Below are positions 1-64,000 of a stretch of 64,000 bases of DNA, piece by piece. The position numbers and the translations under genes were made by a program. The notes below the pieces were generated by a model that saw only the letters and a list, made by a program, of their open reading frames with translations, searched no databases and was not told where the DNA came from. How positions within the stretch are numbered: the stretch's first letter is position 1; the number at the start of each line of letters is the position of its first letter. The DNA comes from a virus. Its lineage: Duplodnaviria > Caudoviricetes. The stretch is from IMG/VR virus record IMGVR_UViG_3300037400_002732, positions 110,808 to 174,807 of that record; one strand, written 5' to 3'.

Positions 1-678
1 GTATATACCCAGAAGTCTAAGGACAACTTCTACGGCGAACGTATTGCTCCGCTGGAATGTACCGAACGCGGTCTGTATATTGACGGCGTATTCCGTAACG
101 AGGAATGGCTGAAACTGAATGAAGCCGAACTAGCTAAGAAAGGATTTATGCTTGAAATGGTTAGCGACAAGAGCTTCATCGATGGGTTCAAGAATGGTAA
201 GGTGACTGGCGATGACGCGTTGCTGCTTCATTCTCTGGTGGCAACCCAGATCAAGGAAGAGTTCGACAAGTTGCGTGAACTGTTTGAAAATTATGGTGGA
301 AGCATTATGTATGACCATTTCGTCGATGGCCCGAATGCGTCCATGGCGGATATGGTCGAGAATGAGTTTGGCTTGATTTCCGGCCAAGACTTGATAGATT
401 TCGATAATCTTCGTGCGATTTTCGCCCAGAAGAACATCGAGGATAACGCTCGTCGTAATTCCGACGGAACCATTCAAGGTGCTGGTGGGGCAGAAAACGA
501 CATATTTGAAAAGGTCGTGTCCAATGCCGAACTGGCTGGCGTCCGCAAGGCAAGCTTGACCAAGGAACATATCAATGTCACGGTTACGCCGAATACGATG
601 ACTACCGAAGAGCTGTACCGAGTCGTAATGCAAGGCAGTATGACTAGGGCGAACGACATGTTTAGTAAGAAGAAATAA
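1..678 (+). CDS. Hypothetical phage protein, 5'-truncated by the window edge
   Basis: Frame 1 is open from base 1 (VYTQKSKDNF...) straight into the listed 148..678 ORF; stop at 676-678. Confidence 0.75.
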   Translation, partial: VYTQKSKDNFYGERIAPLECTERGLYIDGVFRNEEWLKLNEAELAKKGFMLEMVSDKSFIDGFKNGKVTGDDALLLHSLVATQIKEEFDKLRELFENYGGSIMYDHFVDGPNASMADMVENEFGLISGQDLIDFDNLRAIFAQKNIEDNARRNSDGTIQGAGGAENDIFEKVVSNAELAGVRKASLTKEHINVTVTPNTMTTEELYRVVMQGSMTRANDMFSKKK

Positions 679-685
679 AGGAATT

Positions 686-693
686 GATAAACT
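686..693 (+). promoter_or_regulatory. Putative late promoter GATAAACT
   Basis: Recurrent motif, 24 nt before ATG 717. Confidence 0.7.
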
Positions 694-716
694 GCGTACA
701 AAGCTATTGGGTAGTT

Positions 717-2282
717 ATGTCCGCACGTTTACTAATTAAAAAGTACACCGGAAAGGATGGCGACTTCGGTACGCCAGTTTCGTCTATTGGATTGAAGCGA
801 GTTGACACTTGCGTTCCTTCGGTTTACAGCTCGGCTGCCTTGGAAGGCACTGGGCATACGGTTCCAGCGGACGACGCTTCTGAAGCCAATGCTTATTGTA
901 TTTATCGTCCAGACAATCCAGAGTGCTACTCGTACTCGATGGAAAGCGTTTTCAAGATCCATCTTGTGAAAGCTCCAGATGTCCAGCTTAGCAACATTAG
1001 ACTCTATCCAGTCGGAGAAAGGCCCACTTCACCTACTGCCGCAAAACTTTACATAGGCAACTCTATTTCTTATAGCCGCCCAACAGACCAGAAATCTCAA
1101 ATTGCACTCAATGACATCTGGAACTATTCCAAGGAACATCCATTCTACTTGACAGTCGCCGGACTGTTCGGACAAGTGCCAGACCCGCGTCTGAGCAAGA
1201 CCGAATACAACGTAGACTATAAGGACTGTGGCTTTGGAAACTTGATTTATATTGACGGCGATCGTCAACCGACTCTAACGGTCGCAACTCGCACGAACGA
1301 TGATACTGTGGTGTACGAGTTCAAGAACCAGTCGTTCACCAAGGGAAAATACGAACACTCCTTTATTGAATTTGTTAAGGTTGACCCGACAAAACCGACG
1401 TTTGAAGGAACCGCGAATGTCCTTGGATGGCCGTATGTCTATAATCCGACCGATTCTGAAGGAAACCTTGATTACGACACGGTTTGCTTGGTAGTGAAAG
1501 ACAAGGCGCAAGGCATTGACTTGATTAAGGAATGTCCGGCTGGCCTCATTTACAAGCGTCCTACGGATGCTAAGGGTTATCACTTCGGAACTGGCGGCGC
1601 AATCCAGACGGTTTATCTCTACAACGGAAAGCCGGGTACTTATGGAGAGGCTAATCCAGCTTATGTTCCTACCGAATGGCATAAGACATTGATTAACGAA
1701 AGTACTGGCGCAGTCACTACCGAGCCAGCAGCTTCTCCGTTCATCGGAACTGATCCGAAGACTGGTAAGCCTCTGTTCCAGTTTGACGTTTGTGTGGAGA
1801 ATGACAACTTTGGCCACAGTGGATATGTCATGAATGGCGTACGCCGTCCTATGCTGACGTTCGACCTTAATGCGGTTTACGCATTCCGTAACCGTTCTGG
1901 CGCAGCGTTCCCATTGAGATTCATTGGCAATCCGTTCTCTCCTATAGCCAACTTCATCGACGACGTTGTTGTAGACGGCGTTACCGTCGTGGACGGTGCG
2001 ACCGACAACGAACTTATTTACGTCGATCCGGAGAAAGTATTCAAGGCTGGAAAGAAGATTAACGCATATCAGTGCGTGACGGCACCGGAATTGGGCAGCT
2101 TTGTCCATAATGCGCCGCTTTGCATGTGTGGAAACTACAACTTGTGCCGTGTAGACGGAGGCATTTACAACCCATTAAAGGCTGGCGAGACTGACTATGT
2201 GTACTTGCAGCTAGAGGTTAGTGGCCAATCAGATCCAGGTTACAGCGTACCGGATATCGAAATCGAGTACGACGAAAATTAG
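717..2282 (+). CDS. Putative virion structural protein
   Basis: Long ORF after late motif; ATG 717 (MSARLLIKK) preferred to TTG 684, which overlaps the promoter; beta-rich composition. Confidence 0.6.
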   Translation: MSARLLIKKYTGKDGDFGTPVSSIGLKRVDTCVPSVYSSAALEGTGHTVPADDASEANAYCIYRPDNPECYSYSMESVFKIHLVKAPDVQLSNIRLYPVGERPTSPTAAKLYIGNSISYSRPTDQKSQIALNDIWNYSKEHPFYLTVAGLFGQVPDPRLSKTEYNVDYKDCGFGNLIYIDGDRQPTLTVATRTNDDTVVYEFKNQSFTKGKYEHSFIEFVKVDPTKPTFEGTANVLGWPYVYNPTDSEGNLDYDTVCLVVKDKAQGIDLIKECPAGLIYKRPTDAKGYHFGTGGAIQTVYLYNGKPGTYGEANPAYVPTEWHKTLINESTGAVTTEPAASPFIGTDPKTGKPLFQFDVCVENDNFGHSGYVMNGVRRPMLTFDLNAVYAFRNRSGAAFPLRFIGNPFSPIANFIDDVVVDGVTVVDGATDNELIYVDPEKVFKAGKKINAYQCVTAPELGSFVHNAPLCMCGNYNLCRVDGGIYNPLKAGETDYVYLQLEVSGQSDPGYSVPDIEIEYDEN

Positions 2283-2297
2283 AAAATGTGACCAATA

Positions 2298-2305
2298 TAT
2301 AAACT
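2298..2305 (+). promoter_or_regulatory. Putative late promoter TATAAACT
   Basis: Recurrent motif upstream of ORF 2352. Confidence 0.6.
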
Positions 2306-2351
2306 ATTCGAAAATTCGAGCCATACTGGCTTCATGATAAGGACTTACAAT

Positions 2352-4190
2352 ATGCAGACGCAGACAGAAACTATCCAACAGAAGGCTATGAAGGACATCT
2401 TCGCTTTGGACGAAGGTGTTAGCCTGTGTGAATCTTTCGGTAGCCAGCTTGACTTGGGCTTGCCGGATGCCGAAGATGATACTCCAAAGGACTTCAATGA
2501 CATGCTCGAAGTCAATCCGAGTAATGAACCCATGGAATACGGTGAAAATTTCATGAGTGAAGGCGATGACATGGCCGACAAGCAGACACAGCAGTTTGTT
2601 GTGGACGAGTTTGCTAAGCAAGCTGCAGAACTTCCGGACGGAAGCATTAGTGCAGCTGACATTACTGGCATTTCCTCAATTATTCAGATGAACAACCATA
2701 TTACTGGTGACATCCGTTCCTTCATTGACCAGACTATCAAGCATGCAGTTCAGGCTCAACAGCAGCAGAACGTTTCTGATGCTCAGCCGAATGGTACTGT
2801 TGCTCAAGACATTGCCAAGACTGGCGATGAAACTGCCGACGCTGGCCTTGGTGCTGACGCTGGCTTGGGCGCAGAAGGTGGAATTCCGGCTATGGAACCG
2901 ATCGATCCGACGGCTGCTCCGGCTCTTGATGCCAAACCGGACGCTGGCCTTGGCGGCGACCTCGGTGGCGATGTAGGCGATCCGCTCGCCGACATGAACG
3001 GCATTGGCGATGACCTTAACGGCGTTGGCGATGACCTCGGCGGTGACCTCGGTGGAACTGACGACGGCCTTGGTGGCGACCTCGGTGGTGCCGACACTGC
3101 TGGTGATGACCTCGGTGCTGGTCTTGACAGCATTAACGCTGATCTCGACGCTGAAGCTGGTGCTGATGCTGGTACTGATGCTGGTACTGACGCCGGTGCT
3201 GACGCTGGTACTGAACCAGCCGCAGACTCTGGCAGCACTGGTGGCGACGAACTTGACAACTTCCTCGACGCCGATGACGGTGCTGACGATGGTGCCAAGG
3301 ATGCTGACACTGGTGACGACAAGGGTGCCGAAAAGGGTGACGACAAGGGTGCCGAAGGAACTGACGACAAGAAGTCTGAAGACGATGACGATTCCGACTT
3401 CAACTTCGAAGCCATTGCAACTAAGGCTCGTGGCCTTGTTGAAGGCAATGAAGCTCCGGTTACTAACACTGAAGTTCCGGCTGACGACGCTTCTACAGAT
3501 GCTGGCGTACAAGCTGGCGGCGATACTGCTACTACTGACCTCGGCGATGCTGCTACCGATACACCGGCTGACCCGGCTGCTACGGATACTCCAGCAGATG
3601 AATGCGCTGACAAAGCAAGCAAGTTCGAAGCTCAGATTGAATCCATCGTATCTCAGACAAAGATGAAGATGGCTGCACAGAGGGCTCGCGCCGTTCTCGA
3701 ATCCTTCCATAAGGAACGTGAACGCACCAATACTCTTGCCAAACTCGAAAGTATTGTTTCGAATCTGAAGAAGACTGCGAAGACTGAATCTATCGTGTCT
3801 AACTTCGCCAAGGAATCCAAGAAGCAAGCTGCTCTCGAAGCCATGGCAGACAAGGTGTTGGCTAAGCCAGTACCCCAGCCGACTTTTGAATCCGTGATGA
3901 GCGCGATTGACTCCACTCTCGCCAAGAAGCCGACGATGAGCGTGTCTGCCGAAGCAGACAAGATCATCGCTCAGTTCGAAGCTCAGCATGGTGTAAAGAA
4001 GGCTCCGGTAGAAGACCCGCGTCTTAAGAAAATCAACAGTGTGCTTGAATGCGCTGCAGCTAAGGCAAAATCCGAAGAAAAGCTTTCTGAAGACTTGACT
4101 AGTCTTCTTGAAAGTGCGCAGAATGCAAAGGCTACCTCTGACCTTGACAAGCAACTCATGGCACTTGTAGCTCAAGTAAAGAACGCTTAA
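2352..4190 (+). CDS. Acidic Gly/Asp-rich putative prohead core or internal head protein
   Basis: SD AAGGA then ATG 2352; DLGGD-type low-complexity repeats; many hydrophobic-x-E-[S/A] motifs (LCES, VLES, KLES, TFES, LLES, QFEA) like T4 gp21 cleavage sites. Confidence 0.6.
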   Translation: MQTQTETIQQKAMKDIFALDEGVSLCESFGSQLDLGLPDAEDDTPKDFNDMLEVNPSNEPMEYGENFMSEGDDMADKQTQQFVVDEFAKQAAELPDGSISAADITGISSIIQMNNHITGDIRSFIDQTIKHAVQAQQQQNVSDAQPNGTVAQDIAKTGDETADAGLGADAGLGAEGGIPAMEPIDPTAAPALDAKPDAGLGGDLGGDVGDPLADMNGIGDDLNGVGDDLGGDLGGTDDGLGGDLGGADTAGDDLGAGLDSINADLDAEAGADAGTDAGTDAGADAGTEPAADSGSTGGDELDNFLDADDGADDGAKDADTGDDKGAEKGDDKGAEGTDDKKSEDDDDSDFNFEAIATKARGLVEGNEAPVTNTEVPADDASTDAGVQAGGDTATTDLGDAATDTPADPAATDTPADECADKASKFEAQIESIVSQTKMKMAAQRARAVLESFHKERERTNTLAKLESIVSNLKKTAKTESIVSNFAKESKKQAALEAMADKVLAKPVPQPTFESVMSAIDSTLAKKPTMSVSAEADKIIAQFEAQHGVKKAPVEDPRLKKINSVLECAAAKAKSEEKLSEDLTSLLESAQNAKATSDLDKQLMALVAQVKNA

Positions 4191-4210
4191 ACTTCATATT
4201 GTTCTCCTGG

Positions 4211-4242
4211 GAGGCCGTCGCGAAAGCGGCGGCTTCTTTTTT
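4211..4242 (+). terminator. Intrinsic terminator
   Basis: GAGGCCGTCGC-GAAA-GCGGCGGCTTC followed by T6. Confidence 0.85.
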
Positions 4243-4273
4243 GTCCTTTTAGGATAATTTAGGTATTGGAACT

Positions 4274-4281
4274 GATAAACT
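4274..4281 (+). promoter_or_regulatory. Putative late promoter GATAAACT
   Basis: ACTGATAAACTG just upstream of ATG 4291. Confidence 0.65.
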
Positions 4282-4290
4282 GCATGCATC

Positions 4291-6459
4291 ATGAATAATG
4301 GCCACTTTGCAGGACGAATAAAGAAGTTTGTTGAGGATGCAGTCAGCAAAGCTAAAGGAACCGAGGGCGAATTATACAAGATAATGAACGCTCACGGCTT
4401 TTATGATGTTGCTGATGAAAACAACGGACTTACCGACTGGCAACGCGCAAGCGTACCCAGCTACAACCAGAATAGGATTTCTGAGTTGTGTAATGCCATT
4501 GCCGAAATGTTCGGTCACATGCTTGCCAATGACGAATACGGAATTCTTTATCCAAATGTTGACGATGTTGTCGGAAAGCTAGACTTGAATGCGACGAAGA
4601 CGGCATCCGAAATGAACGTGATTGGCGGAGCATTAGGAGCCCTAACGTTTGGTGCGTCCGAAACTGCACGACAGTCGATGGGTCAGCTTACCGCTATCCT
4701 CATGGGCGGTTTCGCGTTTGACCCAGACATTCTTCCGCCGATCGCACTGAATTTGCCGGGACTTCCACTTACTCTAGCTAATGCGTATAAGCCGGGTTCG
4801 TACCCAGCCGACTGGACGTTTCTCTACGATCACGAAACGGTAAAGTCGAAGAATTATTATGAGGCGGATGATGGCGGAATCGCTATCGGAGCGAATATCA
4901 AGCTCAATTTAGGCCCATCAAGGCAGCAGATTCTGAAGCTGGTGTTCTCCGTTCCGGATGTTGACGAGAACGGTATGCCAAAGGGTGACGCGGTTGGTGG
5001 ACTTTCGCCAGACCAGTTCAACAAGATGTTTACGCTGTCCGACAAGAAGTATAGCGAACTAACCGACGCTGACAAGGAATTTGAACTCGATTCAGACCAG
5101 ATGCAGCTTGCGTTCTTCCGTTATATTCAACTGACACTGTGGGGAGCCATTAAGAATCCGGACAACTGGGCCTACTTGCACTGGGGTTCGATTACGCACA
5201 ACTCGTGCCCATGCGCCGTGAAGACGGCAATTTGTAGCTTCATTCATACCAACGGTTTTGCCGTAGATCCGAAAATTTGTCCGGAAGCTGGGTTCATTTC
5301 ATACTGCATTTCTACTGGCATGTCATACTACACTGGCCGAACAAAGCCGACGCACATGTATGTGTTCGAAGGCATGTCCTATCTTGATGACAAGGGAAAT
5401 AAGGTTGTCGCCGACAAGACAATCGGCTGGTCTAGCAATAACCAAGGTGTTCCGGTCGATAAAAAGCTGGCCAATTTACACTTTACGTTGGCGGCAGACT
5501 TGCTGTCTCATTTGACCTATGACACGAATCCGAACAAGGTTGCTCTCCGTAAGCAGCGTGTCGATGAAGCGAACTTGATTTACTCGTTCGTTGGGCTTCC
5601 TACTATGAAGTTCGGCGACGCAGTCATTCCGCCGGAATTGTCGGCGAACGCGATGGAAAAACGTGGCTTCCTCGAATTGATGAAGGCTACGATCAAGGTT
5701 TACGACAACAAGAACTCTACGCTTCCGCTATCCGATGAAAACTTCAAGATTGTCAATCAAGCCGAAAAGGGAGCCAACCAGCTCTCGGAATTGACGGTAA
5801 GGACAATCAAGTATATTCTGTCCAAGGCTGGACTCCAAGGAATCGTGGTTACTTCCGTGTACCGTTCTCCGGAGGCGCAAGCCAAGGCTATGTTTAATAA
5901 CAGACAAAGTCACAACGGCGCGATTGCCGTTAACTATGCCGAAAAAGGCCGTTCTGTTGATGCTGAATATACGAAAGTGTCCGAAAGGGTAAATGGTGCT
6001 GGTAACGGATGCAGAGTTCCTATTAAGGATCCGGCTGCCCAAGCGCAAGCGATCAAGAACATGCAAGCTAAGTGCCAAGAATATTTGGAAAAGGGTACTC
6101 CGGTATCTAATCACGGTTATGACCAGAGCAAGGTGCAAGCTGTCGATATGGGCCCCAAGAGCTCAAAGGCGTTTTTCAAGTACACCGATGACCAGATGAG
6201 AAAGTTCAATACGGCTTGCTGGGATGCATACCAAGAAGGCTACTTGAAAATCTATTTGGGCCCAGTTGAATATGGCGGCCCGAAGGTCAAGGATCCGGCG
6301 TTCCATATAGAAGTGTGGCAAGACGACAACCATAAGCACCCAAGCGGATTCGGCTCTACGCCAGCCCCGCCTAGCATTGACTGCATGGTGCTTGACGAAA
6401 ATTTGAAGAACAAGAATACATGGGATCTGGTTTACGTTCATGACCAGACGATCTCGTAG
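4291..6459 (+). CDS. Two-domain peptidoglycan hydrolase: lysozyme/pesticin-like muramidase plus C-terminal M15-like Zn peptidase
   Basis: DWTFLYDHE...GGIAIGANIKL and RKQRVDEANL resemble T4-lysozyme/pesticin motifs; TSVYRSPEAQ, SNH, AVD and FHIEV match the M15 peptidase pattern. Confidence 0.6.
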   Translation: MNNGHFAGRIKKFVEDAVSKAKGTEGELYKIMNAHGFYDVADENNGLTDWQRASVPSYNQNRISELCNAIAEMFGHMLANDEYGILYPNVDDVVGKLDLNATKTASEMNVIGGALGALTFGASETARQSMGQLTAILMGGFAFDPDILPPIALNLPGLPLTLANAYKPGSYPADWTFLYDHETVKSKNYYEADDGGIAIGANIKLNLGPSRQQILKLVFSVPDVDENGMPKGDAVGGLSPDQFNKMFTLSDKKYSELTDADKEFELDSDQMQLAFFRYIQLTLWGAIKNPDNWAYLHWGSITHNSCPCAVKTAICSFIHTNGFAVDPKICPEAGFISYCISTGMSYYTGRTKPTHMYVFEGMSYLDDKGNKVVADKTIGWSSNNQGVPVDKKLANLHFTLAADLLSHLTYDTNPNKVALRKQRVDEANLIYSFVGLPTMKFGDAVIPPELSANAMEKRGFLELMKATIKVYDNKNSTLPLSDENFKIVNQAEKGANQLSELTVRTIKYILSKAGLQGIVVTSVYRSPEAQAKAMFNNRQSHNGAIAVNYAEKGRSVDAEYTKVSERVNGAGNGCRVPIKDPAAQAQAIKNMQAKCQEYLEKGTPVSNHGYDQSKVQAVDMGPKSSKAFFKYTDDQMRKFNTACWDAYQEGYLKIYLGPVEYGGPKVKDPAFHIEVWQDDNHKHPSGFGSTPAPPSIDCMVLDENLKNKNTWDLVYVHDQTIS

Positions 6460-6467
6460 GAGTAAGT

Positions 6468-7229
6468 ATGGCTGAATTGTACAAGAAGGAAAAGCAAGGA
6501 TTTGACCAGATGGTCTATGCATACTTGGTAAAGCGTCTTCGTGAACCTATCGAGGACACCGATGCGTTCGGTACTGGCATCGTTGATGAACGCGGCGCGG
6601 AAAATCCGCAAGCCGCTAGTAACCCCAATGCATCGTGGGCGTACACCGACCTCGACAAGCTAGTGTTATTGCTGAAGTCCACCTTGGGTGACCAAGTGAA
6701 TACCTTGCCCAATGTGTTTGACGGATTCGATTCCATGTTGCTGATGCGTCCGACCCAGCTGGCTGAAAATCTTCCGGTTTATCGAAAGGTAATCGGTCTG
6801 GTTGAGGAAATTTCTTACTTGCCGCCAGAGAACCGTGGCGAGGGAAAGATGCAGCCTCAAGCAGAGGAAGATGGCATGACCATGGAAATGAGGATGCAAC
6901 GAGCATTCACTTGTGCATCGTTCTTGATGAGCTGCATCATCAACGGTGGCACGGTCAAGAGCGAAAACTTGATGAATTTCGACGAAGACGTGCTGGGCAT
7001 TACCGAAGGTACGTTCGGAATCCGTGGGCTCGGTACATACAAGGACATCGTTGACTATCTGAAGGCCGGAAAGGTTATTGACTATGCTCATGTGAACCCA
7101 GAAGGCTACTTGCTTGCTGTCCGTATTGCGAAAGCTCTTGTGCCAGCAAACGATACGATTTTCATGGACAAGGAACTTGTCGGCAACGAATTTAGGTCGT
7201 GGAGGACTTTGGCGACGTATGAAAGATAA
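6468..7229 (+). CDS. Conserved T4-like phage hypothetical protein
   Basis: SD AGGAG; YAYLVKRLREP...DAFGTGIVDERG resembles a motif I recall from T4-like phage hypothetical proteins. Confidence 0.6.
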   Translation: MAELYKKEKQGFDQMVYAYLVKRLREPIEDTDAFGTGIVDERGAENPQAASNPNASWAYTDLDKLVLLLKSTLGDQVNTLPNVFDGFDSMLLMRPTQLAENLPVYRKVIGLVEEISYLPPENRGEGKMQPQAEEDGMTMEMRMQRAFTCASFLMSCIINGGTVKSENLMNFDEDVLGITEGTFGIRGLGTYKDIVDYLKAGKVIDYAHVNPEGYLLAVRIAKALVPANDTIFMDKELVGNEFRSWRTLATYER

Positions 7230-7428
7230 GCAGCAAATGTTCAACGGCAAGCCTTGTTTCAAGGTAGATGCCGATGATTTCATGTACATAGCCGCATGCG
7301 CGACTATGGGTAAGCGTTTGTTGTCCAAGAACATCAAGAACGATGAACTCAGGGAGTACTATGTGAACAGCAGAGTGCCTGAGTTTGCTGTCGATTACGA
7401 TGGTGTAATTTTAACGTGGTATAGGTAA
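7219..7428 (+). CDS. Small hypothetical protein (69 aa)
   Basis: ATG 7219 overlaps the end of the previous gene; fills the gap to the portal gene. Confidence 0.6.
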   Translation: MKDKQQMFNGKPCFKVDADDFMYIAACATMGKRLLSKNIKNDELREYYVNSRVPEFAVDYDGVILTWYR

Positions 7429-7431
7429 GAT

Positions 7432-9132
7432 ATGCTAATTAAAAAGCAACAAGAAAATGACAACATGGCGACTCGATTGCTGAGCCACGTTAGGGATTAC
7501 GGCTTGGCTAACGAACGCGGTGCCATATTCGACCGAATATTCAACCGTGGTGACGTTATTCGTCAAATCAGGGCGTCTCGAAATGTTGTTGGTCAAGGCA
7601 TCAATCAGATGCTGTCACCGGACGGATCCGCGATTGACGGATTCAGTATGTATATGCCAGCCCTTGGCATAAGCGGCGCGAACAAGATTGATCCGGACAA
7701 GATTCAGAACGCGATTGCCGAGAACCAAGCGCAGCTTTACTGGAAGAAGAACCAAGAACGCGCTCGCAAGTACGATACGGTCGCTTCTCGTTCCGAAGTG
7801 AACGAGTCACTAATCCAGATCTGTAACGAAGGAGTCTACAAGGACGACGTGGATGAAATCTGCTCGCTTGACATCGACCACGACGCCGCTATCGGCGATC
7901 CGGTGCGAAAGAAGCTGGGAAAGATTTTCCGTCAAGACGTTCTACGACGCATCATGCACTTCCACCAAGACGGCTGGGAATACATGAAATACTTGCTGAC
8001 TCGCGGACGTATCTTCTTCGAAGTTATCTACGATCCCAAAACCGGAAAGATCGAAGGCGTGAACATGTTGCCCGAAGAGCACATGATTATCGTTGTCCAA
8101 GATAACTTGATTATCGGCTATCGTCAGATGCTTACTGGTGCGCTTGCGTCGCAGACGAACGGCAAGAATTATATCGACTTCTCTCCGAACCAAATCTTGT
8201 ATGCGTCGCTTGGCATGACTGGCCCAGGTGGCGTAAATGACCCTCGTTCTATTCTTGAACCAGCAATGAAGCCGTATAACCAACTGAATACGATTGAGGA
8301 TAGCGTGGTTATGTACCGTGTTCTCTGGGGTTCAGAAAAGCTCATCTTGAAGGTGGACGTGTCTGGTATGACCAAGGCGACTGCCGAAAAGTTCATGAAA
8401 GACCAAGCTAAGATGTTTAGCCGCCGTCTTGACTATAACTCGATGACTGGCGAAGTGACTAACTTCGGTACTTCTCCTGGATTGACTGAGCACTTTGTTA
8501 TTGGTGTCGGCAATGGCCGTACTGGTTCTGGTATTGAACGTATGGCTGGCGGTGAACAGCTTGGAAATATTGATGACTTGAAGTTCTTCAAGCGAAACCT
8601 TGTCAACTCCTTGATGGTTCCGCCGGGACGCATCACTGCACTCGCTGGCGACTCTAATAATTACTCACAAGGTAAGATCGGCGAAGTCACTCAAGCCGAA
8701 GTGTCTTTCGCTCGTCTAGTTCAACGCTATCAGACTCCGTTCGAGACGATTCTTATTCGTCTGTTCGTGATGGTGCTGAATACTGACAAGACTATCGACG
8801 ACTCGATCAAGCTCCAAGAGTTCTATACTGTACGCTTCAAGAAGTCCAATGGTTTCCAGAACTTCATTGACTCGGAAGTATGGACGACGAAGCTTGCGGT
8901 CTTCGACTCGATGATGAAACACGTTTCGTCCAAGGAAAACCCGAACGGCGCGTTGTCCAAGCAAGCTGCACTTCGTTGGGGCCTTCGCCTCAATGATGAA
9001 CAGTACAATCTCAACAAGGCATGGTGCCTTGAAGAAAAGAAGGAAGAATCTGGTGAAGCTACTGGCGATGACGGTGGCGATTCCGGTGCTGGTGGCGACA
9101 TGGGTGCTGGCGGCGGTATGCCGGGTATGTAA
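7432..9132 (+). CDS. gp20: Portal vertex protein (T4 gp20-like)
   Basis: SILEPAMKPYNQLNTIEDSVVMYR, LGNIDDLKFFKRNL and EVSFARLVQRYQ match gp20 motifs. Confidence 0.92.
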   Translation: MLIKKQQENDNMATRLLSHVRDYGLANERGAIFDRIFNRGDVIRQIRASRNVVGQGINQMLSPDGSAIDGFSMYMPALGISGANKIDPDKIQNAIAENQAQLYWKKNQERARKYDTVASRSEVNESLIQICNEGVYKDDVDEICSLDIDHDAAIGDPVRKKLGKIFRQDVLRRIMHFHQDGWEYMKYLLTRGRIFFEVIYDPKTGKIEGVNMLPEEHMIIVVQDNLIIGYRQMLTGALASQTNGKNYIDFSPNQILYASLGMTGPGGVNDPRSILEPAMKPYNQLNTIEDSVVMYRVLWGSEKLILKVDVSGMTKATAEKFMKDQAKMFSRRLDYNSMTGEVTNFGTSPGLTEHFVIGVGNGRTGSGIERMAGGEQLGNIDDLKFFKRNLVNSLMVPPGRITALAGDSNNYSQGKIGEVTQAEVSFARLVQRYQTPFETILIRLFVMVLNTDKTIDDSIKLQEFYTVRFKKSNGFQNFIDSEVWTTKLAVFDSMMKHVSSKENPNGALSKQAALRWGLRLNDEQYNLNKAWCLEEKKEESGEATGDDGGDSGAGGDMGAGGGMPGM

Positions 9133-9139
9133 TGGAATT

Positions 9140-9163
9140 TGGCGGTCAATGACCGCCATTTTT
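9140..9163 (+). terminator. Intrinsic terminator after portal gene
   Basis: TGGCGGTC-AAT-GACCGCCA followed by T5. Confidence 0.7.
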
Positions 9164-9297
9164 CATTTCAATGTAGGTTTTTGACCATTTTTTCACGGCG
9201 TTTCGCGATATCCCTAAACAATATATCAAGAAACGCCTATCAGAGCATGTACCACGATGGTTATGCCGAGAAGGCAATAACTACGAAGGTACAACTT

Positions 9298-10791
9298 ATG
9301 CAGACTCTTCAGAAAAAGAACCTCTCGAATAAGTGGCGCGCCATTCTTGAATCCAACCTTGGTCGTCCTATTCGTACTCGCGCTGAAGCCAGCGTGATCG
9401 CTACCTTGCTCGAAAACCAGAACAAGGTAAACCGTGGTGCTATGCTTGAATCCGCCAACGTTTCCGCTGACGTGGCTCAGTATCAGCAGTACGCTCTTCC
9501 GATGATTCGTCGTCAGTTCCCAGAACTTCTCGCGATGAACACGGTTACTGTCATCCCGACAACCACTCCGCAGGGCATCTACTTTGCTCTCCGTTACCTC
9601 TACGAAAATGAACCGCTCAAGACCACTGCCTTCCGTCAGGGTCAGAAGCAAGAAATCGGCTACGACCTCGTTGCTGATCACACTGGCTTCGCTGGCACGT
9701 TCAATCCGTGGACGACTGGCATGGGCGAAATGCTTTCCAACTACATGGAAGGTACTGGTGTTAGCGGTGCTTCTGCTAACGGCAACTCTTTCGATCCGAA
9801 TCAGCCGGGCCTCCTTTACAACAACTTCGGTGGTTCCTACCTCGCTGGTGATGACCAGTACGGTGCCTACAGCTTCAACATCAAGAAAGCCTCTATCAAG
9901 GTGATCTCTGGTGCTATCCGCGTTGGTACACGTGCTATCAAGTCTCACTACACCATCGAACTCCAGCAAGACATGGCTGCCGCTCACGGCCAGGATGTCG
10001 AAGCTCTCCTCCTCGAAGGTCTTCAGTTTGAAATTCAACAGAACATCGACCGTGAAATTCTTCAGGCCATGGTTCTCGTTGCTCAGACTCCGGCTCTCGG
10101 TGGTGAACCTGCTATCCAGATGGATCTTGCCGATCCGAACCGTCTCAATGCTGGTATGGGCCGCTGGGCTGCAGAACGCATCGCTGGTGGTATCGTAAAC
10201 ACCATCATCGCTGTTTCTCGTAAGATCGCCCTCACGACTCGTATGGGTTGCGGTAACTTCGCAATCGTCTCTCCGGACATTGCCGCTGCTGTCGCTACCT
10301 TGAACAACGGTATCTACACGCCGACTTACCTCCAGACCGATGCTGCTGTGCAGCCGAACGGTGGTGTTGCTGATGCTGGTTCTCTTTTGAACGGCAACAT
10401 CAAGCTCTACCAAGACATCTACGCTAACGCTTCTTATGCCCTCTTGGGTTACAAGGGCCCGCGTCAAGGTGAGTCTGGTATCATCATGATGCCTTATATC
10501 CCTTATATCTTCTGCAAGACCGCTGGTCAGGAAGATGGTAGCCCGCGCTTGATCGTGAAGTCTCGTTACGCCATTGTGGCTAACCTTCTCGGTGCTGGTC
10601 AGTTCTACCGCGTTATCCACTTCTCCAACGTTAACAGCGTAATCACTGGTATCGATCTGGAAAACAACCCGTGGCAGTCTAACGGCTCCATCGGTGGTGC
10701 TTCTCTCCAGGCTGGCCTCTCTTACGAAACTGTGCCGAACGGTGTGGTTAACGTTCCGGGTGGCTTGAGCTACGAAGACAACAACTGGTAA
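9298..10791 (+). CDS. gp23: Major capsid protein (T4 gp23-like)
   Basis: KWRAILE, TLLENQ, LPMIRRQFP, ELQQDMAAAHGQDVE, IDREIL and IMMPYIP...KSRYA; strongly biased codon usage; start ATG 9298. Confidence 0.95.
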   Translation: MQTLQKKNLSNKWRAILESNLGRPIRTRAEASVIATLLENQNKVNRGAMLESANVSADVAQYQQYALPMIRRQFPELLAMNTVTVIPTTTPQGIYFALRYLYENEPLKTTAFRQGQKQEIGYDLVADHTGFAGTFNPWTTGMGEMLSNYMEGTGVSGASANGNSFDPNQPGLLYNNFGGSYLAGDDQYGAYSFNIKKASIKVISGAIRVGTRAIKSHYTIELQQDMAAAHGQDVEALLLEGLQFEIQQNIDREILQAMVLVAQTPALGGEPAIQMDLADPNRLNAGMGRWAAERIAGGIVNTIIAVSRKIALTTRMGCGNFAIVSPDIAAAVATLNNGIYTPTYLQTDAAVQPNGGVADAGSLLNGNIKLYQDIYANASYALLGYKGPRQGESGIIMMPYIPYIFCKTAGQEDGSPRLIVKSRYAIVANLLGAGQFYRVIHFSNVNSVITGIDLENNPWQSNGSIGGASLQAGLSYETVPNGVVNVPGGLSYEDNNW

Positions 10792-10822
10792 TCTTTACCA
10801 GTCGTCTTAGAACGCCAAATTT

Positions 10823-10853
10823 AAAGGCAGTGGAGCAATCCGCTGCCTTTTTT
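10823..10853 (+). terminator. Intrinsic terminator after capsid gene
   Basis: AAAGGCAGTGGA-GCAA-TCCGCTGCCTTTTTT. Confidence 0.85.
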
Positions 10854-10915
10854 GCGTTTGTTTTGGCCAAATAATCTGCATCGCGGTTTTGTTGATAAAA
10901 TGTTAACATAAACCT

Positions 10916-10923
10916 TATAAACT
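10916..10923 (+). promoter_or_regulatory. Putative late promoter TATAAACT
   Basis: 28 nt before ATG 10951. Confidence 0.7.
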
Positions 10924-10950
10924 ATTGCTTAACCGAGCGGTAGTTAATTG

Positions 10951-11127
10951 ATGAAAACCAAGGACACTAAACAGTTATTGACTGGAATTTTGAACAACGA
11001 CACGGCAACCGTCAAACGGATTGTCAATGCGTATTTCGAGTCTTGTTTTACTGCTGAGATAGATAAGGCGTCCAAGGCCGTCATGGAGTCTATCGGCAAA
11101 GAGGGGAAGGCTTTGTATGGCAACTAA
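10951..11127 (+). CDS. Small prohead core protein (T4 gp67-like), 58 aa, absent from the ORF track
   Basis: MKTKDTKQLLTGILNNDTATVKRIVNAYFESCFTAEIDKASKAVMESIGKEGKALYGN; directly before gp21; resembles the gp67 N-terminal helix. Confidence 0.6.
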   Translation: MKTKDTKQLLTGILNNDTATVKRIVNAYFESCFTAEIDKASKAVMESIGKEGKALYGN

Positions 11128-11881
11128 CAACATTTACGGTGACGCTATATTTGAGGGTTCCAGTGCTGCCTTGGTCGATCGCAAGGACATTTTTGGTAAT
11201 CTTGTCAAGCGTCTGATCATTGAAGGTACGGCTATCCGCTGTGATGTTCCTGGCATTAACAACCGTGCATATCCGAAACGCATTATTGAACGAGAAATGA
11301 ACCGTCTTATCAAGGACTTCGTTGCTCGTGGCCGCTTGGCGGCGTCTTTGAATCACCCTCGTCTTGGTGCCGACGGCACGGCGAAGGACTATCCGATTTT
11401 TGAAATGGACTTGGACAGCATCTGCGCCTTGATCGAAGACCTTCACATGGAAGGCGACGTTCTGAAGGTTCGCATGGTGGTTCTGGAAGAGACCAAGGCT
11501 GGTCATCAGCTTGCCGCCCTTATTCGTGGCGGTTATCATCCCGGCTTCTCTCTGCGTGGTGCTGGTAGCACCATCAACATGGGCGAGCATGAGGAAATTG
11601 CTGACGACTATACGATGATTACTATCGACGTTGTTGGTAACCCATCTTTCGGCCAAGAAGCAATCTTCACCGCTCGTCAAGAATCTGCAGAAGCTAACGG
11701 CGCGAAGGCTTTGACCGAAGCTGCGACAGGACCACGACCGCTGGTCGAGTCTGTAACGGACGTAATGGCTCGCTATGGCAAGGAAATTGAACGCACTTAT
11801 ACCAATTTCGTGCTAGGCCCAGGACGTTATGACAAAAACGGACTAATTTCTGCATTGCGAGGCTTCAATTCATGCAATTAA
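11117..11881 (+). CDS. gp21: Prohead core protease (T4 gp21-like)
   Basis: NNRAYP, LNHP (catalytic His), GFSLRGAGS (catalytic Ser), TIDVVGNPS. Confidence 0.92.
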   Translation: MATNNIYGDAIFEGSSAALVDRKDIFGNLVKRLIIEGTAIRCDVPGINNRAYPKRIIEREMNRLIKDFVARGRLAASLNHPRLGADGTAKDYPIFEMDLDSICALIEDLHMEGDVLKVRMVVLEETKAGHQLAALIRGGYHPGFSLRGAGSTINMGEHEEIADDYTMITIDVVGNPSFGQEAIFTARQESAEANGAKALTEAATGPRPLVESVTDVMARYGKEIERTYTNFVLGPGRYDKNGLISALRGFNSCN

Positions 11882-12798
11882 ACGCAGTACTTACAGAAGA
11901 AGAAATGTCCGGCCTAAGTCCGGAAGTCGTTGCCAAGATCGAATCGGCTTGCAACGCAGAAGTGGCCGCCGCTACTGAAGGTAGCACGGATAAACAGCGC
12001 AAGCAAGTCGAGAAGATGCTTGAGGCTGTGTCCGACAAGGCCGACAAGATGATTATGGAAGCGGTGGCTGAAAATGTCGAGAAGTTAAAGACAGACGCCA
12101 TCAATGGCAAGATGTACAAGGCATTGAGCGCGATGTCAGCTGTATTGGAAAGCGTCGGCATCACTATTTCGCTCAACAACAGTACATCCGAAGAAACCAA
12201 GAAGCTGCGAGACTTGCTGGCTCAAGCCAATCTAAAGCTCAAGTCTGCTTATGCCGAGCGAGAGAATTTGAAGGACAAGCTCAATGATGCTGAGAAGAAG
12301 TCCTATATCATGCGTCTCGTACAAGGTATGAAGCCGAACGTGGTGCAAGCTGTTATGGATCACTTTGTCAAGTATGACGTGCGCGACATTACTTCCGACA
12401 GCATCATGAAGTTCATTGACGGTTCTTCCAACGACGTGTATATGATGGACGTCGATCCGGAACGCGACAGCAAGCTCAATATGGACAACGTCGTGAGTGC
12501 GCTCAAGGATATTGATGCGGAACTCGACCGTGAAACCAAGCTTGAAAGCGTCAAGGACATTGACGGAATGTTCGAGTGCGAGGAAGCGGATGAACCGACT
12601 GTCGAACCGCAGCTGGAATCGCTTACCAAGGGACTCAAGCCGCAACGCGCCTCTCTCGCGAACAATACCGACGCTCTGTTCGAGGATGCAAACGCCGAGG
12701 GCCTTACCGACATCCAGACGGACGACGCATCCGATATTGCAGCAGCCATGTCTAACGTCCAAGCTTTTGAAAATCTTGGACTTGGAAAATTTGCCTAA
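11872..12798 (+). CDS. gp22: Prohead scaffolding protein (T4 gp22-like)
   Basis: Follows gp21; acidic coiled coil with LSPEVVAKIES and many x-x-E-S sites. Confidence 0.7.
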   Translation: MQLNAVLTEEEMSGLSPEVVAKIESACNAEVAAATEGSTDKQRKQVEKMLEAVSDKADKMIMEAVAENVEKLKTDAINGKMYKALSAMSAVLESVGITISLNNSTSEETKKLRDLLAQANLKLKSAYAERENLKDKLNDAEKKSYIMRLVQGMKPNVVQAVMDHFVKYDVRDITSDSIMKFIDGSSNDVYMMDVDPERDSKLNMDNVVSALKDIDAELDRETKLESVKDIDGMFECEEADEPTVEPQLESLTKGLKPQRASLANNTDALFEDANAEGLTDIQTDDASDIAAAMSNVQAFENLGLGKFA

Positions 12799-12820
12799 TC
12801 TCTCCTTAGTTGGCTCCGAA

Positions 12821-12850
12821 GGGGCTCGGTCGAAAGGCCGGGCCTCTTTT
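12821..12850 (+). terminator. Intrinsic terminator
   Basis: GGGGCTCGGTC-GAAA-GGCCGGGCCTC-TTTT. Confidence 0.8.
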
Positions 12851-12887
12851 GATATAATTTCTTAGGTTGGACTGAAACTGCCTAACT

Positions 12888-12895
12888 GATAAACT
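12888..12895 (+). promoter_or_regulatory. Putative late promoter GATAAACT
   Basis: 21 nt before ATG 12916. Confidence 0.7.
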
Positions 12896-12915
12896 AGGCG
12901 TGTAGAAGAGGAAAT

Positions 12916-13611
12916 ATGCAACAAACAGACTATTCAACCATTGCTCCACGCGGACAAGCTCCACAGCCGCAGTACCCGCCACAGAATCCGGGTTATGCTC
13001 CGCAGCAAGGATATCCGCAACAAGGATACCCACAGCAAGGTTATCCGCAGCAAGGATATCCGCAACAAGGCTATCCTCAGCAAGCCGCATATCCACAGCA
13101 AGGTTACTATCAGCAACCTCAGCAGCCAGCCCCTCAGTATGCACAGCCAGCTCCGCAGCAGCCGCCTCCGAATGGCAACTATTTCATTCCGCAGTCTGCG
13201 ATGAACGGCATGGAATATTCCGAAGAATTCCGTCGTGCTTATGAAACTAACAAGGCGGCGTTCGACGAAATAAACAAGAAGATCAAGGCTGGCGTAAACG
13301 AAAGCGAAGCTGTAAAGCGTGTCAAGGAAATGACCGCCTACAAGACCAAGGTCGATGCCACATTGAAGGAAATGGGCTGCGCGACCAACATTAGTCAAGT
13401 GCTGGCGATTATTGAAGACCTCTGTCTGTCCCTTGAGCATCCGGATCAGTGGATTCCGGCGGCTCGTTCCAAATATGTCGAACCGATGCGTAAGCAGTCT
13501 GCGCCGATTGTCGATGTACTGAGAAAGACTGCAGCAACAATTAAGAAGCTGTCCGTTCCGGCAGCTGGGGCCCAACAAGCCCAGCCAGCCGCGCCAGCAG
13601 CTGAAGGATAA
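12916..13611 (+). CDS. Hypothetical protein with N-terminal GYPQQ repeats
   Basis: SD GAGGA; Q/P/Y/G-rich N-terminus and helical C-terminal domain. Confidence 0.75.
13003..13116 (+). repeat. 15-bp coding tandem repeat, (GYPQQ)x5 plus degenerate copies
   Basis: CAGCAAGGATATCCG-type units with synonymous variation. Confidence 0.9.
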
Positions 13612-13615
13612 GTAA

Positions 13616-16414
13616 ATGGACGCACCGTCAATCAGTTTGCTGAATTACACATTCCCTTTTGAAAAGGACGACTTTAGTACAGCCGTCCAGTTCAAGAATG
13701 CCGACAAGGTTGACGTAAGTGCGTACGTTCGATCCGTTGAACTTGAATCAATAAATGGAGCCGCCAACGGATGTTGGCTAACGCTCGAAGGCGATGACAA
13801 TGTACTGCTTAATTTTCCTAGCATTACTCCAGTTGAAAAAGAAACGTACCGCAAAATTCCGCTAAAGTTCGTTGTCGGCTATACCGACTACGATGACGAA
13901 GATTACGACGATGCCGACGTAATGTACACGACCAACGTTATCAATGTGTATGCGACCGAGTTCGGCGATGCCGACCCAGTTATATACTACATCGAGAACC
14001 TTGCCAGCAAGGCTGGCGAAAGCGAAAGCGTAGTAATTCATGGCGGCAACCTCACTGACGGATTGAGTATAAAGTTATTCGACGGCGAAAATGAATATGT
14101 AATTCCTCCGGAGGACATCGTATTCGATATTGAGAAAGGAACCGCTACGTTCACTATCGCGCCAGGTATGCTCGACATGAACGATGACGGCACTGAACCG
14201 TGTGGCCAGTATGAAATTTATTTCAGCTACGGCGACCAGAATTACGGCAACTCCGGTCTGGCTCTGATACGGTATAAGTACGATGCCGAAACCGAAGAAA
14301 TGCAAAGATATTCAGTCGAGGCCGTAACTCGCGAGAAGGCTTGCTACGACACTGGCGAATTCTCTCTGGTGTTTGACAACGTCGATGAAAATGGCAATGC
14401 CGTTCTGAACGCCAAGGCGGATCCTCGATATGGCGAGTCCGTTGTTGTACGACGTCAGACGGCTTCGTATTACGAACAGAATCACTACGTCTATCACGAG
14501 AACATCGACTCGCTATATGGCTTCATGAAGTTGAAGAACACGCTGGATGAATACGGAAATCCGACTATCCAGATTATGCAGTATGGCGAACTATACAACG
14601 TCGATGACGACTATGCCGAGGTAAATCTTTGGCAAGGCTATCCCATCTACCTTGATGGCCAGACAAATTCAGAAGAGAATGGTCTCTGGTTCGTTACTGG
14701 CGGCGTATGGGTAAGGGATCCTTGCGAAGCTTTCGTATATACGATGGTTCGCGTAAAGCATAACAAGAATCTTACGCACAAGGCTGGCTTGCTGAAGCTG
14801 GACGGTGTGCAGTTGTATGATGGTGACGTGGTATGGCTATCCCACCAGCTCCGTGAAGAGGAGAACGGTTTGTGGGTTGTTCGAATTGGCGAATGGGAAG
14901 GGTTCAATCCGTATGAGTACAATCCGATTTCTCCGGAACCGCTTGACTGTCCGGCCAACTGTCACAAGGAAGAAGTTGCCTTCCCAGTCACCGACTTTGT
15001 ATTGGTAGACTTGGGCGCGAAGGCTACTTACCAAGTAGACTATGTATGCCGTGACGATGTTCCATACAAGTGTGGGACTAGAACTATTTGCAATTACAAG
15101 GTGTCGCCGGGCCATGTAGTCGCTCTGCTGAATCAGAAGGACGGTGGCGACGGAATTTATCTGGTGAAGTGTGGCGAATGGGAAAAGATTGGCGATGTTA
15201 GCGAAAGCGATGTCAGCGGAACCACCATTGACTTTAGCCATCAAGTCATCGTTCAGAACGATATTGACTTCTGTCAGTGTGGCGGAGTATTCCATATTGA
15301 TTATTTCTTCCTTACTCCGTCGTGCTATTTGAACCATCTTCAGCGCAGCGTGAAGATTATGTGCGGCGATGCGTCCATTGCTCCGAACCCAGCTGAATCT
15401 CAGTTCAGTATTACCGAATATGTTATCCGTGTCGGCGAGGAAGATGCGTTGATTGGTTACCAAGGCCGTACTCCAGGCGATCCGGTCAAGGAAGACTGTG
15501 TGGAAGCTAATGATGATTTTGAATACGATTTCGGTTTGACCCTTGTCGAACGCAGACAGTATGTCAAGAATCCGAGCTGCTTGCGCTCGCCTATTTGCGA
15601 ACCGATATGCGACGTGCCTCGCATATTCAACTTGCGTACTACCAAGGACTATACGAACAGTAACGACCGTAATGGGTTTACGATAAAGTTCTGGCGTCAT
15701 GAAGAAGACGGCTGGCACCTTTATGCCTACATCGGTTCTGGTATGCAAAATACTGGCATGGACTACTATGTGTATCACCTTCATGTGAAAGGCAAGGCGA
15801 CCGAGAACCAAGTCGATGTGAACGAGCACGACTGGTTTACTGTGACGACTGGCTACATTGCCGATGGCGACGGATTAGTGTACGATGATGAAAACCATAT
15901 AATTGGATCAGATTCGTTCGGACTCTATGATGACAAGTGGGAATTCGAGGTGGTTGATAGCAACGGTGATTCGCATATTGAACATACGTTAAACCGCGAC
16001 ACATTGTATATGCCGTGGCGTATTTCGTGTACTACGAATCTGTTGGCTCATGGCTCCCTTTATGATCATGAACCGAGGACAACTTGCCAAGACATGGAAA
16101 TGGGTTCAAAGACCATCGAAGCGATTGGCGACGTATGCGATTACTGCAACGGTACTGGGATAGATGACAATGGTGACAAATGCGCGGTGTGCGATGGTAC
16201 TGGTCGTTCGCCGTCTGGATATCTGGTTGGCATGTTGCATGTATTCGACGTAGCCTACTACACAACGGCCATGACAAAATCGCAGTTTGTCGCAGAGTAC
16301 AACAAGTACGCCAGCAGCAAGACGGATTGCATCTGGTATGAATTTAACGAAGTCATCGCAACCGATGATGAAGATCCGATTGTAACGGATGATAATGAAC
16401 TTATAAGGAGATAG
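13616..16414 (+). CDS. Large acidic virion (fibre or decoration-like) protein with Q-x(4-5)-NG-[LI][WY] repeats and a C-terminal CxxCxGxG pair
   Basis: Repeats LDGQTNSEENGLWFV, LSHQLREEENGLWVV, LLNQKDGGDGIYLV; CDYCNGTG and CAVCDGTG. Confidence 0.6.
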   Translation: MDAPSISLLNYTFPFEKDDFSTAVQFKNADKVDVSAYVRSVELESINGAANGCWLTLEGDDNVLLNFPSITPVEKETYRKIPLKFVVGYTDYDDEDYDDADVMYTTNVINVYATEFGDADPVIYYIENLASKAGESESVVIHGGNLTDGLSIKLFDGENEYVIPPEDIVFDIEKGTATFTIAPGMLDMNDDGTEPCGQYEIYFSYGDQNYGNSGLALIRYKYDAETEEMQRYSVEAVTREKACYDTGEFSLVFDNVDENGNAVLNAKADPRYGESVVVRRQTASYYEQNHYVYHENIDSLYGFMKLKNTLDEYGNPTIQIMQYGELYNVDDDYAEVNLWQGYPIYLDGQTNSEENGLWFVTGGVWVRDPCEAFVYTMVRVKHNKNLTHKAGLLKLDGVQLYDGDVVWLSHQLREEENGLWVVRIGEWEGFNPYEYNPISPEPLDCPANCHKEEVAFPVTDFVLVDLGAKATYQVDYVCRDDVPYKCGTRTICNYKVSPGHVVALLNQKDGGDGIYLVKCGEWEKIGDVSESDVSGTTIDFSHQVIVQNDIDFCQCGGVFHIDYFFLTPSCYLNHLQRSVKIMCGDASIAPNPAESQFSITEYVIRVGEEDALIGYQGRTPGDPVKEDCVEANDDFEYDFGLTLVERRQYVKNPSCLRSPICEPICDVPRIFNLRTTKDYTNSNDRNGFTIKFWRHEEDGWHLYAYIGSGMQNTGMDYYVYHLHVKGKATENQVDVNEHDWFTVTTGYIADGDGLVYDDENHIIGSDSFGLYDDKWEFEVVDSNGDSHIEHTLNRDTLYMPWRISCTTNLLAHGSLYDHEPRTTCQDMEMGSKTIEAIGDVCDYCNGTGIDDNGDKCAVCDGTGRSPSGYLVGMLHVFDVAYYTTAMTKSQFVAEYNKYASSKTDCIWYEFNEVIATDDEDPIVTDDNELIRR

Positions 16415-16418
16415 CTGT

Positions 16419-17465
16419 ATGTCCAACTTGAACGAGATAAAATATGTTACGATTTGGAAATTGGACACGCGAGAAGGTGCTACCGCGACCGAGTCTCGCG
16501 ACTGGTTACCAGTAACACATATTGACAAGATTCGTGGCCGTATTACAGTCAAGGCACCGTATCCGATTGGTGATTACGATGTCGTGACCGCCGAGAGCAA
16601 GGAATGCGAAACTTGTGAGGGACTTGGCTATCTGCAGAAGGTTGCGTGTCCTACGTGCAATGATACTCATTTAATGGAATGCCCGGTATGCCATGGAAGG
16701 AAAACCGCTGGCTGCGATACTCAAGAATTGTGCGCATATTGCGGCGGATCTGGTCGAGTTCCTTGTGAGACATGCTATAGCGGTTCCAAGGAATTCTGGG
16801 TTCCGACTGACCATTGCACTGGCGATGATTGCGTTCCGTGTCCAGACTGTAATGGTACTGGATATGCTGGTGGCGGTGGCGTCATATCGGTTACTCCGGA
16901 AGGCGTTATCACTCTGCGATACGATTCAGTGACTTTGGGCATTACCGACGACGGTAGACTCTTTGCTCGTTTGAAGGTAAAGTCGGATGGCGGCATTGGA
17001 ATCACGGAAGATAGCGAACTGTTTGTTAAGGTAGATGAATCTACTATTCGCTTAGTGAACGGACAACTGACTGCCGTGTATCATCCAGCAACCATGAAGG
17101 CGTCTGGCGAAGCAGATACAGTTGAACAGCAGTCCCAACGTATTGATACTGCTCTGGTTGTTACAGATGAGTCGGTAAAACGTGTTCATGCATTTTTGTC
17201 ACTTGATCTGCATTCACTTAATTATGACGAAGCTGCTTCCATGTACAATATTACCGTGTCGTTGGTCGCTGGTCGTGATGGCGCAGTTAATGTACAGTTC
17301 AGCCCGATAACATGGGATTTGACGGTGCCGTACACTATGTTGAATTTCGATACGATTATCGACAACATTCCGTATGGGTATGAGTTTTATGTTCAGCTTG
17401 ACTGCGACGAGAACATGCCCGTCGGAAACAAGATCAACTGGTCGATGAACGTTGTTTCTTGCTAA
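16419..17465 (+). CDS. DnaJ-type zinc-finger repeat protein without a J domain, probably virion-associated
   Basis: Six CxxC motifs including CETCEGLG, CAYCGGSG and CPDCNGTG; no HPD motif; fibre-like middle region. Confidence 0.6.
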   Translation: MSNLNEIKYVTIWKLDTREGATATESRDWLPVTHIDKIRGRITVKAPYPIGDYDVVTAESKECETCEGLGYLQKVACPTCNDTHLMECPVCHGRKTAGCDTQELCAYCGGSGRVPCETCYSGSKEFWVPTDHCTGDDCVPCPDCNGTGYAGGGGVISVTPEGVITLRYDSVTLGITDDGRLFARLKVKSDGGIGITEDSELFVKVDESTIRLVNGQLTAVYHPATMKASGEADTVEQQSQRIDTALVVTDESVKRVHAFLSLDLHSLNYDEAASMYNITVSLVAGRDGAVNVQFSPITWDLTVPYTMLNFDTIIDNIPYGYEFYVQLDCDENMPVGNKINWSMNVVSC

Positions 17466-17505
17466 ATGAAGTAATTTATCAAGTAGATGTAACATTGGAT
17501 TACAG

Positions 17506-18288
17506 ATGGCGAATAAGAATATTAACGGGCCGAAGAAGCGTCCGGCCAATCCAGCGGTGTTTGACGAAAAGGGCCGTCAGACAGTCGCTTCAATGAAGTA
17601 CGACAAGATTGATAAAGATTACCTCACCAAGCTACTCTTGGAACATAAGCGTGACGTTGAACTGTACGGAAAAGGCTACCCAGTTTCGGACGACCTAGCC
17701 ACTGCCATTCAAGTGGTCATCAAGAAGACTGCTGGCATGATGTCATGGCGAAAGTACACCGATCCTTGGAAGGAAGAAATGTACGCCCGCGCACAGTTCT
17801 GTACCCTCAAGTATTGCCATTCGTTCGACCCGAACAAGATGGCGGAAAATTCGAAGAACAAGGATCCGTACTACTACCTCGGACAGATAGTCTCTCGCGC
17901 TTTCATGCAGCAAGTGACAGACCTCAAGAAGAAGTCCAAGTACATCAAGTTTACCTCGCTCAACGAAAATATTCTCCATACTTGCGTGAACATCGACGAA
18001 TATGCTGGCGTCATCGAACGCGAAGAGCAGCGTAAGAAGGATGAAGTAAATGCTAACCTTGCCATGGAACACAGCAACATTGCTGACGCAGTTGACGTTC
18101 TTGAGAAGGTTGATCCGTACATGGATCAGAAGGTGCTAGACCTTGCCAAGAAGCTTGTCGATGAAGAAGGTATCAGCGAGGATGCTGCATACAAGGAAGC
18201 AAAACGAATTTTGGCCGCTCGCAAGCAGAAGGCCGCCAAGGAAAAGAAATCTGCGGCAGCAAAGAAGCTTGCGGAGACCAAAAAATAG
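17506..18288 (+). CDS. gp55: Late transcription sigma factor (T4 gp55-like)
   Basis: WKEEM...CTLKYCHSFDPNK...DPYYYLGQIVSRAFMQ matches the gp55 pattern. Confidence 0.85.
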   Translation: MANKNINGPKKRPANPAVFDEKGRQTVASMKYDKIDKDYLTKLLLEHKRDVELYGKGYPVSDDLATAIQVVIKKTAGMMSWRKYTDPWKEEMYARAQFCTLKYCHSFDPNKMAENSKNKDPYYYLGQIVSRAFMQQVTDLKKKSKYIKFTSLNENILHTCVNIDEYAGVIEREEQRKKDEVNANLAMEHSNIADAVDVLEKVDPYMDQKVLDLAKKLVDEEGISEDAAYKEAKRILAARKQKAAKEKKSAAAKKLAETKK

Positions 18289-18321
18289 AACAACATTCAT
18301 AGTGTTCTCCTTTAGGTTCAG

Positions 18322-18355
18322 AAGGTCGCTGGGGTAACCTGGCGGCCTTTTGTTT
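18322..18355 (+). terminator. Intrinsic terminator
   Basis: AAGGTCGCTGGG-GTAA-CCTGGCGGCCTT-TTGTTT. Confidence 0.75.
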
Positions 18356-18401
18356 ATGCAACATTTGATGCTTTTAAATGAAACTAAACTTGTTTCAATG
18401 T

Positions 18402-18409
18402 GATAAACT
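18402..18409 (+). promoter_or_regulatory. Putative late promoter GATAAACT
   Basis: 25 nt before ATG 18434. Confidence 0.7.
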
Positions 18410-18433
18410 ACGTTCAAAGTCAAGGATAAAATT

Positions 18434-18913
18434 ATGGCTCAGAAAATTGACAGCGGAAATGTATTGGGAATGTATGCGACGAATTTCGACACGCATCCAG
18501 ATTGGAAGCACGACATCTATGTTCAAACACAGAGCCTTATTCCTGGCGTAATGGATATCAAGTCTGGTAAGGCCAATGACTTCGTGAAACGTGCCGAGAC
18601 CCAGATGTACTGGCATACGGAAGACCGTCTAGCGGCTGAACAAGACAAATTCCTCGAAAATGACCCAGTGAACAACACGCCGGGACGTGGTCAGAAGAAT
18701 TATCGCCGCATGGAATACGATATTACCAAGAATCCTAACGGCAAGGGCGCGGAAGAAGACCGTGAAGAGGCCGAGAACCGCGAGGTTCTGACCAAGGATG
18801 AACTGATGAACATCCTCAACAACGTGCGCTACACGGTATGTTCTACGGCGTCGGCATGGGGCGACAAGCCCATCCAGCAGAAGGATTATCAAGACCAGAT
18901 CAAGCTTAGGTAG
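18434..18913 (+). CDS. Hypothetical late protein
   Basis: Late motif, SD AAGGA and its own terminator. Confidence 0.7.
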   Translation: MAQKIDSGNVLGMYATNFDTHPDWKHDIYVQTQSLIPGVMDIKSGKANDFVKRAETQMYWHTEDRLAAEQDKFLENDPVNNTPGRGQKNYRRMEYDITKNPNGKGAEEDREEAENREVLTKDELMNILNNVRYTVCSTASAWGDKPIQQKDYQDQIKLR

Positions 18914-18939
18914 TGGTTTTCTTCCTTTTACACTACCTT

Positions 18940-18973
18940 GGAGGTCGCCGTGAGGCGGCCTCCTCTCTTTTTT
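18940..18973 (+). terminator. Intrinsic terminator
   Basis: GGAGGTCGCC-GTGA-GGCGGCCTCC followed by a T-rich tail. Confidence 0.8.
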
Positions 18974-19033
18974 GGCATGGATTTTGCTTATGATATGGCA
19001 AAAGGAAATAATTTTCACTCAAAAGGAGTTTTT

Positions 19034-19477
19034 ATGATTAATCCGTTATTCTCTGTCCCTACGTTCAATCTCTTCGGCGTTGACCCGTTCGATCACGGCG
19101 AGTCCAATGTAGCAAATGGTTTCACCCAGTTGGTGAACGACTTGTCTGCGATGATAGATACGCCAACGCCGAATGCTGACGCACTAAAGTTCCGTAGGCC
19201 GAATGGCCGTGCCGAACGCACTCCGGAAGTGGATACGTTCTGGCTAGAATTGCCTGGATGTAAAAAGGAAGACCTCGACATTACTTACGAAAATGATGTC
19301 ATTACGGTTGTCGCAAAGCGCGTTGTCGGTCAAAAGGAAACAACGTTCAAGACGCCGATTGTCACCGACAAGGATGTCGCGAACGCCAAGCTTAACTATG
19401 AAGATGGCTTGTTGACCATCACGGTATATCCGAAGGCAAAAAAGGAACCCGAAGTGAAAAAGCTTGAGGTTCGATAG
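19034..19477 (+). CDS. Small heat shock protein (Hsp20/alpha-crystallin family)
   Basis: SD AAGGAG before ATG 19034; ELPGCKKEDLDI and AKLNYEDGLLTITVYPK. Confidence 0.9.
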   Translation: MINPLFSVPTFNLFGVDPFDHGESNVANGFTQLVNDLSAMIDTPTPNADALKFRRPNGRAERTPEVDTFWLELPGCKKEDLDITYENDVITVVAKRVVGQKETTFKTPIVTDKDVANAKLNYEDGLLTITVYPKAKKEPEVKKLEVR

Positions 19478-19516
19478 TAGAGATTCACTTAACCAAGGAA
19501 AAGTCAAAAGAAAACG

Positions 19517-19544
19517 AAAAGACCGCTGGAAGGCGGTCTTTTTT
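19517..19544. terminator. Bidirectional intrinsic terminator
   Basis: AAAAGACCGCT-GGAA-GGCGGTCTTTTTT between convergent genes. Confidence 0.85.
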
Positions 19545-19563
19545 GTCATGAATGAAATCTATT

Positions 19564-20292
19564 CTAATTGAGGTTGTCTGCTGGAGTAGCGATGTATGCT
19601 ACAACATCGTAGTTGTTTGTTCTATTGGATTTTCTTGCAAATGCAACGTGATCTGAGTCTTCGTCAATCCATTCTAGTCTTTCTTTAAACTCAGGGGAAG
19701 ACAGAGAAGCGGACTTAATTTTATGTATTTTGCTGGCAATCCATTCTCGACTCTCTTCTAGTGTATGTCCGCTGTCTGAGTGGACGTATGCTGAATTTTC
19801 GGTGAGACCGTGAGTACCATCTGCTCCGCAGAAGTCACGTAGACGCTGGATAGTTGCCATCACAGACTGTTGGTCGCCGTCATTGGTTATAATGTGAATT
19901 GTTGTCAATGCATAGTTTTCGTCTGTTGTATCAATCGGATTTCGGCCAAAGCTGAGACTTTCTAGTGTAACTTTGTTTGGGTTTTCCGAAAGCCAGTTGC
20001 GGTAGTAGTTGATGCTCCTACGGACGGATTGGAAGTTTTCCGTTCCGGCGGCCTTCATCGCTTCCATGGTGAGCGATTCTAGGAATACCTTCGGCTCGGT
20101 GTCGCCGCGCAGCTTTTCGAGTGCTTCGATCGACTCGAACTTTGCTTTGTCTGCATCGGACAGCGTTGGGTCGATATCATGGATAAGACCGAACGCCTTT
20201 ACGACGGCTTCCAGCTTTGCTGAGTTGTTCTCGTTTATGAGCTGACGAGTTTTGAAGATGAAATACTTTTCTGGTTCGGTAGCTTGACGCAT
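19564..20292 (-). CDS. Putative internal head protein with a cleavable N-terminal region
   Basis: ATG at 20292 with SD GGAG and a minus-strand late motif; KLEA, KFES, FLES, TMEA and TLES motifs. Confidence 0.6.
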   Translation of the reverse strand: MRQATEPEKYFIFKTRQLINENNSAKLEAVVKAFGLIHDIDPTLSDADKAKFESIEALEKLRGDTEPKVFLESLTMEAMKAAGTENFQSVRRSINYYRNWLSENPNKVTLESLSFGRNPIDTTDENYALTTIHIITNDGDQQSVMATIQRLRDFCGADGTHGLTENSAYVHSDSGHTLEESREWIASKIHKIKSASLSSPEFKERLEWIDEDSDHVAFARKSNRTNNYDVVAYIATPADNLN

Positions 20293-20317
20293 GGTATGGT
20301 CTCCGTATTCTGAATGC

Positions 20318-20325
20318 AGTTTATC
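20318..20325 (-). promoter_or_regulatory. Putative late promoter GATAAACT (divergent pair)
   Basis: AGTTTATC on the + strand, 26 nt before the minus-strand ATG. Confidence 0.7.
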
Positions 20326-20346
20326 GGTTTTAAAAATGGCTGCACA

Positions 20347-20354
20347 GATAAACT
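20347..20354 (+). promoter_or_regulatory. Putative late promoter GATAAACT (divergent pair)
   Basis: 21 nt before ATG 20375. Confidence 0.7.
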
Positions 20355-20374
20355 GACCATGTAGAGGATAACGC

Positions 20375-21973
20375 ATGACACCGTATTACTACGTTAGGGA
20401 AATTGAAAAGATTATGATCGCGATAATGGACGTGTTCAATAATCTAAGAGTCAAGAAATACAAGGATCTGAACCGCAAGGATGCAGACCGTACCGTAGCA
20501 GTGCCTATCGTTACGCATAATAGCAGCAATTTTACGAATCTCTGGGCATCTACGCAGACCCAGCAAGAACCTATGCCAGTACCCATTATTGGATTTCGGT
20601 TCACTGGGAACTCGCATGACGATGCCAACATGGTTCAGCCTTGCTACGCTCGCGAAATTCTTTCGCCGTCAATGCAGAAATTCATCCGCGACATCCAGCC
20701 GACTCCGCAATTATTCAAGTTTGAAATGACTGCGCTGTCGAACAATATTTCTGACTATTACCAGATCAAGGAAAACATTGAAGCCTACTTCAACAAGTAC
20801 CGTACAGTCCGAATAAAGGAGTTCGACTTTGCTCCAGAAATTGAACGTCCTATTCCGTTCAGCGTTACTTGGGCCGATTCAATCGAAGACGAGAAGGCGA
20901 ACGACAGTAAGGAATACCAGCTGTTCAAGACGACCTATACGATCGAAGCGCATGGCGTGTATCACCGTAGGTATGAAATTCCGGCTATCATCAAGTATGC
21001 ACAAATGAATTTTAATATCAACAACGAGTTGATAGATTCGCTGCAAGTATTTGTATATCCGGACGAGATTGCCCAGCAGAAGAAGCAGCTGTGGGAAACT
21101 ATCGAGCCGTCCATCAGAGAAGGCTGGTCGCTTTTGAAGACGTTCACTCGTACGCTTGTCCGTAAAGTTGATGAGGATGGCGACGAATACTGGAAGGATG
21201 AAACGCTGAAGCACTATGACTTGACGTACGTCGAACCTACTGAATACAACAAGGTAGGCAACCCCATTGCTGGTTATAACCCTACCATGAAGGGGTACAA
21301 GACCGACGCCGACGGCAATTACATCAAGGACAAGGATGGCGATCTCATTCCTATATACGACTGGGAAGAAGTCGTTGTCGGCGATGTCAACCGCCCAGTA
21401 GAGGTGCCGTCGTTTGATCTGCTGCATTTGAATTTTGACGAGGATTCCGATACGGAGCATGACTTTAGCGGAATGAATCGTGACTTTGTTGCGGTTAATT
21501 CTGCAGCTCGTGAATTTGTTCCGGACATGGCTCCAGGAAACGGTAGTTATGCACCAGACGGCTATGCGGCTGGTACTGACTGGTCGCAAATCCTTAACTG
21601 GTTCGGCGACAACAAGGATGGAAAGATTGAGTCATCGTACACATTCAAGGCGACGTTGCAGTTCAAGCGTCCGAATGTCGATACGGTGTTCCAGTATTTA
21701 TACAATCCGAAGTCGGTTACGCTCAGCGACGGAACTGTCATTCCGGCAGAAGCTGTATGGTTTGACTGGGGTATTCAAGACAATAGGCTTTATTTTACCT
21801 ACCATACCACTACGCAATATAGGCGTTTCGTCAGCGCGAAGACAGTCTTCGATGACAAGACGATCTATTCGATTTACTTCGTTCTGTACAATGAAGGACA
21901 GAACGGCGCGTTCGGTATTCGTACAAACTTCTCCGATACCATGATTGCGTTGGAGACAAAGGAAGCTAAATGA
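20375..21973 (+). CDS. gp15: Tail terminator / sheath stabiliser (T4 gp15-like) with a long C-terminal extension
   Basis: YYYVREIEKIMIAIMDVFNNL...VAVPI, P-x-x-F-x-F and QIKENIEAYF match the gp15 N-terminal domain. Confidence 0.75.
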   Translation: MTPYYYVREIEKIMIAIMDVFNNLRVKKYKDLNRKDADRTVAVPIVTHNSSNFTNLWASTQTQQEPMPVPIIGFRFTGNSHDDANMVQPCYAREILSPSMQKFIRDIQPTPQLFKFEMTALSNNISDYYQIKENIEAYFNKYRTVRIKEFDFAPEIERPIPFSVTWADSIEDEKANDSKEYQLFKTTYTIEAHGVYHRRYEIPAIIKYAQMNFNINNELIDSLQVFVYPDEIAQQKKQLWETIEPSIREGWSLLKTFTRTLVRKVDEDGDEYWKDETLKHYDLTYVEPTEYNKVGNPIAGYNPTMKGYKTDADGNYIKDKDGDLIPIYDWEEVVVGDVNRPVEVPSFDLLHLNFDEDSDTEHDFSGMNRDFVAVNSAAREFVPDMAPGNGSYAPDGYAAGTDWSQILNWFGDNKDGKIESSYTFKATLQFKRPNVDTVFQYLYNPKSVTLSDGTVIPAEAVWFDWGIQDNRLYFTYHTTTQYRRFVSAKTVFDDKTIYSIYFVLYNEGQNGAFGIRTNFSDTMIALETKEAK

Positions 21974-22299
21974 TAGACTTTGACGCGATGCTGAGAAAGA
22001 AGGAGGCGGAGCACAAGGCTTCTTTGAACCAGAACCCAGCAGAAATGCCTCACGCCAACATTTCCATTCCCAAGATGGACGCTATAAAGAATTTCTTCGA
22101 AGACCGAGAATATGACGGTAAGCCGGTAAAGATTGACGGAATTCCGAGCATGGCGGCGGTCAACAAGATGATTCGTGAAGAGCAGAACGAAGAGTTCATG
22201 CATCGCGACGATAAGCTTCAAACATTCCACTTTGTTAAAGAAACTAACAACCAGCATCCCTACGATGCGTATTTCCAAAGGAAAAGAGAAAATGATTGA
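21970..22299 (+). CDS. Hypothetical protein
   Basis: ATGA overlap with the upstream gene. Confidence 0.7.
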   Translation: MIDFDAMLRKKEAEHKASLNQNPAEMPHANISIPKMDAIKNFFEDREYDGKPVKIDGIPSMAAVNKMIREEQNEEFMHRDDKLQTFHFVKETNNQHPYDAYFQRKREND

Positions 22300-22939
22300 T
22301 TTGGTCAGTAGACTGAAAGTCACACGCGCTACGACTTGCGCACCAGCACCCGCACCGAAGGAAGTCGTCAAAGCACCTTCGGTAGTTAAAATCCCGGCTC
22401 CGACTGTAGCCAAGGTTGCACCGATCGTGCCAGACGCAAGTGCTGGTCACAAGATCTGCTACTCCAAGTCTCGTGACGAGGCGTTGATCAATGCGGCTGT
22501 GGCCCACAAGCTTGCCGAGGCTACCCATTGTGACGAACGCCAGTTCAACGAGACGGTTCTTGCCGCGCTCAGGAACGAGTATCAGCAGTGGCTTATTGAC
22601 AATGCCGATTTGTTCAACGACGCAGAACCGTTGTTCTTTACGCCGAAGCCGCTTGGCGTTGGTGGCGAGATCGACAATGACCCGGTTCCGCCGTCCGCAC
22701 CGATTCCGATGGTCAACGGAATTTCTGTCGGCGAGGAAGCTGGCGACACGCTTGTAGTGACTGCTCCGACTCCCAAGAAGAAGAGCTCACGCAAGAAGAA
22801 GACCGAGGAGGCCCCAGTAGTCGAAGCTCCGGCTGAGGAAACCGTTACAGCTAGTGAACCGACTGTAGTGGAGGCCGCCGAAGAAACAGCTGTCTCCGAT
22901 CCGCTTGGTACGCTGCTCGGTGAACCGTCCGAAACGTAA
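22292..22939 (+). CDS. Hypothetical Pro/Ala/Glu-rich protein
   Basis: ATG 22292 overlaps the end of the previous gene; typical codon usage. Confidence 0.65.
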   Translation: MIDLVSRLKVTRATTCAPAPAPKEVVKAPSVVKIPAPTVAKVAPIVPDASAGHKICYSKSRDEALINAAVAHKLAEATHCDERQFNETVLAALRNEYQQWLIDNADLFNDAEPLFFTPKPLGVGGEIDNDPVPPSAPIPMVNGISVGEEAGDTLVVTAPTPKKKSSRKKKTEEAPVVEAPAEETVTASEPTVVEAAEETAVSDPLGTLLGEPSET

Positions 22940-23039
22940 ATTTCCGTTTACCTAAAATGTAAACAAAAGCTGACTTGTGACCCAAGTCAGCCTTTCTTGT
23001 ACTAGATAAGCTATATTATGACTGTAGAGGGGAATCGAA

Positions 23040-23267
23040 ATGGACTTGAAGGAATACAACATGCGCCAGATCGACGAGATTGAGAAGCACAAGTGGATCG
23101 AGTCTGAAAAGGCTGGACATGACTTGGGCGAGGCTGCTCGTATTGACTGGGTCAAGAAATATGCGGCCAAGTTTCGAGAAGAGAACCCGCTAGATGAGCC
23201 AACTGATAAACTGCCTACAGAAAATGAACTGAAGGCAGATAATGGCGTTTCAACAGATATTCATTGA
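23040..23267 (+). CDS. DUF4032-like small protein
   Basis: EIEKHKWIESEKAGHDLG...DW motif; SD GAGGGG; ATAAGCTATATT -10-like element at 23006-23017. Confidence 0.65.
   Translation: MDLKEYNMRQIDEIEKHKWIESEKAGHDLGEAARIDWVKKYAAKFREENPLDEPTDKLPTENELKADNGVSTDIH
23205..23212 (+). promoter_or_regulatory. Putative late promoter GATAAACT, inside the upstream ORF
   Basis: ACTGATAAACTG 30 nt before ATG 23242. Confidence 0.65.
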
Positions 23268-23739
23268 ATCACTGAATAATATTTGCGGTTCCAAGGCTGG
23301 CCTCGTGGCCGCTTCATTTGCTCCGCAGATGGAAGCTGCTGATGGTCAAGGATCTGGTTACGAGACCTTGAAGGAACTTGCTGTATGGCTTCTTGTCGAG
23401 AGCAATGTCCTTAATCAGCTACACTGGAATACCGACAAGAATTTAAAGCACGAATTGCTCAGCGAAGCTTACGAGCTTTGTCGCGATACTGGCGACAAGC
23501 TTGCCGAGACCTATATCGCATTAACTGGAAAGCCGTGCGACAAGGAATTTCCGAAGGCGAGCTCCGGAGCCTCCTTGAAGGATTCCGACACTCTTGCATT
23601 GCTCAAGAAAATCAATGAACACATGAACGATGCTTGCGCCAAGAATGACAAGTTCAGTGAAGGTGTGAAGAATATTTTCGCCGATTTCGACGAAAGTCTG
23701 ACGACGATCATCTACAAGTACACTCAGTTCAGCGCGTAA
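23242..23739 (+). CDS. Ferritin/Dps-like four-helix protein
   Basis: LHWNT...HELLSEAYE...DKLAETY resembles the Dps HW-x-H...D-x-x-AE pattern. Confidence 0.7.
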   Translation: MAFQQIFIESLNNICGSKAGLVAASFAPQMEAADGQGSGYETLKELAVWLLVESNVLNQLHWNTDKNLKHELLSEAYELCRDTGDKLAETYIALTGKPCDKEFPKASSGASLKDSDTLALLKKINEHMNDACAKNDKFSEGVKNIFADFDESLTTIIYKYTQFSA

Positions 23740-23748
23740 GGATATCCG

Positions 23749-24501
23749 ATGGAACTAATTACTACAGATGATATGGTCGAATATGTCAAGAGTAGGATGG
23801 GCTGGCCCGTTACCGAAATTGAAATGGTTGTCGAGGAGCGCGGCGGTCTCGGCCATATCCACATGGCTATCAAGGACACTCTCGACTGGTTTTACCGTAT
23901 CAACATGGATGAGGCTTCGTACAAGGACATCATGAAGATTAACCTTCGTGCTGGCATTATCCAGTATAGAGTTCCGGACGAAATCATGGAAGTTGTCGAT
24001 GTGCAGCCGTCTTACGGTAACACCTTCTCGCCCATGATGGCATGGGACGTAGGCCCCGGCGAATCGCTCATGGGTGTAGGCGGTGCTGGTCTGGGTGGCC
24101 TCGGCCAGTTCGATCTTGTCACTTATGCTGGCGCAATCCGTTACCTTAATGACGTGAAGAAGCTCGTGGGAACCCAGTACAGCATCAAGCTGCATCCGGT
24201 TGACCACATCTTGCGTGTTTACCCTACGCCGAAGTCCGATAGGGTTGCCATGGCTACGGTCTACGTGAAAGCAAAGAAGTACGAAGTATTTGCCAATCCG
24301 CTGTTCCGCGACATGGTTGTTGCTCGTGCAGAAATGCAGCTGGGCAAGATTCTCAAGAAGGACGACATTACGTTGCCCGGTGGCGCGAAGGTGAACGGCC
24401 AGCAGATATACAGCGATGCCAAGGAAGACTGGAAGGAACTGATGCAAGAACTTAAGGATCAGTCCGCACAGCCTTTCATGATGACTGACTTGAATAGCTA
24501 G
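23749..24501 (+). CDS. gp13: Neck protein (T4 gp13-like)
   Basis: YVKSRMGWPVTEIE and LGKILKK...LPGGAKVNGQQIYSDAKE. Confidence 0.88.
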   Translation: MELITTDDMVEYVKSRMGWPVTEIEMVVEERGGLGHIHMAIKDTLDWFYRINMDEASYKDIMKINLRAGIIQYRVPDEIMEVVDVQPSYGNTFSPMMAWDVGPGESLMGVGGAGLGGLGQFDLVTYAGAIRYLNDVKKLVGTQYSIKLHPVDHILRVYPTPKSDRVAMATVYVKAKKYEVFANPLFRDMVVARAEMQLGKILKKDDITLPGGAKVNGQQIYSDAKEDWKELMQELKDQSAQPFMMTDLNS

Positions 24502-24530
24502 TTGCCAAACCCATACACGTTTGCTATATT
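24502..24530 (+). promoter_or_regulatory. Sigma70-type (early) promoter TTGCCA-N17-TATATT
   Basis: Exact 17-bp spacer; same hexamers as at 54680-54708. Confidence 0.7.
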
Positions 24531-24560
24531 GAATCTCGTCTATTAAGGCGGGATTCTTTT
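24531..24560 (+). terminator. Intrinsic terminator of the gp13 transcript
   Basis: GAATCTCGTCT-ATTA-AGGCGGGATTC-TTTT. Confidence 0.7.
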
Positions 24561-24680
24561 ATGTTGGCAAAAATTGGTAAAATTCTATGGAAGGCGCAGT
24601 ACGTGGTGTACGCAGGGATTGTCGTCGCTATCGTGAAACGCATGGTTACAAAAATCAAGAAGGAAATCGACTCGGTATAA
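24561..24680 (+). CDS. Small putative membrane peptide (39 aa), absent from the ORF track
   Basis: MLAKIGKILWKAQYVVYAGIVVAIVKRMVTKIKKEIDSV; ends 2 nt before the ATPase ATG. Confidence 0.5.
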   Translation: MLAKIGKILWKAQYVVYAGIVVAIVKRMVTKIKKEIDSV

Positions 24681-24682
24681 TT

Positions 24683-26455
24683 ATGCTTGATTTGATTACG
24701 AATAATTTCGGATTACTAACTCGTGACGAGGCGCGTAATGTCGTTGGGCGCATTGGCCGAGTATCTATCAATGAAAAGGACGACAAGGACTCAATCGATA
24801 CTTTCCGCGAACTTACTAGGACTATCGAAGAACTTATCGAAAATCTTCCGTCCATCACGATTCCGTCTACGATTGTCGGCAAGACTAAGTTTGAAGGCTT
24901 CAAGGAAATCTGCAAGCTGTACAAGAAGCAGAACTTGAACAAAGTGTTCTTGCTGTCTTGTACGATGATGAACTTGATCGCTCGTCACAGCGGCGCAAAG
25001 GAACTGTCCAAGGTCGCTGGCTTCATGCAGAACTGCTTGGCCCTATATTCTATCGGCGATAGCCTCTGCTCTCACATTTCGTTCAACTGGGATTATGCCG
25101 ACACGATGTACATCATCGCCAACGGCGACCTTCCTGGCGGAACTGGCATTACGATGGCCCAGTATCGCGAAATTGGTGCGAAGTACGAAAAGGCTAACTA
25201 CGAAGGAATCACCCTTACCAATTCCAGCATTTTTGTATTGGCCAACATGGTTGCTAAAGGAAATGAACAGACGTGGTTCTCTTCCGCAGACCAGAAGGAA
25301 CATCACATTGCTACTGGCCGAACCAATGTGAAGGACGTCGCCCGCCAGTGGGTGAAGAACGACGATAACAGTGAAAGCTATGAACTCCGTTATACTTTTA
25401 CTGACGATGCCCTTACTGCCGGAAAACCGAGCAATGCCGTGTTTGAACTGATGTTCGACGATGTACAGCTTTATGTCGTGCAGTCGGTCAACTCGTTTGC
25501 TGACGAAGAAAATGCCAATGTGACCCAGTTCGAGCCGAACCGTGAAATCCGTTACTTCTGGATTCCGAAGGCTGGCGTAGTGCTGACTACCAAGGAAGTC
25601 AATGAACTTAACGAAAATATTCAGCAGTACTTGAACATGCTCTTCGTGAACAACATTGACACACAGCGTTTCATGTTCACGTTCGACGAAAATGGCGAAA
25701 TCGTGGAAATCGTCCGTCCGAAGGCTATTCCGGAGCATTTCGTTTCGAACAAGATTCCGGACATCATCAACGGTATCAAGATCCTTCATGACAAGAAGTT
25801 GTCCAGAAGCTATGCACTTGTCGGCCAAGCCGGTACTGGTAAGACGATTGGTGCGCAGCAGATCTCCAACTCGTTCATGGATGTCTGCACGTTCAAGATT
25901 ACGAAGACCGTGATTGAGAATGAGGATATTCGCAAGCACATGCTCGAATACATCCGCGCAATCAAGCGTTGCATCATTATTTTGGACGATATGGATCGCA
26001 GCAACTTGTCTGAAAAGAACGACTCAGTGTGCGCCTACTTGAACTTCTTCGACGACCTTAATTTGGCTGCAAAGAACGACCAAGTGTCCTATGTCTTCGT
26101 GGCTACGATTAACGATCCTAACAAGATCAACAAGGTCATCATGCAGCGTAGCGGACGTATCGACGAAATGGTCGAAATCGGTTACCCCGACACTGAGGCG
26201 ATGCGTTACTTGTTCCATTACAATGACATGGAAAACAACGCGGATCATCTGGCTGACTTTAACGATCCTAGTTTCGATGCTGCGTTCAAGGAAGCTATCG
26301 ACGTGCATATCACGGCGGCGGATGTCAAGAATATCTTTACTGATATGATTATCTACGGCGATCCGGGTCAGAAGGTTACGCCAGAGGCCATCCATAACGC
26401 AATCGCTCGCGTCAAGGATCGAAACGAAAAGGCTGGCCGTAATTACTTGGATTAG
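24683..26455 (+). CDS. AAA+ family ATPase
   Basis: Walker A GQAGTGKT, Walker B IIILDDMD, ATIN sensor-1 and QRSGRID second region of homology; start could be 24587. Confidence 0.88.
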   Translation: MLDLITNNFGLLTRDEARNVVGRIGRVSINEKDDKDSIDTFRELTRTIEELIENLPSITIPSTIVGKTKFEGFKEICKLYKKQNLNKVFLLSCTMMNLIARHSGAKELSKVAGFMQNCLALYSIGDSLCSHISFNWDYADTMYIIANGDLPGGTGITMAQYREIGAKYEKANYEGITLTNSSIFVLANMVAKGNEQTWFSSADQKEHHIATGRTNVKDVARQWVKNDDNSESYELRYTFTDDALTAGKPSNAVFELMFDDVQLYVVQSVNSFADEENANVTQFEPNREIRYFWIPKAGVVLTTKEVNELNENIQQYLNMLFVNNIDTQRFMFTFDENGEIVEIVRPKAIPEHFVSNKIPDIINGIKILHDKKLSRSYALVGQAGTGKTIGAQQISNSFMDVCTFKITKTVIENEDIRKHMLEYIRAIKRCIIILDDMDRSNLSEKNDSVCAYLNFFDDLNLAAKNDQVSYVFVATINDPNKINKVIMQRSGRIDEMVEIGYPDTEAMRYLFHYNDMENNADHLADFNDPSFDAAFKEAIDVHITAADVKNIFTDMIIYGDPGQKVTPEAIHNAIARVKDRNEKAGRNYLD

Positions 26456-27475
26456 TTACCACTGGCCAAGAAGGTTGCCGCAAGCATAGTAGCTCGGATC
26501 GTTGGTGATGTCCTTGACACAAGGGTCAACTTCCGGCGGTCTGAACAACACGTCCTTCTTGAGTTCGTCGATGGTTTTGGAAACGTCCAGAGAATAACCG
26601 TTCTCTGGCGTTTTTGCATTTGGATCTTCTGCGTCGGTCGAATTGCCTAGCGTATTGCGACCAAGCAACATGTCGATAAAGTGTTCTTGGTTCGGATCGT
26701 TGATTACTTCCTCGCTGACCTTCTTGCCATCGTCGATTGCGACTTCCAAGAATGCCTTCCAATAATATTTGCGCCACTTGTACTCGTAGTCGGGTACGTC
26801 GTCTGTAATGGACGTGATTGTGTATAGCTTGTTGTCGTATTCAGGCTTTACCAAGTCGCCAGCCTTCGGAAAGATCTGGGCAGCCGAGTAGCCGTGGTAA
26901 TTGAATTTCTCGTATCCTCTCTGCCACCAGATAGGATTGTGCGCCTTCTCGTCGGTGCTGCAGAGAGGTTTGACGCCGTGCTCTCGGAGCGAACGGTAGT
27001 TGCATTCCAAGAACAAGCTCATGGGGAAGAATACTTCGGTCTTTGCCGTGTATTGTATGCCGAAACGAGCGTACAGTTCGTTCTGCGGCGTAAAGGTAAT
27101 CGAGCCCTTCATATCGAACATGCGGTCGATATTTCTGCTGTTGTCTTCGTGGAACAGCGGGTCTGCCTTGGTATCGTATGTCGTCGTGTAGTACTTGAAC
27201 GTAGTGCCTTGTCTCTTCATTTGTGCGTTGATCACGATATCGTACTTCTCGTGGTCATGGAACGAGTTTTCGGCACGGAAGTATTTGCTCATGCCGAGAC
27301 GTGTGTCGTGTTCGAAATCCGGATGGTTGATCTGGGATTTTTCGGAACGCTCGACAAAACCGCCCAGACGGTCATTCCACAATGGTCTGGAAACGGAAGC
27401 TAGGACGCTGAAGTTCTGGACGACCATGTTGGACGCACGAACATTTCCGGCAAGATGTAGCTTAAAATTTGGCAT
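26456..27475 (-). CDS. gp14: Head completion / neck protein (T4 gp14-like)
   Basis: QGTTFKYY...DPLFHED...FGIQ...PKAGDLV matches the gp14 pattern. Confidence 0.7.
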   Translation of the reverse strand: MPNFKLHLAGNVRASNMVVQNFSVLASVSRPLWNDRLGGFVERSEKSQINHPDFEHDTRLGMSKYFRAENSFHDHEKYDIVINAQMKRQGTTFKYYTTTYDTKADPLFHEDNSRNIDRMFDMKGSITFTPQNELYARFGIQYTAKTEVFFPMSLFLECNYRSLREHGVKPLCSTDEKAHNPIWWQRGYEKFNYHGYSAAQIFPKAGDLVKPEYDNKLYTITSITDDVPDYEYKWRKYYWKAFLEVAIDDGKKVSEEVINDPNQEHFIDMLLGRNTLGNSTDAEDPNAKTPENGYSLDVSKTIDELKKDVLFRPPEVDPCVKDITNDPSYYACGNLLGQW

Positions 27476-27492
27476 TCGATACCTCGAACATC

Positions 27493-27500
27493 AGTTTATC
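27493..27500 (-). promoter_or_regulatory. Putative late promoter GATAAACT (divergent pair)
   Basis: 18 nt before the minus-strand ATG 27475. Confidence 0.7.
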
Positions 27501-27523
27501 ATGTCGTCCAGCCGCTGAGAACT

Positions 27524-27531
27524 GATAAACT
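27524..27531 (+). promoter_or_regulatory. Putative late promoter GATAAACT (divergent pair)
   Basis: 27 nt before ATG 27558. Confidence 0.7.
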
Positions 27532-27557
27532 GCATACGACTTATTGGATCGGATAAT

Positions 27558-30116
27558 ATGGCGAGTAATGCACTAGATCAACGCAAGTATGCGAAATTGT
27601 CATTTGAGTCTGTTCGTGAACAGCTCGTGACTATCATGAAGGCCAAGGGTGGCAACTTTGCAGATGCATCGGACAGCTCTTATGGTCGTTTGATGATTGA
27701 CTTGTTCTCCGGAACGTCGGACTTGATGGGTTACTATACCGAATCGTCCTTCATGAATGCGTTCATGGAGCCATCGTCGAACTCTACTCCGTCCATCTAC
27801 GCCAACGCTCGTATGTTGGGCTACAGCGTACGTCGTCCGGTTCCGGCGAAGGCTGGTATCGGTATTGCGGCTACACAGACTGGTAAGTATTCTAGCATCC
27901 GTGTCAGAATACCGAAGGGAACTGAATTTACCATTGGCGGATTAACGCTGACTGCCATGGATGACATGGAATTTTACTACAACAGAAATAACGATCCGTC
28001 CAATACTGGTCTAATGACCTTGGTTTCTGGTAAAGCGGTAGTAGCTGAAGGACAGTTCAAGACCGAAACTCTAGTATCTACTGGAAAGCAGAACCAGATC
28101 CATATTGTCAACGATACGACGTTCTCCGATTACTTTGGTGACAATGACCCTAACTTTGATGACGACGGTAACGTAGCTCATCGTGCGGCAGCATTCACAA
28201 CGGTTACATCCGACGCGACCTTGATGGACAACGTCGATCCGAGTGTAGTGTCCCATGACAAATTGTACTGGCGTATATCTCGCCGTGGACTTATTGATCC
28301 AGCAAAGGAAAGCGTATTGAATGATATTGAACAGTTCGTAGCTGGACAAGATAACTATACCGACAACTACACCGTTGAAATCACTACGGCGAACGACGGT
28401 AACGTTCAGTTGAAGTTCGGCGACGGCTTGAATTCCGCCATTCCGTATGGCCTTATCAACGTCACTTATTTCTCCACATTGGGTGAAGGCGGTAACTTGC
28501 TCGATGTTGCTGGTAGCGTATTGGCTACGAGCGATTCGAAGATCGTCATTACTCAAGGTGATGGAACTGAAAGCGACATTACGCTCGAAGACTTGAACAT
28601 CGCGCTGACTACTGACATCCGTAACGGCATGGATATCCAGTCCAACGAATCGATCAAGGCGGATGCACCGTATATTTTCAATTCACTGGACAAGCTCGTA
28701 AACCGTTTGAGCTACAAGATTTTCTTGCGTCGTTATGCCGACGTGAAGTACGCGACAGCATACGGCGAGGATATCTTGAATACCAAGCTGGAAAACGGCG
28801 GTATTGACGTGAAGTTCATGAACCAGATCCGTTTCAGCGTGTTGAAGAGCTTGTATCGTAAGAAGGATAACAACTACTATCCTACTACGTCGAACGAGTA
28901 TTTCCTCGAAGGCTTCAAGATTAACGGCCTTATGTACACATGGCAATACGACTATGGCGAATTGTCCAAGAAGGGCCTTGACCAAGGCCATGTCGCGCTG
29001 GCAGACCGAGTAAAGAAGGCTCTTATTGCTGCTGGCGTTACTGCTGAACAGCAGACGTCCGTCATGATGGCCATCATGCCGGAGTTCCCAATGGATTACC
29101 AAGTGTATTCCGCCAAGCTTACGCCGCTTGACTTTGTCGAGGATGGTTCTGAACTGTACTCGGTAATGACTGCGCTGAACCAGCGCGGCATGATTACTGT
29201 GGGTGGCGGCTATCACAACTACGTCTATCCTAGTGTACATGAAATGCAGTGCCATTTGGATGTTACCTTGTATCGAGGCAACAACTTTACTGATGTCAAG
29301 GAACGCATCCAAAACGTAATATACAAGTACTTGAGCGACAATACCGAGTTCGCTTCGCCAGTGTACCGTTCTCGCATCGAAGCCCTAGTACATGGGCTCA
29401 CCGAAGTCGAAGGCGTCGATGTGCGCTTCGCTCCGGTAGAGAGCCAGTACAACCAGCTTGACATTAACCAACTTAAGTGGCTTGGTAGTGTGACTGGAGA
29501 ATTTATCGCGCCTGGGTCTATCACCATGGATCCAGTTGACTTCACGTTGCAATATACGGTCGTCGGCCCTAATGCCAAGACAACCTTGATAGATACGTTT
29601 ACTCTTCCAGACCAAACGGCTATGCAGTGCCGCGTTGCCGACTACTGCAAGAACTTTATCGCAGATAATTTTGAAAGTGTTACTGATATGGAAATAGACA
29701 AGTTTGTTGCTTATATTTGGTCTCAAGTGATGCAACAGATTTATACGCCGATTACCGACGCGCTTAATTCGGCTCGTAATAAAGGTGAAATCGAAACTGC
29801 AAAGGCGTTGAATAGCTTGATTAATGCAATAAAGGGCTGGGAACTGGGGCCAGACGCAGTTTCCTTCAAGAATACCGATACGATCGTGTCGATGACTGAA
29901 GTGAACGGCAGCGTTCTATATGATTATCTGAAGTACGGTCTCAACTATATCAAACTTGTCCGTAACGTACTCGCTTATTACGTAACCAAGAGTTTAATTG
30001 ACGAGAACGGAAACATTACGAATTACACCAATGACAATGAGATTGTCCAGATTGTCGTTCCGGTGGATGAAATCGATCTGAAGGTGTCTCTGGACTCTGT
30101 ATTGCTCACTGAATAG
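27558..30116 (+). CDS. gp6: Baseplate wedge protein (T4 gp6-like)
   Basis: LSFESVREQL, ARMLGY, LKFGDG...P and Y-x-x-T-x-G-x-x-GN motifs. Confidence 0.85.
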   Translation: MASNALDQRKYAKLSFESVREQLVTIMKAKGGNFADASDSSYGRLMIDLFSGTSDLMGYYTESSFMNAFMEPSSNSTPSIYANARMLGYSVRRPVPAKAGIGIAATQTGKYSSIRVRIPKGTEFTIGGLTLTAMDDMEFYYNRNNDPSNTGLMTLVSGKAVVAEGQFKTETLVSTGKQNQIHIVNDTTFSDYFGDNDPNFDDDGNVAHRAAAFTTVTSDATLMDNVDPSVVSHDKLYWRISRRGLIDPAKESVLNDIEQFVAGQDNYTDNYTVEITTANDGNVQLKFGDGLNSAIPYGLINVTYFSTLGEGGNLLDVAGSVLATSDSKIVITQGDGTESDITLEDLNIALTTDIRNGMDIQSNESIKADAPYIFNSLDKLVNRLSYKIFLRRYADVKYATAYGEDILNTKLENGGIDVKFMNQIRFSVLKSLYRKKDNNYYPTTSNEYFLEGFKINGLMYTWQYDYGELSKKGLDQGHVALADRVKKALIAAGVTAEQQTSVMMAIMPEFPMDYQVYSAKLTPLDFVEDGSELYSVMTALNQRGMITVGGGYHNYVYPSVHEMQCHLDVTLYRGNNFTDVKERIQNVIYKYLSDNTEFASPVYRSRIEALVHGLTEVEGVDVRFAPVESQYNQLDINQLKWLGSVTGEFIAPGSITMDPVDFTLQYTVVGPNAKTTLIDTFTLPDQTAMQCRVADYCKNFIADNFESVTDMEIDKFVAYIWSQVMQQIYTPITDALNSARNKGEIETAKALNSLINAIKGWELGPDAVSFKNTDTIVSMTEVNGSVLYDYLKYGLNYIKLVRNVLAYYVTKSLIDENGNITNYTNDNEIVQIVVPVDEIDLKVSLDSVLLTE

Positions 30117-30124
30117 GACATAGC

Positions 30125-33100
30125 ATGAATCCGATAGTCTATAACAAGAATGGTCAATATCGTTTTACCGATTTCGTAGGCTACTTGCCAGAATTTCTGC
30201 GTTCTGAACCGGACGTGGTTACATTTCTGCAAGTGATGTCCGACTACATAAACAACGCCTACCGTAATGTGAATGTTACGGAAGAGTTTGAGCTGGTCAA
30301 GGTATGTTCGAGCACCGACAGAACAATCGTTGAAAAGTGGATGAACAAGCTGAACAATATGTTCCGTTTGGCTTGTGACCGCAGTGAGTCGGTGCTGTAC
30401 TTGTCGGTGCCTCGTAATAACGTAAAAAATAACGTGGCGCTCGGTAACGGAAATGCCGAGTATGTTAGGACGATTGAGGTAGACTTGGCTGACATAGTTG
30501 ACAGTCTGCCATCAGCTTCCGAAAGAATTGGCGGCGCATCTGCAATGGATGACGGTGACGTGGTTTATGTAAAGTATCGTAAGAGAAAACTATCCGAAAT
30601 GGTTGCGTATTACTATGCCAAGGACAGCAATACGTTGATAAAGGATCCGAAAGCGACGTCACAAGATCCGTTTACCGAGACATACAACAATCCTTCTACT
30701 GCCGTCCAGTTTGATGTTATTGACGTTGGTAACGTGGTTTGCCGTTATGGCGGAAAGCATGACGATGTCGTATATTACGAAGTGTATTTTCCTCTTCATG
30801 TGACTAATGTAAAACGAGTGGCCGAATCTGGCATTGCGAAGTACGATGTCAATTCCGATGGAAAGGATGATGAAATCTATGTCGATTACTACAACTTGAC
30901 AAGCGCGGTCAATACGGACGACGGAACGTACAATACCTATATCAAGTTCGGCAAGAGTAAGGGGTTTAACTGGACTGGAGAAATCCCTACTGGAATGTTC
31001 TATTTTCGTGACAGTAGTGCAGCTAAGCTTGCCAATCTGTCGGGCTCTAGCACGATGGAAATTGCTGATACGCTTACGGCTCCGTCTGTCGATCGTTACC
31101 GTATCAAGAAAGTTATTAAAACGGCTGGGACGTACCGTGCATACATGGAAGCGTTCCCCGGCGTGTACGCCAATGCTCTGTTCTACATTGTGAACGGTGC
31201 AAAGAACTGTGGTGTGTACCGCATGAATGGCGATATTACTGCCCAGTCTCGTTTTGACGATGGCGAACTATATATTGACTTGGTGAATGTATCCGGTAAT
31301 GACTACGACCGCGATATTCTTAACGATAACAATACGCTGACCTTGATTTCAATACCGCTTGCGGCAAGTAAGTACATTATCAATTTCAATGACAGTATGC
31401 CGTTGGTCAAGTGGTCGAATGAAATTACTGGGTTGGGCGAATCTGTAATTGGCCTTGCATCTAATATTATGATGCAACGTGCAAAGATTACACGTAACCC
31501 CTTGTTGTACAAGGGAACTGTTGATCGTCTGACCAGGGATACTATCCAGCTTCCTATCGACTTGACTGGAATCGTTGTATCTGGCAACCTTATTTGTTCT
31601 ACGGCATTCCAGAACGACGATAACGTGTCACCGTATTACGCGACAGTTACATCAGCTTACTGGGATCCGAATATCGACCGTTTCCGACTGACTGTTGCAC
31701 CGGGTGCAAATCTCAATTTGTCTGAAATTCAGTCTAACCCATCGATTGAGATTTATGGGGTTACTGCCGGATATTTGACCTCTTTGGCGGAAGATTATGC
31801 ATATAGCCCAGAAAGTGAACTAGTGTGCTTTAAAGGAAAGTGGCGTATCGACATAGAACCGAATGACTTGCTGAGAGTCACTCTACCAATGGGGGACGAA
31901 ACAAAGGATTGCTTGCTAACGGTCGTCAAAGCGGACATGTACAAAGAGCTGGTGTATGTCAAGAAACCAGCTGGATTTACTTTCAGCTTTGATGTTGACG
32001 ATATGCTGATGGCTTCGATTGAGCGAGTTGCGGTTGATTTAGATGATCGCAAGGCATCCATTAACAAAGTCAACTATGTAAAGGAACTTGCCGACGGAAC
32101 AGTCATGGCTGCAGTGAATAACCGTTCATACGAGGGCGATATTTATACTGCCGAGGACTTTCTGGAACATAGTCAGCATTTCTACATGCTTGCCAACATT
32201 ATCGGTTCGGATGAATACAGCTTACTCGAAATGGATACTGACGTGCTCAAGTTTGTTCCGGGTCATGCGTATTCGGCTAACCAGTATGTCTATAACGACA
32301 ATGACAAGAAAATCTACAAGATTATTCGGCAGACTACAGTCCAGCCAGACGGTACGACGATCGATTCCAATGCGTCTGCAGAAGACCGCATAGTCCATTA
32401 CTCGGTTGGATTTATTGAAATACAGAACTCCTATATGCCGTATTGTGGCCCAGTGGCGTCCCTTGACTATGAAGAAAAGCCGAATTACATGGGCGATATG
32501 TCGGAAGTCCGTATTCCGTTGTATATCAAGAAGATTAACGACGTCCGCTTGAAATATGGCTGGAATCAGCGTCAGTATGTCTATTACAACGACGATATTG
32601 GCGTTGCCCCGCTTGACCGAGCTGGATTTATCGAAATGTATGCGGACAAGGTGTCTACTAATGCTGATAGAAATCCAGTTGAGTTGAACTTACGTAAGAG
32701 AGCTCACGTTCTTCCAGCTAACGCGATGCGATATGGTTGCGGCAGTCAATATTACGTTCTTGATATCGACTCTCCTCCGGTGGCGCAGCGCAGCGATGAT
32801 GGCTCATGGGTCATTACCGTAAAGTCTAGCGGTCACGGTCTGTCTGATGGCGTAATAGTGTCGGCGAGCGTAGATACCGGCACTGGTGACACAGAAGCTG
32901 AGATTAAGGAAGCGGTGTTTAACTCGGATAATGCTGTTGTGACGGTTATATCGCCGGATGTCATTCAATATACCACGGCAGCCCCATCGATATCTGGGTA
33001 TATTGTTAGCTTGGGCGGTGATGACAAACTTACCGTTACTTACGACCGTTCATACTTGGATGACCCGACGGCATACCCGACTGAAGGCGATGTTGTCGTT

Positions 33101-35086
33101 ATGGGAGCCGAACTGTGCAGTACTAGTCAAGTATTGGATTATGACCATCGGTTCGATACTTATCCAAAAGTCGGCGATGCTGAGATCTATGTTGGCGGCA
33201 CGACGTATCTTGTTACAAGTGGTACATGGAAAGTTATTGACCCGTCGGAACTACTGACTCCGACGACGATTTACTGCCGTCATAACTTATTTGACGAAAG
33301 TACTACCAATCCGACGTTCGCTATGGGGGATTCATTCGTAATCAATAAGATTACTGTGCCAAGCCAAGGTGCTAATTATGCGGAAATTCAGACATCTAAG
33401 CGTATTCCGGAATTGGATGTAGATAATGCGAACGGTATCTATGCCGACAAGGGTCGCGTGTACATTGAAAACGTGAACCAAGGCGTGTTCTGTGGATGGC
33501 ATACAATTAAGGAAATTCATAACGGCGGTTCATTTAGCATTTACATTGATACTACCATACCGGTTGGAGATTACATTGCACCCATAACGAACCGCCAGAT
33601 GACTGTTCGCGTTGGTCGATGGTACAAATATACGCTAAGTGGCTATGATTGGTCGAAGAGAAGTAACTTGACTTCTTATGTTACGACGAACAAGATACTC
33701 GAAATCGGTACGAATACCGCTCGTATTAAGACCAAGTACGCACATAACCTCAATGTAGGCGATCATGTCTTGATTGATCCGACTGGTAGTACTGTCTACA
33801 ATGTTTCTGCTGCCAATGTCGATACTATTATTCAGACGAAGGTGACTGCGGTCATCGACGATTATACTGTTGAGCTTGAAAGAGCAATGGAACCAAACGA
33901 AGGCGGCTACATTTTCCGTGGCTATATCATTAACAACGGAAAGAACCTTAGCCGTCTTAGTGGCGAATACTTTATCAGTATCAATGGAGAGACGGTCAAG
34001 CTGTCTGATGGTGACGTGGTTGTTACTATGGGTCAAGTGTGCTTGGATGAGCGCAGGGCATGGCGTGTCACTGAAAAGACTGCATGGATACCGATGATGG
34101 ATAAGCGTACGTTCAAGATTGATCGTATGGCAGTAGATATGCAACACAACCCAGCATATGATATCGGTGATGATTTCGATACGGAATCGGAATATAAGTA
34201 TGTTACTTACGCTGATTCCGATGTATCGGCTGACGAGTCTGCATATCAGATAGGATGGGCCAGTGCTCGTAACTATCACTTCGAACATCCGTATGTCGAA
34301 AACCTTGACACTACACAGAAGACAGAGCTTGAGTATTCCTCGAAGTATGACTATGCTACGGTGGCACCTCGTGACGATATGGATCCTACGTTCAATGGCG
34401 TCCCTGATATGGGATATCCGCTTGCGGAACGTATCGAGCGACTGGCGTATCTTCGTGACCCAGAAGTCATTGATCTTGACTTGATCGGTTACTTGGCTCG
34501 ATTCATGGGCTATGACATTACTGCCGTCGCCGACGACATTCGCTCTAGCAACATTTACCGTAACAGCGAAGAACGCGAGAAGGCTGTTCGAGAGACTGTC
34601 GCTCATTTGCCGCAATTCTATGCGCTGAATGGTACTAAGGCTGGCATCAATATGCTGATGGCTACTTTTGGTCTTGTTGGCGAACTCATCACCCAGTGGA
34701 CTAATACGGACGATCCGTATGGCGAGTTGATTCGCCAAGATGAAGTGGCTGACCGTATGGATGCCGACTTGAAACATGGTATTACGACATCGTCATGGGT
34801 TCCTACTCCTCACGTTACCCTCGATATCTTGGAAAATGAAAATTTCAACAGTGTTCTGCTTGGTAACGAAGAAATTTCACGGATGAAAGAGCAGATTCGT
34901 TGCTGCAAGCCGATTAACGTCGTGTTTGACGGCATTCGAGTCGTGTATGACGTGACTATACCGGCGGATGTGCAGTTGGTAGTCGGAGAATCCGAATTGG
35001 TTGATTCTACATACCTTCTGGACGCTGATGATGCTGACATTGAGTTGAATAGAGACCCTTGCGTGGGCGAAGATTGCGACTTTTAG
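30125..35086 (+). CDS. Baseplate wedge protein (gp7-like), 1653 aa
   Basis: Follows gp6; N-terminal LPEFL and C-terminal YLARFMGY...FYALNGTKAGINMLMATFG...KPINV. Confidence 0.65.
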   Translation: MNPIVYNKNGQYRFTDFVGYLPEFLRSEPDVVTFLQVMSDYINNAYRNVNVTEEFELVKVCSSTDRTIVEKWMNKLNNMFRLACDRSESVLYLSVPRNNVKNNVALGNGNAEYVRTIEVDLADIVDSLPSASERIGGASAMDDGDVVYVKYRKRKLSEMVAYYYAKDSNTLIKDPKATSQDPFTETYNNPSTAVQFDVIDVGNVVCRYGGKHDDVVYYEVYFPLHVTNVKRVAESGIAKYDVNSDGKDDEIYVDYYNLTSAVNTDDGTYNTYIKFGKSKGFNWTGEIPTGMFYFRDSSAAKLANLSGSSTMEIADTLTAPSVDRYRIKKVIKTAGTYRAYMEAFPGVYANALFYIVNGAKNCGVYRMNGDITAQSRFDDGELYIDLVNVSGNDYDRDILNDNNTLTLISIPLAASKYIINFNDSMPLVKWSNEITGLGESVIGLASNIMMQRAKITRNPLLYKGTVDRLTRDTIQLPIDLTGIVVSGNLICSTAFQNDDNVSPYYATVTSAYWDPNIDRFRLTVAPGANLNLSEIQSNPSIEIYGVTAGYLTSLAEDYAYSPESELVCFKGKWRIDIEPNDLLRVTLPMGDETKDCLLTVVKADMYKELVYVKKPAGFTFSFDVDDMLMASIERVAVDLDDRKASINKVNYVKELADGTVMAAVNNRSYEGDIYTAEDFLEHSQHFYMLANIIGSDEYSLLEMDTDVLKFVPGHAYSANQYVYNDNDKKIYKIIRQTTVQPDGTTIDSNASAEDRIVHYSVGFIEIQNSYMPYCGPVASLDYEEKPNYMGDMSEVRIPLYIKKINDVRLKYGWNQRQYVYYNDDIGVAPLDRAGFIEMYADKVSTNADRNPVELNLRKRAHVLPANAMRYGCGSQYYVLDIDSPPVAQRSDDGSWVITVKSSGHGLSDGVIVSASVDTGTGDTEAEIKEAVFNSDNAVVTVISPDVIQYTTAAPSISGYIVSLGGDDKLTVTYDRSYLDDPTAYPTEGDVVVMGAELCSTSQVLDYDHRFDTYPKVGDAEIYVGGTTYLVTSGTWKVIDPSELLTPTTIYCRHNLFDESTTNPTFAMGDSFVINKITVPSQGANYAEIQTSKRIPELDVDNANGIYADKGRVYIENVNQGVFCGWHTIKEIHNGGSFSIYIDTTIPVGDYIAPITNRQMTVRVGRWYKYTLSGYDWSKRSNLTSYVTTNKILEIGTNTARIKTKYAHNLNVGDHVLIDPTGSTVYNVSAANVDTIIQTKVTAVIDDYTVELERAMEPNEGGYIFRGYIINNGKNLSRLSGEYFISINGETVKLSDGDVVVTMGQVCLDERRAWRVTEKTAWIPMMDKRTFKIDRMAVDMQHNPAYDIGDDFDTESEYKYVTYADSDVSADESAYQIGWASARNYHFEHPYVENLDTTQKTELEYSSKYDYATVAPRDDMDPTFNGVPDMGYPLAERIERLAYLRDPEVIDLDLIGYLARFMGYDITAVADDIRSSNIYRNSEEREKAVRETVAHLPQFYALNGTKAGINMLMATFGLVGELITQWTNTDDPYGELIRQDEVADRMDADLKHGITTSSWVPTPHVTLDILENENFNSVLLGNEEISRMKEQIRCCKPINVVFDGIRVVYDVTIPADVQLVVGESELVDSTYLLDADDADIELNRDPCVGEDCDF

Positions 35087-35109
35087 TCGTGTGTTCCGTG
35101 TTGGAAACT

Positions 35110-35117
35110 AATAAACT
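35110..35117 (+). promoter_or_regulatory. Putative late promoter AATAAACT
   Basis: ACTAATAAACTA 28 nt before ATG 35145. Confidence 0.6.
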
Positions 35118-35144
35118 AGTTTCTGCATAACATTGGAACATGCG

Positions 35145-38100
35145 ATGAAGAAAGTAATTACCGACAATGGCCTCAATTTGATCAACCAGACTCGTGCTGA
35201 TGGCACTACCCAGTACTGGATTGGATATTACGGTCTGGCGTATGTGCCGGACGAAACTCGTGATAATGATCCTATTACCGCCAGCATGACTCAGCTGACT
35301 AAGACTGGTGACAACATCTACAATATCTTCCAAGGATCGATGACGCCGGTAGGCTTTGATACCGACATAGGTGATTCTGCTGCATACCGTCTGTTCAATG
35401 AATGCATGTACACGGCGAACATTGCTCAGAAGTTCCGCTATGTATTGGACGAAAACGGAAATAACCAGCTTATTGTGTTCGCCGATGCTGCTAATTTGAC
35501 AGCAGATCAGTCCGCTGGATTGGTTGAATATCAACGTTATAAAGGTGTTCAATATGATCCGCAAAATAATGATGAGGTGAATGCATCTGAATTGCCAATT
35601 CCGGCACCACTGTACTACTTGGGTGAACCGGTCGATTACAATGTGACTGCTGAACAAGCTGACCGAGCAATGAATGCTGCCACCGTATCATGTGATACTC
35701 GTGTGTATAAGGGCAATGCCACTACGCAGCCGCCTTCTGTTCAGACGGAGACTAATGTCTGGGCAAGTAACTCTGATAAATATTCATGGGCCGACAGCAA
35801 GGGCAACACTTACGACGACCAAGTATCTACGTCAAACAACTTTAAGTATCTGAAGCGATATTGGCAGTATCAGAGCGTGTCAAACTTTAACCGTTTCCAT
35901 GCACCGGCTAACTCTGCTGGTTACTTTGTTGATAGTGAGCCAGCTTGCAGCAATTTGGCTAAAGCGACACGTCTGTTCCCAATTTCGCACTATGACGTGA
36001 TTAACACCAAAGATGATGAAAAGGTTGACTCCGTCAAGTACACCATTTCGCTTGATTTGGGCGATATGTTGACTAAGACGACTAACCGTAGTACCAAGTA
36101 TTATCAGCCGTCTGACGGAAATACGACGTTGACCGAAACGAGCGGCGACAATTATCGTATGGGCGTAAAATTCAACCGTATTGGTATATATGCGGTTCCG
36201 GTGTCCTTGCGTGTGTTTGATGATGATGCAGTCGGCTCGTCGAACTGCGGCGACCATAATATCCAGATGCAGATCTCTGGTAATGAAGACCCGATTTTGT
36301 TCGCGGTTATGGACTTACCGTCACCGATTGTACTTAGTGAAGATGGCTTGCAAAAGTATGTGTTCCATTTCCAAGTACAAATGAAAGGCGGCAATGTAGT
36401 TGATGATGCATCAATCTATTACAACTTGTATGAAAATGACGCGATTACGTGGTATAAGAATCAGCTGATAGCAAACGCCAGCACCGCCGAAGCAGTAACT
36501 TCGCTTGGTGTTCAGATGGCGTACTTGCGTCAGCAGATTAACGACATGAATTCTGGCAGCGATGCATGCGGTATTGGCGACGATGGCGATCGTTATGCCC
36601 TCGAAGGTCATACGCATGATTACATGAAGAACATCGTTGACTCGCAAGGCGCTGGAAATGGTGCAGTACGAGGAATCTATACAAAAGAAGAAGGCCGACC
36701 GATTAAGATTTACCAAATTGCTGACAGAGGTGTGCAATTCGACGAAGTCACTCAAACTCTTCGATATACCGACGATAATACGCAAGTGCCTCTATTGATC
36801 AATTCTGCAAGCTATATGTCTGGTAAGGACTCGATGACTCTTGGGTCTGACAGCGCGACTATCGGTAGTTATTCCATCAACATGAGCGACTACGGTATTC
36901 TAGGTCAAGATTCCAAGAGTGTTCTTTTGATGGGCGGTCGTGGTAAAAGCGGCGATTATGATGATTTCCATTTGGCTGTAGATAACACTCGCAATAGTAT
37001 TATTAACATCGAACACGGCGAAATCCGTTCTATGAGGGGTAGCCTGTGGTTGGGCGATGTTCAGAATATTTGTTCCGGCAATGTATTACATACCATTGGT
37101 GTCGGCAAGAACGATGTTACCGATAATCGTTGGAACCAGTATAGCAATATTGAGGGTGTGCACAGCGGATCATCAAGTTATAACGTGTTGGTCGGTTATA
37201 ATCGCCTTATGGGATATTTGCAACGCTCGGTTATTGTTGGTATAGATGAAAGTGGTTCACCACAGAATGTAGCTATGTATAATCCGTTTGCCGACATGGA
37301 TGCGGAGTACATGAAGTATGTGAATTACTTGTCTGAAAAGTCTAAGCTTTTCCCCACTAAGGGAAGAGGCGTGGAAGATGTCGTTTCTGCTGGTTATAGG
37401 AATGATTTTGGAACTGGGTTATCGACCGCCTTGGTTATTGGTAAGGATCTGGACGGTCTTGTCGGTACGGTAAACAGTATTATGGTTGGTTCTCGACAAA
37501 ATAACGCACTGCCGTACTACAACCCAAATATTGTTCTGACCGTCGATGAGTTTAACGCACGATACGGCACTGATGACACGGAACCGTATCCGGCTGACGA
37601 TCCGATTTGGTATAGCCACGATGATGGTGATATCATGGTTGTCGGGGATGGTAAATTATATTTCCGTGATGGGGTAGGTTCATCTAGCAGTGTCAAAACG
37701 CGTGATGTAAGGGGTGTCACTCTGTATATTACTTATACCAATAATGAGTGGGATACTGGTATAACTATTGGTAGAAATCGTGACAATCCAGACGATCCCA
37801 CCATATTTAACGAAGGATCTCGTGCTAAAAGGTATGCCGACCTATACAGTAAACCTGGCCATAACAAAAACATGGTCATGCTTGGCGATGACATTAACGT
37901 AGGTTATGGCAGCGAAAGCAGTATTGTCATGGGTGACTATAGCGGTACGCGTAAGATTACCGTGAAGAACTCGTTTATTAATTTCCTTGGTGACCAGACG
38001 GCGTTTAACGCCAACTCGACCAGCGGGCCGTGCTCCACATTTGACAATGTATGGTGGATTGGTCACGCTAAGGGTAAGGACTCGACTTCGAATAATAATT

Positions 38101-39680
38101 GTACTGGTCATATTGTTGGCGCACAAGCCGATTCGAACTATGATAATGGCGTGTATCGCGACCGCTTCGTATTCATCGGCGAAAATGATAAGGATTTCGC
38201 TCATTCGTATTGGTACGGCATGGCTGACAATAACAGACCGAAAGACATCGTGAAATTACCGAATTCGCTTGAATGGGAATACTCTTACCAAGATGTATAT
38301 CAGACGACAAAGTCGCCGATGATTTACACTGGCGGTATTGCGCTTGGCGGATATGGTGTGGAGGAATGCAACTTTATGTTGCTTAAAGTTGGTTACTCAC
38401 GTGGTTCTTCGTCGTTCGTTGATCCAACTATGGTAGCGATTAACGTTGCAGAAGGTATAAATACTACTCCAAATATATCTACGCCAGACACTACAGTTGG
38501 TAAAATTATACGCAGTAATAAGCTTTGCGGGCCGTGGACAGAAGGCGCTGATAATACGACGACGTCATATATACTTCATCCGTACAAGGAGAAGGTTGGT
38601 GTATTGGCCGCTGGGTCAACTTCTCTGGAAGCCAATATCGAACCGACTGGATATACGTTAAAAGAGATTGTTTCCGCAAAGTTTGTCATAAGAGCACTGA
38701 ATTCTCCATCTAATTCTGAGCCGATTGCCACGGTGGATGCTACTTGGGCGGCAACTAGCCTTGTATGGGCGACGTTGGACGCTCCGTATTCGGTTGCCTA
38801 TGATTATTACATCGAGGCTAATATCGAGTATTCTGATGCTGTGACTGTATATGATTACTTTGATGATACCGGTGATGCAGCACATCATTTCATGGTGGAT
38901 TGTCCGTATAAGGGTATGTCGCTCGTGGTTCAAGACAAGCAAGAGCTTGACGGTACGTTGCATGTTGGCCTCGGTATGGCTAATGTCCATGAATACGGAA
39001 ATACCAGGTACCTCAGCATTGCATGCCAGTATATTTCGGATAATTATACGTTGCATGTTAGTGGCAACATGTCCGGAAGTCTGAAACTGGATTGTACGTT
39101 TGATTCTGCGACTCAACAGTTGAACACAGATTACCGCGTATATGATACTTTGGATGGACTAAAGTTGTATGGCTATGTAAGATATACTCAAGAAGGGGCT
39201 GGCACAGAGCCATGCCCGCCAGTAACCGGAAGTTCCACGCCTATCATATGTCACTTGAGCAATGTCCACCTATTTATTCCTATGGATAAGGGTTATTTGG
39301 TGGATATGTTTAAGCTGACTGATTCTGGCGGCCAGAATATCGATTATGGCGATAGATCTGACAACTGGATCATGTTCACTGGAGGTAGCATGTTAATTCC
39401 GTCCTACCTATCCATTAGAAATATGAATGAAATGTTCCCAGAATTCGTGCATATAACCGCGCAACTGCAACAGTACTATATCGGAAGCACTGATCCTCAT
39501 AAAATTAGGTTTACGGCAAATCATATGTACAAGTTTACTCCAGTCGAATGGCGTCGAGGCGATGGTAGTGTTGTCACTAGCAGTTATGATAGTTCTGAAA
39601 CTACGTACATTACTCGCTATGAAGATTGGTCTGCCGATCGGATAGCGGTTGAAGGGCTCACTCTTGAAGGCATCAGTTAA
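35145..39680 (+). CDS. Tail fibre / baseplate-attached protein
   Basis: N-terminal ITDNGLNL and FNRIGIY...ILFAV resemble fibre attachment domains; YALEGHTH motif; Gly/Asn-rich beta-repeat middle region. Confidence 0.65.
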   Translation: MKKVITDNGLNLINQTRADGTTQYWIGYYGLAYVPDETRDNDPITASMTQLTKTGDNIYNIFQGSMTPVGFDTDIGDSAAYRLFNECMYTANIAQKFRYVLDENGNNQLIVFADAANLTADQSAGLVEYQRYKGVQYDPQNNDEVNASELPIPAPLYYLGEPVDYNVTAEQADRAMNAATVSCDTRVYKGNATTQPPSVQTETNVWASNSDKYSWADSKGNTYDDQVSTSNNFKYLKRYWQYQSVSNFNRFHAPANSAGYFVDSEPACSNLAKATRLFPISHYDVINTKDDEKVDSVKYTISLDLGDMLTKTTNRSTKYYQPSDGNTTLTETSGDNYRMGVKFNRIGIYAVPVSLRVFDDDAVGSSNCGDHNIQMQISGNEDPILFAVMDLPSPIVLSEDGLQKYVFHFQVQMKGGNVVDDASIYYNLYENDAITWYKNQLIANASTAEAVTSLGVQMAYLRQQINDMNSGSDACGIGDDGDRYALEGHTHDYMKNIVDSQGAGNGAVRGIYTKEEGRPIKIYQIADRGVQFDEVTQTLRYTDDNTQVPLLINSASYMSGKDSMTLGSDSATIGSYSINMSDYGILGQDSKSVLLMGGRGKSGDYDDFHLAVDNTRNSIINIEHGEIRSMRGSLWLGDVQNICSGNVLHTIGVGKNDVTDNRWNQYSNIEGVHSGSSSYNVLVGYNRLMGYLQRSVIVGIDESGSPQNVAMYNPFADMDAEYMKYVNYLSEKSKLFPTKGRGVEDVVSAGYRNDFGTGLSTALVIGKDLDGLVGTVNSIMVGSRQNNALPYYNPNIVLTVDEFNARYGTDDTEPYPADDPIWYSHDDGDIMVVGDGKLYFRDGVGSSSSVKTRDVRGVTLYITYTNNEWDTGITIGRNRDNPDDPTIFNEGSRAKRYADLYSKPGHNKNMVMLGDDINVGYGSESSIVMGDYSGTRKITVKNSFINFLGDQTAFNANSTSGPCSTFDNVWWIGHAKGKDSTSNNNCTGHIVGAQADSNYDNGVYRDRFVFIGENDKDFAHSYWYGMADNNRPKDIVKLPNSLEWEYSYQDVYQTTKSPMIYTGGIALGGYGVEECNFMLLKVGYSRGSSSFVDPTMVAINVAEGINTTPNISTPDTTVGKIIRSNKLCGPWTEGADNTTTSYILHPYKEKVGVLAAGSTSLEANIEPTGYTLKEIVSAKFVIRALNSPSNSEPIATVDATWAATSLVWATLDAPYSVAYDYYIEANIEYSDAVTVYDYFDDTGDAAHHFMVDCPYKGMSLVVQDKQELDGTLHVGLGMANVHEYGNTRYLSIACQYISDNYTLHVSGNMSGSLKLDCTFDSATQQLNTDYRVYDTLDGLKLYGYVRYTQEGAGTEPCPPVTGSSTPIICHLSNVHLFIPMDKGYLVDMFKLTDSGGQNIDYGDRSDNWIMFTGGSMLIPSYLSIRNMNEMFPEFVHITAQLQQYYIGSTDPHKIRFTANHMYKFTPVEWRRGDGSVVTSSYDSSETTYITRYEDWSADRIAVEGLTLEGIS

Positions 39681-39733
39681 TAAACATAAAATGAAGTAAT
39701 TTAATTAACGAAACAACAAAAAGGAATACATAT

Positions 39734-40270
39734 ATGCAGATTTCTCGTCGCAAGGTTATTGAGCTTGGTCTTACTTTGATGCAAGCTGAAAGCCTTTTCA
39801 AGCTTCCGATTTCCGGTAGGTTCTATTACGCTTGTGTGAAGAACCGCGAATTGGGCCGTGAAGAATACAAGCTCTCCATGGAGGCTAATCCGTATCCTCA
39901 GCAGTTCAACGAATATGAAACCAAGCGTGTCGCCATTCTCAACGAAGTCGGAGAATCGGTTAAGCCGGGATTTTCCAAGATGGATGATCGCGAACGTGAC
40001 GCAATCGTCAATTCTCGTGATGAAAAGGTCATGCCGACTGAAAAGCGTGAAATGCTTCTAAAGCGTTTGAATGACCTCTCCACAGAATATAAAGACCTTC
40101 TCCAAGAGGTTGATGCGGTGAATGTTCGCCGTAAGGAATTCTTGGACGAAGTTGATGATTATCCGATCAAGACGGTCAAGTTGTCTGATATTCCGGAAGT
40201 CGTGAAAGGAAACGGTTTCGATATCTTCCTTTCTCTCGATCCGATGATTATCGACGACGCCGAGGCATAA
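39734..40270 (+). CDS. Hypothetical helical protein
   Basis: SD AAGGA; typical codon usage. Confidence 0.7.
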   Translation: MQISRRKVIELGLTLMQAESLFKLPISGRFYYACVKNRELGREEYKLSMEANPYPQQFNEYETKRVAILNEVGESVKPGFSKMDDRERDAIVNSRDEKVMPTEKREMLLKRLNDLSTEYKDLLQEVDAVNVRRKEFLDEVDDYPIKTVKLSDIPEVVKGNGFDIFLSLDPMIIDDAEA

Positions 40271-41400
40271 TGAGTACACTCAGCGGATGCCTTGTTGTTC
40301 GTAATGGAAAGAAAAGCGTCGTGCGTTGTCTCGACGCTTTACTTCCAGTTGTGAACGAGTATGTCATTATTGACACTGGCTCGAAGGATGGAACTATCGA
40401 ACTTATCAAGTCTTGGTCTGGTAATCATCCGAATACCAGGATTGTCTTGGTGAACGTGGGTCGAAAGTTTCATGACGATGACGGTATTTTTGACTTTGGC
40501 GCAGCAAAGAACTACGCTATTTCGAGGGCTACTTGTGATTATGTGATGTGGATCGACGTTAATGACGAGGTGCTTCGTCCGAACGAAGTCCGTATTGCAT
40601 TCGACAAGATTACGGCCAAGATGCCTCATGCGAGCATAACGATGCTTACCGAGGTGGATAGGACGTTTGCGTTTCCTCGTGTCCGTATTGCTCCGAGGGC
40701 TACCGCGAAGTTCATTGGGGCTATCCATGAATACATGGTCAATGAAGACCCAGAAAACGTCATTGTCACGACGCGGTTTCGTATAAGGAACGTAAAGACG
40801 TGCCGAGATATTGCTCGAAACGTCGCCAGTCTGATGAAGGAATGGAAGATTGCCCATACCCAGCGAATCGCATTCTATCTAGGCAATTCGGCGAGGGACA
40901 TGAATGATTTCTTTACTGCGCTTGACTGGTACACGGTGACTGTGGATGAATTTCCAGATTCACTGAACGAGGAAAGGGCAAAGTCCATCGAAGCGTTGTG
41001 CGATATAGCTCTACGTGAAAACATGCTGGATATTCTGAACGACCGTTCGATGCAGCTCATTAACGAGTTGCCTGATAGGCCGGAAGGTTACTATTACCGA
41101 GCGAAGTATCAGTATGCCATGAAGAACTACAAGCTGGCTATCAAGTCGCTGGAGAAGCTGATGCAGCTCAATGTAAGGGTTCGCCCCACTCACATGTGGA
41201 TCAATCCTAACATCTACGATAGGCATGAGCATCTTGAAATGCTGAAGGAAGCCCAAGCAAAGGCCGAATACAGTAACATGACTCCAATCGCCCCTTGTAT
41301 CGAGGACGCCAATATGGCGTTGCAGAATGGGCGCTACGTTGGGCGGATGAGCACTGCGTTAGGTGACTTCGGCACTCCGATGTTCCAATACTCGAATTAA
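40270..41400 (+). CDS. Glycosyltransferase family 2 with C-terminal TPR-like repeats
   Basis: CLVVRNG, IIDTGSKDGT, DFGAAKN, WIDVNDE, FIGAIHE; TPR-like FYLG and RPEGYY. Confidence 0.88.
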   Translation: MSTLSGCLVVRNGKKSVVRCLDALLPVVNEYVIIDTGSKDGTIELIKSWSGNHPNTRIVLVNVGRKFHDDDGIFDFGAAKNYAISRATCDYVMWIDVNDEVLRPNEVRIAFDKITAKMPHASITMLTEVDRTFAFPRVRIAPRATAKFIGAIHEYMVNEDPENVIVTTRFRIRNVKTCRDIARNVASLMKEWKIAHTQRIAFYLGNSARDMNDFFTALDWYTVTVDEFPDSLNEERAKSIEALCDIALRENMLDILNDRSMQLINELPDRPEGYYYRAKYQYAMKNYKLAIKSLEKLMQLNVRVRPTHMWINPNIYDRHEHLEMLKEAQAKAEYSNMTPIAPCIEDANMALQNGRYVGRMSTALGDFGTPMFQYSN

Positions 41401-41406
41401 ATGATC

Positions 41407-41431
41407 AATCCGGCGGAAACGTCGGATTTTT
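41407..41431 (+). terminator. Intrinsic terminator
   Basis: AATCCGGCG-GAAA-CGTCGGATTTTT. Confidence 0.75.
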
Positions 41432-41446
41432 CAGTCCCCATGAACT

Positions 41447-41454
41447 GATAAACT
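41447..41454 (+). promoter_or_regulatory. Putative late promoter GATAAACT
   Basis: 26 nt before ATG 41480. Confidence 0.7.
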
Positions 41455-41479
41455 ATGAACAAACTGATTTTGGACGCTT

Positions 41480-44400
41480 ATGGCTAACCAACACGCTAAC
41501 TTACATGAATTGACGAAGCAGCTAGATGTACTGACATGGAATGCTCGCAGCGTGCTTAACGCACTTATTCGCTCGGCTATGAAGGCTGGGTCTAGCAGTG
41601 GTTTTACTGTGCAACGTGCCGGTGAAACCATACAGATGACGAAGGAAGACATTTTCAAGATTTACAACTTCTACGAGAAGTGGGAAAGCCTCGGCTATCC
41701 GAACGACGAAGAAACTTTTAATGCGCTCCTTGATGCTGAAAATGCTTACTACCAAGGATCCGACGAAGTTACCGAGTCGTTGGTCAAGCATGCGAAGACT
41801 ATCTGGCAAGATACCACGAATAAGGGTTCTGATACGGAATATTGGATTAACCGAATCAGAACGACTGAAAATGTGAAGTGGTTTACCAATACGGCGCCGA
41901 TTCCGTTGAATATCCGTACGCCTATTTATGACGAAAACTTGTCTACAAAGACGTACGACTCGTACGAAACATATTTGTTCCCAAGCAGTTACTACGCTAT
42001 TGACACCCTTGGTTATGTTGGTGATGGAAGTACCCATACGGCTGGCGGCAATGAATGGCTGTTCGATGTCCAGAATAGGTTCAGCGTTCATACGGACGTG
42101 ATTCAGCTTGGGTATCAAGATAATGATATAGTTGAACTTTATGCTTCTCTGTACTCTGACAAGACGCCGAAGTGTGCCCTTGAGGGTGGCATCAATTCCG
42201 GTGCATTCGACGAATGCTCGTTTGCATATGGTATCGACAACCAAGTGAATAATGTATGTGCGGTTGCTATTGGTGGTAAATACAATCTTGTGACTGGATC
42301 GAGTGCTGGCATTATTGCTGGTCATGATAATACCGCCGCTATGGGTAATGGAGTTATTGCTGGCGGTGTATATAACAAACTCGGCAGCGGAACTGAAGGC
42401 TTTGCTGCGAACAGCTATAACAATGTAGGCGGATATAGTTACGAATTTACTCGTTATATCGGTAATAGCGGAAGCGTTACCGAATGTGATCCGACTTATA
42501 CTCCACCGGATCGTCCGAATTGTACATACTATTATGCTGGCCTAGATGCAACAACTGGGGCCGGTGGTTCTTCGTTGGGTCTCAATCAGTTCTATGTGTC
42601 GAATAAGACTGTGACTGCGTCCGGAATGCTAGGTGCGGGTTTACAAATAAGTTCTGGAAGTGAAAATGGGCAAACGTCTCCGTTTGACTTCAAAATTTCA
42701 GACTTGGTTACATTGTTTGCAATTTCTGTAACTAATAGACACGCTAAAGGCTGCAAGAGCGTTGTTGCAACAGTGACGAATATTGAGAAGCATACTGCCA
42801 AGGGCATTGTTCCGATGAGTAGTCCGGACTTGGCTGATGGATATGTTGTGACTATCAATAAGGACTTTACTGCAAAGACATTCACCGACTTGGGTGGATA
42901 CAGTATTAGTGGTGGCTATGTTTGTAGACACGTTGCACAAGATTATCCGATGGTAAATACATTTAATGAATGGATTGATACTTACCCTCACCAGTGCTCT
43001 GATAGTGCTGCACTTGGTTACAACAATATTGCTGCTGGCCGAGGACAAGTTGTGGTCGGCGCGTCCAATATCGAGCTGTTACGTCCTAATTTCATTGTTG
43101 GTTCCGGTTCTTCCTATATTAATGCAAATGATTTCCATCGCGAAAATTCATTCGTGTCGTCTCCGCATTATACTTACATGATGTCGTCTCGGTATATCGT
43201 CAGCGGTGTTGCTCAATTTACTACCGCATACATTCACGGCGATCCGGACTGGGAAAGTGCTCGCGAATACGATGAAGACTATCTGCACGGCGTTGAAAAA
43301 TATGCTGGCTTCTTTGCATATTCGAATAACTGGTATTACGAAGACGAAGGTCGCGCAGTCCTTCGCGTATTCCACGAAAAGAGTGTGCTCGCAATAGGCG
43401 AAAATGGCTTGGTTCTATATGAACCGAAGACGGAAAAGAATGAACAGACTCGTACCGTCTGGAATGAACTGTATTCTCGGAATGGCGGAATTGCACTCCA
43501 TAGCGGATCGTTCTTGGAAAGTGGAGAACAGACTGTTGATAACAACTGGCTGGACTTCTATAACAACTGGACTGGCCGTACCGCTACTCCGGGCGACGAT
43601 CATTCGATTACTATATGGGCCAAGGGCGACGTTGGCATGCATGGCGGAACAATGTGGCTACACTCCAGCAATTATATCCACATGGAATGCAATGCATTGA
43701 CTATTAGTGGCAACACTCGTGCGGCTCTGTCAGCACAGCCGACGAACTACGGCGTGGAATGCTACAATAAGGCCGCTGCACGAATTGATACAATCAAGGA
43801 TTGTGGCCACTTCTACGTGGATAAATCTGAATCTGGAATGTTGAATGATTATGACTTGGGTACGCAGTTCAAAAATTTACAGTCGAACAGCTATCATGTG
43901 TTTACGTCAAGCAAGCTGATTAGCCATGCTGCTAGTGGTGATACGTATGATGTGGCTCAGATCGTAATTCCGGCCAACCTATTGCCGTCATGTAATCGCG
44001 CTATACGTGGCTCTGATATGATTCCTCACCCGATGGTGATTTCTAACCGTATGACGCATTACCCGACTAATATTCAGAATGATGTTACTGGCCGTGATTC
44101 GAATTTAGGTGGTTATTTGTATGAGGAACTTGCATACTTGTCTGACATCAAGACGATGCAGACTAAGGTAATGCAAAACATGTCAGCGCCAGCATATACA
44201 TCTTACTATGGTAATGTATGCCGTGTTGATATGGATTCTGTAGTTGCTGGATATTCTGCCGCTAGCGTACAAGATACGTACTTAGCTTCGCTTACTGATG
44301 CGGCTGCGGCCACGTCATTCAATGCGGCTAATACGGTGTCTAGCTATTCAGCTGGTTCTGATGGCGGTTATAAGCTCGTCCGCTCGTCTGGATTTAGCGG

Positions 44401-45256
44401 CGTTGTAAACAAGACGACGACCGTAGATCAAATTTATTCAGACTGGAAATCGGTGTACTTGCATGGTGTTGAGCTGAACCCGGCATTCCGTATGGAAATT
44501 ATTAATGCGAATAATCGTGTGGCTGGTGTTACTTACTTGGCTTATGCGCCAGCTCTGCCTACAACCAATACTATTTATTCATATTACCAAGCGAACCTAA
44601 GTGCTTCGGAAGGTGCGGTTCCATCAGTAACCTTGTTTACGTCTAAATTTAGTCATGGTGGCGCTGGCGTTGAACCGACAAACCTGAAGGATGTGTGGGC
44701 TGTTACTCTGAATCAAGCGAGCGTGTCTTCTGCGCCGCAAGCTACATGGAAACGTATTATTCGCGACTTAATCATTACGGTTTCTGGCGGCACCATTACG
44801 GTTGAATTTTTCATCTGTCGTGGAATGTTGCGTACGAGCTATTCGCTGCCGTCGAAGCTTGGTACTGCAGCATCGACAACAAATCGTCTCGTAGCCAATA
44901 CGGCGAGCGGCGCACCTTGTGCAAATTTGGCTAGCAATTCTCAAGTGATCCATCTTCCGATCGACCCAGTAACTGCCGCTAAATTGTCTACGGCGGTAAA
45001 TGGGGCTGGTGTAGTTAGTCAGTTGCATGGACGCGCATACTTTACTGGTAATGTCAATGTGTCGGTCGTAGGAACGTTTGCCCAGTCAACTCCGGCGCTT
45101 GTTTATGATCGTTCGTCGGATACCGACTCGATGAACACGTTGGGCAATACATATTATGGCCCTACATTGGCTATTAACATTGGTGGTTTGAATAATAGTG
45201 ATCTTTCTGATATTGATTACTACGTTTGCCTAGAAGGAGCAGTACAAAATGGCTAG
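41480..45256 (+). CDS. Tail fibre / spike-like protein
   Basis: Late motif; short GG-x-x-N beta-roll-like repeats (IGGKYN, IAGHDN, AGGVYN); Ser/Thr/Ala-rich C-terminus. Confidence 0.6.
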   Translation: MANQHANLHELTKQLDVLTWNARSVLNALIRSAMKAGSSSGFTVQRAGETIQMTKEDIFKIYNFYEKWESLGYPNDEETFNALLDAENAYYQGSDEVTESLVKHAKTIWQDTTNKGSDTEYWINRIRTTENVKWFTNTAPIPLNIRTPIYDENLSTKTYDSYETYLFPSSYYAIDTLGYVGDGSTHTAGGNEWLFDVQNRFSVHTDVIQLGYQDNDIVELYASLYSDKTPKCALEGGINSGAFDECSFAYGIDNQVNNVCAVAIGGKYNLVTGSSAGIIAGHDNTAAMGNGVIAGGVYNKLGSGTEGFAANSYNNVGGYSYEFTRYIGNSGSVTECDPTYTPPDRPNCTYYYAGLDATTGAGGSSLGLNQFYVSNKTVTASGMLGAGLQISSGSENGQTSPFDFKISDLVTLFAISVTNRHAKGCKSVVATVTNIEKHTAKGIVPMSSPDLADGYVVTINKDFTAKTFTDLGGYSISGGYVCRHVAQDYPMVNTFNEWIDTYPHQCSDSAALGYNNIAAGRGQVVVGASNIELLRPNFIVGSGSSYINANDFHRENSFVSSPHYTYMMSSRYIVSGVAQFTTAYIHGDPDWESAREYDEDYLHGVEKYAGFFAYSNNWYYEDEGRAVLRVFHEKSVLAIGENGLVLYEPKTEKNEQTRTVWNELYSRNGGIALHSGSFLESGEQTVDNNWLDFYNNWTGRTATPGDDHSITIWAKGDVGMHGGTMWLHSSNYIHMECNALTISGNTRAALSAQPTNYGVECYNKAAARIDTIKDCGHFYVDKSESGMLNDYDLGTQFKNLQSNSYHVFTSSKLISHAASGDTYDVAQIVIPANLLPSCNRAIRGSDMIPHPMVISNRMTHYPTNIQNDVTGRDSNLGGYLYEELAYLSDIKTMQTKVMQNMSAPAYTSYYGNVCRVDMDSVVAGYSAASVQDTYLASLTDAAAATSFNAANTVSSYSAGSDGGYKLVRSSGFSGVVNKTTTVDQIYSDWKSVYLHGVELNPAFRMEIINANNRVAGVTYLAYAPALPTTNTIYSYYQANLSASEGAVPSVTLFTSKFSHGGAGVEPTNLKDVWAVTLNQASVSSAPQATWKRIIRDLIITVSGGTITVEFFICRGMLRTSYSLPSKLGTAASTTNRLVANTASGAPCANLASNSQVIHLPIDPVTAAKLSTAVNGAGVVSQLHGRAYFTGNVNVSVVGTFAQSTPALVYDRSSDTDSMNTLGNTYYGPTLAINIGGLNNSDLSDIDYYVCLEGAVQNG

Positions 45257-47174
45257 TAAGCAGTTAGACTTGCTTGATGTTAACCCGCTTGAGCATATTA
45301 CTGGCGATGTTGCGATATCGCAGCACAATTACGAGTCTGTGATGAACGGACTTGTCCAGTGGGATCAGAGCCGCGCAGACAAAGTTACTATCCGTATCGC
45401 TACTAGGACGGAACCTTACTTTGTTGACTATACGATCCCTACTAAGTATTTCTATGACAAGAACTACGGTGTAATAAATACTGCGGTTCTACTCGACCCA
45501 AGCAATTTCGCCTACAAGAATCGCATGAAGATGACTGCGGCAAAGGACGACGATGTCACGCTTCGTATAAATTCAGTCGATACTGGCGACGTCCCTTGGA
45601 AACTGTATGAAGATGTTACTGTATATGACGAAGTAAAGTATGAACCGTATGTGGATGATGGAGTTGTCATTGAAAATACCTATGTCGTCCACAGACAAGC
45701 GAAGTTTACTCGTTCGTATGCAACTGGTCTCTATTTCCGTACATACGACGAAAATGCGCACCGTTTTGTAATTTACAAGACGCTAGTCGATATTGAGGCG
45801 AATGCCGACTTGCCTACATTGGAAGTTGATGGCCGATTGGTTGATACATCGACTACGCCTCCTACAGATTTGGCTATTCGTGTGTGCATGGAAGGTGACT
45901 CGATAAAACCGACACCGCTTGCGATTTCTACGTCTATGTACTATAGCACCGCTGCGATGTATAACAGTGTGTTCGTCAGAATTCTCAACTCACAAGTCAG
46001 TATGACTAGTAGATTCACCGCATCGAATAGCGGTTATGAACAGTATTGCGCGTACTACGACATGGACAAGGCGGCTTTATATACCGAAGGAACCTTGGTT
46101 TATTATGAAGGCGACTTTTTCGTATGTTTAGTCGATCATCCTACGACAACTCCGGTGTATATTGCGCCGACTGTAGATGGAGATACTTGTGGGTTCCATC
46201 CAAATGAATGGGCTCGTGTGCTTCCTATGCCGTTTACTAGGGCGACCATTGAGGGCTCTGGTACAATCCGTTATAAGGCTACCACCGATGTCAACGGTTA
46301 TATTTTCCGTAACGTAGGTACTCGTGCATCAGGTGACCATACTAGCATTTCGGTAACCGGAAATATCGCGATTGCTGGAAATAGTACCCCGCAGCCTACT
46401 GGGCTTAATGTGTTGCAGACCAGTAACTATGCAAACTGGCCGGAGCATATGTCAAGCAAGTGGCTTGACGGTTCAAGCTATCGTACTATTGACTCCATTA
46501 GCGCGTTTGGCAAGCAAGACTATTCCGCTGTTATGGTGTTTAAACATTTTGGCGACGAGGAACATTTCCGTTACAAGAATATCATCAACTACGACGGCCC
46601 AGACCTTGACCAAGGATTATGCATTATGCTTCCGGTCAAGATTACCGACAGTCAGAACGTCATGCATGAGCCGATGGACGGTATGGTTATTGAGTTCATG
46701 TTCAATATATGGCCTAACCACAAGTACGACGGTCGAGACGTGAATGATCTTATTATCAACAAATCTCAAATTTATGTGTATAGCGTTCCGGACTATACTG
46801 AATATCTCATCAATGGGTTTACCGTTCGTACGGTTGAACCTATCGCAAAGTTCAGTATGGCTCGATTGACGAACTTCTACATCTTTGCCGAGAATGTCGG
46901 TGTGCCCGATAGGCCGGTATGCTACAAGGCTCGATTCATTTATTCGAAGAAGGAACAGCGCTGGAAGACATATGACTACTACCAGCTTCCAGACCATATA
47001 TTCCTATCTCCGAACGGATTTGTTGATCCGTCGCAGCCGGAAGCGTACGGTGTACAGACCGGAGGATTCCCTCTTTATCAGAATCCTTTCAGTAGCTATG
47101 ACTTGTCTGCAATCCATGTCGATGAAAACTATCGAAATCAGTTGCAACGACCTGGCGAAGATCCAGAAGCTTAA
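45249..47174 (+). CDS. Putative virion structural protein
   Basis: Coupled to the upstream gene; YTEGTLVYYEGDFFVCLVDH resembles a carbohydrate-binding module. Confidence 0.55.
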   Translation: MASKQLDLLDVNPLEHITGDVAISQHNYESVMNGLVQWDQSRADKVTIRIATRTEPYFVDYTIPTKYFYDKNYGVINTAVLLDPSNFAYKNRMKMTAAKDDDVTLRINSVDTGDVPWKLYEDVTVYDEVKYEPYVDDGVVIENTYVVHRQAKFTRSYATGLYFRTYDENAHRFVIYKTLVDIEANADLPTLEVDGRLVDTSTTPPTDLAIRVCMEGDSIKPTPLAISTSMYYSTAAMYNSVFVRILNSQVSMTSRFTASNSGYEQYCAYYDMDKAALYTEGTLVYYEGDFFVCLVDHPTTTPVYIAPTVDGDTCGFHPNEWARVLPMPFTRATIEGSGTIRYKATTDVNGYIFRNVGTRASGDHTSISVTGNIAIAGNSTPQPTGLNVLQTSNYANWPEHMSSKWLDGSSYRTIDSISAFGKQDYSAVMVFKHFGDEEHFRYKNIINYDGPDLDQGLCIMLPVKITDSQNVMHEPMDGMVIEFMFNIWPNHKYDGRDVNDLIINKSQIYVYSVPDYTEYLINGFTVRTVEPIAKFSMARLTNFYIFAENVGVPDRPVCYKARFIYSKKEQRWKTYDYYQLPDHIFLSPNGFVDPSQPEAYGVQTGGFPLYQNPFSSYDLSAIHVDENYRNQLQRPGEDPEA

Positions 47175-47177
47175 TCA

Positions 47178-47203
47178 AGAACCTTGCCAATAGGCAAGGT
47201 TTT
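47178..47203 (+). terminator. Intrinsic terminator
   Basis: AGAACCTTGCC-AATA-GGCAAGGTTTT. Confidence 0.75.
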
Positions 47204-47226
47204 CTTCTGTGTCCTCGATACGAACT

Positions 47227-47234
47227 GATAAACT
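47227..47234 (+). promoter_or_regulatory. Putative late promoter GATAAACT
   Basis: 27 nt before ATG 47261. Confidence 0.7.
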
Positions 47235-47260
47235 GCGTATAGCTTTTGAAACTATGCGAC

Positions 47261-50200
47261 ATGGACGAACGCGAACTGCCGACTAACAAAATACACGACT
47301 ATGTGACATGGCCTACTACGACGCCGATTTTTGAAGATGGCCGTGGTGGTCTTGCGTTCCCTGAACAGAATAACAGTAATTGTCATTTTGATGAAAATGG
47401 GGATTTGGTAACTGACCGTAAACTGGTATCAGCTAACGTGTCGGCTGGCGTTGTTTATACAGACGGTAATAATCCGATTACTTCGTCGGATATTGTCTAT
47501 CAGCCTAGTTATTCGGTTGAAATTAGACCGGATGTACTAAGCTTTAAGGTAAAATCATTTACGTATAGCAACGGTTCTGGTACGATTACACTGGTCGATA
47601 GCTTGACTAGCCAGCTGGTGCCGTACTTGAATACGTCAGCAACGTTTTTTGCGGCAACTCCAGATACATTGGAATGTACTAAATTGGTGTCGGCTGATAT
47701 TGCTGTAAATCCAGTTGAAGGCGATACAATCGAGTTTACTACTTCCGACTTGGTCGTTGACGGCGTAGATGTGCCGTTCGACATGACTACAGGCATATCG
47801 TTCGACTTGCTGATTTCGCTGAAGGATATTAGCTCGGATACTATATATGCATACTTGGCTAATCAAGACGATTCCTCGCAGAATGGCGTTTATGCTTATA
47901 CGTCTGGCCACGTAACAAGGGTTGCATCTAGCCCGATTGATCCGGACATCGATGCGAATCAGTTGTTGTCTGATCCTACTGTAAATGACAATGTCGAATG
48001 TTGTCACCATTACCGCAAGTCATACTCGCATAAAGAAGTTCATGACCGTGTCTACAACTTGGTCGGAAAGGTTACTGGTTTTGGTGTCAAGTCGATGTCA
48101 TTCTCGAATTGTGATGGCGGCTTGATTGATTGGTTTACTTCGATAGGAAAGGTGAATTTAGGTAATGGGCATTCAAGTGTGTTCGTTAACGGATTTGGTC
48201 TAGGTCAGATGTACAAGGCCGCATTGTCTAGCGAAGCCGAATATCCTGTACTTCCTAAAGATGGTTTTGATGAGAATGATGGCGTACTACATCCATGGCT
48301 TCAATGGGCATACGGTACACGATATGACGCCAAGACTAGTACGGATATTTGCGCATTGCCTCGTGACTGGCCGTTTACTCATTTAACGGCGACCGAGGAA
48401 CAGCCTATTTTCAACAAGCTTACTGATACGAATAACATAACTCTGGTAAGAAAGTGTTCTGCCGGTGTTGGCAATTTGGAAATGGATCGTATCGAGTATG
48501 ATGACGAGACCGGAGATCCCAAAATCGATCCGGATACTGGTGAACCTATTACTAGCAAGGTATATTACAACAAGCACCACATTGTGCTGTATCCAGACTA
48601 TACCGCAATCACTAACAAGGAAGGTTATTCCGACGGAAGTGTAGTGGTTAAACCGTTGTTTGTCCATCTGCCAGCGCCGATCGATACAAAGGACGGCGAA
48701 ACTATCGATATTACGTTCTCTATACAGAATGTCGATCCTAATGCATTCGGAGATACTAGTACATCGGAGAACGCGAAGAAAGCGTTGAGCGGTTATTATG
48801 CGGCCATGTCTCGTCCGCGTGTTTATGTGATGGGTGGCGTACAAAAGTTCAGCAATAAGAAGCTACCGATTACGGTCGATCTGGTTAATGGTGAATATGT
48901 CGCTACGTCTACGAAGCTCGCGTATGCAAACGACGGAATTACGCCTCTTGCTGTTGTTGGCGAGGAAGGAACCGCCATACGAGCTAATGTTATCGTAATG
49001 AACAGAAACTCGACTGGCGAGCGTCACTCATTTACTATGTATGGGTGGTTGACTAAGAACAGTGTTGAAGATGGCGGAGCTACCATAAAGTTCGATACAT
49101 CCGATGGGAAGTATTTCCCGTATGACAACGTCAGCGGCCCAGATAGAAGTGCGCTGGAGTTTGCTATATGCGGAATGGCGTACCTGGAGGCTGGAGATAA
49201 TCCTACTGATACTCCGTTAGGACTGGTCAGCCGTGATCCGAAATTGCACCGAGGCGATGCTGGCGATGGCGACGTTGGCGACTTGAATGAATTTAACAAG
49301 TTCTATGCGGTTACTGCGGATGATGACCAGCTCACGACGATTCCTTACATGGACAAGCGTTATGTATTGGCTACCGTGTACCAGACTGCTACAAGTACAT
49401 TCCCTTGGGCACTAAACAACCGTCGAAAGATGGCTGCGCTTAACCGTACTTGGACTGACGAATTTCATGTTAGCCATAACGGTTCTAAAACAGTCATGCA
49501 GTCAGTATATGAAGAAAATCAGAAACTGTTCAAGCTGATTTCCGAAGAGTTTGATACAAGACCGTTATCAGCCAATAACTATCCAATGACGTTCAACTCG
49601 ACTGCGCCGTGGAATAGCCTTGCTTCTCGATTGCGTGTTGTCTTCAGAGCGACATATAGCAATAGCCCATATGTACAGCCAGAGGGTAATCCAGTACGAA
49701 TGGCTAGATGGGCTGTAACTACACTTGCCAACGATTTTCGAAAGATGCGACTTCTGTCCTATAAGGGAAACAAGAAGGCTCGTGTAAAGGTGGCTGGTTT
49801 GCCTCTAGAGCTAGAGGATTGGCCGACGGCTGGAGACACGATTCGGAAAACTATTGAACCACCGGACGTATCTACTGAACCGACGTGGGAACAAGACTTG
49901 ACGGCTTCAATATGGTGTAGCAACTTGCGTAACTTGCCAGAATATGTTGCGAATCCGACGAATACCACCTTGCCAGATATTTTCGCCGATGATAAATGGT
50001 ATGAGTACATTCTTCGTGAAGACAATCCGTACCATTGTGAAGCCATGAAGTCTAGTTCGGCGACCGAAACGCTGCCTTATGCTGGTGACACCGGTTGCGA
50101 GACGTATTCCGATAATTCCGTGATTACTAAATGCCTTCCGCAGCTTGTTGGAAATGTCAGCAAGCATACTGACTTAGTCGAGGATATGCGTCGTTATGCA

Positions 50201-51718
50201 GAAACTGTACTTGCCGTGAAGATTGATGAAGACGCGTACATGAACTTGTCCAATGTAGGCGGCATTGACAATGCAAATAAGGACTGGATGAATCCGTTCA
50301 CTAACATACAGTCGATCGACTCGGTTCCATACCCAGTGATTGACGTGGAGACGTTGAATTCATTCACGGAACATCAGCGACCGTTCGCGTCAGCCGATGC
50401 CGTGCAGACGTACCGTTATGAAGTTGATGACGACGCCGATCCGGTTACGTCCGTATCGACTGTAATGAGCATGGATAATAATGACGTGGCCGAATCTGAA
50501 CAATTAGCCAAGCTTGTTGAATTTGTCGAAACGTATGTGGCTCCGTATGGCGCTAAGCTTCCGTTGCATCAATACCAAAGCTCCAGAGTTCAGCTAAAAC
50601 AAGGAAATATTCCGGTCGCTACGGATCCTATTTACATCAGAACTATCAAGCGTATGAAGAATCGCATGGGTTTGACTGAACAGCTTATCGCCAGCTATTT
50701 GAACGATTCGTTTGCGATTACTGACGCTGACACTAGAGATCCAAATGTAGACCGTGCTGACGTAAGCAACGCTTCTATTGGAGTATCTGCTCCGCCGTAT
50801 GTAACGCCTCTTAACGTGGCTAATCAGACTTATACTAGGGTGATCATGCAGTTCACTTTCTCACAGAAAGCTGGACGCTGGTACACTACTGGATATAGAC
50901 AGTGCCCTACGAACTACTTGACTCCGCTGTATGGTTCTGATGCGCTGTCAACCTTGTGGCCGAGCATGTACACGGAAACCGGCAGTATTGCACCTAAATG
51001 GAATTCTGTGACGCACCAGTTTGAAAATGATACGCTGCTCCCATTATGGCGTAATTCGTCATGCATAGGGTTGAATTCATACCGTAGTCACATGTACTTC
51101 CCGTATAGTTCAGTTCCGCCTATGGATTTGACACTTGGTTGTGTTCCGTATTTGAATACGAACCAGAGCTGGGTATTCGACGGAAGTGACTCTACTGGAA
51201 AGATTCTGCCGTCATTCGATTCACTTGACGACACGGAGGCATTGATGCCGTTGTCGCACCTTGAACGTCCTTACTTGCCGCAAGATGAAGGCGGTATTAA
51301 CCTTTATCCGCCATCCAATGTGAACGGCGAACACTTGGATTCTACCGACAATGGTTTACATGCAAACTTCTGGTCTGTAAGGAAGTATATTCGTCCAGCT
51401 GTCAGCGTATTAAAGGGGACTGATATACCTGGGCATGATGTTTTCCCGGATGAAGGCGAAGAACCGCAGCCGTCGCACAAGAACGGACTAATATCCGATG
51501 CGACAATGTATCGTATGTTTGATTTCCCTATGCCGGGAACGGTTGAATACAAGTTGCCTAACGAAGTCAACCCTGAAGACGATATGGCTAAGACTCACCT
51601 TCTATATGGCGAAGTACATGGTAACCGTGTACCGGAAGGCATTATTAAGACTAACCAGACTGGCGTCTCACTTGGTTACGGCGTTAGCGAAGAAGAACAA
51701 GAAATTGATAGAACATAG
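47261..51718 (+). CDS. Large putative virion structural protein
   Basis: Late motif; contains LANQDDSSQNGVY, similar to the repeat unit of the 13616 protein. Confidence 0.6.
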   Translation: MDERELPTNKIHDYVTWPTTTPIFEDGRGGLAFPEQNNSNCHFDENGDLVTDRKLVSANVSAGVVYTDGNNPITSSDIVYQPSYSVEIRPDVLSFKVKSFTYSNGSGTITLVDSLTSQLVPYLNTSATFFAATPDTLECTKLVSADIAVNPVEGDTIEFTTSDLVVDGVDVPFDMTTGISFDLLISLKDISSDTIYAYLANQDDSSQNGVYAYTSGHVTRVASSPIDPDIDANQLLSDPTVNDNVECCHHYRKSYSHKEVHDRVYNLVGKVTGFGVKSMSFSNCDGGLIDWFTSIGKVNLGNGHSSVFVNGFGLGQMYKAALSSEAEYPVLPKDGFDENDGVLHPWLQWAYGTRYDAKTSTDICALPRDWPFTHLTATEEQPIFNKLTDTNNITLVRKCSAGVGNLEMDRIEYDDETGDPKIDPDTGEPITSKVYYNKHHIVLYPDYTAITNKEGYSDGSVVVKPLFVHLPAPIDTKDGETIDITFSIQNVDPNAFGDTSTSENAKKALSGYYAAMSRPRVYVMGGVQKFSNKKLPITVDLVNGEYVATSTKLAYANDGITPLAVVGEEGTAIRANVIVMNRNSTGERHSFTMYGWLTKNSVEDGGATIKFDTSDGKYFPYDNVSGPDRSALEFAICGMAYLEAGDNPTDTPLGLVSRDPKLHRGDAGDGDVGDLNEFNKFYAVTADDDQLTTIPYMDKRYVLATVYQTATSTFPWALNNRRKMAALNRTWTDEFHVSHNGSKTVMQSVYEENQKLFKLISEEFDTRPLSANNYPMTFNSTAPWNSLASRLRVVFRATYSNSPYVQPEGNPVRMARWAVTTLANDFRKMRLLSYKGNKKARVKVAGLPLELEDWPTAGDTIRKTIEPPDVSTEPTWEQDLTASIWCSNLRNLPEYVANPTNTTLPDIFADDKWYEYILREDNPYHCEAMKSSSATETLPYAGDTGCETYSDNSVITKCLPQLVGNVSKHTDLVEDMRRYAETVLAVKIDEDAYMNLSNVGGIDNANKDWMNPFTNIQSIDSVPYPVIDVETLNSFTEHQRPFASADAVQTYRYEVDDDADPVTSVSTVMSMDNNDVAESEQLAKLVEFVETYVAPYGAKLPLHQYQSSRVQLKQGNIPVATDPIYIRTIKRMKNRMGLTEQLIASYLNDSFAITDADTRDPNVDRADVSNASIGVSAPPYVTPLNVANQTYTRVIMQFTFSQKAGRWYTTGYRQCPTNYLTPLYGSDALSTLWPSMYTETGSIAPKWNSVTHQFENDTLLPLWRNSSCIGLNSYRSHMYFPYSSVPPMDLTLGCVPYLNTNQSWVFDGSDSTGKILPSFDSLDDTEALMPLSHLERPYLPQDEGGINLYPPSNVNGEHLDSTDNGLHANFWSVRKYIRPAVSVLKGTDIPGHDVFPDEGEEPQPSHKNGLISDATMYRMFDFPMPGTVEYKLPNEVNPEDDMAKTHLLYGEVHGNRVPEGIIKTNQTGVSLGYGVSEEEQEIDRT

Positions 51719-51726
51719 GAGACTCT

Positions 51727-52860
51727 ATGGCACAAGATACATTGACACCTAAGCGAATTTCGGCGTTGACTCCGATCGACTCGGAGACTGATGCATCGTT
51801 GTTTGATAATCGAGCCGATAAATGGGTAATGGCGATTGACTCTATTCAGCGTAGTAACGCGGCTGACCGTCCAGAAGGAAGCGGATTGGTAGAGGGAACC
51901 GACAAAGGTTCACTGAAGTTACCGATGAGCCGTATTGCGTTGCGTGACGATCATGGAAAAATTCCAGCAAGCATGCTTCCTGGTCATATAGATGACATGC
52001 TCTTCGGTGAAATGATCATCGACAAGACGACTGAACATAAGGCGACGTTTATTGAACATTGGATGGATACGACGCAAGATCCTCCAGTAGAAAAAACTCG
52101 TACATATGTTTCGCCAACTACGGCACGGACTGACACTGATTATGAGCCGCCAGAAAATGCTATTTATGTCGATTCGTATAGCACAAGCGGCACACCGACA
52201 GAAATTCAATACCGATATGTTAAGGCGAATGAAGCTAATGAAAATCTAAATTATGGATTTACCGAAGTTCCCGGCTCTCGCTCAATCGTCCCTGGCTATG
52301 GCGTCAATGTTACCTATCCAGGCAATACAGTACAAATAGAGACAAAACGTCCTCAGTTCTTATATGGATTTGGACAAGATAGCCGAGTTACAACAGATGC
52401 CAATAACGCGTATGATTTAGTTGATGTGAATAGGTCGTCGTGGAATGTGCCGGAATGCGAGTACATGGAAACGGTTATATGTACACAAGATGTGGCGAAC
52501 GGAAAGACTACATTCAGTAGTTTGCATGCGGATGCTGCTCGGTATCAGTTAGTACTTGAATTTATGGCACTACCGGTAGCTCGTAGTGGGAATATTGTCA
52601 ATGTATGTCTGTATGATCACTTAGTATCGAGCGATAGCACTGTCTACAGACTTGCTAGCGTTGCTCAAATGGATATGAGCGGCCCGTACGTATTCAGTGA
52701 CGTGGTTGCTGATCCGACATTATATACTAAAGCCGAATCGACATTCCGTCTTGCATATGAATTCACGGCAAATAGTACACATCAGAGATCGTTCAGTTTG
52801 ACGTCGGAAGAACCTATCCGTGTACGATTGGCTCACATGTATCTGACTGAACTAATTTAG
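51727..52860 (+). CDS. Putative tail fibre / appendage protein
   Basis: SD AGGAG; KRISAL N-terminus and DDHGKIPASMLP fibre-type motif. Confidence 0.55.
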   Translation: MAQDTLTPKRISALTPIDSETDASLFDNRADKWVMAIDSIQRSNAADRPEGSGLVEGTDKGSLKLPMSRIALRDDHGKIPASMLPGHIDDMLFGEMIIDKTTEHKATFIEHWMDTTQDPPVEKTRTYVSPTTARTDTDYEPPENAIYVDSYSTSGTPTEIQYRYVKANEANENLNYGFTEVPGSRSIVPGYGVNVTYPGNTVQIETKRPQFLYGFGQDSRVTTDANNAYDLVDVNRSSWNVPECEYMETVICTQDVANGKTTFSSLHADAARYQLVLEFMALPVARSGNIVNVCLYDHLVSSDSTVYRLASVAQMDMSGPYVFSDVVADPTLYTKAESTFRLAYEFTANSTHQRSFSLTSEEPIRVRLAHMYLTELI

Positions 52861-53088
52861 AATGTATTTCACCGCAGCAACCAAGAATATGCCGAGCGTG
52901 AGAATGCTCGGCATTCCTATTGCAATGTACCAGAATAAGCGGCGTTTATTCCATTTGTGTTCGTCGTGATTGTACAGCCCAATTTTAGAACAAGCTATAT
53001 GGAGTTCTACGACGAGAAACATGTAAACAAGCTCGATGATGTTTACATAAGGCGTTGCTGTTTCGTTTGAATCGAATTCTCTGATCAT
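52852..53088 (-). CDS. Small membrane protein
   Basis: Two hydrophobic segments; ATGA overlap with the upstream minus-strand gene. Confidence 0.55.
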   Translation of the reverse strand: MIREFDSNETATPYVNIIELVYMFLVVELHIACSKIGLYNHDEHKWNKRRLFWYIAIGMPSILTLGIFLVAAVKYILN

Positions 53089-53747
53089 ACCTCAGAAATT
53101 ACATCTTCTGATGTCGGTTCGGAACCTTCCTTCGGTATGACGTGGCCTTCTTCGTCAGTATCGACCTTGTCGATCCATAGGATGACTGGTTCTTCGCCGT
53201 TTGCGTTCACCTTCATCTGGGACACCGGAGTAAACCCGATTTCCTTGAGGATTTCTGCAGTAGACTCGTCAGACGCGGTAGTAGCGGCGAAAAACGGAGT
53301 GCCGAGCGCATTTAGCTGCGATGCAAGTTCTTGCTCTACTGGCGTGTGCATGTATTCGTCTGCGATAGCGATAAATTCTATCTGTACACGACCGTCGAGG
53401 TTCTGCGCACTCTTGATTGAATACTGGTCTAGTGGAATGAATCCCATGTAGCTTTCGGACGTTGGGTCGATAATCGAGGCGACTGCGACCGGAATGTTTT
53501 CGTCAGTAATGTAGACGATGGTGACCGCATTGGTCAGACGGTCTATCGTAGCCGGTGCCGCTGCAATGTCGTTGCTGTTTTCGCGAGGAATGACGTCCAT
53601 CTTACCGTCGATGAGGTCGGCGAGCTGGAACATTACCTCTTCGGTAATGTCGCTTGGGTTCTTCACGAACGCCTCGAACTGGTTAGGATCAAGACCTTCG
53701 GCAAAGTCTTTCTTGAATGTGTCGAGATCGTCTTCGATGAAGTTCAT
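53085..53747 (-). CDS. Acidic protein with a degenerate GNAT-like fold
   Basis: PVAVASI, IEFIAIADEY and STAEILKEIGF resemble GNAT motifs; the R/Q-x-x-G-x-G loop is absent. Confidence 0.45.
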   Translation of the reverse strand: MNFIEDDLDTFKKDFAEGLDPNQFEAFVKNPSDITEEVMFQLADLIDGKMDVIPRENSNDIAAAPATIDRLTNAVTIVYITDENIPVAVASIIDPTSESYMGFIPLDQYSIKSAQNLDGRVQIEFIAIADEYMHTPVEQELASQLNALGTPFFAATTASDESTAEILKEIGFTPVSQMKVNANGEEPVILWIDKVDTDEEGHVIPKEGSEPTSEDVISEV

Positions 53748-54640
53748 TAGTTCAGCTCCTGTAGCAGCTGGTCAACTCCGTTGGCCTTTAGCTTGTTGTG
53801 AAGTTCTTGACGAATGCCGCGAGCGAATGCGGTGGCCGCGTTGTGCTGGGCTGCTGCCTTCGGATCTTCTTGGACGACTTCCTTCGGCTCGTCATCCTCA
53901 TTGGAATGCACTGCCTTCGGCGGAAGACTAGCGACCGGAACGGACAACTCACCGCTGTTGAGCATGTCGTAAATGTGCTTGGCTTCGCTTGCCGCAGGGA
54001 CTGTGGCGACGGAGTAGTCGTCCTTTTCGTTGTGGGCGGCTTGTTCGGACAGCTTCTTGGTAATTTCTGCCACTAGTGTAGGAATTGCGTTGCCGTCAAG
54101 TTCCTTGGAAGTGTCGATTCCGTATTCGCTTGCGATGTATTCCTTGCCGTTGTTCTCCGGCATCGTGTTGCAGTTCTGGCCTCCGGCGCAACCAGTGAGC
54201 GTAGGGGCGAGTGCCATTGCACCGACCGCCAGACCCTTGCCGACCTTCTTGGCCATGTCTTTAGCCCAGCCTTCCATGAGAGCGTCGTCGTTCAGTGCGG
54301 TGCAACCCATCTGGACAGCCTTGACCAGACCGTCGTTGACGCCGATAGTGCCTACTGTACGGTACAGTTCGTCGTTGCCAGTGAAGCTGGCTTCCACGAG
54401 GGCCGTGTCGTTGCTGGTGAGCGTGACTCTAACGGTTCCGTTAGTCTGGTTGTAGATATAACTGCCGTCGGCAACCTTTAGTCCAGATACGGCCTCGGCA
54501 AAGTACTTCTTGCACGAGTCGGCTTTGACTGGTGCCGATGCGCATTCGCAGAGGACATACATGCGCTTGATGGCTTCAAGCGAGGCGGCGTTGTCGAACG
54601 TCTTTGCCTTGTCGAGATTGGAAATAAATTCGTAGTTCAT
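53747..54640 (-). CDS. Late protein with pro-region and an internal lipoprotein signal (lipobox LTGC)
   Basis: SD AAGGA and late motif; LMEG-WAKDMAKKVGKGLAVGAMALAPTLTGC. Confidence 0.6.
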   Translation of the reverse strand: MNYEFISNLDKAKTFDNAASLEAIKRMYVLCECASAPVKADSCKKYFAEAVSGLKVADGSYIYNQTNGTVRVTLTSNDTALVEASFTGNDELYRTVGTIGVNDGLVKAVQMGCTALNDDALMEGWAKDMAKKVGKGLAVGAMALAPTLTGCAGGQNCNTMPENNGKEYIASEYGIDTSKELDGNAIPTLVAEITKKLSEQAAHNEKDDYSVATVPAASEAKHIYDMLNSGELSVPVASLPPKAVHSNEDDEPKEVVQEDPKAAAQHNAATAFARGIRQELHNKLKANGVDQLLQELN

Positions 54641-54665
54641 GGCGGAATCCTTTCACTATGTACGC

Positions 54666-54673
54666 AGTTTATC
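54666..54673 (-). promoter_or_regulatory. Putative late promoter GATAAACT
   Basis: 26 nt before the minus-strand ATG 54640. Confidence 0.7.
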
Positions 54674-54679
54674 AAAATA

Positions 54680-54708
54680 TTGCCAAATTGAAACGAATAA
54701 GCTATATT
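54680..54708 (+). promoter_or_regulatory. Sigma70-type (early) promoter TTGCCA-N17-TATATT
   Basis: Exact 17-bp spacer, upstream of the 54737 operon. Confidence 0.75.
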
Positions 54709-54736
54709 TACACAAAAATCGATTTTTAATAAAAAT

Positions 54737-55006
54737 ATGCATAAAAGACAAACACTAACAGATTTCTCAGAAGAAATCGTGGCCGTGCCTGATTTCGCCT
54801 CTGGCCAATTTGGAATGGACAGGGTGCTACGTGGCGATATGGACGACCGCGAGTGGCGTCGTTGGAACGCCATTACACAGACTCCGGAACTTAAACAAAT
54901 GATGGCCAAGCACCGTAGGGAAAAGGGGATTGTCGGCTTGAGGAAAGCCGTCGTGGACTTCTTGCGCGAACGCCAGATTCAACTAAAGGATGATCAAGAT
55001 GCTTAA
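54737..55006 (+). CDS. Hypothetical protein
   Basis: First ORF after the promoter; overlaps the next start. Confidence 0.6.
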   Translation: MHKRQTLTDFSEEIVAVPDFASGQFGMDRVLRGDMDDREWRRWNAITQTPELKQMMAKHRREKGIVGLRKAVVDFLRERQIQLKDDQDA

Positions 55007-55829
55007 CATTACTCCGATCCATCAAGTTATTGACGACAGTGACTTGCTGTCAATATACAAGGCATGCGCCAACTCCAAGTATGTAGTGAATAACACGGCA
55101 TACCGTACGAAGGTGAACAAGATTACTTTCGTTCCAGACATGGATGACAAAACGATCAATGCGTACGCCAATGCGGCTAGCGGAGGCTACACGATTACCG
55201 TCCTTGGCGGACTCGTTGGCTGGGAAGGACAGTTTGGCTTCATCAAGACGCTTCTCGACGTGGGCATGCCTCTCGAAACAGTTCTCCGGCTGGTGTCTTG
55301 GACTCGTATCGCATGCGAAACAAAGGATACGCTTAATGACATTACGAATGTCATGCTGAACGAAATGGGAAAGAAGATTAACTTCGCTAAGTACCAAGTA
55401 GGATCTCCGGCGTTCCGCGAACGTTGGCGTTCTAACGTGCTGGATATCATCCAAGCTTGTATCGCGCATGAAATGGGGCACATCTGCCTTGGTCACTGTG
55501 ACGATGCTGGCTACGATCCGACTATCATGTCGTCCAACCGCAACATGGAACGCCAGGCCGACTTGTTCTCGTGCTCGATTATCCAGTGCGGTACTAGTGT
55601 CGCGACGAAGGGCTTCGGCGTCCTCATGCTCCTTACCAGCTTCTATTGCTGGAACCCGACGTACGAAGGCGACGAGACTCATCCGAGTTCGTCCGAACGT
55701 GTCGAAAACATGATCACCAGCTTCAAGGGTGTAGTTTCTGCCAAGGACGTCGCACTTATTCGCAAGGTGTGTGCGACTATCGCAGCTACGAAGATTCCCA
55801 AGAAGAAAAAGCAGAAAGGCGAGGTGTAA
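54999..55829 (+). CDS. M48-family zinc metallopeptidase
   Basis: INAYA, AHEMGH (HExxH), ERQAD and THPSSSER. Confidence 0.88.
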   Translation: MLNITPIHQVIDDSDLLSIYKACANSKYVVNNTAYRTKVNKITFVPDMDDKTINAYANAASGGYTITVLGGLVGWEGQFGFIKTLLDVGMPLETVLRLVSWTRIACETKDTLNDITNVMLNEMGKKINFAKYQVGSPAFRERWRSNVLDIIQACIAHEMGHICLGHCDDAGYDPTIMSSNRNMERQADLFSCSIIQCGTSVATKGFGVLMLLTSFYCWNPTYEGDETHPSSSERVENMITSFKGVVSAKDVALIRKVCATIAATKIPKKKKQKGEV

Positions 55830-56303
55830 ATGAATATCATCGTTTCTGTTGGCGTACAGTTCATGCTGAAAGACAAGAGCATGGACACTCCTACAATGCT
55901 CCCTCGTATTTCGCACGATTACCCGATGGACGTAACGGTCTCGCCGGAACTGGAAGGTTTCTGCGACGAGTATTCCAAGTCGATCGCTGATCCGTCCTAT
56001 ATGCCGCAGTACGAAATCGGCACGGCATTGATCAAGATGATTACGCCTCGCGTCAAGAAGGCTTATCCTGATTTGTGGCGAAAGGAAACTGACGCCAAGG
56101 GCGAGGTTCATCAGTTAAAGCCGAACAACGAGACTATCCTCGAATCGGCGTTGAGCATGGACATTGACGACAAGATCGATGAACTTCTTGAAGACCGTAG
56201 GGAGGAAGTCTTGAAGCGTCTCAACGTGGCTTACCCGGAAGAAACCGAGACTCACTACGTCGCTGGCATGTTCCTCACTAACCTTGGGTGGAAGAAAGCA
56301 TGA
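55830..56303 (+). CDS. Hypothetical protein
   Basis: SD GAGGT; abuts the previous stop. Confidence 0.7.
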   Translation: MNIIVSVGVQFMLKDKSMDTPTMLPRISHDYPMDVTVSPELEGFCDEYSKSIADPSYMPQYEIGTALIKMITPRVKKAYPDLWRKETDAKGEVHQLKPNNETILESALSMDIDDKIDELLEDRREEVLKRLNVAYPEETETHYVAGMFLTNLGWKKA

Positions 56304-56479
56304 TGAAGGAACCTACATTGTCAAACATTTTGCTCGACAAGCTGTGGTTCGTGGCATCGGCTCCGATCGTGTTGTTCATGCTGGTTGTAGGAACCGTGTT
56401 CGGTGTGGCTTGCATGGCCTTTGAATACGCCCAGTATTTGGCTAAGAGCGCATGGAACAAGATTCGAGGACGGGTTTAA
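56300..56479 (+). CDS. Small membrane protein
   Basis: ATGA overlap; one long hydrophobic segment. Confidence 0.6.
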   Translation: MMKEPTLSNILLDKLWFVASAPIVLFMLVVGTVFGVACMAFEYAQYLAKSAWNKIRGRV

Positions 56480-56616
56480 TGAGTCCATCCGAAGAGGCTG
56501 AATACGACGAACGAATGCGCGAGGAAATGCAGCGCGAGGAAGCCGAAGCAGAGGAATTGTTCTGGAGAGAGGCGATGCTGAACTACGACTTTGAGCGAGG
56601 CGACTGGAAATACTAA
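56479..56616 (+). CDS. Small acidic protein (45 aa), absent from the ORF track
   Basis: MSPSEEAEYDERMREEMQREEAEAEELFWREAMLNYDFERGDWKY; TAATG coupling; SD GAGGA. Confidence 0.6.
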   Translation: MSPSEEAEYDERMREEMQREEAEAEELFWREAMLNYDFERGDWKY

Positions 56617-56618
56617 AG

Positions 56619-56644
56619 AAAAGGCGGCCATTTGGCCGCCTTTA
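56619..56644. terminator. Bidirectional terminator
   Basis: AAAAGGCGGCCA-TT-TGGCCGCCTTT between convergent genes. Confidence 0.8.
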
Positions 56645-56664
56645 TTGGTCTATGAATGCAAAGC

Positions 56665-57102
56665 TTAGACGATACCGAGGTTGTACACGGTGTTGATCTT
56701 TTGTCCGTAAAGGTACTTGACCTTCTGTCCCTTCTTAGGCTTGATGAAAGCCTTGATGACGGCGGCGCGGATATGAAGGTGCTTGTGCTTTCCGTTTTCT
56801 GTCTGCGGATCGACGATTTCGCGACCGTAGCAGTCGATGTAGGTGGAAAGGACGTGTCCGTTGCGACCGATCACGCGACCGAAGTTGCTGATCTTGTAGG
56901 TCGGATGATTCTTGACAGACTTCCATTCTTCACCGATGGCCTTGCGGATAACCTTGTCCACTAGTGACGACGGCTTGTCGAGAATCTTGGCGATGCGGTT
57001 CACCTTCTTTGTGTAGTTCTCCTTGCTGGGATCCGCTTCGTAGTCCCCGGCAAGCAGCTCGATACTGGTAATGACCTTGTTGGTCAGATTGATGAGGTTC
57101 AT
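56665..57102 (-). CDS. NUMOD4-domain protein with a degenerate HNH region
   Basis: EEWKSVKNHPTYKISNFGRV (NUMOD4); VIKAFI...VKYLYGQKINTVYNL lacks the HNH His; SD AAGGA. Confidence 0.7.
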   Translation of the reverse strand: MNLINLTNKVITSIELLAGDYEADPSKENYTKKVNRIAKILDKPSSLVDKVIRKAIGEEWKSVKNHPTYKISNFGRVIGRNGHVLSTYIDCYGREIVDPQTENGKHKHLHIRAAVIKAFIKPKKGQKVKYLYGQKINTVYNLGIV

Positions 57103-57190
57103 TTGGTCTTCCTTTATTGATGAATTTGACATAGATTTGCAATTCAAATTGGTTTAATGTAATTTTAGTAAAAAGTAATTTGAATTACAA

Positions 57191-58030
57191 ATGCACGAAT
57201 TTTTCGAAAAAATCGACGTTTTTAACAAGATCTCGTTTGACGAGGACTGGCACAGCTACAAACTTGACGGCTGCAGAACCGTTTCCGTAACCAAGGTAAC
57301 CGGATCTATCGTTCCTCCGTTCGAGAAGGAGAAGAAGGCTGCCGAAAAGGCTGCCAAGCTCACTGCCGAAGGTACTCCTACTACTCCGGAACAGCTCATC
57401 AACGAATGGGATTTGAACAACCTTATTGCAAGGGCTAAGGGTTCCGCTGTACATAAGTACATCGAAATGACCATTGCCAACAAGGTTCAGAAGTACCCGC
57501 TCGACATCGTCGAGAACGAGTTCAACCGCTGTCTCGATCCGGTCACGAAGTTGCCGAGGTTCAACGAGCACATCCACAAGGTCAAGCCGTTGTACCACAG
57601 CTGCGTCAAGCATGTCAACCAGTTTTTGGCCGATATCCGTGGGAAGATGTACCCAGTACGATCCGAGCTTGTTATCGGAAGTCCGAAGTACATGGTGTGC
57701 GGCATGATTGACCAAGTGTTCTACAACGTAAAGTCTGGCGGATTTGAAATTTGGGACTGGAAGACCAATACGAAGTTCGACACCGAATCCAACTTCAAGC
57801 TGTCTAAGCCGTACGACTATCTCGACCAGTGCAAGCTCGTCGAATACTCACTACAGCTTCATTGCTACAAGCGCATATTCGAAGAAGAAACCGGAATCGA
57901 AATCAAGAACTGCTATCTCTGCTGGTATAGCGAAGCCCAGCCTACGTACAAGGTATTCAAGTGCCTCGACGTGTCTGGCGAAGCTCTGCAGTTGCTTGAA
58001 GCGCAAGCACAGGTGGCGAAGAATGGCTAA
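57191..58030 (+). CDS. PD-(D/E)XK exonuclease (RecB/Cas4-like superfamily)
   Basis: SVT, KGSAVH, SEL, CGMID, IWDWKT and YSLQLHCY. Confidence 0.88.
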   Translation: MHEFFEKIDVFNKISFDEDWHSYKLDGCRTVSVTKVTGSIVPPFEKEKKAAEKAAKLTAEGTPTTPEQLINEWDLNNLIARAKGSAVHKYIEMTIANKVQKYPLDIVENEFNRCLDPVTKLPRFNEHIHKVKPLYHSCVKHVNQFLADIRGKMYPVRSELVIGSPKYMVCGMIDQVFYNVKSGGFEIWDWKTNTKFDTESNFKLSKPYDYLDQCKLVEYSLQLHCYKRIFEEETGIEIKNCYLCWYSEAQPTYKVFKCLDVSGEALQLLEAQAQVAKNG

Positions 58031-58331
58031 CGAAGTAGATAACATCATTAAGTCGTTCACCGACGAACAGAAGGCTGTCTACGACCGTATGATGGCCGAC
58101 GAGGGCAAGCTCTTTGCAGACTGGATGGGATGCCGCAGCATGCATGCGGATGTCATGAAGGTGCTTAACGACAAGGACATAGGCCCTCGTGTCCGTCTTT
58201 TCTTGCAAGGCATCGCGTCATACTGGTCTGGACGAAAGCGTCTCATGGAAACCTTGCTGGTGACCATGGGGAAGAAGGAACTACTTGAAAAGTGGATCGC
58301 AGATGTCCAAGAAAAATCAAGAACCGCCTAA
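58023..58331 (+). CDS. Hypothetical protein
   Basis: ATG 58023 (MANEVDNII) overlaps the previous stop. Confidence 0.65.
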   Translation: MANEVDNIIKSFTDEQKAVYDRMMADEGKLFADWMGCRSMHADVMKVLNDKDIGPRVRLFLQGIASYWSGRKRLMETLLVTMGKKELLEKWIADVQEKSRTA

Positions 58332-58749
58332 AGTGTTCGAGGCCACAATTCTCATCATAGGGAAGAAGCTGGCCTCCGGAAACACATATCCTCAAGAAAT
58401 CGCTGACCAGATCGTGCTCGGCGTTACTACTGGCGAACAGAAGTACACGGTCGAGGAAGTGGCTCCAGTTGACCGAGGAAAGAACGGCATTCAGCCTTAC
58501 GAATCATGGAAGCAGCGAGCGATGGCTACGTCGATCGAAGCTCGCATCGAAGGCAATAGGCTGATTATGTCGTTCCAAATTTACAAGAACCAATACGGCA
58601 AGAAGCTTGCCTTGATGCTTGAGAATAATCCGCCAGGAAAGCTTGAATTCTTCCCAGTAGGAATTGGCGACACGAACAAGGACGGCGTCGTGGTTAAATA
58701 CAAGCTGGCATATATTTCATTCGAAGTGAAGAACGAGGTTTCACTATGA
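58303..58749 (+). CDS. Catalytically degenerate paralogue of the gp21 prohead protease
   Basis: GNTYPQEI, RIEGNRL, YGKKLALML and FFPVGIG align by eye with gp21 NRAYPKRI, HMEGDVL, AGHQLAALI and FSLRGAG. Confidence 0.5.
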   Translation: MSKKNQEPPKVFEATILIIGKKLASGNTYPQEIADQIVLGVTTGEQKYTVEEVAPVDRGKNGIQPYESWKQRAMATSIEARIEGNRLIMSFQIYKNQYGKKLALMLENNPPGKLEFFPVGIGDTNKDGVVVKYKLAYISFEVKNEVSL

Positions 58750-59732
58750 TACGAGCTTTTATAGCGGTGAATCTTGATGGACATATTTTGACAAATAGTT
58801 TGCTTGGATTTCCGGCAAGCATTATGGATAACGAAGAACTCCAGTGTGTCTGCAGCGATACGCTGATGGTGGCAACTATGGACGTAGTTCCGAAATGCCT
58901 ACCGCCGCACTTGGCCATGGTAACTCGAAAGAGCTTGCTTGCAGAAGCTCCGGCAAATCTTGCTACGATGGTGTCTAACCTCGTGAACGAGAAGGGCATT
59001 GGCGACATTAGTGTGCTCGCCAATGAAGATATCCTCTATGCCATGGACTTGATCGGATGTGGATATGAATTGGCTATTGTTTGTCCGGAAGCCGCAGAAG
59101 TTCCCGGTTCACTCACGCTGGGCAAGGAATTTATTTCGTCAGTCGATTTCGACGTGTACAAATTGATGCGTTATCGGCAGTCGGTAGCATCGGCCACAGA
59201 TACTCAGATTGCCGACGCTATCGATGGCATGGAATCGTACTTCAACATGATCGACAGTATGGACAAGCGCGACAAGGATGCCATGGGCAAGATAGCCAAT
59301 GGCGTCCGTATGCTGAATCAAGCTATTAAGCGCGAAAGTGCTGGCGATAACTTGATGTATGGCGAAGGCGATGAATTTACTGGTACGGCTGAGTTCGATG
59401 AGGAAGAAGAGTTCGACCATCTGTGGGATTCGATGCAGCTAATGGCTGATCAACTGAATCAGACTACCGAGCTGGTGGTTTCAACCCAAGAGACTGTCGG
59501 CAACATATTCAAGTATTTCAAGGAAAATGCTCCGATAAACCAAATACGTAATCGGTTCAACCTCATGGGTGAGGAAATCAATGGCCTCCGGAACCAAATT
59601 GGAGCACATATCGCCGAGGACAATAAAGCCGAACTCAATGGCAAGATGAACAAGACGGCTCCGATTATATGGGTACTTCTTGGTATCTCCATAGCGGCGT
59701 TGTTGCTGGGAGTGATAAACTTGCTACTATAA
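58746..59732 (+). CDS. Membrane-anchored coiled-coil protein, N-terminus weakly DHFR-like
   Basis: MIRAFIAVNLDGHI N-terminus; heptad-like middle region; C-terminal transmembrane helix. Confidence 0.5.
   Translation: MIRAFIAVNLDGHILTNSLLGFPASIMDNEELQCVCSDTLMVATMDVVPKCLPPHLAMVTRKSLLAEAPANLATMVSNLVNEKGIGDISVLANEDILYAMDLIGCGYELAIVCPEAAEVPGSLTLGKEFISSVDFDVYKLMRYRQSVASATDTQIADAIDGMESYFNMIDSMDKRDKDAMGKIANGVRMLNQAIKRESAGDNLMYGEGDEFTGTAEFDEEEEFDHLWDSMQLMADQLNQTTELVVSTQETVGNIFKYFKENAPINQIRNRFNLMGEEINGLRNQIGAHIAEDNKAELNGKMNKTAPIIWVLLGISIAALLLGVINLLL
59714..59721 (+). promoter_or_regulatory. Putative late promoter GATAAACT, inside the upstream ORF
   Basis: 28 nt before ATG 59749. Confidence 0.6.
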
Positions 59733-59748
59733 AGCAAGTGGACTCACG

Positions 59749-60093
59749 ATGACAGAACAGCAGAAAGAATTTTGTACCAAGGTAGCGCACTTGTGCGAAT
59801 CCGCCGACGCTATCAATCTTTTTCGACCAGTCATGAAACTCTGGGCTCTTTATGAAGATGCAGCTACTGGCGGATCTAACGAGCCTAATACCAAGATTCT
59901 CAATGTCGATATGAATAAAGTATCGTCAGATGAACTTGGCGAATTGCAAGCCGAAGTTACCAAGTCGCTCGAAGCCAAGAAGGCAGTAGAGGATGCCCAG
60001 AAGAATCAGTCCGAAGTAAACAGCGCGTTGGCAAACAAGCTCAATGCCGAAGCGAATGCTGAACAGACGGAAAATCCTAATGGACAAGTTTGA
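59749..60093 (+). CDS. Putative internal head protein
   Basis: Late motif; LCES and LYED N-terminal sites. Confidence 0.55.
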   Translation: MTEQQKEFCTKVAHLCESADAINLFRPVMKLWALYEDAATGGSNEPNTKILNVDMNKVSSDELGELQAEVTKSLEAKKAVEDAQKNQSEVNSALANKLNAEANAEQTENPNGQV

Positions 60094-60616
60094 ACAATTC
60101 ATAGCGGACGTCAATGATGGCGACCCGGCGTTCGAAGCGGTCGCCCATAACTACACGCAGCTGCGCCATGGCCAGCTGTATAAGCCGCTTGTCGTTCCAG
60201 ATTCAGTCCGCTCGGTAACCGTAGACCCTCGAAGCGATTTGTCGAACAAAATCGTAACTCCCACGATTGATGGAACTGGAGCACCGACGTTGCCATGCAC
60301 CACGTCGATGGCTGGGACGAAACGCGATCCTCACGAAGAGACCACGAAGGAATGGCAGAATCCGCCGAAACCACAACAGATCAAGACTACGCCGAACAAG
60401 CAGATTCAAGAGCTGATGAAGAAGGCTGAAGCGCACATACCTAATCCAGTACAGTTCACGAAGACATACTCGGAACAAGTGCCTACGTGCGGTTATACTA
60501 TCAAGGCAGGGTTCGCCGGGCCTGGTGCCGCTACGATCAATGGTTGCAGTACTGATGCTGGCGGAGGCGATGGCGGTGGTGCCGCATCGGCGGCTAGCGG
60601 CGGTGCCGAAGGTTAA
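60080..60616 (+). CDS. Hypothetical late protein with Gly/Ala-rich C-terminus
   Basis: ATG 60080 overlaps the previous gene; AFEA site. Confidence 0.6.
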   Translation: MDKFEQFIADVNDGDPAFEAVAHNYTQLRHGQLYKPLVVPDSVRSVTVDPRSDLSNKIVTPTIDGTGAPTLPCTTSMAGTKRDPHEETTKEWQNPPKPQQIKTTPNKQIQELMKKAEAHIPNPVQFTKTYSEQVPTCGYTIKAGFAGPGAATINGCSTDAGGGDGGGAASAASGGAEG

Positions 60617-60619
60617 TCC

Positions 60620-60643
60620 AAGCCCAGTTTCGACTGGGCTTTT
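60620..60643 (+). terminator. Intrinsic terminator
   Basis: AAGCCCAGT-TTCG-ACTGGGCTTTT. Confidence 0.85.
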
Positions 60644-60664
60644 ATGTTGTTATAGGGGCAAACC

Positions 60665-60672
60665 TATAAACT
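60665..60672 (+). promoter_or_regulatory. Putative late promoter TATAAACT
   Basis: 28 nt before ATG 60700. Confidence 0.7.
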
Positions 60673-60699
60673 GCGTGTAAATTACATCAAGGTTGACTG

Positions 60700-61701
60700 A
60701 TGAATATTTCCGATTACCTAACCAACCACTTAAACTTGTCGCAAGCCCAAGTTGAGGCTATTGATAAGTTGGCTAAGATTTGCGGCATGAAGTCCCTTTT
60801 CGAAGCCTTTAACTTCGCCAGCCGCGTCAATAAGGTGAACGCAAACCGAACGAAGGCCGCCGAGCAGAACCTCAATAACCAAGCAGCAGACAGCTTGCTG
60901 ACTGACGTTGATTTTAATGTAGATAATGGATCAACGTTCAACGAACTTTACAAGCAAAGCCGTGGTGCAACTGGCCAAGAAGATGCAGAAACCGTGGATG
61001 AAGATACTACTGCGGAATTGGGCGAAGTGGCTCTGAACGACGATAACACATTATTCTATGGTCTAACTGGTATGCGTGACCGAGATTCGAACGACGAAAC
61101 CGGCGAGTATGACTTGGGCGGTATGTCAAATGTGGATTTGAATAATGCTAAGGAAACTATGTCGGCGAGCGTCGATGCCAATGAACGCGAGGATTTGATG
61201 GACGTTATTAAGATGCTTTCGTTGGCCGCCAAAACTAGCGTAGCCGATACGAAGAAGTTGATGATTGCTGCAGCCGCGTCCCTTGATGATGATTCTGATA
61301 GTACTGCTGGTAGTGAATATGACGCTGGCCTTGACTCCGTTGTGAGTGCTAACGACGTGAGCGAAAAGGTTAAAGACCTTGCTGCGCAAGCGGTCGAAAA
61401 GCAAGACTTCCGTCTACAGGCTAAGATGGAAGAGTTCGCGTCTAAATATCCGAAGAATCCGTTTTCGAAAATCTTCCTTGCAGACAACGTCAGAGCCAGC
61501 CATAGATCCGATGCCGCTGGCGTTGACTCTGGCGCAGTGAACAAGCAGCGCGAATCGTACAATCCGATGGCATGGAACAGAACGAAGGCCCTTGCTCAAG
61601 CAGCTCTTGCACGTCAGCGTGAAAAGATGAACGCTGGCAGCAACATGTATAACGCTGACCTAGCTCGCGCCAGAAGACTCCAAGAAGCCGGAAAAATCTA
61701 A
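60700..61701 (+). CDS. Acidic putative internal head protein
   Basis: Late motif; N-terminal segment ending KSLFEA. Confidence 0.6.
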   Translation: MNISDYLTNHLNLSQAQVEAIDKLAKICGMKSLFEAFNFASRVNKVNANRTKAAEQNLNNQAADSLLTDVDFNVDNGSTFNELYKQSRGATGQEDAETVDEDTTAELGEVALNDDNTLFYGLTGMRDRDSNDETGEYDLGGMSNVDLNNAKETMSASVDANEREDLMDVIKMLSLAAKTSVADTKKLMIAAAASLDDDSDSTAGSEYDAGLDSVVSANDVSEKVKDLAAQAVEKQDFRLQAKMEEFASKYPKNPFSKIFLADNVRASHRSDAAGVDSGAVNKQRESYNPMAWNRTKALAQAALARQREKMNAGSNMYNADLARARRLQEAGKI

Positions 61702-61759
61702 TAAAAATGCCAAGTTTTGTAAATTTTTATAAATATTTGCATTTTTTCGCTAAAAACCC

Positions 61760-61788
61760 TTGCAAATGGTTTTTAAATTTACTAAACT
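61760..61788 (+). promoter_or_regulatory. Sigma70-type promoter TTGCAA-N17-TAAACT for the leader and tRNA array
   Basis: Exact 17-bp spacer with AT-rich upstream DNA. Confidence 0.7.
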
Positions 61789-61810
61789 TGGTACAAAGAG
61801 GTTAAAAACC

Positions 61811-61930
61811 ATGCAAATGATGCAACATAACATTAAACTCGTTGAACGCAATAGTCAGTTGGCACCAAAGGCCGACCGCCTCTTTGCAGCATATACGGGT
61901 TGCGGTTATGAGCAAAAGTTGCACCGATGA
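61811..61930 (+). CDS. Putative leader peptide (39 aa) of the tRNA array
   Basis: SD AGAGGT; MQMMQHNIKLVERNSQLAPKADRLFAAYTGCGYEQKLHR; codons 25-31 are complementary to the downstream terminator arm. Confidence 0.7.
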   Translation: MQMMQHNIKLVERNSQLAPKADRLFAAYTGCGYEQKLHR

Positions 61931-61957
61931 TTCCTTTTAGGTTGATGTTTGAATGGG

Positions 61958-61991
61958 AACCCGGCTGCAACTAAAAGCAACCGGGTTTTTT
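61958..61991 (+). terminator. Intrinsic terminator / attenuator in front of the tRNA array
   Basis: AACCCGGCTGC-AACTAAAA-GCAACCGGG followed by T6. Confidence 0.75.
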
Positions 61992-62014
61992 AATACCCTC
62001 AACCAATACATTAT

Positions 62015-62088
62015 GGGTCATTAGCTCAGTTGGAAGAGCGTCTGATTTGCACTCAGAAGGTCGTCGGTTCGAGCCCGACATCGATCCA
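62015..62088 (+). tRNA. tRNA-Ala(TGC) with bulged acceptor stem
   Basis: Cloverleaf; anticodon loop TTTGCAC; T loop TTCGAGC; G3:U70; A73. Confidence 0.9.
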
Positions 62089-62180
62089 GTAAATTGGCAA
62101 GCTCGTGAAGCTTGCTGGCAGTTTGAAAATTCGGATGATTATTTGTTTGCATCTCGTAAGAGATGTGAACGCAAACCAAA

Positions 62181-62248
62181 GGACATTAGCTCAGTAGGAA
62201 GAGCGCTTACACAAGTAAGAGGCCACGCAATCGAAATGCGTATGTCCA
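62181..62248 (+). ncRNA. Anticodon-less tRNA-like RNA
   Basis: GGACAT/ATGTCC acceptor, intact D arm, CTTAC-ACAA-GTAAG 4-nt loop, ACGCA-ATCGAAA-TGCGT T arm. Confidence 0.75.
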
Positions 62249-62254
62249 TTATAT

Positions 62255-62328
62255 GGGTCATTAGCTCAGTTGGAAGAGCGCTTGCATGGCATGCAAGAGG
62301 TCGTCGGTTCGAGCCCGACATCGATCCA
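62255..62328 (+). tRNA. tRNA-Ala(GGC) with bulged acceptor stem
   Basis: CTTGC-ATGGCAT-GCAAG; G3:U70. Confidence 0.9.
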
Positions 62329-62337
62329 CGAATTTAT

Positions 62338-62411
62338 GGGTCATTAGCTCAACTGGTAGAGCGTCTGCTCCGCAAGCAGAAGGTTATCGGTTCGAATCCG
62401 ATATCGATCCA
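62338..62411 (+). tRNA. tRNA-Ala(CGC) with bulged acceptor stem and C33
   Basis: TCTGC-TCCGCAA-GCAGA; G3:U70. Confidence 0.8.
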
Positions 62412-62419
62412 GTAACTCT

Positions 62420-62494
62420 GGTTCTGTGGCCAAATGGATTTAAGGCACCTCGCTACGAACGAGGAAATTCCTGGTTCGACCCCAGGCAGAATCA
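62420..62494 (+). tRNA. tRNA-Arg(ACG)
   Basis: GGTTCTG/CAGAATC acceptor; CCTCG-CTACGAA-CGAGG. Confidence 0.9.
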
Positions 62495-62500
62495 CTATAT

Positions 62501-62574
62501 GGGACTTTAGAATACGCTGGCTAGTTCACCGCCCTTTCACGGCGGAAAACCGGGATCGACACCCGGAAGTCCTA
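62501..62574 (+). tRNA. tRNA-Glu(TTC)
   Basis: GGGACTT/AAGTCCT acceptor; CCGCC-CTTTCAC-GGCGG; atypical T loop ATCGACA. Confidence 0.85.
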
Positions 62575-62578
62575 CTAT

Positions 62579-62652
62579 GTTCGTCTAGCTCAATTGGTTA
62601 GAGTACCTGGCTGATATCCAGGCGGTTTCACGTTCAAGTCGTGAGGCGAACA
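62579..62652 (+). tRNA. tRNA-Ile(GAT)
   Basis: GTTCGTC/GGCGAAC acceptor; CCTGG-CTGATAT-CCAGG. Confidence 0.85.
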
Positions 62653-62661
62653 CTAAATTAT

Positions 62662-62734
62662 GCCGCTGTAGCTCAGTTGGTAGAGCGGTAGACTGAAGAT
62701 CTACGCGTCGGAGGTTCGATGCTTCCCGGCGGCA
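62662..62734 (+). tRNA. tRNA-Phe(GAA)
   Basis: GCCGCTG/CGGCGGC acceptor; GTAGA-CTGAAGA-TCTAC. Confidence 0.9.
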
Positions 62735-62747
62735 CTAACAAACTTAT

Positions 62748-62945
62748 GGGTACTCTGCCGTTGAAATGGGAGTAGGATAAAGTCAATAGAACGCGGAACG
62801 ATGACGGCCACCAACCGTTATATCTGAACGCTATTATGGAGACCTAACGAAATCTTAATTGGAGAGACGGGCGGGAGCTGGTAACTCTCGTTTCCTGGTT
62901 ATCTAAAACCGTGGAATAGCTCAGGTTCGAATCCTGGAGGACCCA
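62748..62945 (+). ncRNA. 198-nt tRNA-like RNA: 8/4-type fold, GGT anticodon loop, long variable arm, expanded D loop
   Basis: GGGTACTC/GAGGACCC acceptor, CAGG-TTCGAAT-CCTG T arm, CGGGAG-CTGGTAA-CTCTCG anticodon arm; same TAT leader and ACTA trailer as neighbouring tRNAs. Confidence 0.7.
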
Positions 62946-62983
62946 CTATGCAACACTTTATCATTAGTTACCGTAGTAGACTG

Positions 62984-62991
62984 TATAAACT
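62984..62991 (+). promoter_or_regulatory. Putative late promoter TATAAACT for the endonuclease gene
   Basis: Motif lies in the loop of the GTAGTAG/CTACTAT hairpin upstream of 63009. Confidence 0.6.
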
Positions 62992-63008
62992 ACTATAAAA
63001 AGGATAAT

Positions 63009-63857
63009 GTGCTCATGAAACAGAAAGTTCCCGATTCCGACATCATATTATATGCAACTAATTGCAAAAGCATGCGCGAGGGTGCAATGAAATGCGGATT
63101 AGATGCGTCGTCATTTTATCGACGTGCTAAAAAATTAGGTGTATATGATGGCAATCGCTGGAAGAACGAATGTATTGCTAAGGCTGCTAAGAAGGCCGAC
63201 GAATTAAACCAACCATTGGTATGTCCATATTGTGGTAAAGAATGTAAAAATAAGATGTCGTACGCTGGTCATACGCGATCGTGTCCTAATAACCCCAACC
63301 GCAATTATGTTAACCATTCTGTAGGACACAAAGCTTGGAATGCTGGTTTAACAAAAGAAACTGATGAACGTTTACGACTAAAGGGTGAATGCTTACATGA
63401 ACGGTATAAAAATAAAGAATTGTTGCCTCCGTGGTTGGGTAAAACACATACAGAGGAAACTAAACAAAAGTTATCTAAAGCGATGCAACTAGCTCATAAA
63501 GAAGGTCGAGCACATAATATTGGTGAAAGTAGGTGGAACAATGAACATAGTTGGCCAGAAATATGGATGATAAATGTATTAAAAAATGAATTTGGCTTTA
63601 TAGAAGGCATTAACTATAAAACCGAGTATTCGTTTCATAGATTCTCATTAGACTTTGCATTTGTTGATGAAAAAGTTTGTATTGAAGTTGATGGTAAACA
63701 GCATAAAACTGATAAAAAACAACAAGAGCGAGACGCCAATAAAGATCGTTTACTAATTGAAGAAGGTTGGCGTGAATTGCGAATACCGTGGGTGGAATGC
63801 TGTAATGATACACAAAAGTGGATTAATATAATTAAAGAGTTTTTAACGGGAGTATAA
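63009..63857 (+). CDS. Free-standing putative homing endonuclease (Zn finger, NUMOD3, DUF559/Vsr-like nuclease)
   Basis: CPYCGKEC...HTRSC; GKTHTEETKQKLS; FSLDFAF...IEVDGKQH...GWRELRIPW; visibly AT-richer than flanking genes; start may be ATG 63015. Confidence 0.8.
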   Translation: MLMKQKVPDSDIILYATNCKSMREGAMKCGLDASSFYRRAKKLGVYDGNRWKNECIAKAAKKADELNQPLVCPYCGKECKNKMSYAGHTRSCPNNPNRNYVNHSVGHKAWNAGLTKETDERLRLKGECLHERYKNKELLPPWLGKTHTEETKQKLSKAMQLAHKEGRAHNIGESRWNNEHSWPEIWMINVLKNEFGFIEGINYKTEYSFHRFSLDFAFVDEKVCIEVDGKQHKTDKKQQERDANKDRLLIEEGWRELRIPWVECCNDTQKWINIIKEFLTGV

Positions 63858-63921
63858 TACAACTGGATAAGTATAGTTGACTCTTAATCAACGAATTGGC
63901 GTTCGAGTCGCCATACTCTCA
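63848..63921 (+). tRNA. tRNA-Lys(CTT)
   Basis: GGGAGTA/TACTCTC acceptor; GTTGA-CTCTTAA-TCAAC; TGGCG-TTCGAGT-CGCCA. Confidence 0.88.
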
Positions 63922-64000
63922 CTAACTAGCCTTCTGTTTTTGACAAGCGCAGATGGGGAAACGAAGGTCGGTCGACGCAACCGTTGGCGTAGCGTCATCT

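Follow-up and report, generated by a model that had tools for sequence, protein, structure and literature searches.

A conserved leader ORF and intrinsic terminator ahead of a phage tRNA array, a candidate ribosome-dependent attenuator

The tRNA array of a jumbo T4-like phage is preceded by a short transcription unit that comprises a host-type promoter, an open reading frame (ORF) of 39 codons and an intrinsic terminator. As judged from sequence comparisons and folding models, this leader is quite possibly a ribosome-dependent attenuator of the phage tRNA operon, acting via a hairpin at positions 61917-61972 that competes with the terminator. Its anatomy is conserved in six phage lineages, its reading frame is maintained, its sequence is constrained at the nucleotide level, and alternative folds are predicted for the RNA. 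The features of the locus are as follows, with positions given in the 64-kb stretch of DNA that was analysed (hereafter called the window).

61752-61759, plus strand: AAAAACCC block directly 5' of the -35 hexamer, possibly an UP element or a regulator site
61760-61788, plus strand: sigma-70-type promoter (TTGCAA at 61760-61765, 17-nt spacer, TAAACT at 61783-61788)
61795-61801, plus strand: Shine-Dalgarno sequence AAAGAGG, 9 nt ahead of the ATG at 61811
61811-61930, plus strand: leader ORF, 39 codons followed by TGA (61928-61930)
61812-61816, plus strand: region 1, UGCAA overlapping the start codon, predicted to pair with 61919-61923
61884-61901, plus strand: 5' strand of helix 1 (TTGCAGC at 61884-61890 and CGGGTT at 61896-61901)
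61917-61926, plus strand: region 2, which would supply the 5' strand of the candidate antiterminator; invariant in all lineages, with its 3' end 2 nt short of the stop codon
61931-61958, plus strand: hairpin in the stop-to-terminator spacer that would form the inner part of the candidate antiterminator (inner hairpin), with an invariant core, AGGTTGATGTTTGA
61958-61991, plus strand: intrinsic terminator (5' arm 61958-61968, loop 61969-61976, 3' arm 61977-61987, T-run to 61991)
61992-62014, plus strand: variable spacer of 23 nt, without recognisable promoter
62015-62088, plus strand: tRNA-Ala(UGC), first gene of the array, identified by tRNA/Rfam match

The window is the final part of a 174,807-bp IMG/VR viral contig (CheckV completeness 46%) and carries T4-type portal, baseplate wedge and sheath-stabiliser genes. 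We assign it to a jumbo T4-like myovirus with a genome of approximately 350 kb, because two related records, of 348 and 355 kb, have completeness values of 91-93%. The upstream 333-residue protein yielded 16 relatives at 79-100% identity, whose contigs gave loci L002-L016 and L031. Using a TTG-extended 56-residue frame and a peptide profile as queries, we collected further leader alleles, which led to JGI contigs L032-L038 and IMG/VR records L039, L042 and L043; alleles P0018, P0020 and P0024-P0026 were left out of the DNA-level comparisons. By their sample names alone, the related ENA scaffolds look like material from rumen or gut metagenome studies. Six lineages were distinguished, of which A is that of the window, B has a second ORF allele in an A-like background, and C, D, E and F represent the rest; the portal proteins of D, E and F are, respectively, 94%, 81% and 80% identical to that of the window. 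Other searches added no relatives: blastn against the phage GenBank collection returned tRNA matches only, IMG/VR searched with two upstream proteins and with the exact promoter and terminator words gave no matches, and a metagenome pattern scan with the promoter 18-mer gave 14 matches, all of them due to chance.

The order of the blocks is the same in all six lineages, namely promoter, ORF, a 24- to 28-nt spacer, terminator, a 16- to 25-nt spacer and tRNA. The unit is found once per genome, at the 5' edge of the tRNA region, and the first tRNA is tRNA-Ala(UGC) or a tRNA-like sequence with the same anticodon. Identity of the gene upstream of the unit is down to 27% between A and D. An earlier note on this DNA had described the promoter, Shine-Dalgarno sequence, ORF, terminator and first tRNA, all of which are present in the sequence, and had drawn from them a translated promoter-proximal leader followed by an intrinsic terminator ahead of a large tRNA array; this arrangement is conserved in the six lineages with the frame kept. 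The alignment of regions upstream of the arrays in relatives, which it had suggested, revealed conservation of the leader ORF in six lineages and nine alleles. An Rfam scan of the leader yielded, apart from the tRNAs, only sub-threshold chance matches, the best being RybB (E = 0.61).

The promoter is well preserved. Its -10 hexamer and the 17-nt spacing are unchanged in all lineages, and its -35 hexamer occurs as TTGCAA, TTGACA, TTGACG or TTTACA, all within consensus, preceded in six of six lineages by an A-run and then CC(C), as seen by inspection. The sequence of the promoter spacer has diverged between lineages. Neither this promoter nor the terminator was listed by a simple consensus scan of the window, the terminator having been overlooked because of a mismatch in its stem; we hold both to be real because they are conserved in relatives. 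A similar promoter, TTGCAA-N18-TAAACT, is found elsewhere in the genome ahead of a 108-residue ORF.

The transcript probably starts near 61795, which would place the Shine-Dalgarno sequence at or near the 5' end of the RNA. This sequence is invariant in lineages A-D, at 7-9 nt from the ATG. In lineages E and F, 57 nt separate the -10 hexamer from the ATG, with a covarying 5' hairpin and an A-rich AAGAAAAG; they lack a good Shine-Dalgarno sequence, which we count against the attenuator reading. Two other words near the unit were set aside. The T4 late-promoter word TATAAATA at 61728-61735 is conserved, yet it occurs three times per strand in the genome against four expected, and since it is not enriched, we did not call it a late promoter. 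A boxA-like word, CGCCTCTTTGCA, judged by eye, is lost in allele B and was dropped.

The nine ORF alleles range from 36 to 40 codons and are related by at least five single-codon indels, all of which are in frame, with zero frameshifts. All nine share the same ending, LHR-TGA. The in-frame indels and the common stop indicate that translation of the ORF is under selection. The peptide of the window contains 19 of the 20 amino acids, Trp being missing, as the earlier note had pointed out (P = 0.026, against a background of 39-residue stretches of this phage's proteins). Across the alleles, 18-19 amino-acid types are present in each, and no run of regulatory codons is found. Residues ERN, LA, F and LHR are invariant, and a function of the peptide could be their cause. 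The leader peptides matched no family in Pfam or PHROGs, and the codon usage of the last ORF codons is unremarkable.

Comparisons with the portal gene showed where the constraint on the leader falls. Peptide identity between A and E or F is 62-65%, below that of the portal protein. When codons for the same residue were compared and counted as different if spelt differently, the A and D leaders differed at 1 of 37 codons as against 36% in the portal gene (P = 1.7e-6), A and E at 3 of 23 as against 44% (P = 1.8e-3), and A and F at 2 of 24 as against 44% (P = 1.5e-4), with 48-52% of the fourfold-degenerate sites of the portal gene being different. The synonymous sites of the leader are 3- to 13-fold less variable than those of the portal gene. 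At the nucleotide level, the leader is a succession of invariant blocks separated by others that vary freely. Most of the stop-to-terminator spacer is invariant, whereas divergence is seen in the two spacers that immediately flank the transcript, that of the promoter and that after the terminator. Purifying selection on the protein combined with free synonymous sites, the pattern by which small-protein genes are recognised, is not what the leader ORF displays. In-frame indels together with near-frozen synonymous sites point to a regulatory leader rather than to an ordinary small gene, and the overall picture suits a functional RNA for which frame and stop location are important as well.

The ORF body does not appear to be a structured RNA by itself. 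Fold stability of the ORF region without the terminator is unremarkable (z = -0.93, -0.69 and +0.23), and these ordinary z-scores, together with a positive RNAalifold covariation term, led us to reject that possibility. A helix called P2, in which the variable 5' part of the ORF would pair with the variable 3' part, gave values of -8.2 and -7.9 for the own pairs of A and B and of -2.3 and -4.1 for the cross pairs; its compensation, clear between A and B, is missing in E and F and ranked 3 of 24 in permutations, and we therefore do not claim it. Possible pairs between the ribosome-binding region and the spacer after the stop were likewise discarded, as own pairs were no better than cross pairs.

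The terminator hairpin (61958-61987) has an 11-position stem with a C.A mismatch (61965/61980) and an 8-nt loop. Its predicted energy is about -15.2 to -15.3 kcal/mol in the window and -16.9 to -22.9 kcal/mol in relatives; the C at 61965, the source of the mismatch, is present in window-type contigs only. The stem is otherwise altered by one G-C to G.U replacement in D and, in E and F, by a matched C/G insertion that makes it longer; in this comparison the terminator behaves like a genuine RNA hairpin. The spacer of 16-25 nt between the terminator and the first tRNA has diverged between lineages, and inspection and the simple consensus scan revealed no promoter-like site in this interval. Up to 29 tRNAs are found in the stretches fetched from relatives, and in the 348-kb record all 36 tRNA matches are downstream of the leader and on the same strand. 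Other terminators of the window are also located closely ahead of same-strand genes, for instance at 60620-60641 before a gene at 60700.

A second fold, absent from the earlier note, is predicted for the terminator 5' arm. Region 2 and positions 61962-61972 can form 10 pairs with a 1-nt bulge (61965), at -14.8 kcal/mol. The resulting hairpin (61917-61972) encloses the inner hairpin and has the stop codon in an internal loop; with the terminator 3' arm withheld, its energy is -18.3 kcal/mol in the window. Every lineage is predicted to form it, at -15.8 to -18.3 kcal/mol; indels within it alter the flanks of the inner hairpin, which nonetheless re-forms each time. Positions 61958-61972 are shared with the terminator, making the two folds mutually exclusive. 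In minimum-energy folds, the 61917-61972 hairpin is the partner of the terminator arm until 61984 has been transcribed, and when the 3' arm is blocked, the 5' arm pairs into this hairpin in five of the six lineages. For nascent RNA, six of seven variants give the hairpin a probability of 0.9-1.0, and F gives 0.03 (unmasked). The gain of the terminator arm from upstream pairing amounts to -13.3 kcal/mol, which ranks first among 90 terminator-like hairpins on both strands of the 175-kb contig; for typical terminators of the phage (AAGGC...GCCTT), the gain is 0 to -5.

In the full-length minimum-energy fold, region 2 has another partner, as UGCAA(C) at the start codon pairs with (G)UUGCA (61918-61923) in six of six lineages. 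An untranslated leader would terminate if the 1:2 pairing formed and would be read through if region 2 paired with the terminator arm (2:3); thermodynamics prefers the 2:3 pairing in five of six lineages. Neither the 61917-61972 antiterminator nor the region 1:2 helix displays covariation among the lineages compared, because all the pairing positions are invariant, including both strands of the latter. Many alternative pairings arise easily in this leader since it is rich in self-complementary TGCA.

Because region 2 ends 2 nt before the TGA, it is within about 15 nt of the A site of a ribosome on the stop codon and inside the footprint of that ribosome, using the footprint sizes of PMC4824070. 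When such a ribosome was placed on the RNA, the leftover upstream pairing of the terminator arm was -2.3 to -9.3 kcal/mol, and the arm fell back on the helix 1 strand, 61884-61901, in alleles A1 and A2. The leader was folded under ribosome masks, a check that had been proposed with the earlier reading, and at equilibrium the probability of the terminator was at least 0.94 with every mask tried. As equilibrium always favours the terminator, only a kinetic switch is possible. The stop codon is 27 nt from the terminator stem in the window and 24-28 nt in relatives, and in Escherichia coli a ribosome represses a terminator directly only at shorter distances, with termination efficiency being maximal beyond approximately 30 nt (PMC4824070). 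Any effect of translation must therefore act through an alternative fold.

We propose that the leader operates as follows. Transcription from the host-type promoter would yield a leader RNA of approximately 197 nt, whose terminator is located 23 nt before the first of approximately 30 tRNAs, and the terminator 5' arm could pair instead with the last ORF codons (61917-61926). If a ribosome arrives at the stop codon in time, it would cover these codons, such that the terminator forms and transcription ends there. With a ribosome that is delayed or stalled within the ORF, or possibly with none loaded, the competing hairpin would form first and the polymerase would enter the tRNA array. Since the competing hairpin would form when the ribosome lags, tRNA output would go up when elongation is slow. 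Termination would be partial and regulated, with ribosome position as the signal. A more ambitious version, which we regard as possible if doubtful, is that the leader may be a general elongation sensor, in which a delay at any of the 36-40 codons, representing 18-19 amino acids, would cause formation of the 61917-61972 hairpin and reading of the array.

From the attenuator of the earlier note we thus retain the outline, a translated leader and a terminator ahead of a tRNA array, and we abandon the helices that it named. That note held helices 1 and 2 to be antiterminators, both masked by a ribosome completing the ORF. Helix 1 is exact as described, with 61884-61901 and 61958-61970 joined by 13 Watson-Crick pairs that are interrupted by a 5-nt bulge, at -17.1 to -17.9 kcal/mol, a strength matched by only 1.2-1.3% of dinucleotide shuffles or random genome windows. 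When the nascent RNA has reached 61968-61970, its minimum-energy fold includes helix 1, and the C at 61965 both weakens the terminator and strengthens this helix, which is also the fallback partner when the stop codon is occupied. These points speak for a role of helix 1. However, its energy goes from -17.9 kcal/mol in the window to -15.5 in A contigs with T at 61965, -14.1 in B, -13.3 in C, -15.5 in D and -11.7 in E and F, the shuffle mean for the window's own arm being -12 kcal/mol. Three pairs are lost in allele B and one in lineage C; in E and F, a C is inserted in the terminator arm and the ORF has no matching change. Helix 1 therefore decays to chance level across lineages without compensation. 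Furthermore, its 5' strand precedes the stop codon by 27-44 nt, too far for a ribosome terminating there to cover and mask it. As for helix 2, the pairing of 61934-61944 with 61968-61977 across the terminator loop can be written, with 10 pairs and one bulge, but it is weak (-5.7 kcal/mol) and not conserved, pairs being lost in C and D and, by inspection, in E and F. The decay or loss of both helices in relatives indicates that they are not the conserved mechanism, and we consider the mechanism in that exact form to be exceedingly improbable.

Alternatively, the unit might simply be a small early gene of the usual kind that has a promoter and a terminator to itself, with the array being transcribed by constitutive leakage or from long upstream transcripts and the pairings being incidental. 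T4-like phages commonly contain small ORFs equipped with a promoter and a terminator of their own, Aeromonas phage 65.2 has small coding sequences among its tRNAs, and terminators closely before same-strand genes are found elsewhere in the window (60620-60641). Such a gene would also account for the invariant residues of the peptide family and for a terminator that is predicted at equilibrium under every condition. The distribution of constraint is nevertheless the opposite of purifying selection at the protein level, with the peptide diverging to 62-65% identity over synonymous sites that hardly vary, and conservation extends to the stop-to-terminator spacer and ceases in the spacers outside the transcript. 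This explanation would also have to accommodate a terminator that comes first of 90 for upstream competition, and approximately 30 tRNAs that lack a promoter of their own and are preceded, in every lineage, by a stem of -15 to -23 kcal/mol. On balance, we find it somewhat unlikely. 

The nucleotide conservation, which spans the transcript from its start to the terminator, with divergence immediately outside, would also suit factor-dependent antitermination, in which a phage or host factor or a put/nut-like RNA makes the polymerase terminator-resistant in a timed manner and translation of the ORF is secondary. Timed terminator read-through is a classic phage strategy, as illustrated by lambda N and Q and by HK022 put, and a factor could give a role to the invariant mid-ORF blocks, which are superfluous to the attenuator model. 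It would leave unexplained why the frame and stop are kept through at least five in-frame indels, and the leader has no Rfam match and no identified candidate factor, all of which makes such a mechanism quite unlikely in our view. Alternatively, the terminated 197-nt transcript could itself be the product, a trans-acting or dual-function sRNA with a peptide, whose adjacency to the tRNAs reflects synteny. A promoter, a conserved RNA of approximately 200 nt and a U-tailed terminator are the standard layout of an sRNA gene, the constraint falls on nucleotides, and the attenuator RNA rnTrpL is reported to act in trans (PMC6614838). In contrast, no target is known or predictable, the RybB match is sub-threshold, the body of the RNA is not unusually structured, and transcription of the array would be left unexplained; we deem this decidedly improbable. 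An sRNA function and the attenuator model are compatible with each other.

Considered as a ribosome-dependent attenuator, the leader resembles the trp, his, leu, thr and pheA attenuators, which similarly consist of a promoter, a short translated ORF and a terminator located tens of nucleotides before the first gene. As in trp/his-type attenuators, a segment further upstream is predicted to compete for the 5' arm of the terminator, the stop codon adjoins that segment, so that ribosome position could select the fold, and four segments are ordered as 1:2, 2:3 and 3:4 pairings. It differs from them in that the ORF is longer (36-40 codons) and, with 18-19 residue types, has no run of codons for a single amino acid, and in that the genes under candidate regulation are phage tRNAs rather than biosynthetic enzymes. 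In attenuators of the ermK, vmlR, bmrCD and lmo0919 type, general slowing of ribosomes in a short upstream ORF switches a terminator to an antiterminator. Sensing of general ribosome slowing is also the logic proposed here, and if the attenuator is real, these systems would be its closest functional analogues. They sense drugs, control resistance proteins and reside on bacterial chromosomes, whereas the output here would be tRNAs, able to feed back on the sensed defect. In pyrBI-type attenuation, termination efficiency is likewise set by coupling between the leading ribosome and the polymerase, but the ribosome must come within approximately 20 nt of the hairpin (PMC4824070), and here the stop codon is 24-28 nt away.

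The genomic setting is that of T4-type tRNA clusters, with a T4-like phage, a cluster that includes homing-endonuclease genes and a polycistronic precursor. In T4, a middle promoter is found just upstream of the tRNA cluster (PMC2330249), and in other T4-like phages early promoters are located 5' of the tRNA genes (PMC1524935). The early promoters of Aeromonas phage 65.2 directly precede the tRNAs, with neither an ORF nor a terminator between them. In none of these clusters does a 197-nt leader with an ORF and a terminator intervene, as it does in all six lineages described here. Our literature search found no description of an attenuator ahead of phage tRNA genes.

If the model is correct, the leader would be the first attenuator controlling tRNA genes, as far as our literature search shows, and the first whose regulated product directly repairs the very quantity being sensed, namely ribosome progress. 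The element, of approximately 230 nt, can easily be tested by reporter fusion, and its natural alleles constitute a ready mutant series. Even if the terminator is merely leaky, the combination of frozen synonymous sites, a free-running peptide and a strict frame is unusual, and it may be useful to recognise regulatory leader ORFs in metagenomic phages. Phage tRNAs are now regarded as countermeasures to host tRNA-cleaving defences (PMC10264068, PMC11464382). Should the leader be a general elongation sensor, it would be triggered by depletion of host tRNAs or by their cleavage by defence nucleases, and replacement tRNAs would be supplied on demand and switched off once translation recovers, forming a homeostatic loop between tRNAs and ribosomes.

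The leader is flanked by several features of the window, listed here with their counterparts in related contigs.

60700-61701: very fast-evolving gene 5' of the leader; counterparts at 1839-2885 in the IMG/VR record L039 and 1041-2942 in the JGI contig L032
62096-62116: hairpin with a CGTGA or CGAGA loop, immediately 3' of the first tRNA
62181-62248: tRNA-like element uncalled by ARAGORN, also present behind the first tRNA in the JGI contigs L032-L038
63009-63857: HNH or DUF559-type endonuclease gene inside the tRNA array

The products of the upstream gene share 27% identity between lineages with 94% portal identity and range from 333 to 633 residues, of which only the first 35 are well conserved; a search of PHROGs returned no family for this gene. 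Within the leader itself, the 5' untranslated region is extended in lineages E and F (on the reverse strand of IMG/VR records L042 and L043), where 57 nt lie between the -10 hexamer TAAACT and the ATG. The A-rich AAGAAAAG replaces the Shine-Dalgarno sequence AAAGAGG there, and a 5' stem-loop is present whose pairing is maintained by differing sequences, GAAATCCCAC/GTGGGGTTTC versus GAAATCTACA/TGTATGATTTC. Among the metagenome-derived proteins retrieved in leader-peptide searches, P0021 (174 residues) corresponds to a gene call in which the leader TGA is decoded as Trp, the frame extending through the terminator and two tRNAs. As the standard code leaves the window's long genes uninterrupted, this read-through is presumably an artefact of the caller's choice of genetic code.

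A distinct recurrent word, TTGCAATTCAAATT, was found at least six times across the whole contig, sometimes as divergent pairs. Examples in contig coordinates are as follows.

23258(-), 69766(-), 73918(-), 98940(-): TTGCAATTCAAATT
167944(+) and 167997(-): TTGCAATTCAAATT, at 57137 and 57190 of the window

This word looks like a class of phage promoters or operators separate from the leader promoter.

Sequence comparisons showed that the hairpin behind the first tRNA is also present at the equivalent position in L002 (a contig of an upstream-protein relative), L032, L033, L039, L042 and L043. Both sides of its stem vary across lineages (AAGCT/AGCTT, GAGTC/GACTC and AAGTC/GACTT); a conserved word, GCAG-TTGA, comes after the hairpin, which lacks a T-run. 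The hairpin may represent a processing or protein-binding site of the tRNA precursor. Lineage C keeps the tRNA-like element at the same array position.

The HNH or DUF559-type endonuclease genes differ in their array positions among strains (L004, L006, L008 and L011, contigs of upstream-protein relatives), as expected for homing elements. The first tRNA of the array, tRNA-Ala(UGC), was compared between the window (62015-62088), L002 (4818-4890) and L006 (4816-4888), and at least three strongly different alleles were found across strains that have identical or near-identical leaders. The leader is fixed and the tRNA array is mosaic across these strains.

What the first reader, a model, noticed from the sequence alone, without database searches (positions are those of the whole stretch)
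62748..62945. 198-nt allo-tRNA-like RNA with a roughly 100-nt D-loop insert
Seen: an 8-bp acceptor GGGTACTC/GAGGACCC (one A.G mismatch), a 4-bp T stem with canonical TTCGAAT loop, a 6-bp anticodon stem CGGGAG/CTCTCG with canonical loop CT-GGT-AA (Thr anticodon) and a long variable arm TTCC-TGGTT/AACCG-T-GGAA. A D stem CCGTT (62758-62762)/GACGG (62866-62870) encloses about 100 nt that ends in a D-loop-like AATTGGAGA. The insert has second copies of GACGG and CCGTT, so alternative folds are possible. It has the same TAT leader and A-CTA trailer as its neighbours, suggesting the same processing. Established: 8/4 stems, a 6-bp anticodon stem and a long variable arm are features of tRNA-Sec-like allo-tRNAs, which can be charged with an amino acid that does not match the anticodon; bacterial tRNA-Thr normally has C2-G71 and a short variable arm, unlike this RNA. 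Inference: a missense-decoding tRNA, a tRNA with an unusual intron, or a tRNA-scaffolded ncRNA or decoy.
Basis: partly seen in the sequence, partly recalled or inferred. Interest (0 to 1): 0.8.

Follow-up and report, generated by a model that had tools for sequence, protein, structure and literature searches.

The report
Phage tRNA-shaped RNA with giant D-loop
A family of uncultured giant phages carries a conserved 190-200-base gene that has every part of a transfer RNA, including an intact threonine-type anticodon loop. Its D-loop holds an extra ~105-base folded domain whose tip is complementary to the RNA's own anticodon, so it is a real and unusual tRNA derivative whose job is still open.

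Summary
Window 62748-62945 (+) is a real, selected RNA gene. I found 12 distinct homologues (189-203 nt) in three related jumbo-phage records and about 20 metagenome contigs.

On an independent MAFFT alignment, 98% of cells pair and 23 of 47 pairs show double compensatory changes (slid controls 0-6). The covarying helices are:
- an 8-bp acceptor stem with an invariant A5.G mismatch;
- a long-range 5-bp D stem enclosing 103-107 nt;
- a 7-bp anticodon stem;
- a long bulged variable arm;
- a 4-bp T stem.

The loop CUGGUAA, TTCGAAT and A73 are invariant. ARAGORN and Rfam do not call it.

The insert is a single-copy irregular hairpin. Its base is nearly invariant and its distal stems covary. Its terminal loop always holds ACCA, the exact complement of U33-G34-G35-U36.

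My best reading (0.45) is that the long form is the working RNA: a tRNA-Thr(GGU)-type look-alike of allo-tRNA/tRNA-Sec proportions whose D-loop domain folds back on its own anticodon. Live rivals are an intron-bearing or insert-tolerant ACY decoder (the phages encode RtcB and have no ordinary GGU tRNA). A missense tRNA is unlikely because ACC is a common phage codon.

The scan has noted other oversized phage tRNA look-alikes, but not this family.

The parts
62748..62755 (+). Acceptor stem, 5' strand (GGGTACTC). Pair 5 is an invariant A.G mismatch. C8 pairs with G62937 in the 8/4 reading.
   Evidence: pairs 4 and 7 covary (UA/AU/UG and UA/GC). Two homologues have tandem G4.A / A5.G.
62756..62757 (+). 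2-nt linker TG (invariant).
62758..62762 (+). D stem, 5' strand (CCGTT). It pairs over about 100 nt with 62866-62870.
   Evidence: 3 of 5 pairs show double changes (CG/UA, CG/UA, AU/UG) and 100% of cells pair.
62763..62784 (+). Basal 5' part of the D-loop domain (GAAATGGGAGTAGGATAAAGTC), nearly invariant.
   Evidence: 83-91% identity between lineages. Invariant runs are GAAATG, AGTAGGA and AAAGTC.
62785..62838 (+). Distal, fast-evolving part of the domain: stems 62793-62796/62828-62831, 62800-62801/62823-62824 and 62804-62807/62815-62818.
   Evidence: 8 of these 10 pairs have double changes, while sequence identity between lineages is only 38-63%.
62808..62814 (+). Terminal loop of the domain (CCACCAA). 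ACCA at 62810-62813 is invariant and complementary to U33-G34-G35-U36 of the anticodon loop.
   Evidence: ACCA is the longest invariant run in the variable part. It is one of only two invariant unpaired 4-mer pairs that are complementary between regions.
62839..62865 (+). Basal 3' part of the domain (GAGACCTAACGAAATCTTAATTGGAGA). The last 9 nt look like the 3' half of a D loop (GG = G18/G19, A = A21).
   Evidence: 93% identity between lineages. Invariant runs are GACCTAACGAA, CTTAA and TGGAGA.
62866..62870 (+). D stem, 3' strand (GACGG).
62871..62891 (+). Anticodon arm: 7-bp stem GCGGGAG/CTCTCGT and loop CTGGTAA (anticodon GGT at 62880-62882).
   Evidence: 5 of 7 pairs have double changes. The loop and its closing G-C pair are invariant in all 12 sequences.
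62892..62916 (+). Long variable arm: 4 bp, a U/GU internal bulge, 5 bp, and a 6-nt loop.
   Evidence: 4 pairs have double changes. The L161 lineage has lost the distal 14 nt but keeps the basal 4 bp.
62917..62936 (+). Linker TAGCT, then the T arm: CAGG / TTCGAAT / CCTG.
   Evidence: one T-stem pair covaries (UA/AU). The loop is invariant.
62937..62945 (+). Acceptor stem, 3' strand (GAGGACCC), and discriminator A. No CCA is encoded; the trailer is CTA.

Best explanation
This is a genuine phage RNA gene under purifying selection. It is a tRNA derivative with tRNA-Sec/allo-tRNA-like proportions: a 12-bp acceptor/T branch, a 5-bp D stem stacked on a 7-bp anticodon stem, and a long bulged variable arm. 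It carries a tRNA-Thr(GGU)-type anticodon loop, C32-U33-GGU-A37-A38. Its D loop has been expanded by a single-copy, structured 103-107-nt domain.

Shown:
- the architecture and its covariation;
- the invariance of the anticodon loop, T loop and A73;
- the near-invariant base of the domain and its covarying distal stems;
- the invariant ACCA in the domain's terminal loop;
- co-linearity and shared flanks with ordinary tRNAs.

Inferred:
- It is cut out of the array transcript by RNase P and 3' trimming and receives CCA, like its neighbours.
- The long form is the mature, working species. No known splicing signal is present, and the distal part of the insert is itself under structural selection.
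- The irregular hairpin runs back along the D/anticodon stack, so that its tip (ACC+A, a 'codon plus purine') pairs with U33-G34-G35-U36.

This gives a self-masked tRNA look-alike. It could be a gated or protected tRNA-Thr-like molecule, or a decoy for proteins that read the tRNA-Thr(GGU) anticodon arm. It would not be a routine elongator tRNA.
For: Real gene and architecture:
- There are 12 distinct homologues.
- 98.2% of cells pair and 23 of 47 pairs have double changes, against 0-6 in slid controls.
- RNAalifold recovers the same fold from 3 and from 12 sequences.

Long-range D stem: 3 of 5 pairs are compensatory.

A tRNA-like body remains once the insert is removed in silico: ARAGORN calls tRNA-Thr(GGT) on the natural short-V-arm variant.

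Flanks are shared with neighbouring tRNAs.

The insert is not a mobile repeat: there is one copy per genome. It matches no Rfam intron or ribozyme family.

Selection acts on the distal insert. Its stems covary while sequence identity is only 38-63%, yet ACCA is invariant. Only two invariant unpaired 4-mer pairs are complementary between regions: ACCA/UGGU (anticodon loop) and CGAA/UUCG (T loop).

In two of three lineages the loop is 7 nt with ACC at positions 3-5, the geometry of an anticodon loop. By established knowledge, complementary anticodon loops form stable kissing complexes.

The family is fixed with the insert. No insert-less allele appeared in pattern scans that did not require the insert or in CM searches of 26 related records.
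Against: - No expression, end-mapping or aminoacylation data could be obtained.
- The ACCA/UGGU pairing cannot be tested by covariation, because both sides are invariant. By my rough count, the chance that a conserved loop 4-mer complements the anticodon region is about 3-6%.
- The anticodon loop has every feature of a working ANN decoder (U33, U36-A37-A38). In addition, the carrier phages lack an ordinary tRNA-Thr(GGU) while using ACC for 20% of Thr codons. Both facts fit a decoding role.
- The phages encode RtcB, so protein-assisted splicing is not excluded.
- The consensus fold is 9-16 kcal/mol less stable than the computed MFE of each sequence, and the pairing of the invariant basal part of the insert is unresolved.
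Confidence: 0.45

Rival explanations
1. Intron-bearing tRNA. The 103-107-nt D-loop insert is excised by an unknown endonuclease and the halves are joined by the phage RtcB ligase. This would give a ~90-95-nt class-II-shaped tRNA(GGU) that reads ACC/ACU, most likely as Thr. The anticodon-complementary ACCA would then act like the anticodon-intron helix of eukaryotic pre-tRNAs.
For: - RtcB genes are present in G000, G017 and G018, the carriers.
- AAATGG(n)AG at the 5' edge repeats AAATGGAGA at the 3' edge, so precise removal would leave a normal 10-nt D loop.
- ARAGORN accepts the insert-deleted short-V variant as tRNA-Thr(GGT).
- The carriers have no ordinary GGU tRNA although ACC is 20% of Thr codons.
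- 'Enigmatic introns' have been reported in tRNAs of Lak megaphages (bioRxiv 10.1101/356790).
Against: - RtcB is also present in the complete relative G013, which lacks this RNA, so there is no specific link.
- No group I, group II or ribozyme family matches, and about 105 nt is too small for a self-splicing group I intron (established knowledge).
- By inspection I see no bulge-helix-bulge motif at the junctions.
- The 5' repeat is AAATGC in the L009 lineage.
- Strong structural selection on the distal hairpin is not expected of a protein-spliced intron.
- No insert-less allele was found.
Confidence: 0.25
2. Working elongator tRNA that keeps the insert. The D-loop domain projects from the outer corner of the L shape and is tolerated by EF-Tu and the ribosome. 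The RNA supplies ACY decoding, charged with Thr by host ThrRS through G35-U36.
For: - The anticodon loop CUGGUAA is invariant and has the determinants for t6A37 (established knowledge).
- It fills the missing GGU slot beside ordinary Thr(AGU) and Thr(CGU).
- The same arrays hold other decorated tRNAs, such as Asn(GTT) of 90 nt and Arg(TCT) of 89 nt with long variable arms. This phage group therefore tolerates embellished tRNAs.
Against: - The acceptor has G2-C71, whereas the phage's own Thr tRNAs and bacterial tRNA-Thr have C2-G71 (established identity rules).
- The tRNA elbow is contacted by the ribosome in the A/T, P and E states (established knowledge). A ~35-kDa domain there is likely to clash.
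- The phages encode no class IIa or Ia synthetase that could be dedicated to it.
Confidence: 0.15
3. Missense allo-tRNA. The long variable arm and A73 make it a substrate for LeuRS, TyrRS or SerRS, so ACC/ACU codons are partly read as another amino acid.
For: - It has allo-tRNA-like 8/4, a long anticodon stem and a long V arm. Natural allo-tRNAs act as missense or nonsense suppressors in E. coli (PMC5389517).
- A73 plus a long V arm is the Leu/Tyr pattern (established knowledge).
Against: - ACC and ACT together are 58% of Thr codons and about 4% of all codons in 25 large phage genes, including structural genes. Missense reading there would damage the phage's own proteins.
- Most allo-tRNAs have G73/U73, whereas this RNA has A73.
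- A bulge in the V-arm stem blocked SerRS charging of engineered allo-tRNAs (PMC7590224 abstract), and this V arm has a conserved bulge.
Confidence: 0.07
4. Y-RNA-type partner of a phage Ro60 (TROVE) protein. The D-loop domain would be the protein-docking arm on a tRNA-shaped body, as in YrlA.
For: - A TROVE gene lies about 6.6 kb downstream of the RNA in G017.
- The scan has reported tRNA bodies with Ro60-docking arms in other phages.
Against: - G018, 93% complete and carrying an identical copy of the RNA, has no TROVE gene. G013 has TROVE but not the RNA.
- The TROVE gene of G017 already has YrlA-like RNAs directly upstream.
- The YrlA and Y_RNA models do not match this RNA even at E<=10.
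Confidence: 0.04
5. Decaying tRNA pseudogene or chance resemblance.
For: - It is not called by ARAGORN or Rfam.
- The single-sequence fold has z = -0.87.
Against: Twelve distinct homologues have 23 compensated pairs, invariant functional loops and no disabling changes.
Confidence: 0.02

Closest known systems
allo-tRNAs and (8/4) tRNAs of bacteria and phages (Mukai et al. 2017, PMC5389517)
   Same: It has a 12-bp acceptor branch readable as 8/4, a longer anticodon stem, a long D stem and a long variable arm. It occurs in a phage tRNA polycistron. The anticodon is not matched to the class-II body.
   Different: The discriminator is A73, where most allo-tRNAs have G73/U73. The D arm carries a 103-107-nt structured domain plus a GG-containing D-loop half, where allo-tRNAs have a tetraloop. 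The anticodon stem is 7 bp. The 8/4 reading is not distinguishable from 7/5 with a U.G pair.
'Enigmatic intron'-containing tRNAs of Lak megaphages (Devoto et al., bioRxiv 10.1101/356790)
   Same: These are oversized tRNA genes in huge-phage tRNA arrays, with highly conserved inserts of unknown mechanism.
   Different: The Lak inserts were placed by eukaryote-mode tRNAscan, which models anticodon-loop introns. Here the anticodon arm is intact and the insert is in the D loop. It has covariation-supported structure and an anticodon-complementary tip. No sequence relationship was tested.
Phage T4 RNA C and RNA D (species 1 and 2 RNAs; PMC3014915)
   Same: These are stable small RNAs encoded within, and presumably processed with, a T4-like phage's tRNA cluster. 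Their role is unknown. The present phage is a T4-like myovirus by its portal, baseplate-wedge and sheath-stabiliser genes.
   Different: There is no detectable sequence similarity to any of 50,697 phage records, which include T4-like phages. This RNA keeps a complete anticodon arm.
T-box riboswitch Stem I (specifier loop)
   Same: This is a resemblance in mechanism only. Stem I is an irregular hairpin of about 100 nt that spans elbow to anticodon and presents a codon plus a 3' purine to a tRNA anticodon.
   Different: Here the hairpin is part of the tRNA itself (cis), and the codon-like ACCA sits in a terminal loop. There is no antiterminator or mRNA context and no Rfam T-box match. The pairing is inferred, not shown.
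YrlA / bacterial and phage Y RNAs (Rfam RF02553)
   Same: It is a tRNA-like module joined to an extra structured arm, found in phages with RtcB and sometimes Ro60.
   Different: The model does not match. Presence of a Ro60 gene does not track the RNA. YrlA lacks a true anticodon arm.

Membership tests
Canonical tRNA (Rfam RF00005 / ARAGORN) | Detected by the tRNA covariance model or by ARAGORN as a cloverleaf with a 7-11-nt D loop. | tested here: not met
   There is no call at this locus at gathering score or at E<=10, nor in L002, L003 or L009. After in-silico removal of the insert, ARAGORN calls tRNA-Thr(GGT) only on the natural short-V-arm variant L161.
Canonical tRNA (Rfam RF00005 / ARAGORN) | Acceptor, D, anticodon and T helices maintained by compensatory change, with a 7-nt anticodon loop with U33 and a T loop TTCRANY. 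| tested here: met
allo-tRNA (PMC5389517) | 12-bp acceptor branch composed as 8/4 or 9/3. | tested here: inconclusive
   The branch is 12 bp. The C8-G pair (8/4) and the alternative U.G pair (7/5) are both invariant, so covariation cannot decide. RNAalifold prefers 8/4.
allo-tRNA (PMC5389517) | Long variable arm and lengthened anticodon stem. | tested here: met
   The V arm is 25-27 nt (12 nt in L161). The anticodon stem is 7 bp with 5 covarying pairs.
allo-tRNA (PMC5389517) | tRNA-Sec-like D arm: a long stem closed by a tetraloop. | tested here: not met
   The stem is 5 bp, but it encloses 103-107 nt.
allo-tRNA (PMC5389517) | Discriminator G73 or U73 (most members; SerRS-type identity). | tested here: not met
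   A73 is invariant in 12 sequences.
tRNA-Sec (RF01852) | UCA anticodon, 13-bp acceptor branch, and a match to the model. | tested here: not met
   The anticodon is GGU, the branch is 12 bp, and the model does not hit at E<=10.
tmRNA | tRNA-like ends without an anticodon arm, G3.U70, an internal tag ORF and pseudoknots. | tested here: not met
   ARAGORN finds no tmRNA. The only hit, cyano_tmRNA at 9.3 bits against a gathering score of 70, overlaps the neighbouring tRNA-Phe. The RNA has G3-C70 and a full anticodon arm.
Group I / group II intron in a tRNA gene | Match to an intron covariance model, size of at least about 200 nt, and usual location in the anticodon loop. | tested here: not met
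   There is no Rfam match. The insert is 103-107 nt and lies in the D loop.
Archaeal/eukaryal protein-spliced tRNA intron | Bulge-helix-bulge motif at the exon-intron junctions, and a splicing endonuclease. | tested here: inconclusive
   I found no BHB by inspecting the invariant junction sequences, but I applied no formal BHB model. The ligase RtcB is present. I did not search for an endonuclease.
YrlA-type Y RNA | Match to RF02553 and co-occurrence with a Ro60/TROVE gene. | tested here: not met
   there is no model match, and G018 has the RNA but no TROVE gene. The YrlA-like hits lie elsewhere (L179).

The most novel reading that the evidence does not exclude
The D-loop domain is a built-in specifier. 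It is an irregular hairpin of about 105 nt that runs from the elbow back to the anticodon and presents ACC+A to the RNA's own U33-GGU. The result would be a tRNA that carries its own codon, like a cis version of T-box Stem I. Such a self-gated tRNA could be shielded from anticodon nucleases or from the ribosome until the mask is displaced. It could also pair in trans with host tRNA-Thr(GGU).
Probability: 0.2. Interest if true: 0.85.

Novelty: new variant of a known kind. Interest (0 to 1): 0.66.

Why it matters
Oversized 'tRNAs' in huge phages have been reported as curiosities, for example as enigmatic introns, without structural analysis. This one is unusually informative. It keeps a complete, invariant decoding-type anticodon arm on an allo-tRNA/tRNA-Sec-like body. 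Its extra domain sits in the D loop, a site where I know of no bacterial or phage tRNA insertion. The domain's tip is complementary to the anticodon.

If the long form is mature, it would be a natural example of a tRNA with a large functional expansion domain. That bears on tRNA engineering, on phage counter-measures against tRNA-targeting defences, and on how far the tRNA fold can be decorated. If the insert is spliced, it would point to a non-group-I tRNA splicing pathway in a bacteriophage. Either outcome can be tested with a transcript of about 200 nt.

Tried and rejected
- Synteny: a search with the upstream 333-aa ORF found no relatives.
- DNA patterns: AGTAGGANAAAGTCAA returned almost only chance hits. 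L004 from the first insert pattern is a chance match inside a coding region. The two bacterial-genome hits (Aurantimonas, Fulvimarina) are chance, with no CM match.
- Cultured phages: blastn against 50,697 phage records found only tRNA-Phe similarity and nothing over the RNA itself.
- Weak CM hit: the hit to the insert part elsewhere in G000 lies in coding sequence and is chance.
- Mobile element: rejected, because the insert is single-copy per genome and has no terminal inverted repeats.
- Origin: I looked for an origin from a particular phage tRNA. No tRNA in the array is clearly closest. The tRNA-Tyr of the L161 array scores best with the CM, but only 23 bits.
- Dedicated synthetase: no PF00587 or PF00133 genes in the carriers.
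- Rfam: no tmRNA, ribozyme, intron, T-box or Y-RNA match.

Full report
**Context.** The window is the last 64 kb of a 174.8-kb IMG/VR virus record that CheckV rates 46% complete. It is a T4-like myovirus, judged by its portal, baseplate-wedge and tail-sheath-stabiliser genes. It belongs to a group of uncultured jumbo phages of 310-420 kb. A tRNA array starts at 62015. ARAGORN and Rfam call eight and six ordinary tRNAs there, and neither calls anything at 62748-62945. A permissive Rfam scan of 62700-63000 gives only two noise hits.

**Observation.** The RNA follows tRNA-Phe after 12 nt. Its TAT leader is shared with six of the eight neighbouring tRNAs and its A|CTA trailer with five, and like them it encodes no CCA. 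In this phage only, a NUMOD3/DUF559 homing-endonuclease-like ORF (63009-63857) separates it from tRNA-Lys(CTT). In relatives, tRNA-Lys follows directly.

**Homologues.**
- DNA pattern scans found an identical copy in a 355-kb phage record (L002). They found diverged copies in a 135-kb record (L003) and a 348-kb record (L009).
- One metagenome scan with an insert motif gave 24 contigs. A covariance model built from three sequences (R1) matched a full-length copy in 21 of them at 189-234 bits; L159, L165 and L167 gave no match.
- Together these make 12 distinct sequences of 189-203 nt in three lineages.
- R1 finds the RNA in only 4 of 26 related phage records. All four have portal proteins at least 81% identical to the window's. 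It is absent from the records with 59-67% portal identity, which include two complete 420-kb genomes.
- No cultured-phage record has blastn similarity over the RNA. Two bacterial-genome pattern hits are chance.

**Structure.** RNAalifold gives the same fold from 3 and from 12 sequences. On the MAFFT alignment A3, which was not fitted to any model, 98.2% of cells form standard pairs and 23 of 47 pairs have changes on both sides. Slid controls give 35-47% pairing and 0-6 such pairs, and no shuffle of 500 reaches the observed covariation. The supported helices are:
- an acceptor stem of 8 bp with an invariant A5.G mismatch, which becomes tandem G.A/A.G in two sequences;
- a long-range D stem of 5 bp (3 covarying pairs);
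- an anticodon stem of 7 bp (5 covarying pairs);
- a variable arm of 4+5 bp with a conserved U/GU bulge (4 covarying pairs);
- a T stem of 4 bp (1 covarying pair).

The C8-G pair (8/4 reading) and the alternative U.G pair (7/5 reading) are both invariant, so I cannot choose between them. The D stem plus anticodon stem gives 12 stacked pairs, as in tRNA-Sec and allo-tRNAs and unlike the 10 layers of ordinary tRNAs. The last comparison rests on established knowledge and PMC5389517.

The loop CUGGUAA, its closing pair, TTCGAAT and A73 are invariant. The loop has U33 and U36-A37-A38, the pattern of ANN-reading tRNAs that receive t6A37 (established knowledge).

**The insert.**
- It is single-copy in each genome, and no Rfam intron, ribozyme or Y-RNA model matches it.
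- Its two basal segments (62763-62784 and 62839-62865) are 83-93% identical between lineages, more conserved than the tRNA stems. Their pairing is unresolved because nothing there varies.
- The last nine bases, AAUUGGAGA, look like the 3' half of a D loop, with GG as G18/G19.
- The distal 55 nt are only 38-63% identical, yet they keep three short stems through compensatory changes: 8 of the 10 pairs have double changes.
- The terminal loop is CCACCAA, AUACCAA or UCUAACCAG. ACCA is the longest invariant run in this variable part.
- A script comparing all invariant unpaired 4-mers found only two complementary pairs between regions: ACCA with UGGU of the anticodon loop (U33-G34-G35-U36), and CGAA with UUCG of the T loop.
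Other lineages have GUGA/UCAC.

**Decoding context.**
- Carrier phages G017 and G018 (91% and 93% complete) have 35-37 ordinary tRNAs, including Thr(AGU) and Thr(CGU), but no ordinary Thr(GGU). The complete non-carrier G013 has Thr(CGU) and Thr(UGU).
- In 25 large ORFs of the window, ACC is 216 of 15,797 codons (20% of Thr) and ACT is 38% of Thr. A tRNA that misread ACY would damage the phage's own proteins. Any decoding role should therefore be as Thr.
- The acceptor (G1-C72, G2-C71, G3-C70) differs from the phage's own Thr tRNAs, which begin GCC.
- No class IIa or Ia synthetase gene is present, so only a host enzyme could charge the RNA.
- With the insert removed in silico, ARAGORN calls tRNA-Thr(GGT) on the natural short-V-arm variant. 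In the other variants the 25-27-nt V arm probably exceeds what ARAGORN accepts; that limit was not tested.

**Other genes.** RtcB is encoded by G000 (outside the window), G017 and G018, and also by the non-carrier G013. A Ro60/TROVE gene is present in G017 and G013 but not in G018. In G017 it has sub-threshold YrlA-like RNAs directly upstream. Neither gene tracks this RNA.

**Interpretation.** The pseudogene and chance readings are excluded. The RNA is a tRNA derivative. It most resembles allo-tRNAs in proportions, but it fails two of their features: the D-arm tetraloop and G/U73. I therefore do not file it as a member.

The main open question is whether the insert stays in the mature RNA.
- For retention: there is no known splicing signal, the insert is too small to self-splice as a group I intron, its distal hairpin is under structural selection, no insert-less allele was found, and neither RtcB nor Ro60 tracks it.
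- For removal or decoding: the anticodon loop is a perfect decoder type, the GGU slot is otherwise unfilled, there is an AAATGG direct repeat at the insert edges, RtcB is present, and Lak megaphage tRNAs have reported 'introns' (10.1101/356790).

I rank the readings as follows:
- unspliced, self-masked tRNA look-alike: 0.45;
- spliced decoder: 0.25;
- unspliced decoder: 0.15;
- missense allo-tRNA: 0.07;
- Ro60 partner: 0.04;
- pseudogene: 0.02.

The fold-back of ACCA onto the anticodon is an inference. It rests on invariance, complementarity and a plausible length: about 37 nt per strand against a D/anticodon stack of 12 bp. It is not supported by covariation.

**Novelty.** The literature I could search describes allo-tRNAs, (8/4) phage tRNAs, Lak 'intron' tRNAs and T4 RNA C/D. 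I found no description of a D-loop domain of this kind. Earlier notes of this scan list several other oversized phage tRNA look-alikes on other genomes. None shares sequence with this family, and most lack a working anticodon loop. The general phenomenon is therefore known, and this is a new variant of it.

Noticed in passing
window 62181-62248 (+); also L002 about 2079-2149 (-) and L003 about 5931-6000 (-): This is a tRNA-shaped gene with a sealed anticodon arm and T loop ATCGAAA. It is conserved in relatives with a compensated stem: CTTAC/GTAAG in the window, TTCAC/GTGAA in L002 and L003. It is probably a non-decoding tRNA mimic. Rfam gives a weak tmRNA-clan hit further upstream in L003 (6100-6174 (-), 20 bits).
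   Followed up: partly
L002 1842-1999 (-); L003 5458-5841 (-); L142 1462-1581 (+): This is a second kind of long tRNA-like RNA placed after the Ala tRNAs. It has a G3.U70-type acceptor (GGGCUGC.../...GGUCCA) and a T arm, with 120-384 nt in total of unrelated internal sequence of very different length. It is absent from the window, where Ala(GGC) and Ala(CGC) are only 8 nt apart. ARAGORN does not call it as tmRNA.
   Followed up: no
L177 14155-14244 (-) and 8879-8967 (-) (record G018): tRNA-Asn(GTT) of 90 nt and tRNA-Arg(TCT) of 89 nt carry long variable arms, which ordinary Asn and Arg tRNAs never have. This phage group seems to decorate several tRNAs.
   Followed up: no
L179 875-975 and 1055-1131 (+), upstream of a TROVE gene at G017:171529-172125: A Ro60-like (TROVE) gene in a related phage is preceded by several tRNA-like modules. 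Two of them give sub-threshold YrlA matches (E 1e-4 and 5e-5). This looks like a phage Ro60/Y-RNA system at the end of the tRNA array.
   Followed up: partly
G000:C1:25451-26488 (-) (outside the window); also G017, G018, G013: These jumbo phages encode an RtcB-type RNA ligase, consistent with tRNA repair or splicing capacity.
   Followed up: partly
window 63009-63857 (+): This ORF combines a NUMOD3 motif with a DUF559/Vsr-like endonuclease domain. It is inserted between this RNA and tRNA-Lys(CTT) only in the window's phage. L002, L003 and L009 lack it, so it looks like a mobile homing-endonuclease gene.
   Followed up: partly
L009 7291-7364 (+); L177 12320-12394 (-): The phages carry a tRNA-Thr with an AGU anticodon (A34), which is unusual for bacteria-type systems.
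   Followed up: no
window 62015-62411 (+): The three tRNA-Ala genes (TGC, GGC, CGC) share an acceptor stem whose 3' strand is one base longer than the 5' strand (GGGTCAT against ATCGATCC), while keeping G3.U70.
   Followed up: no
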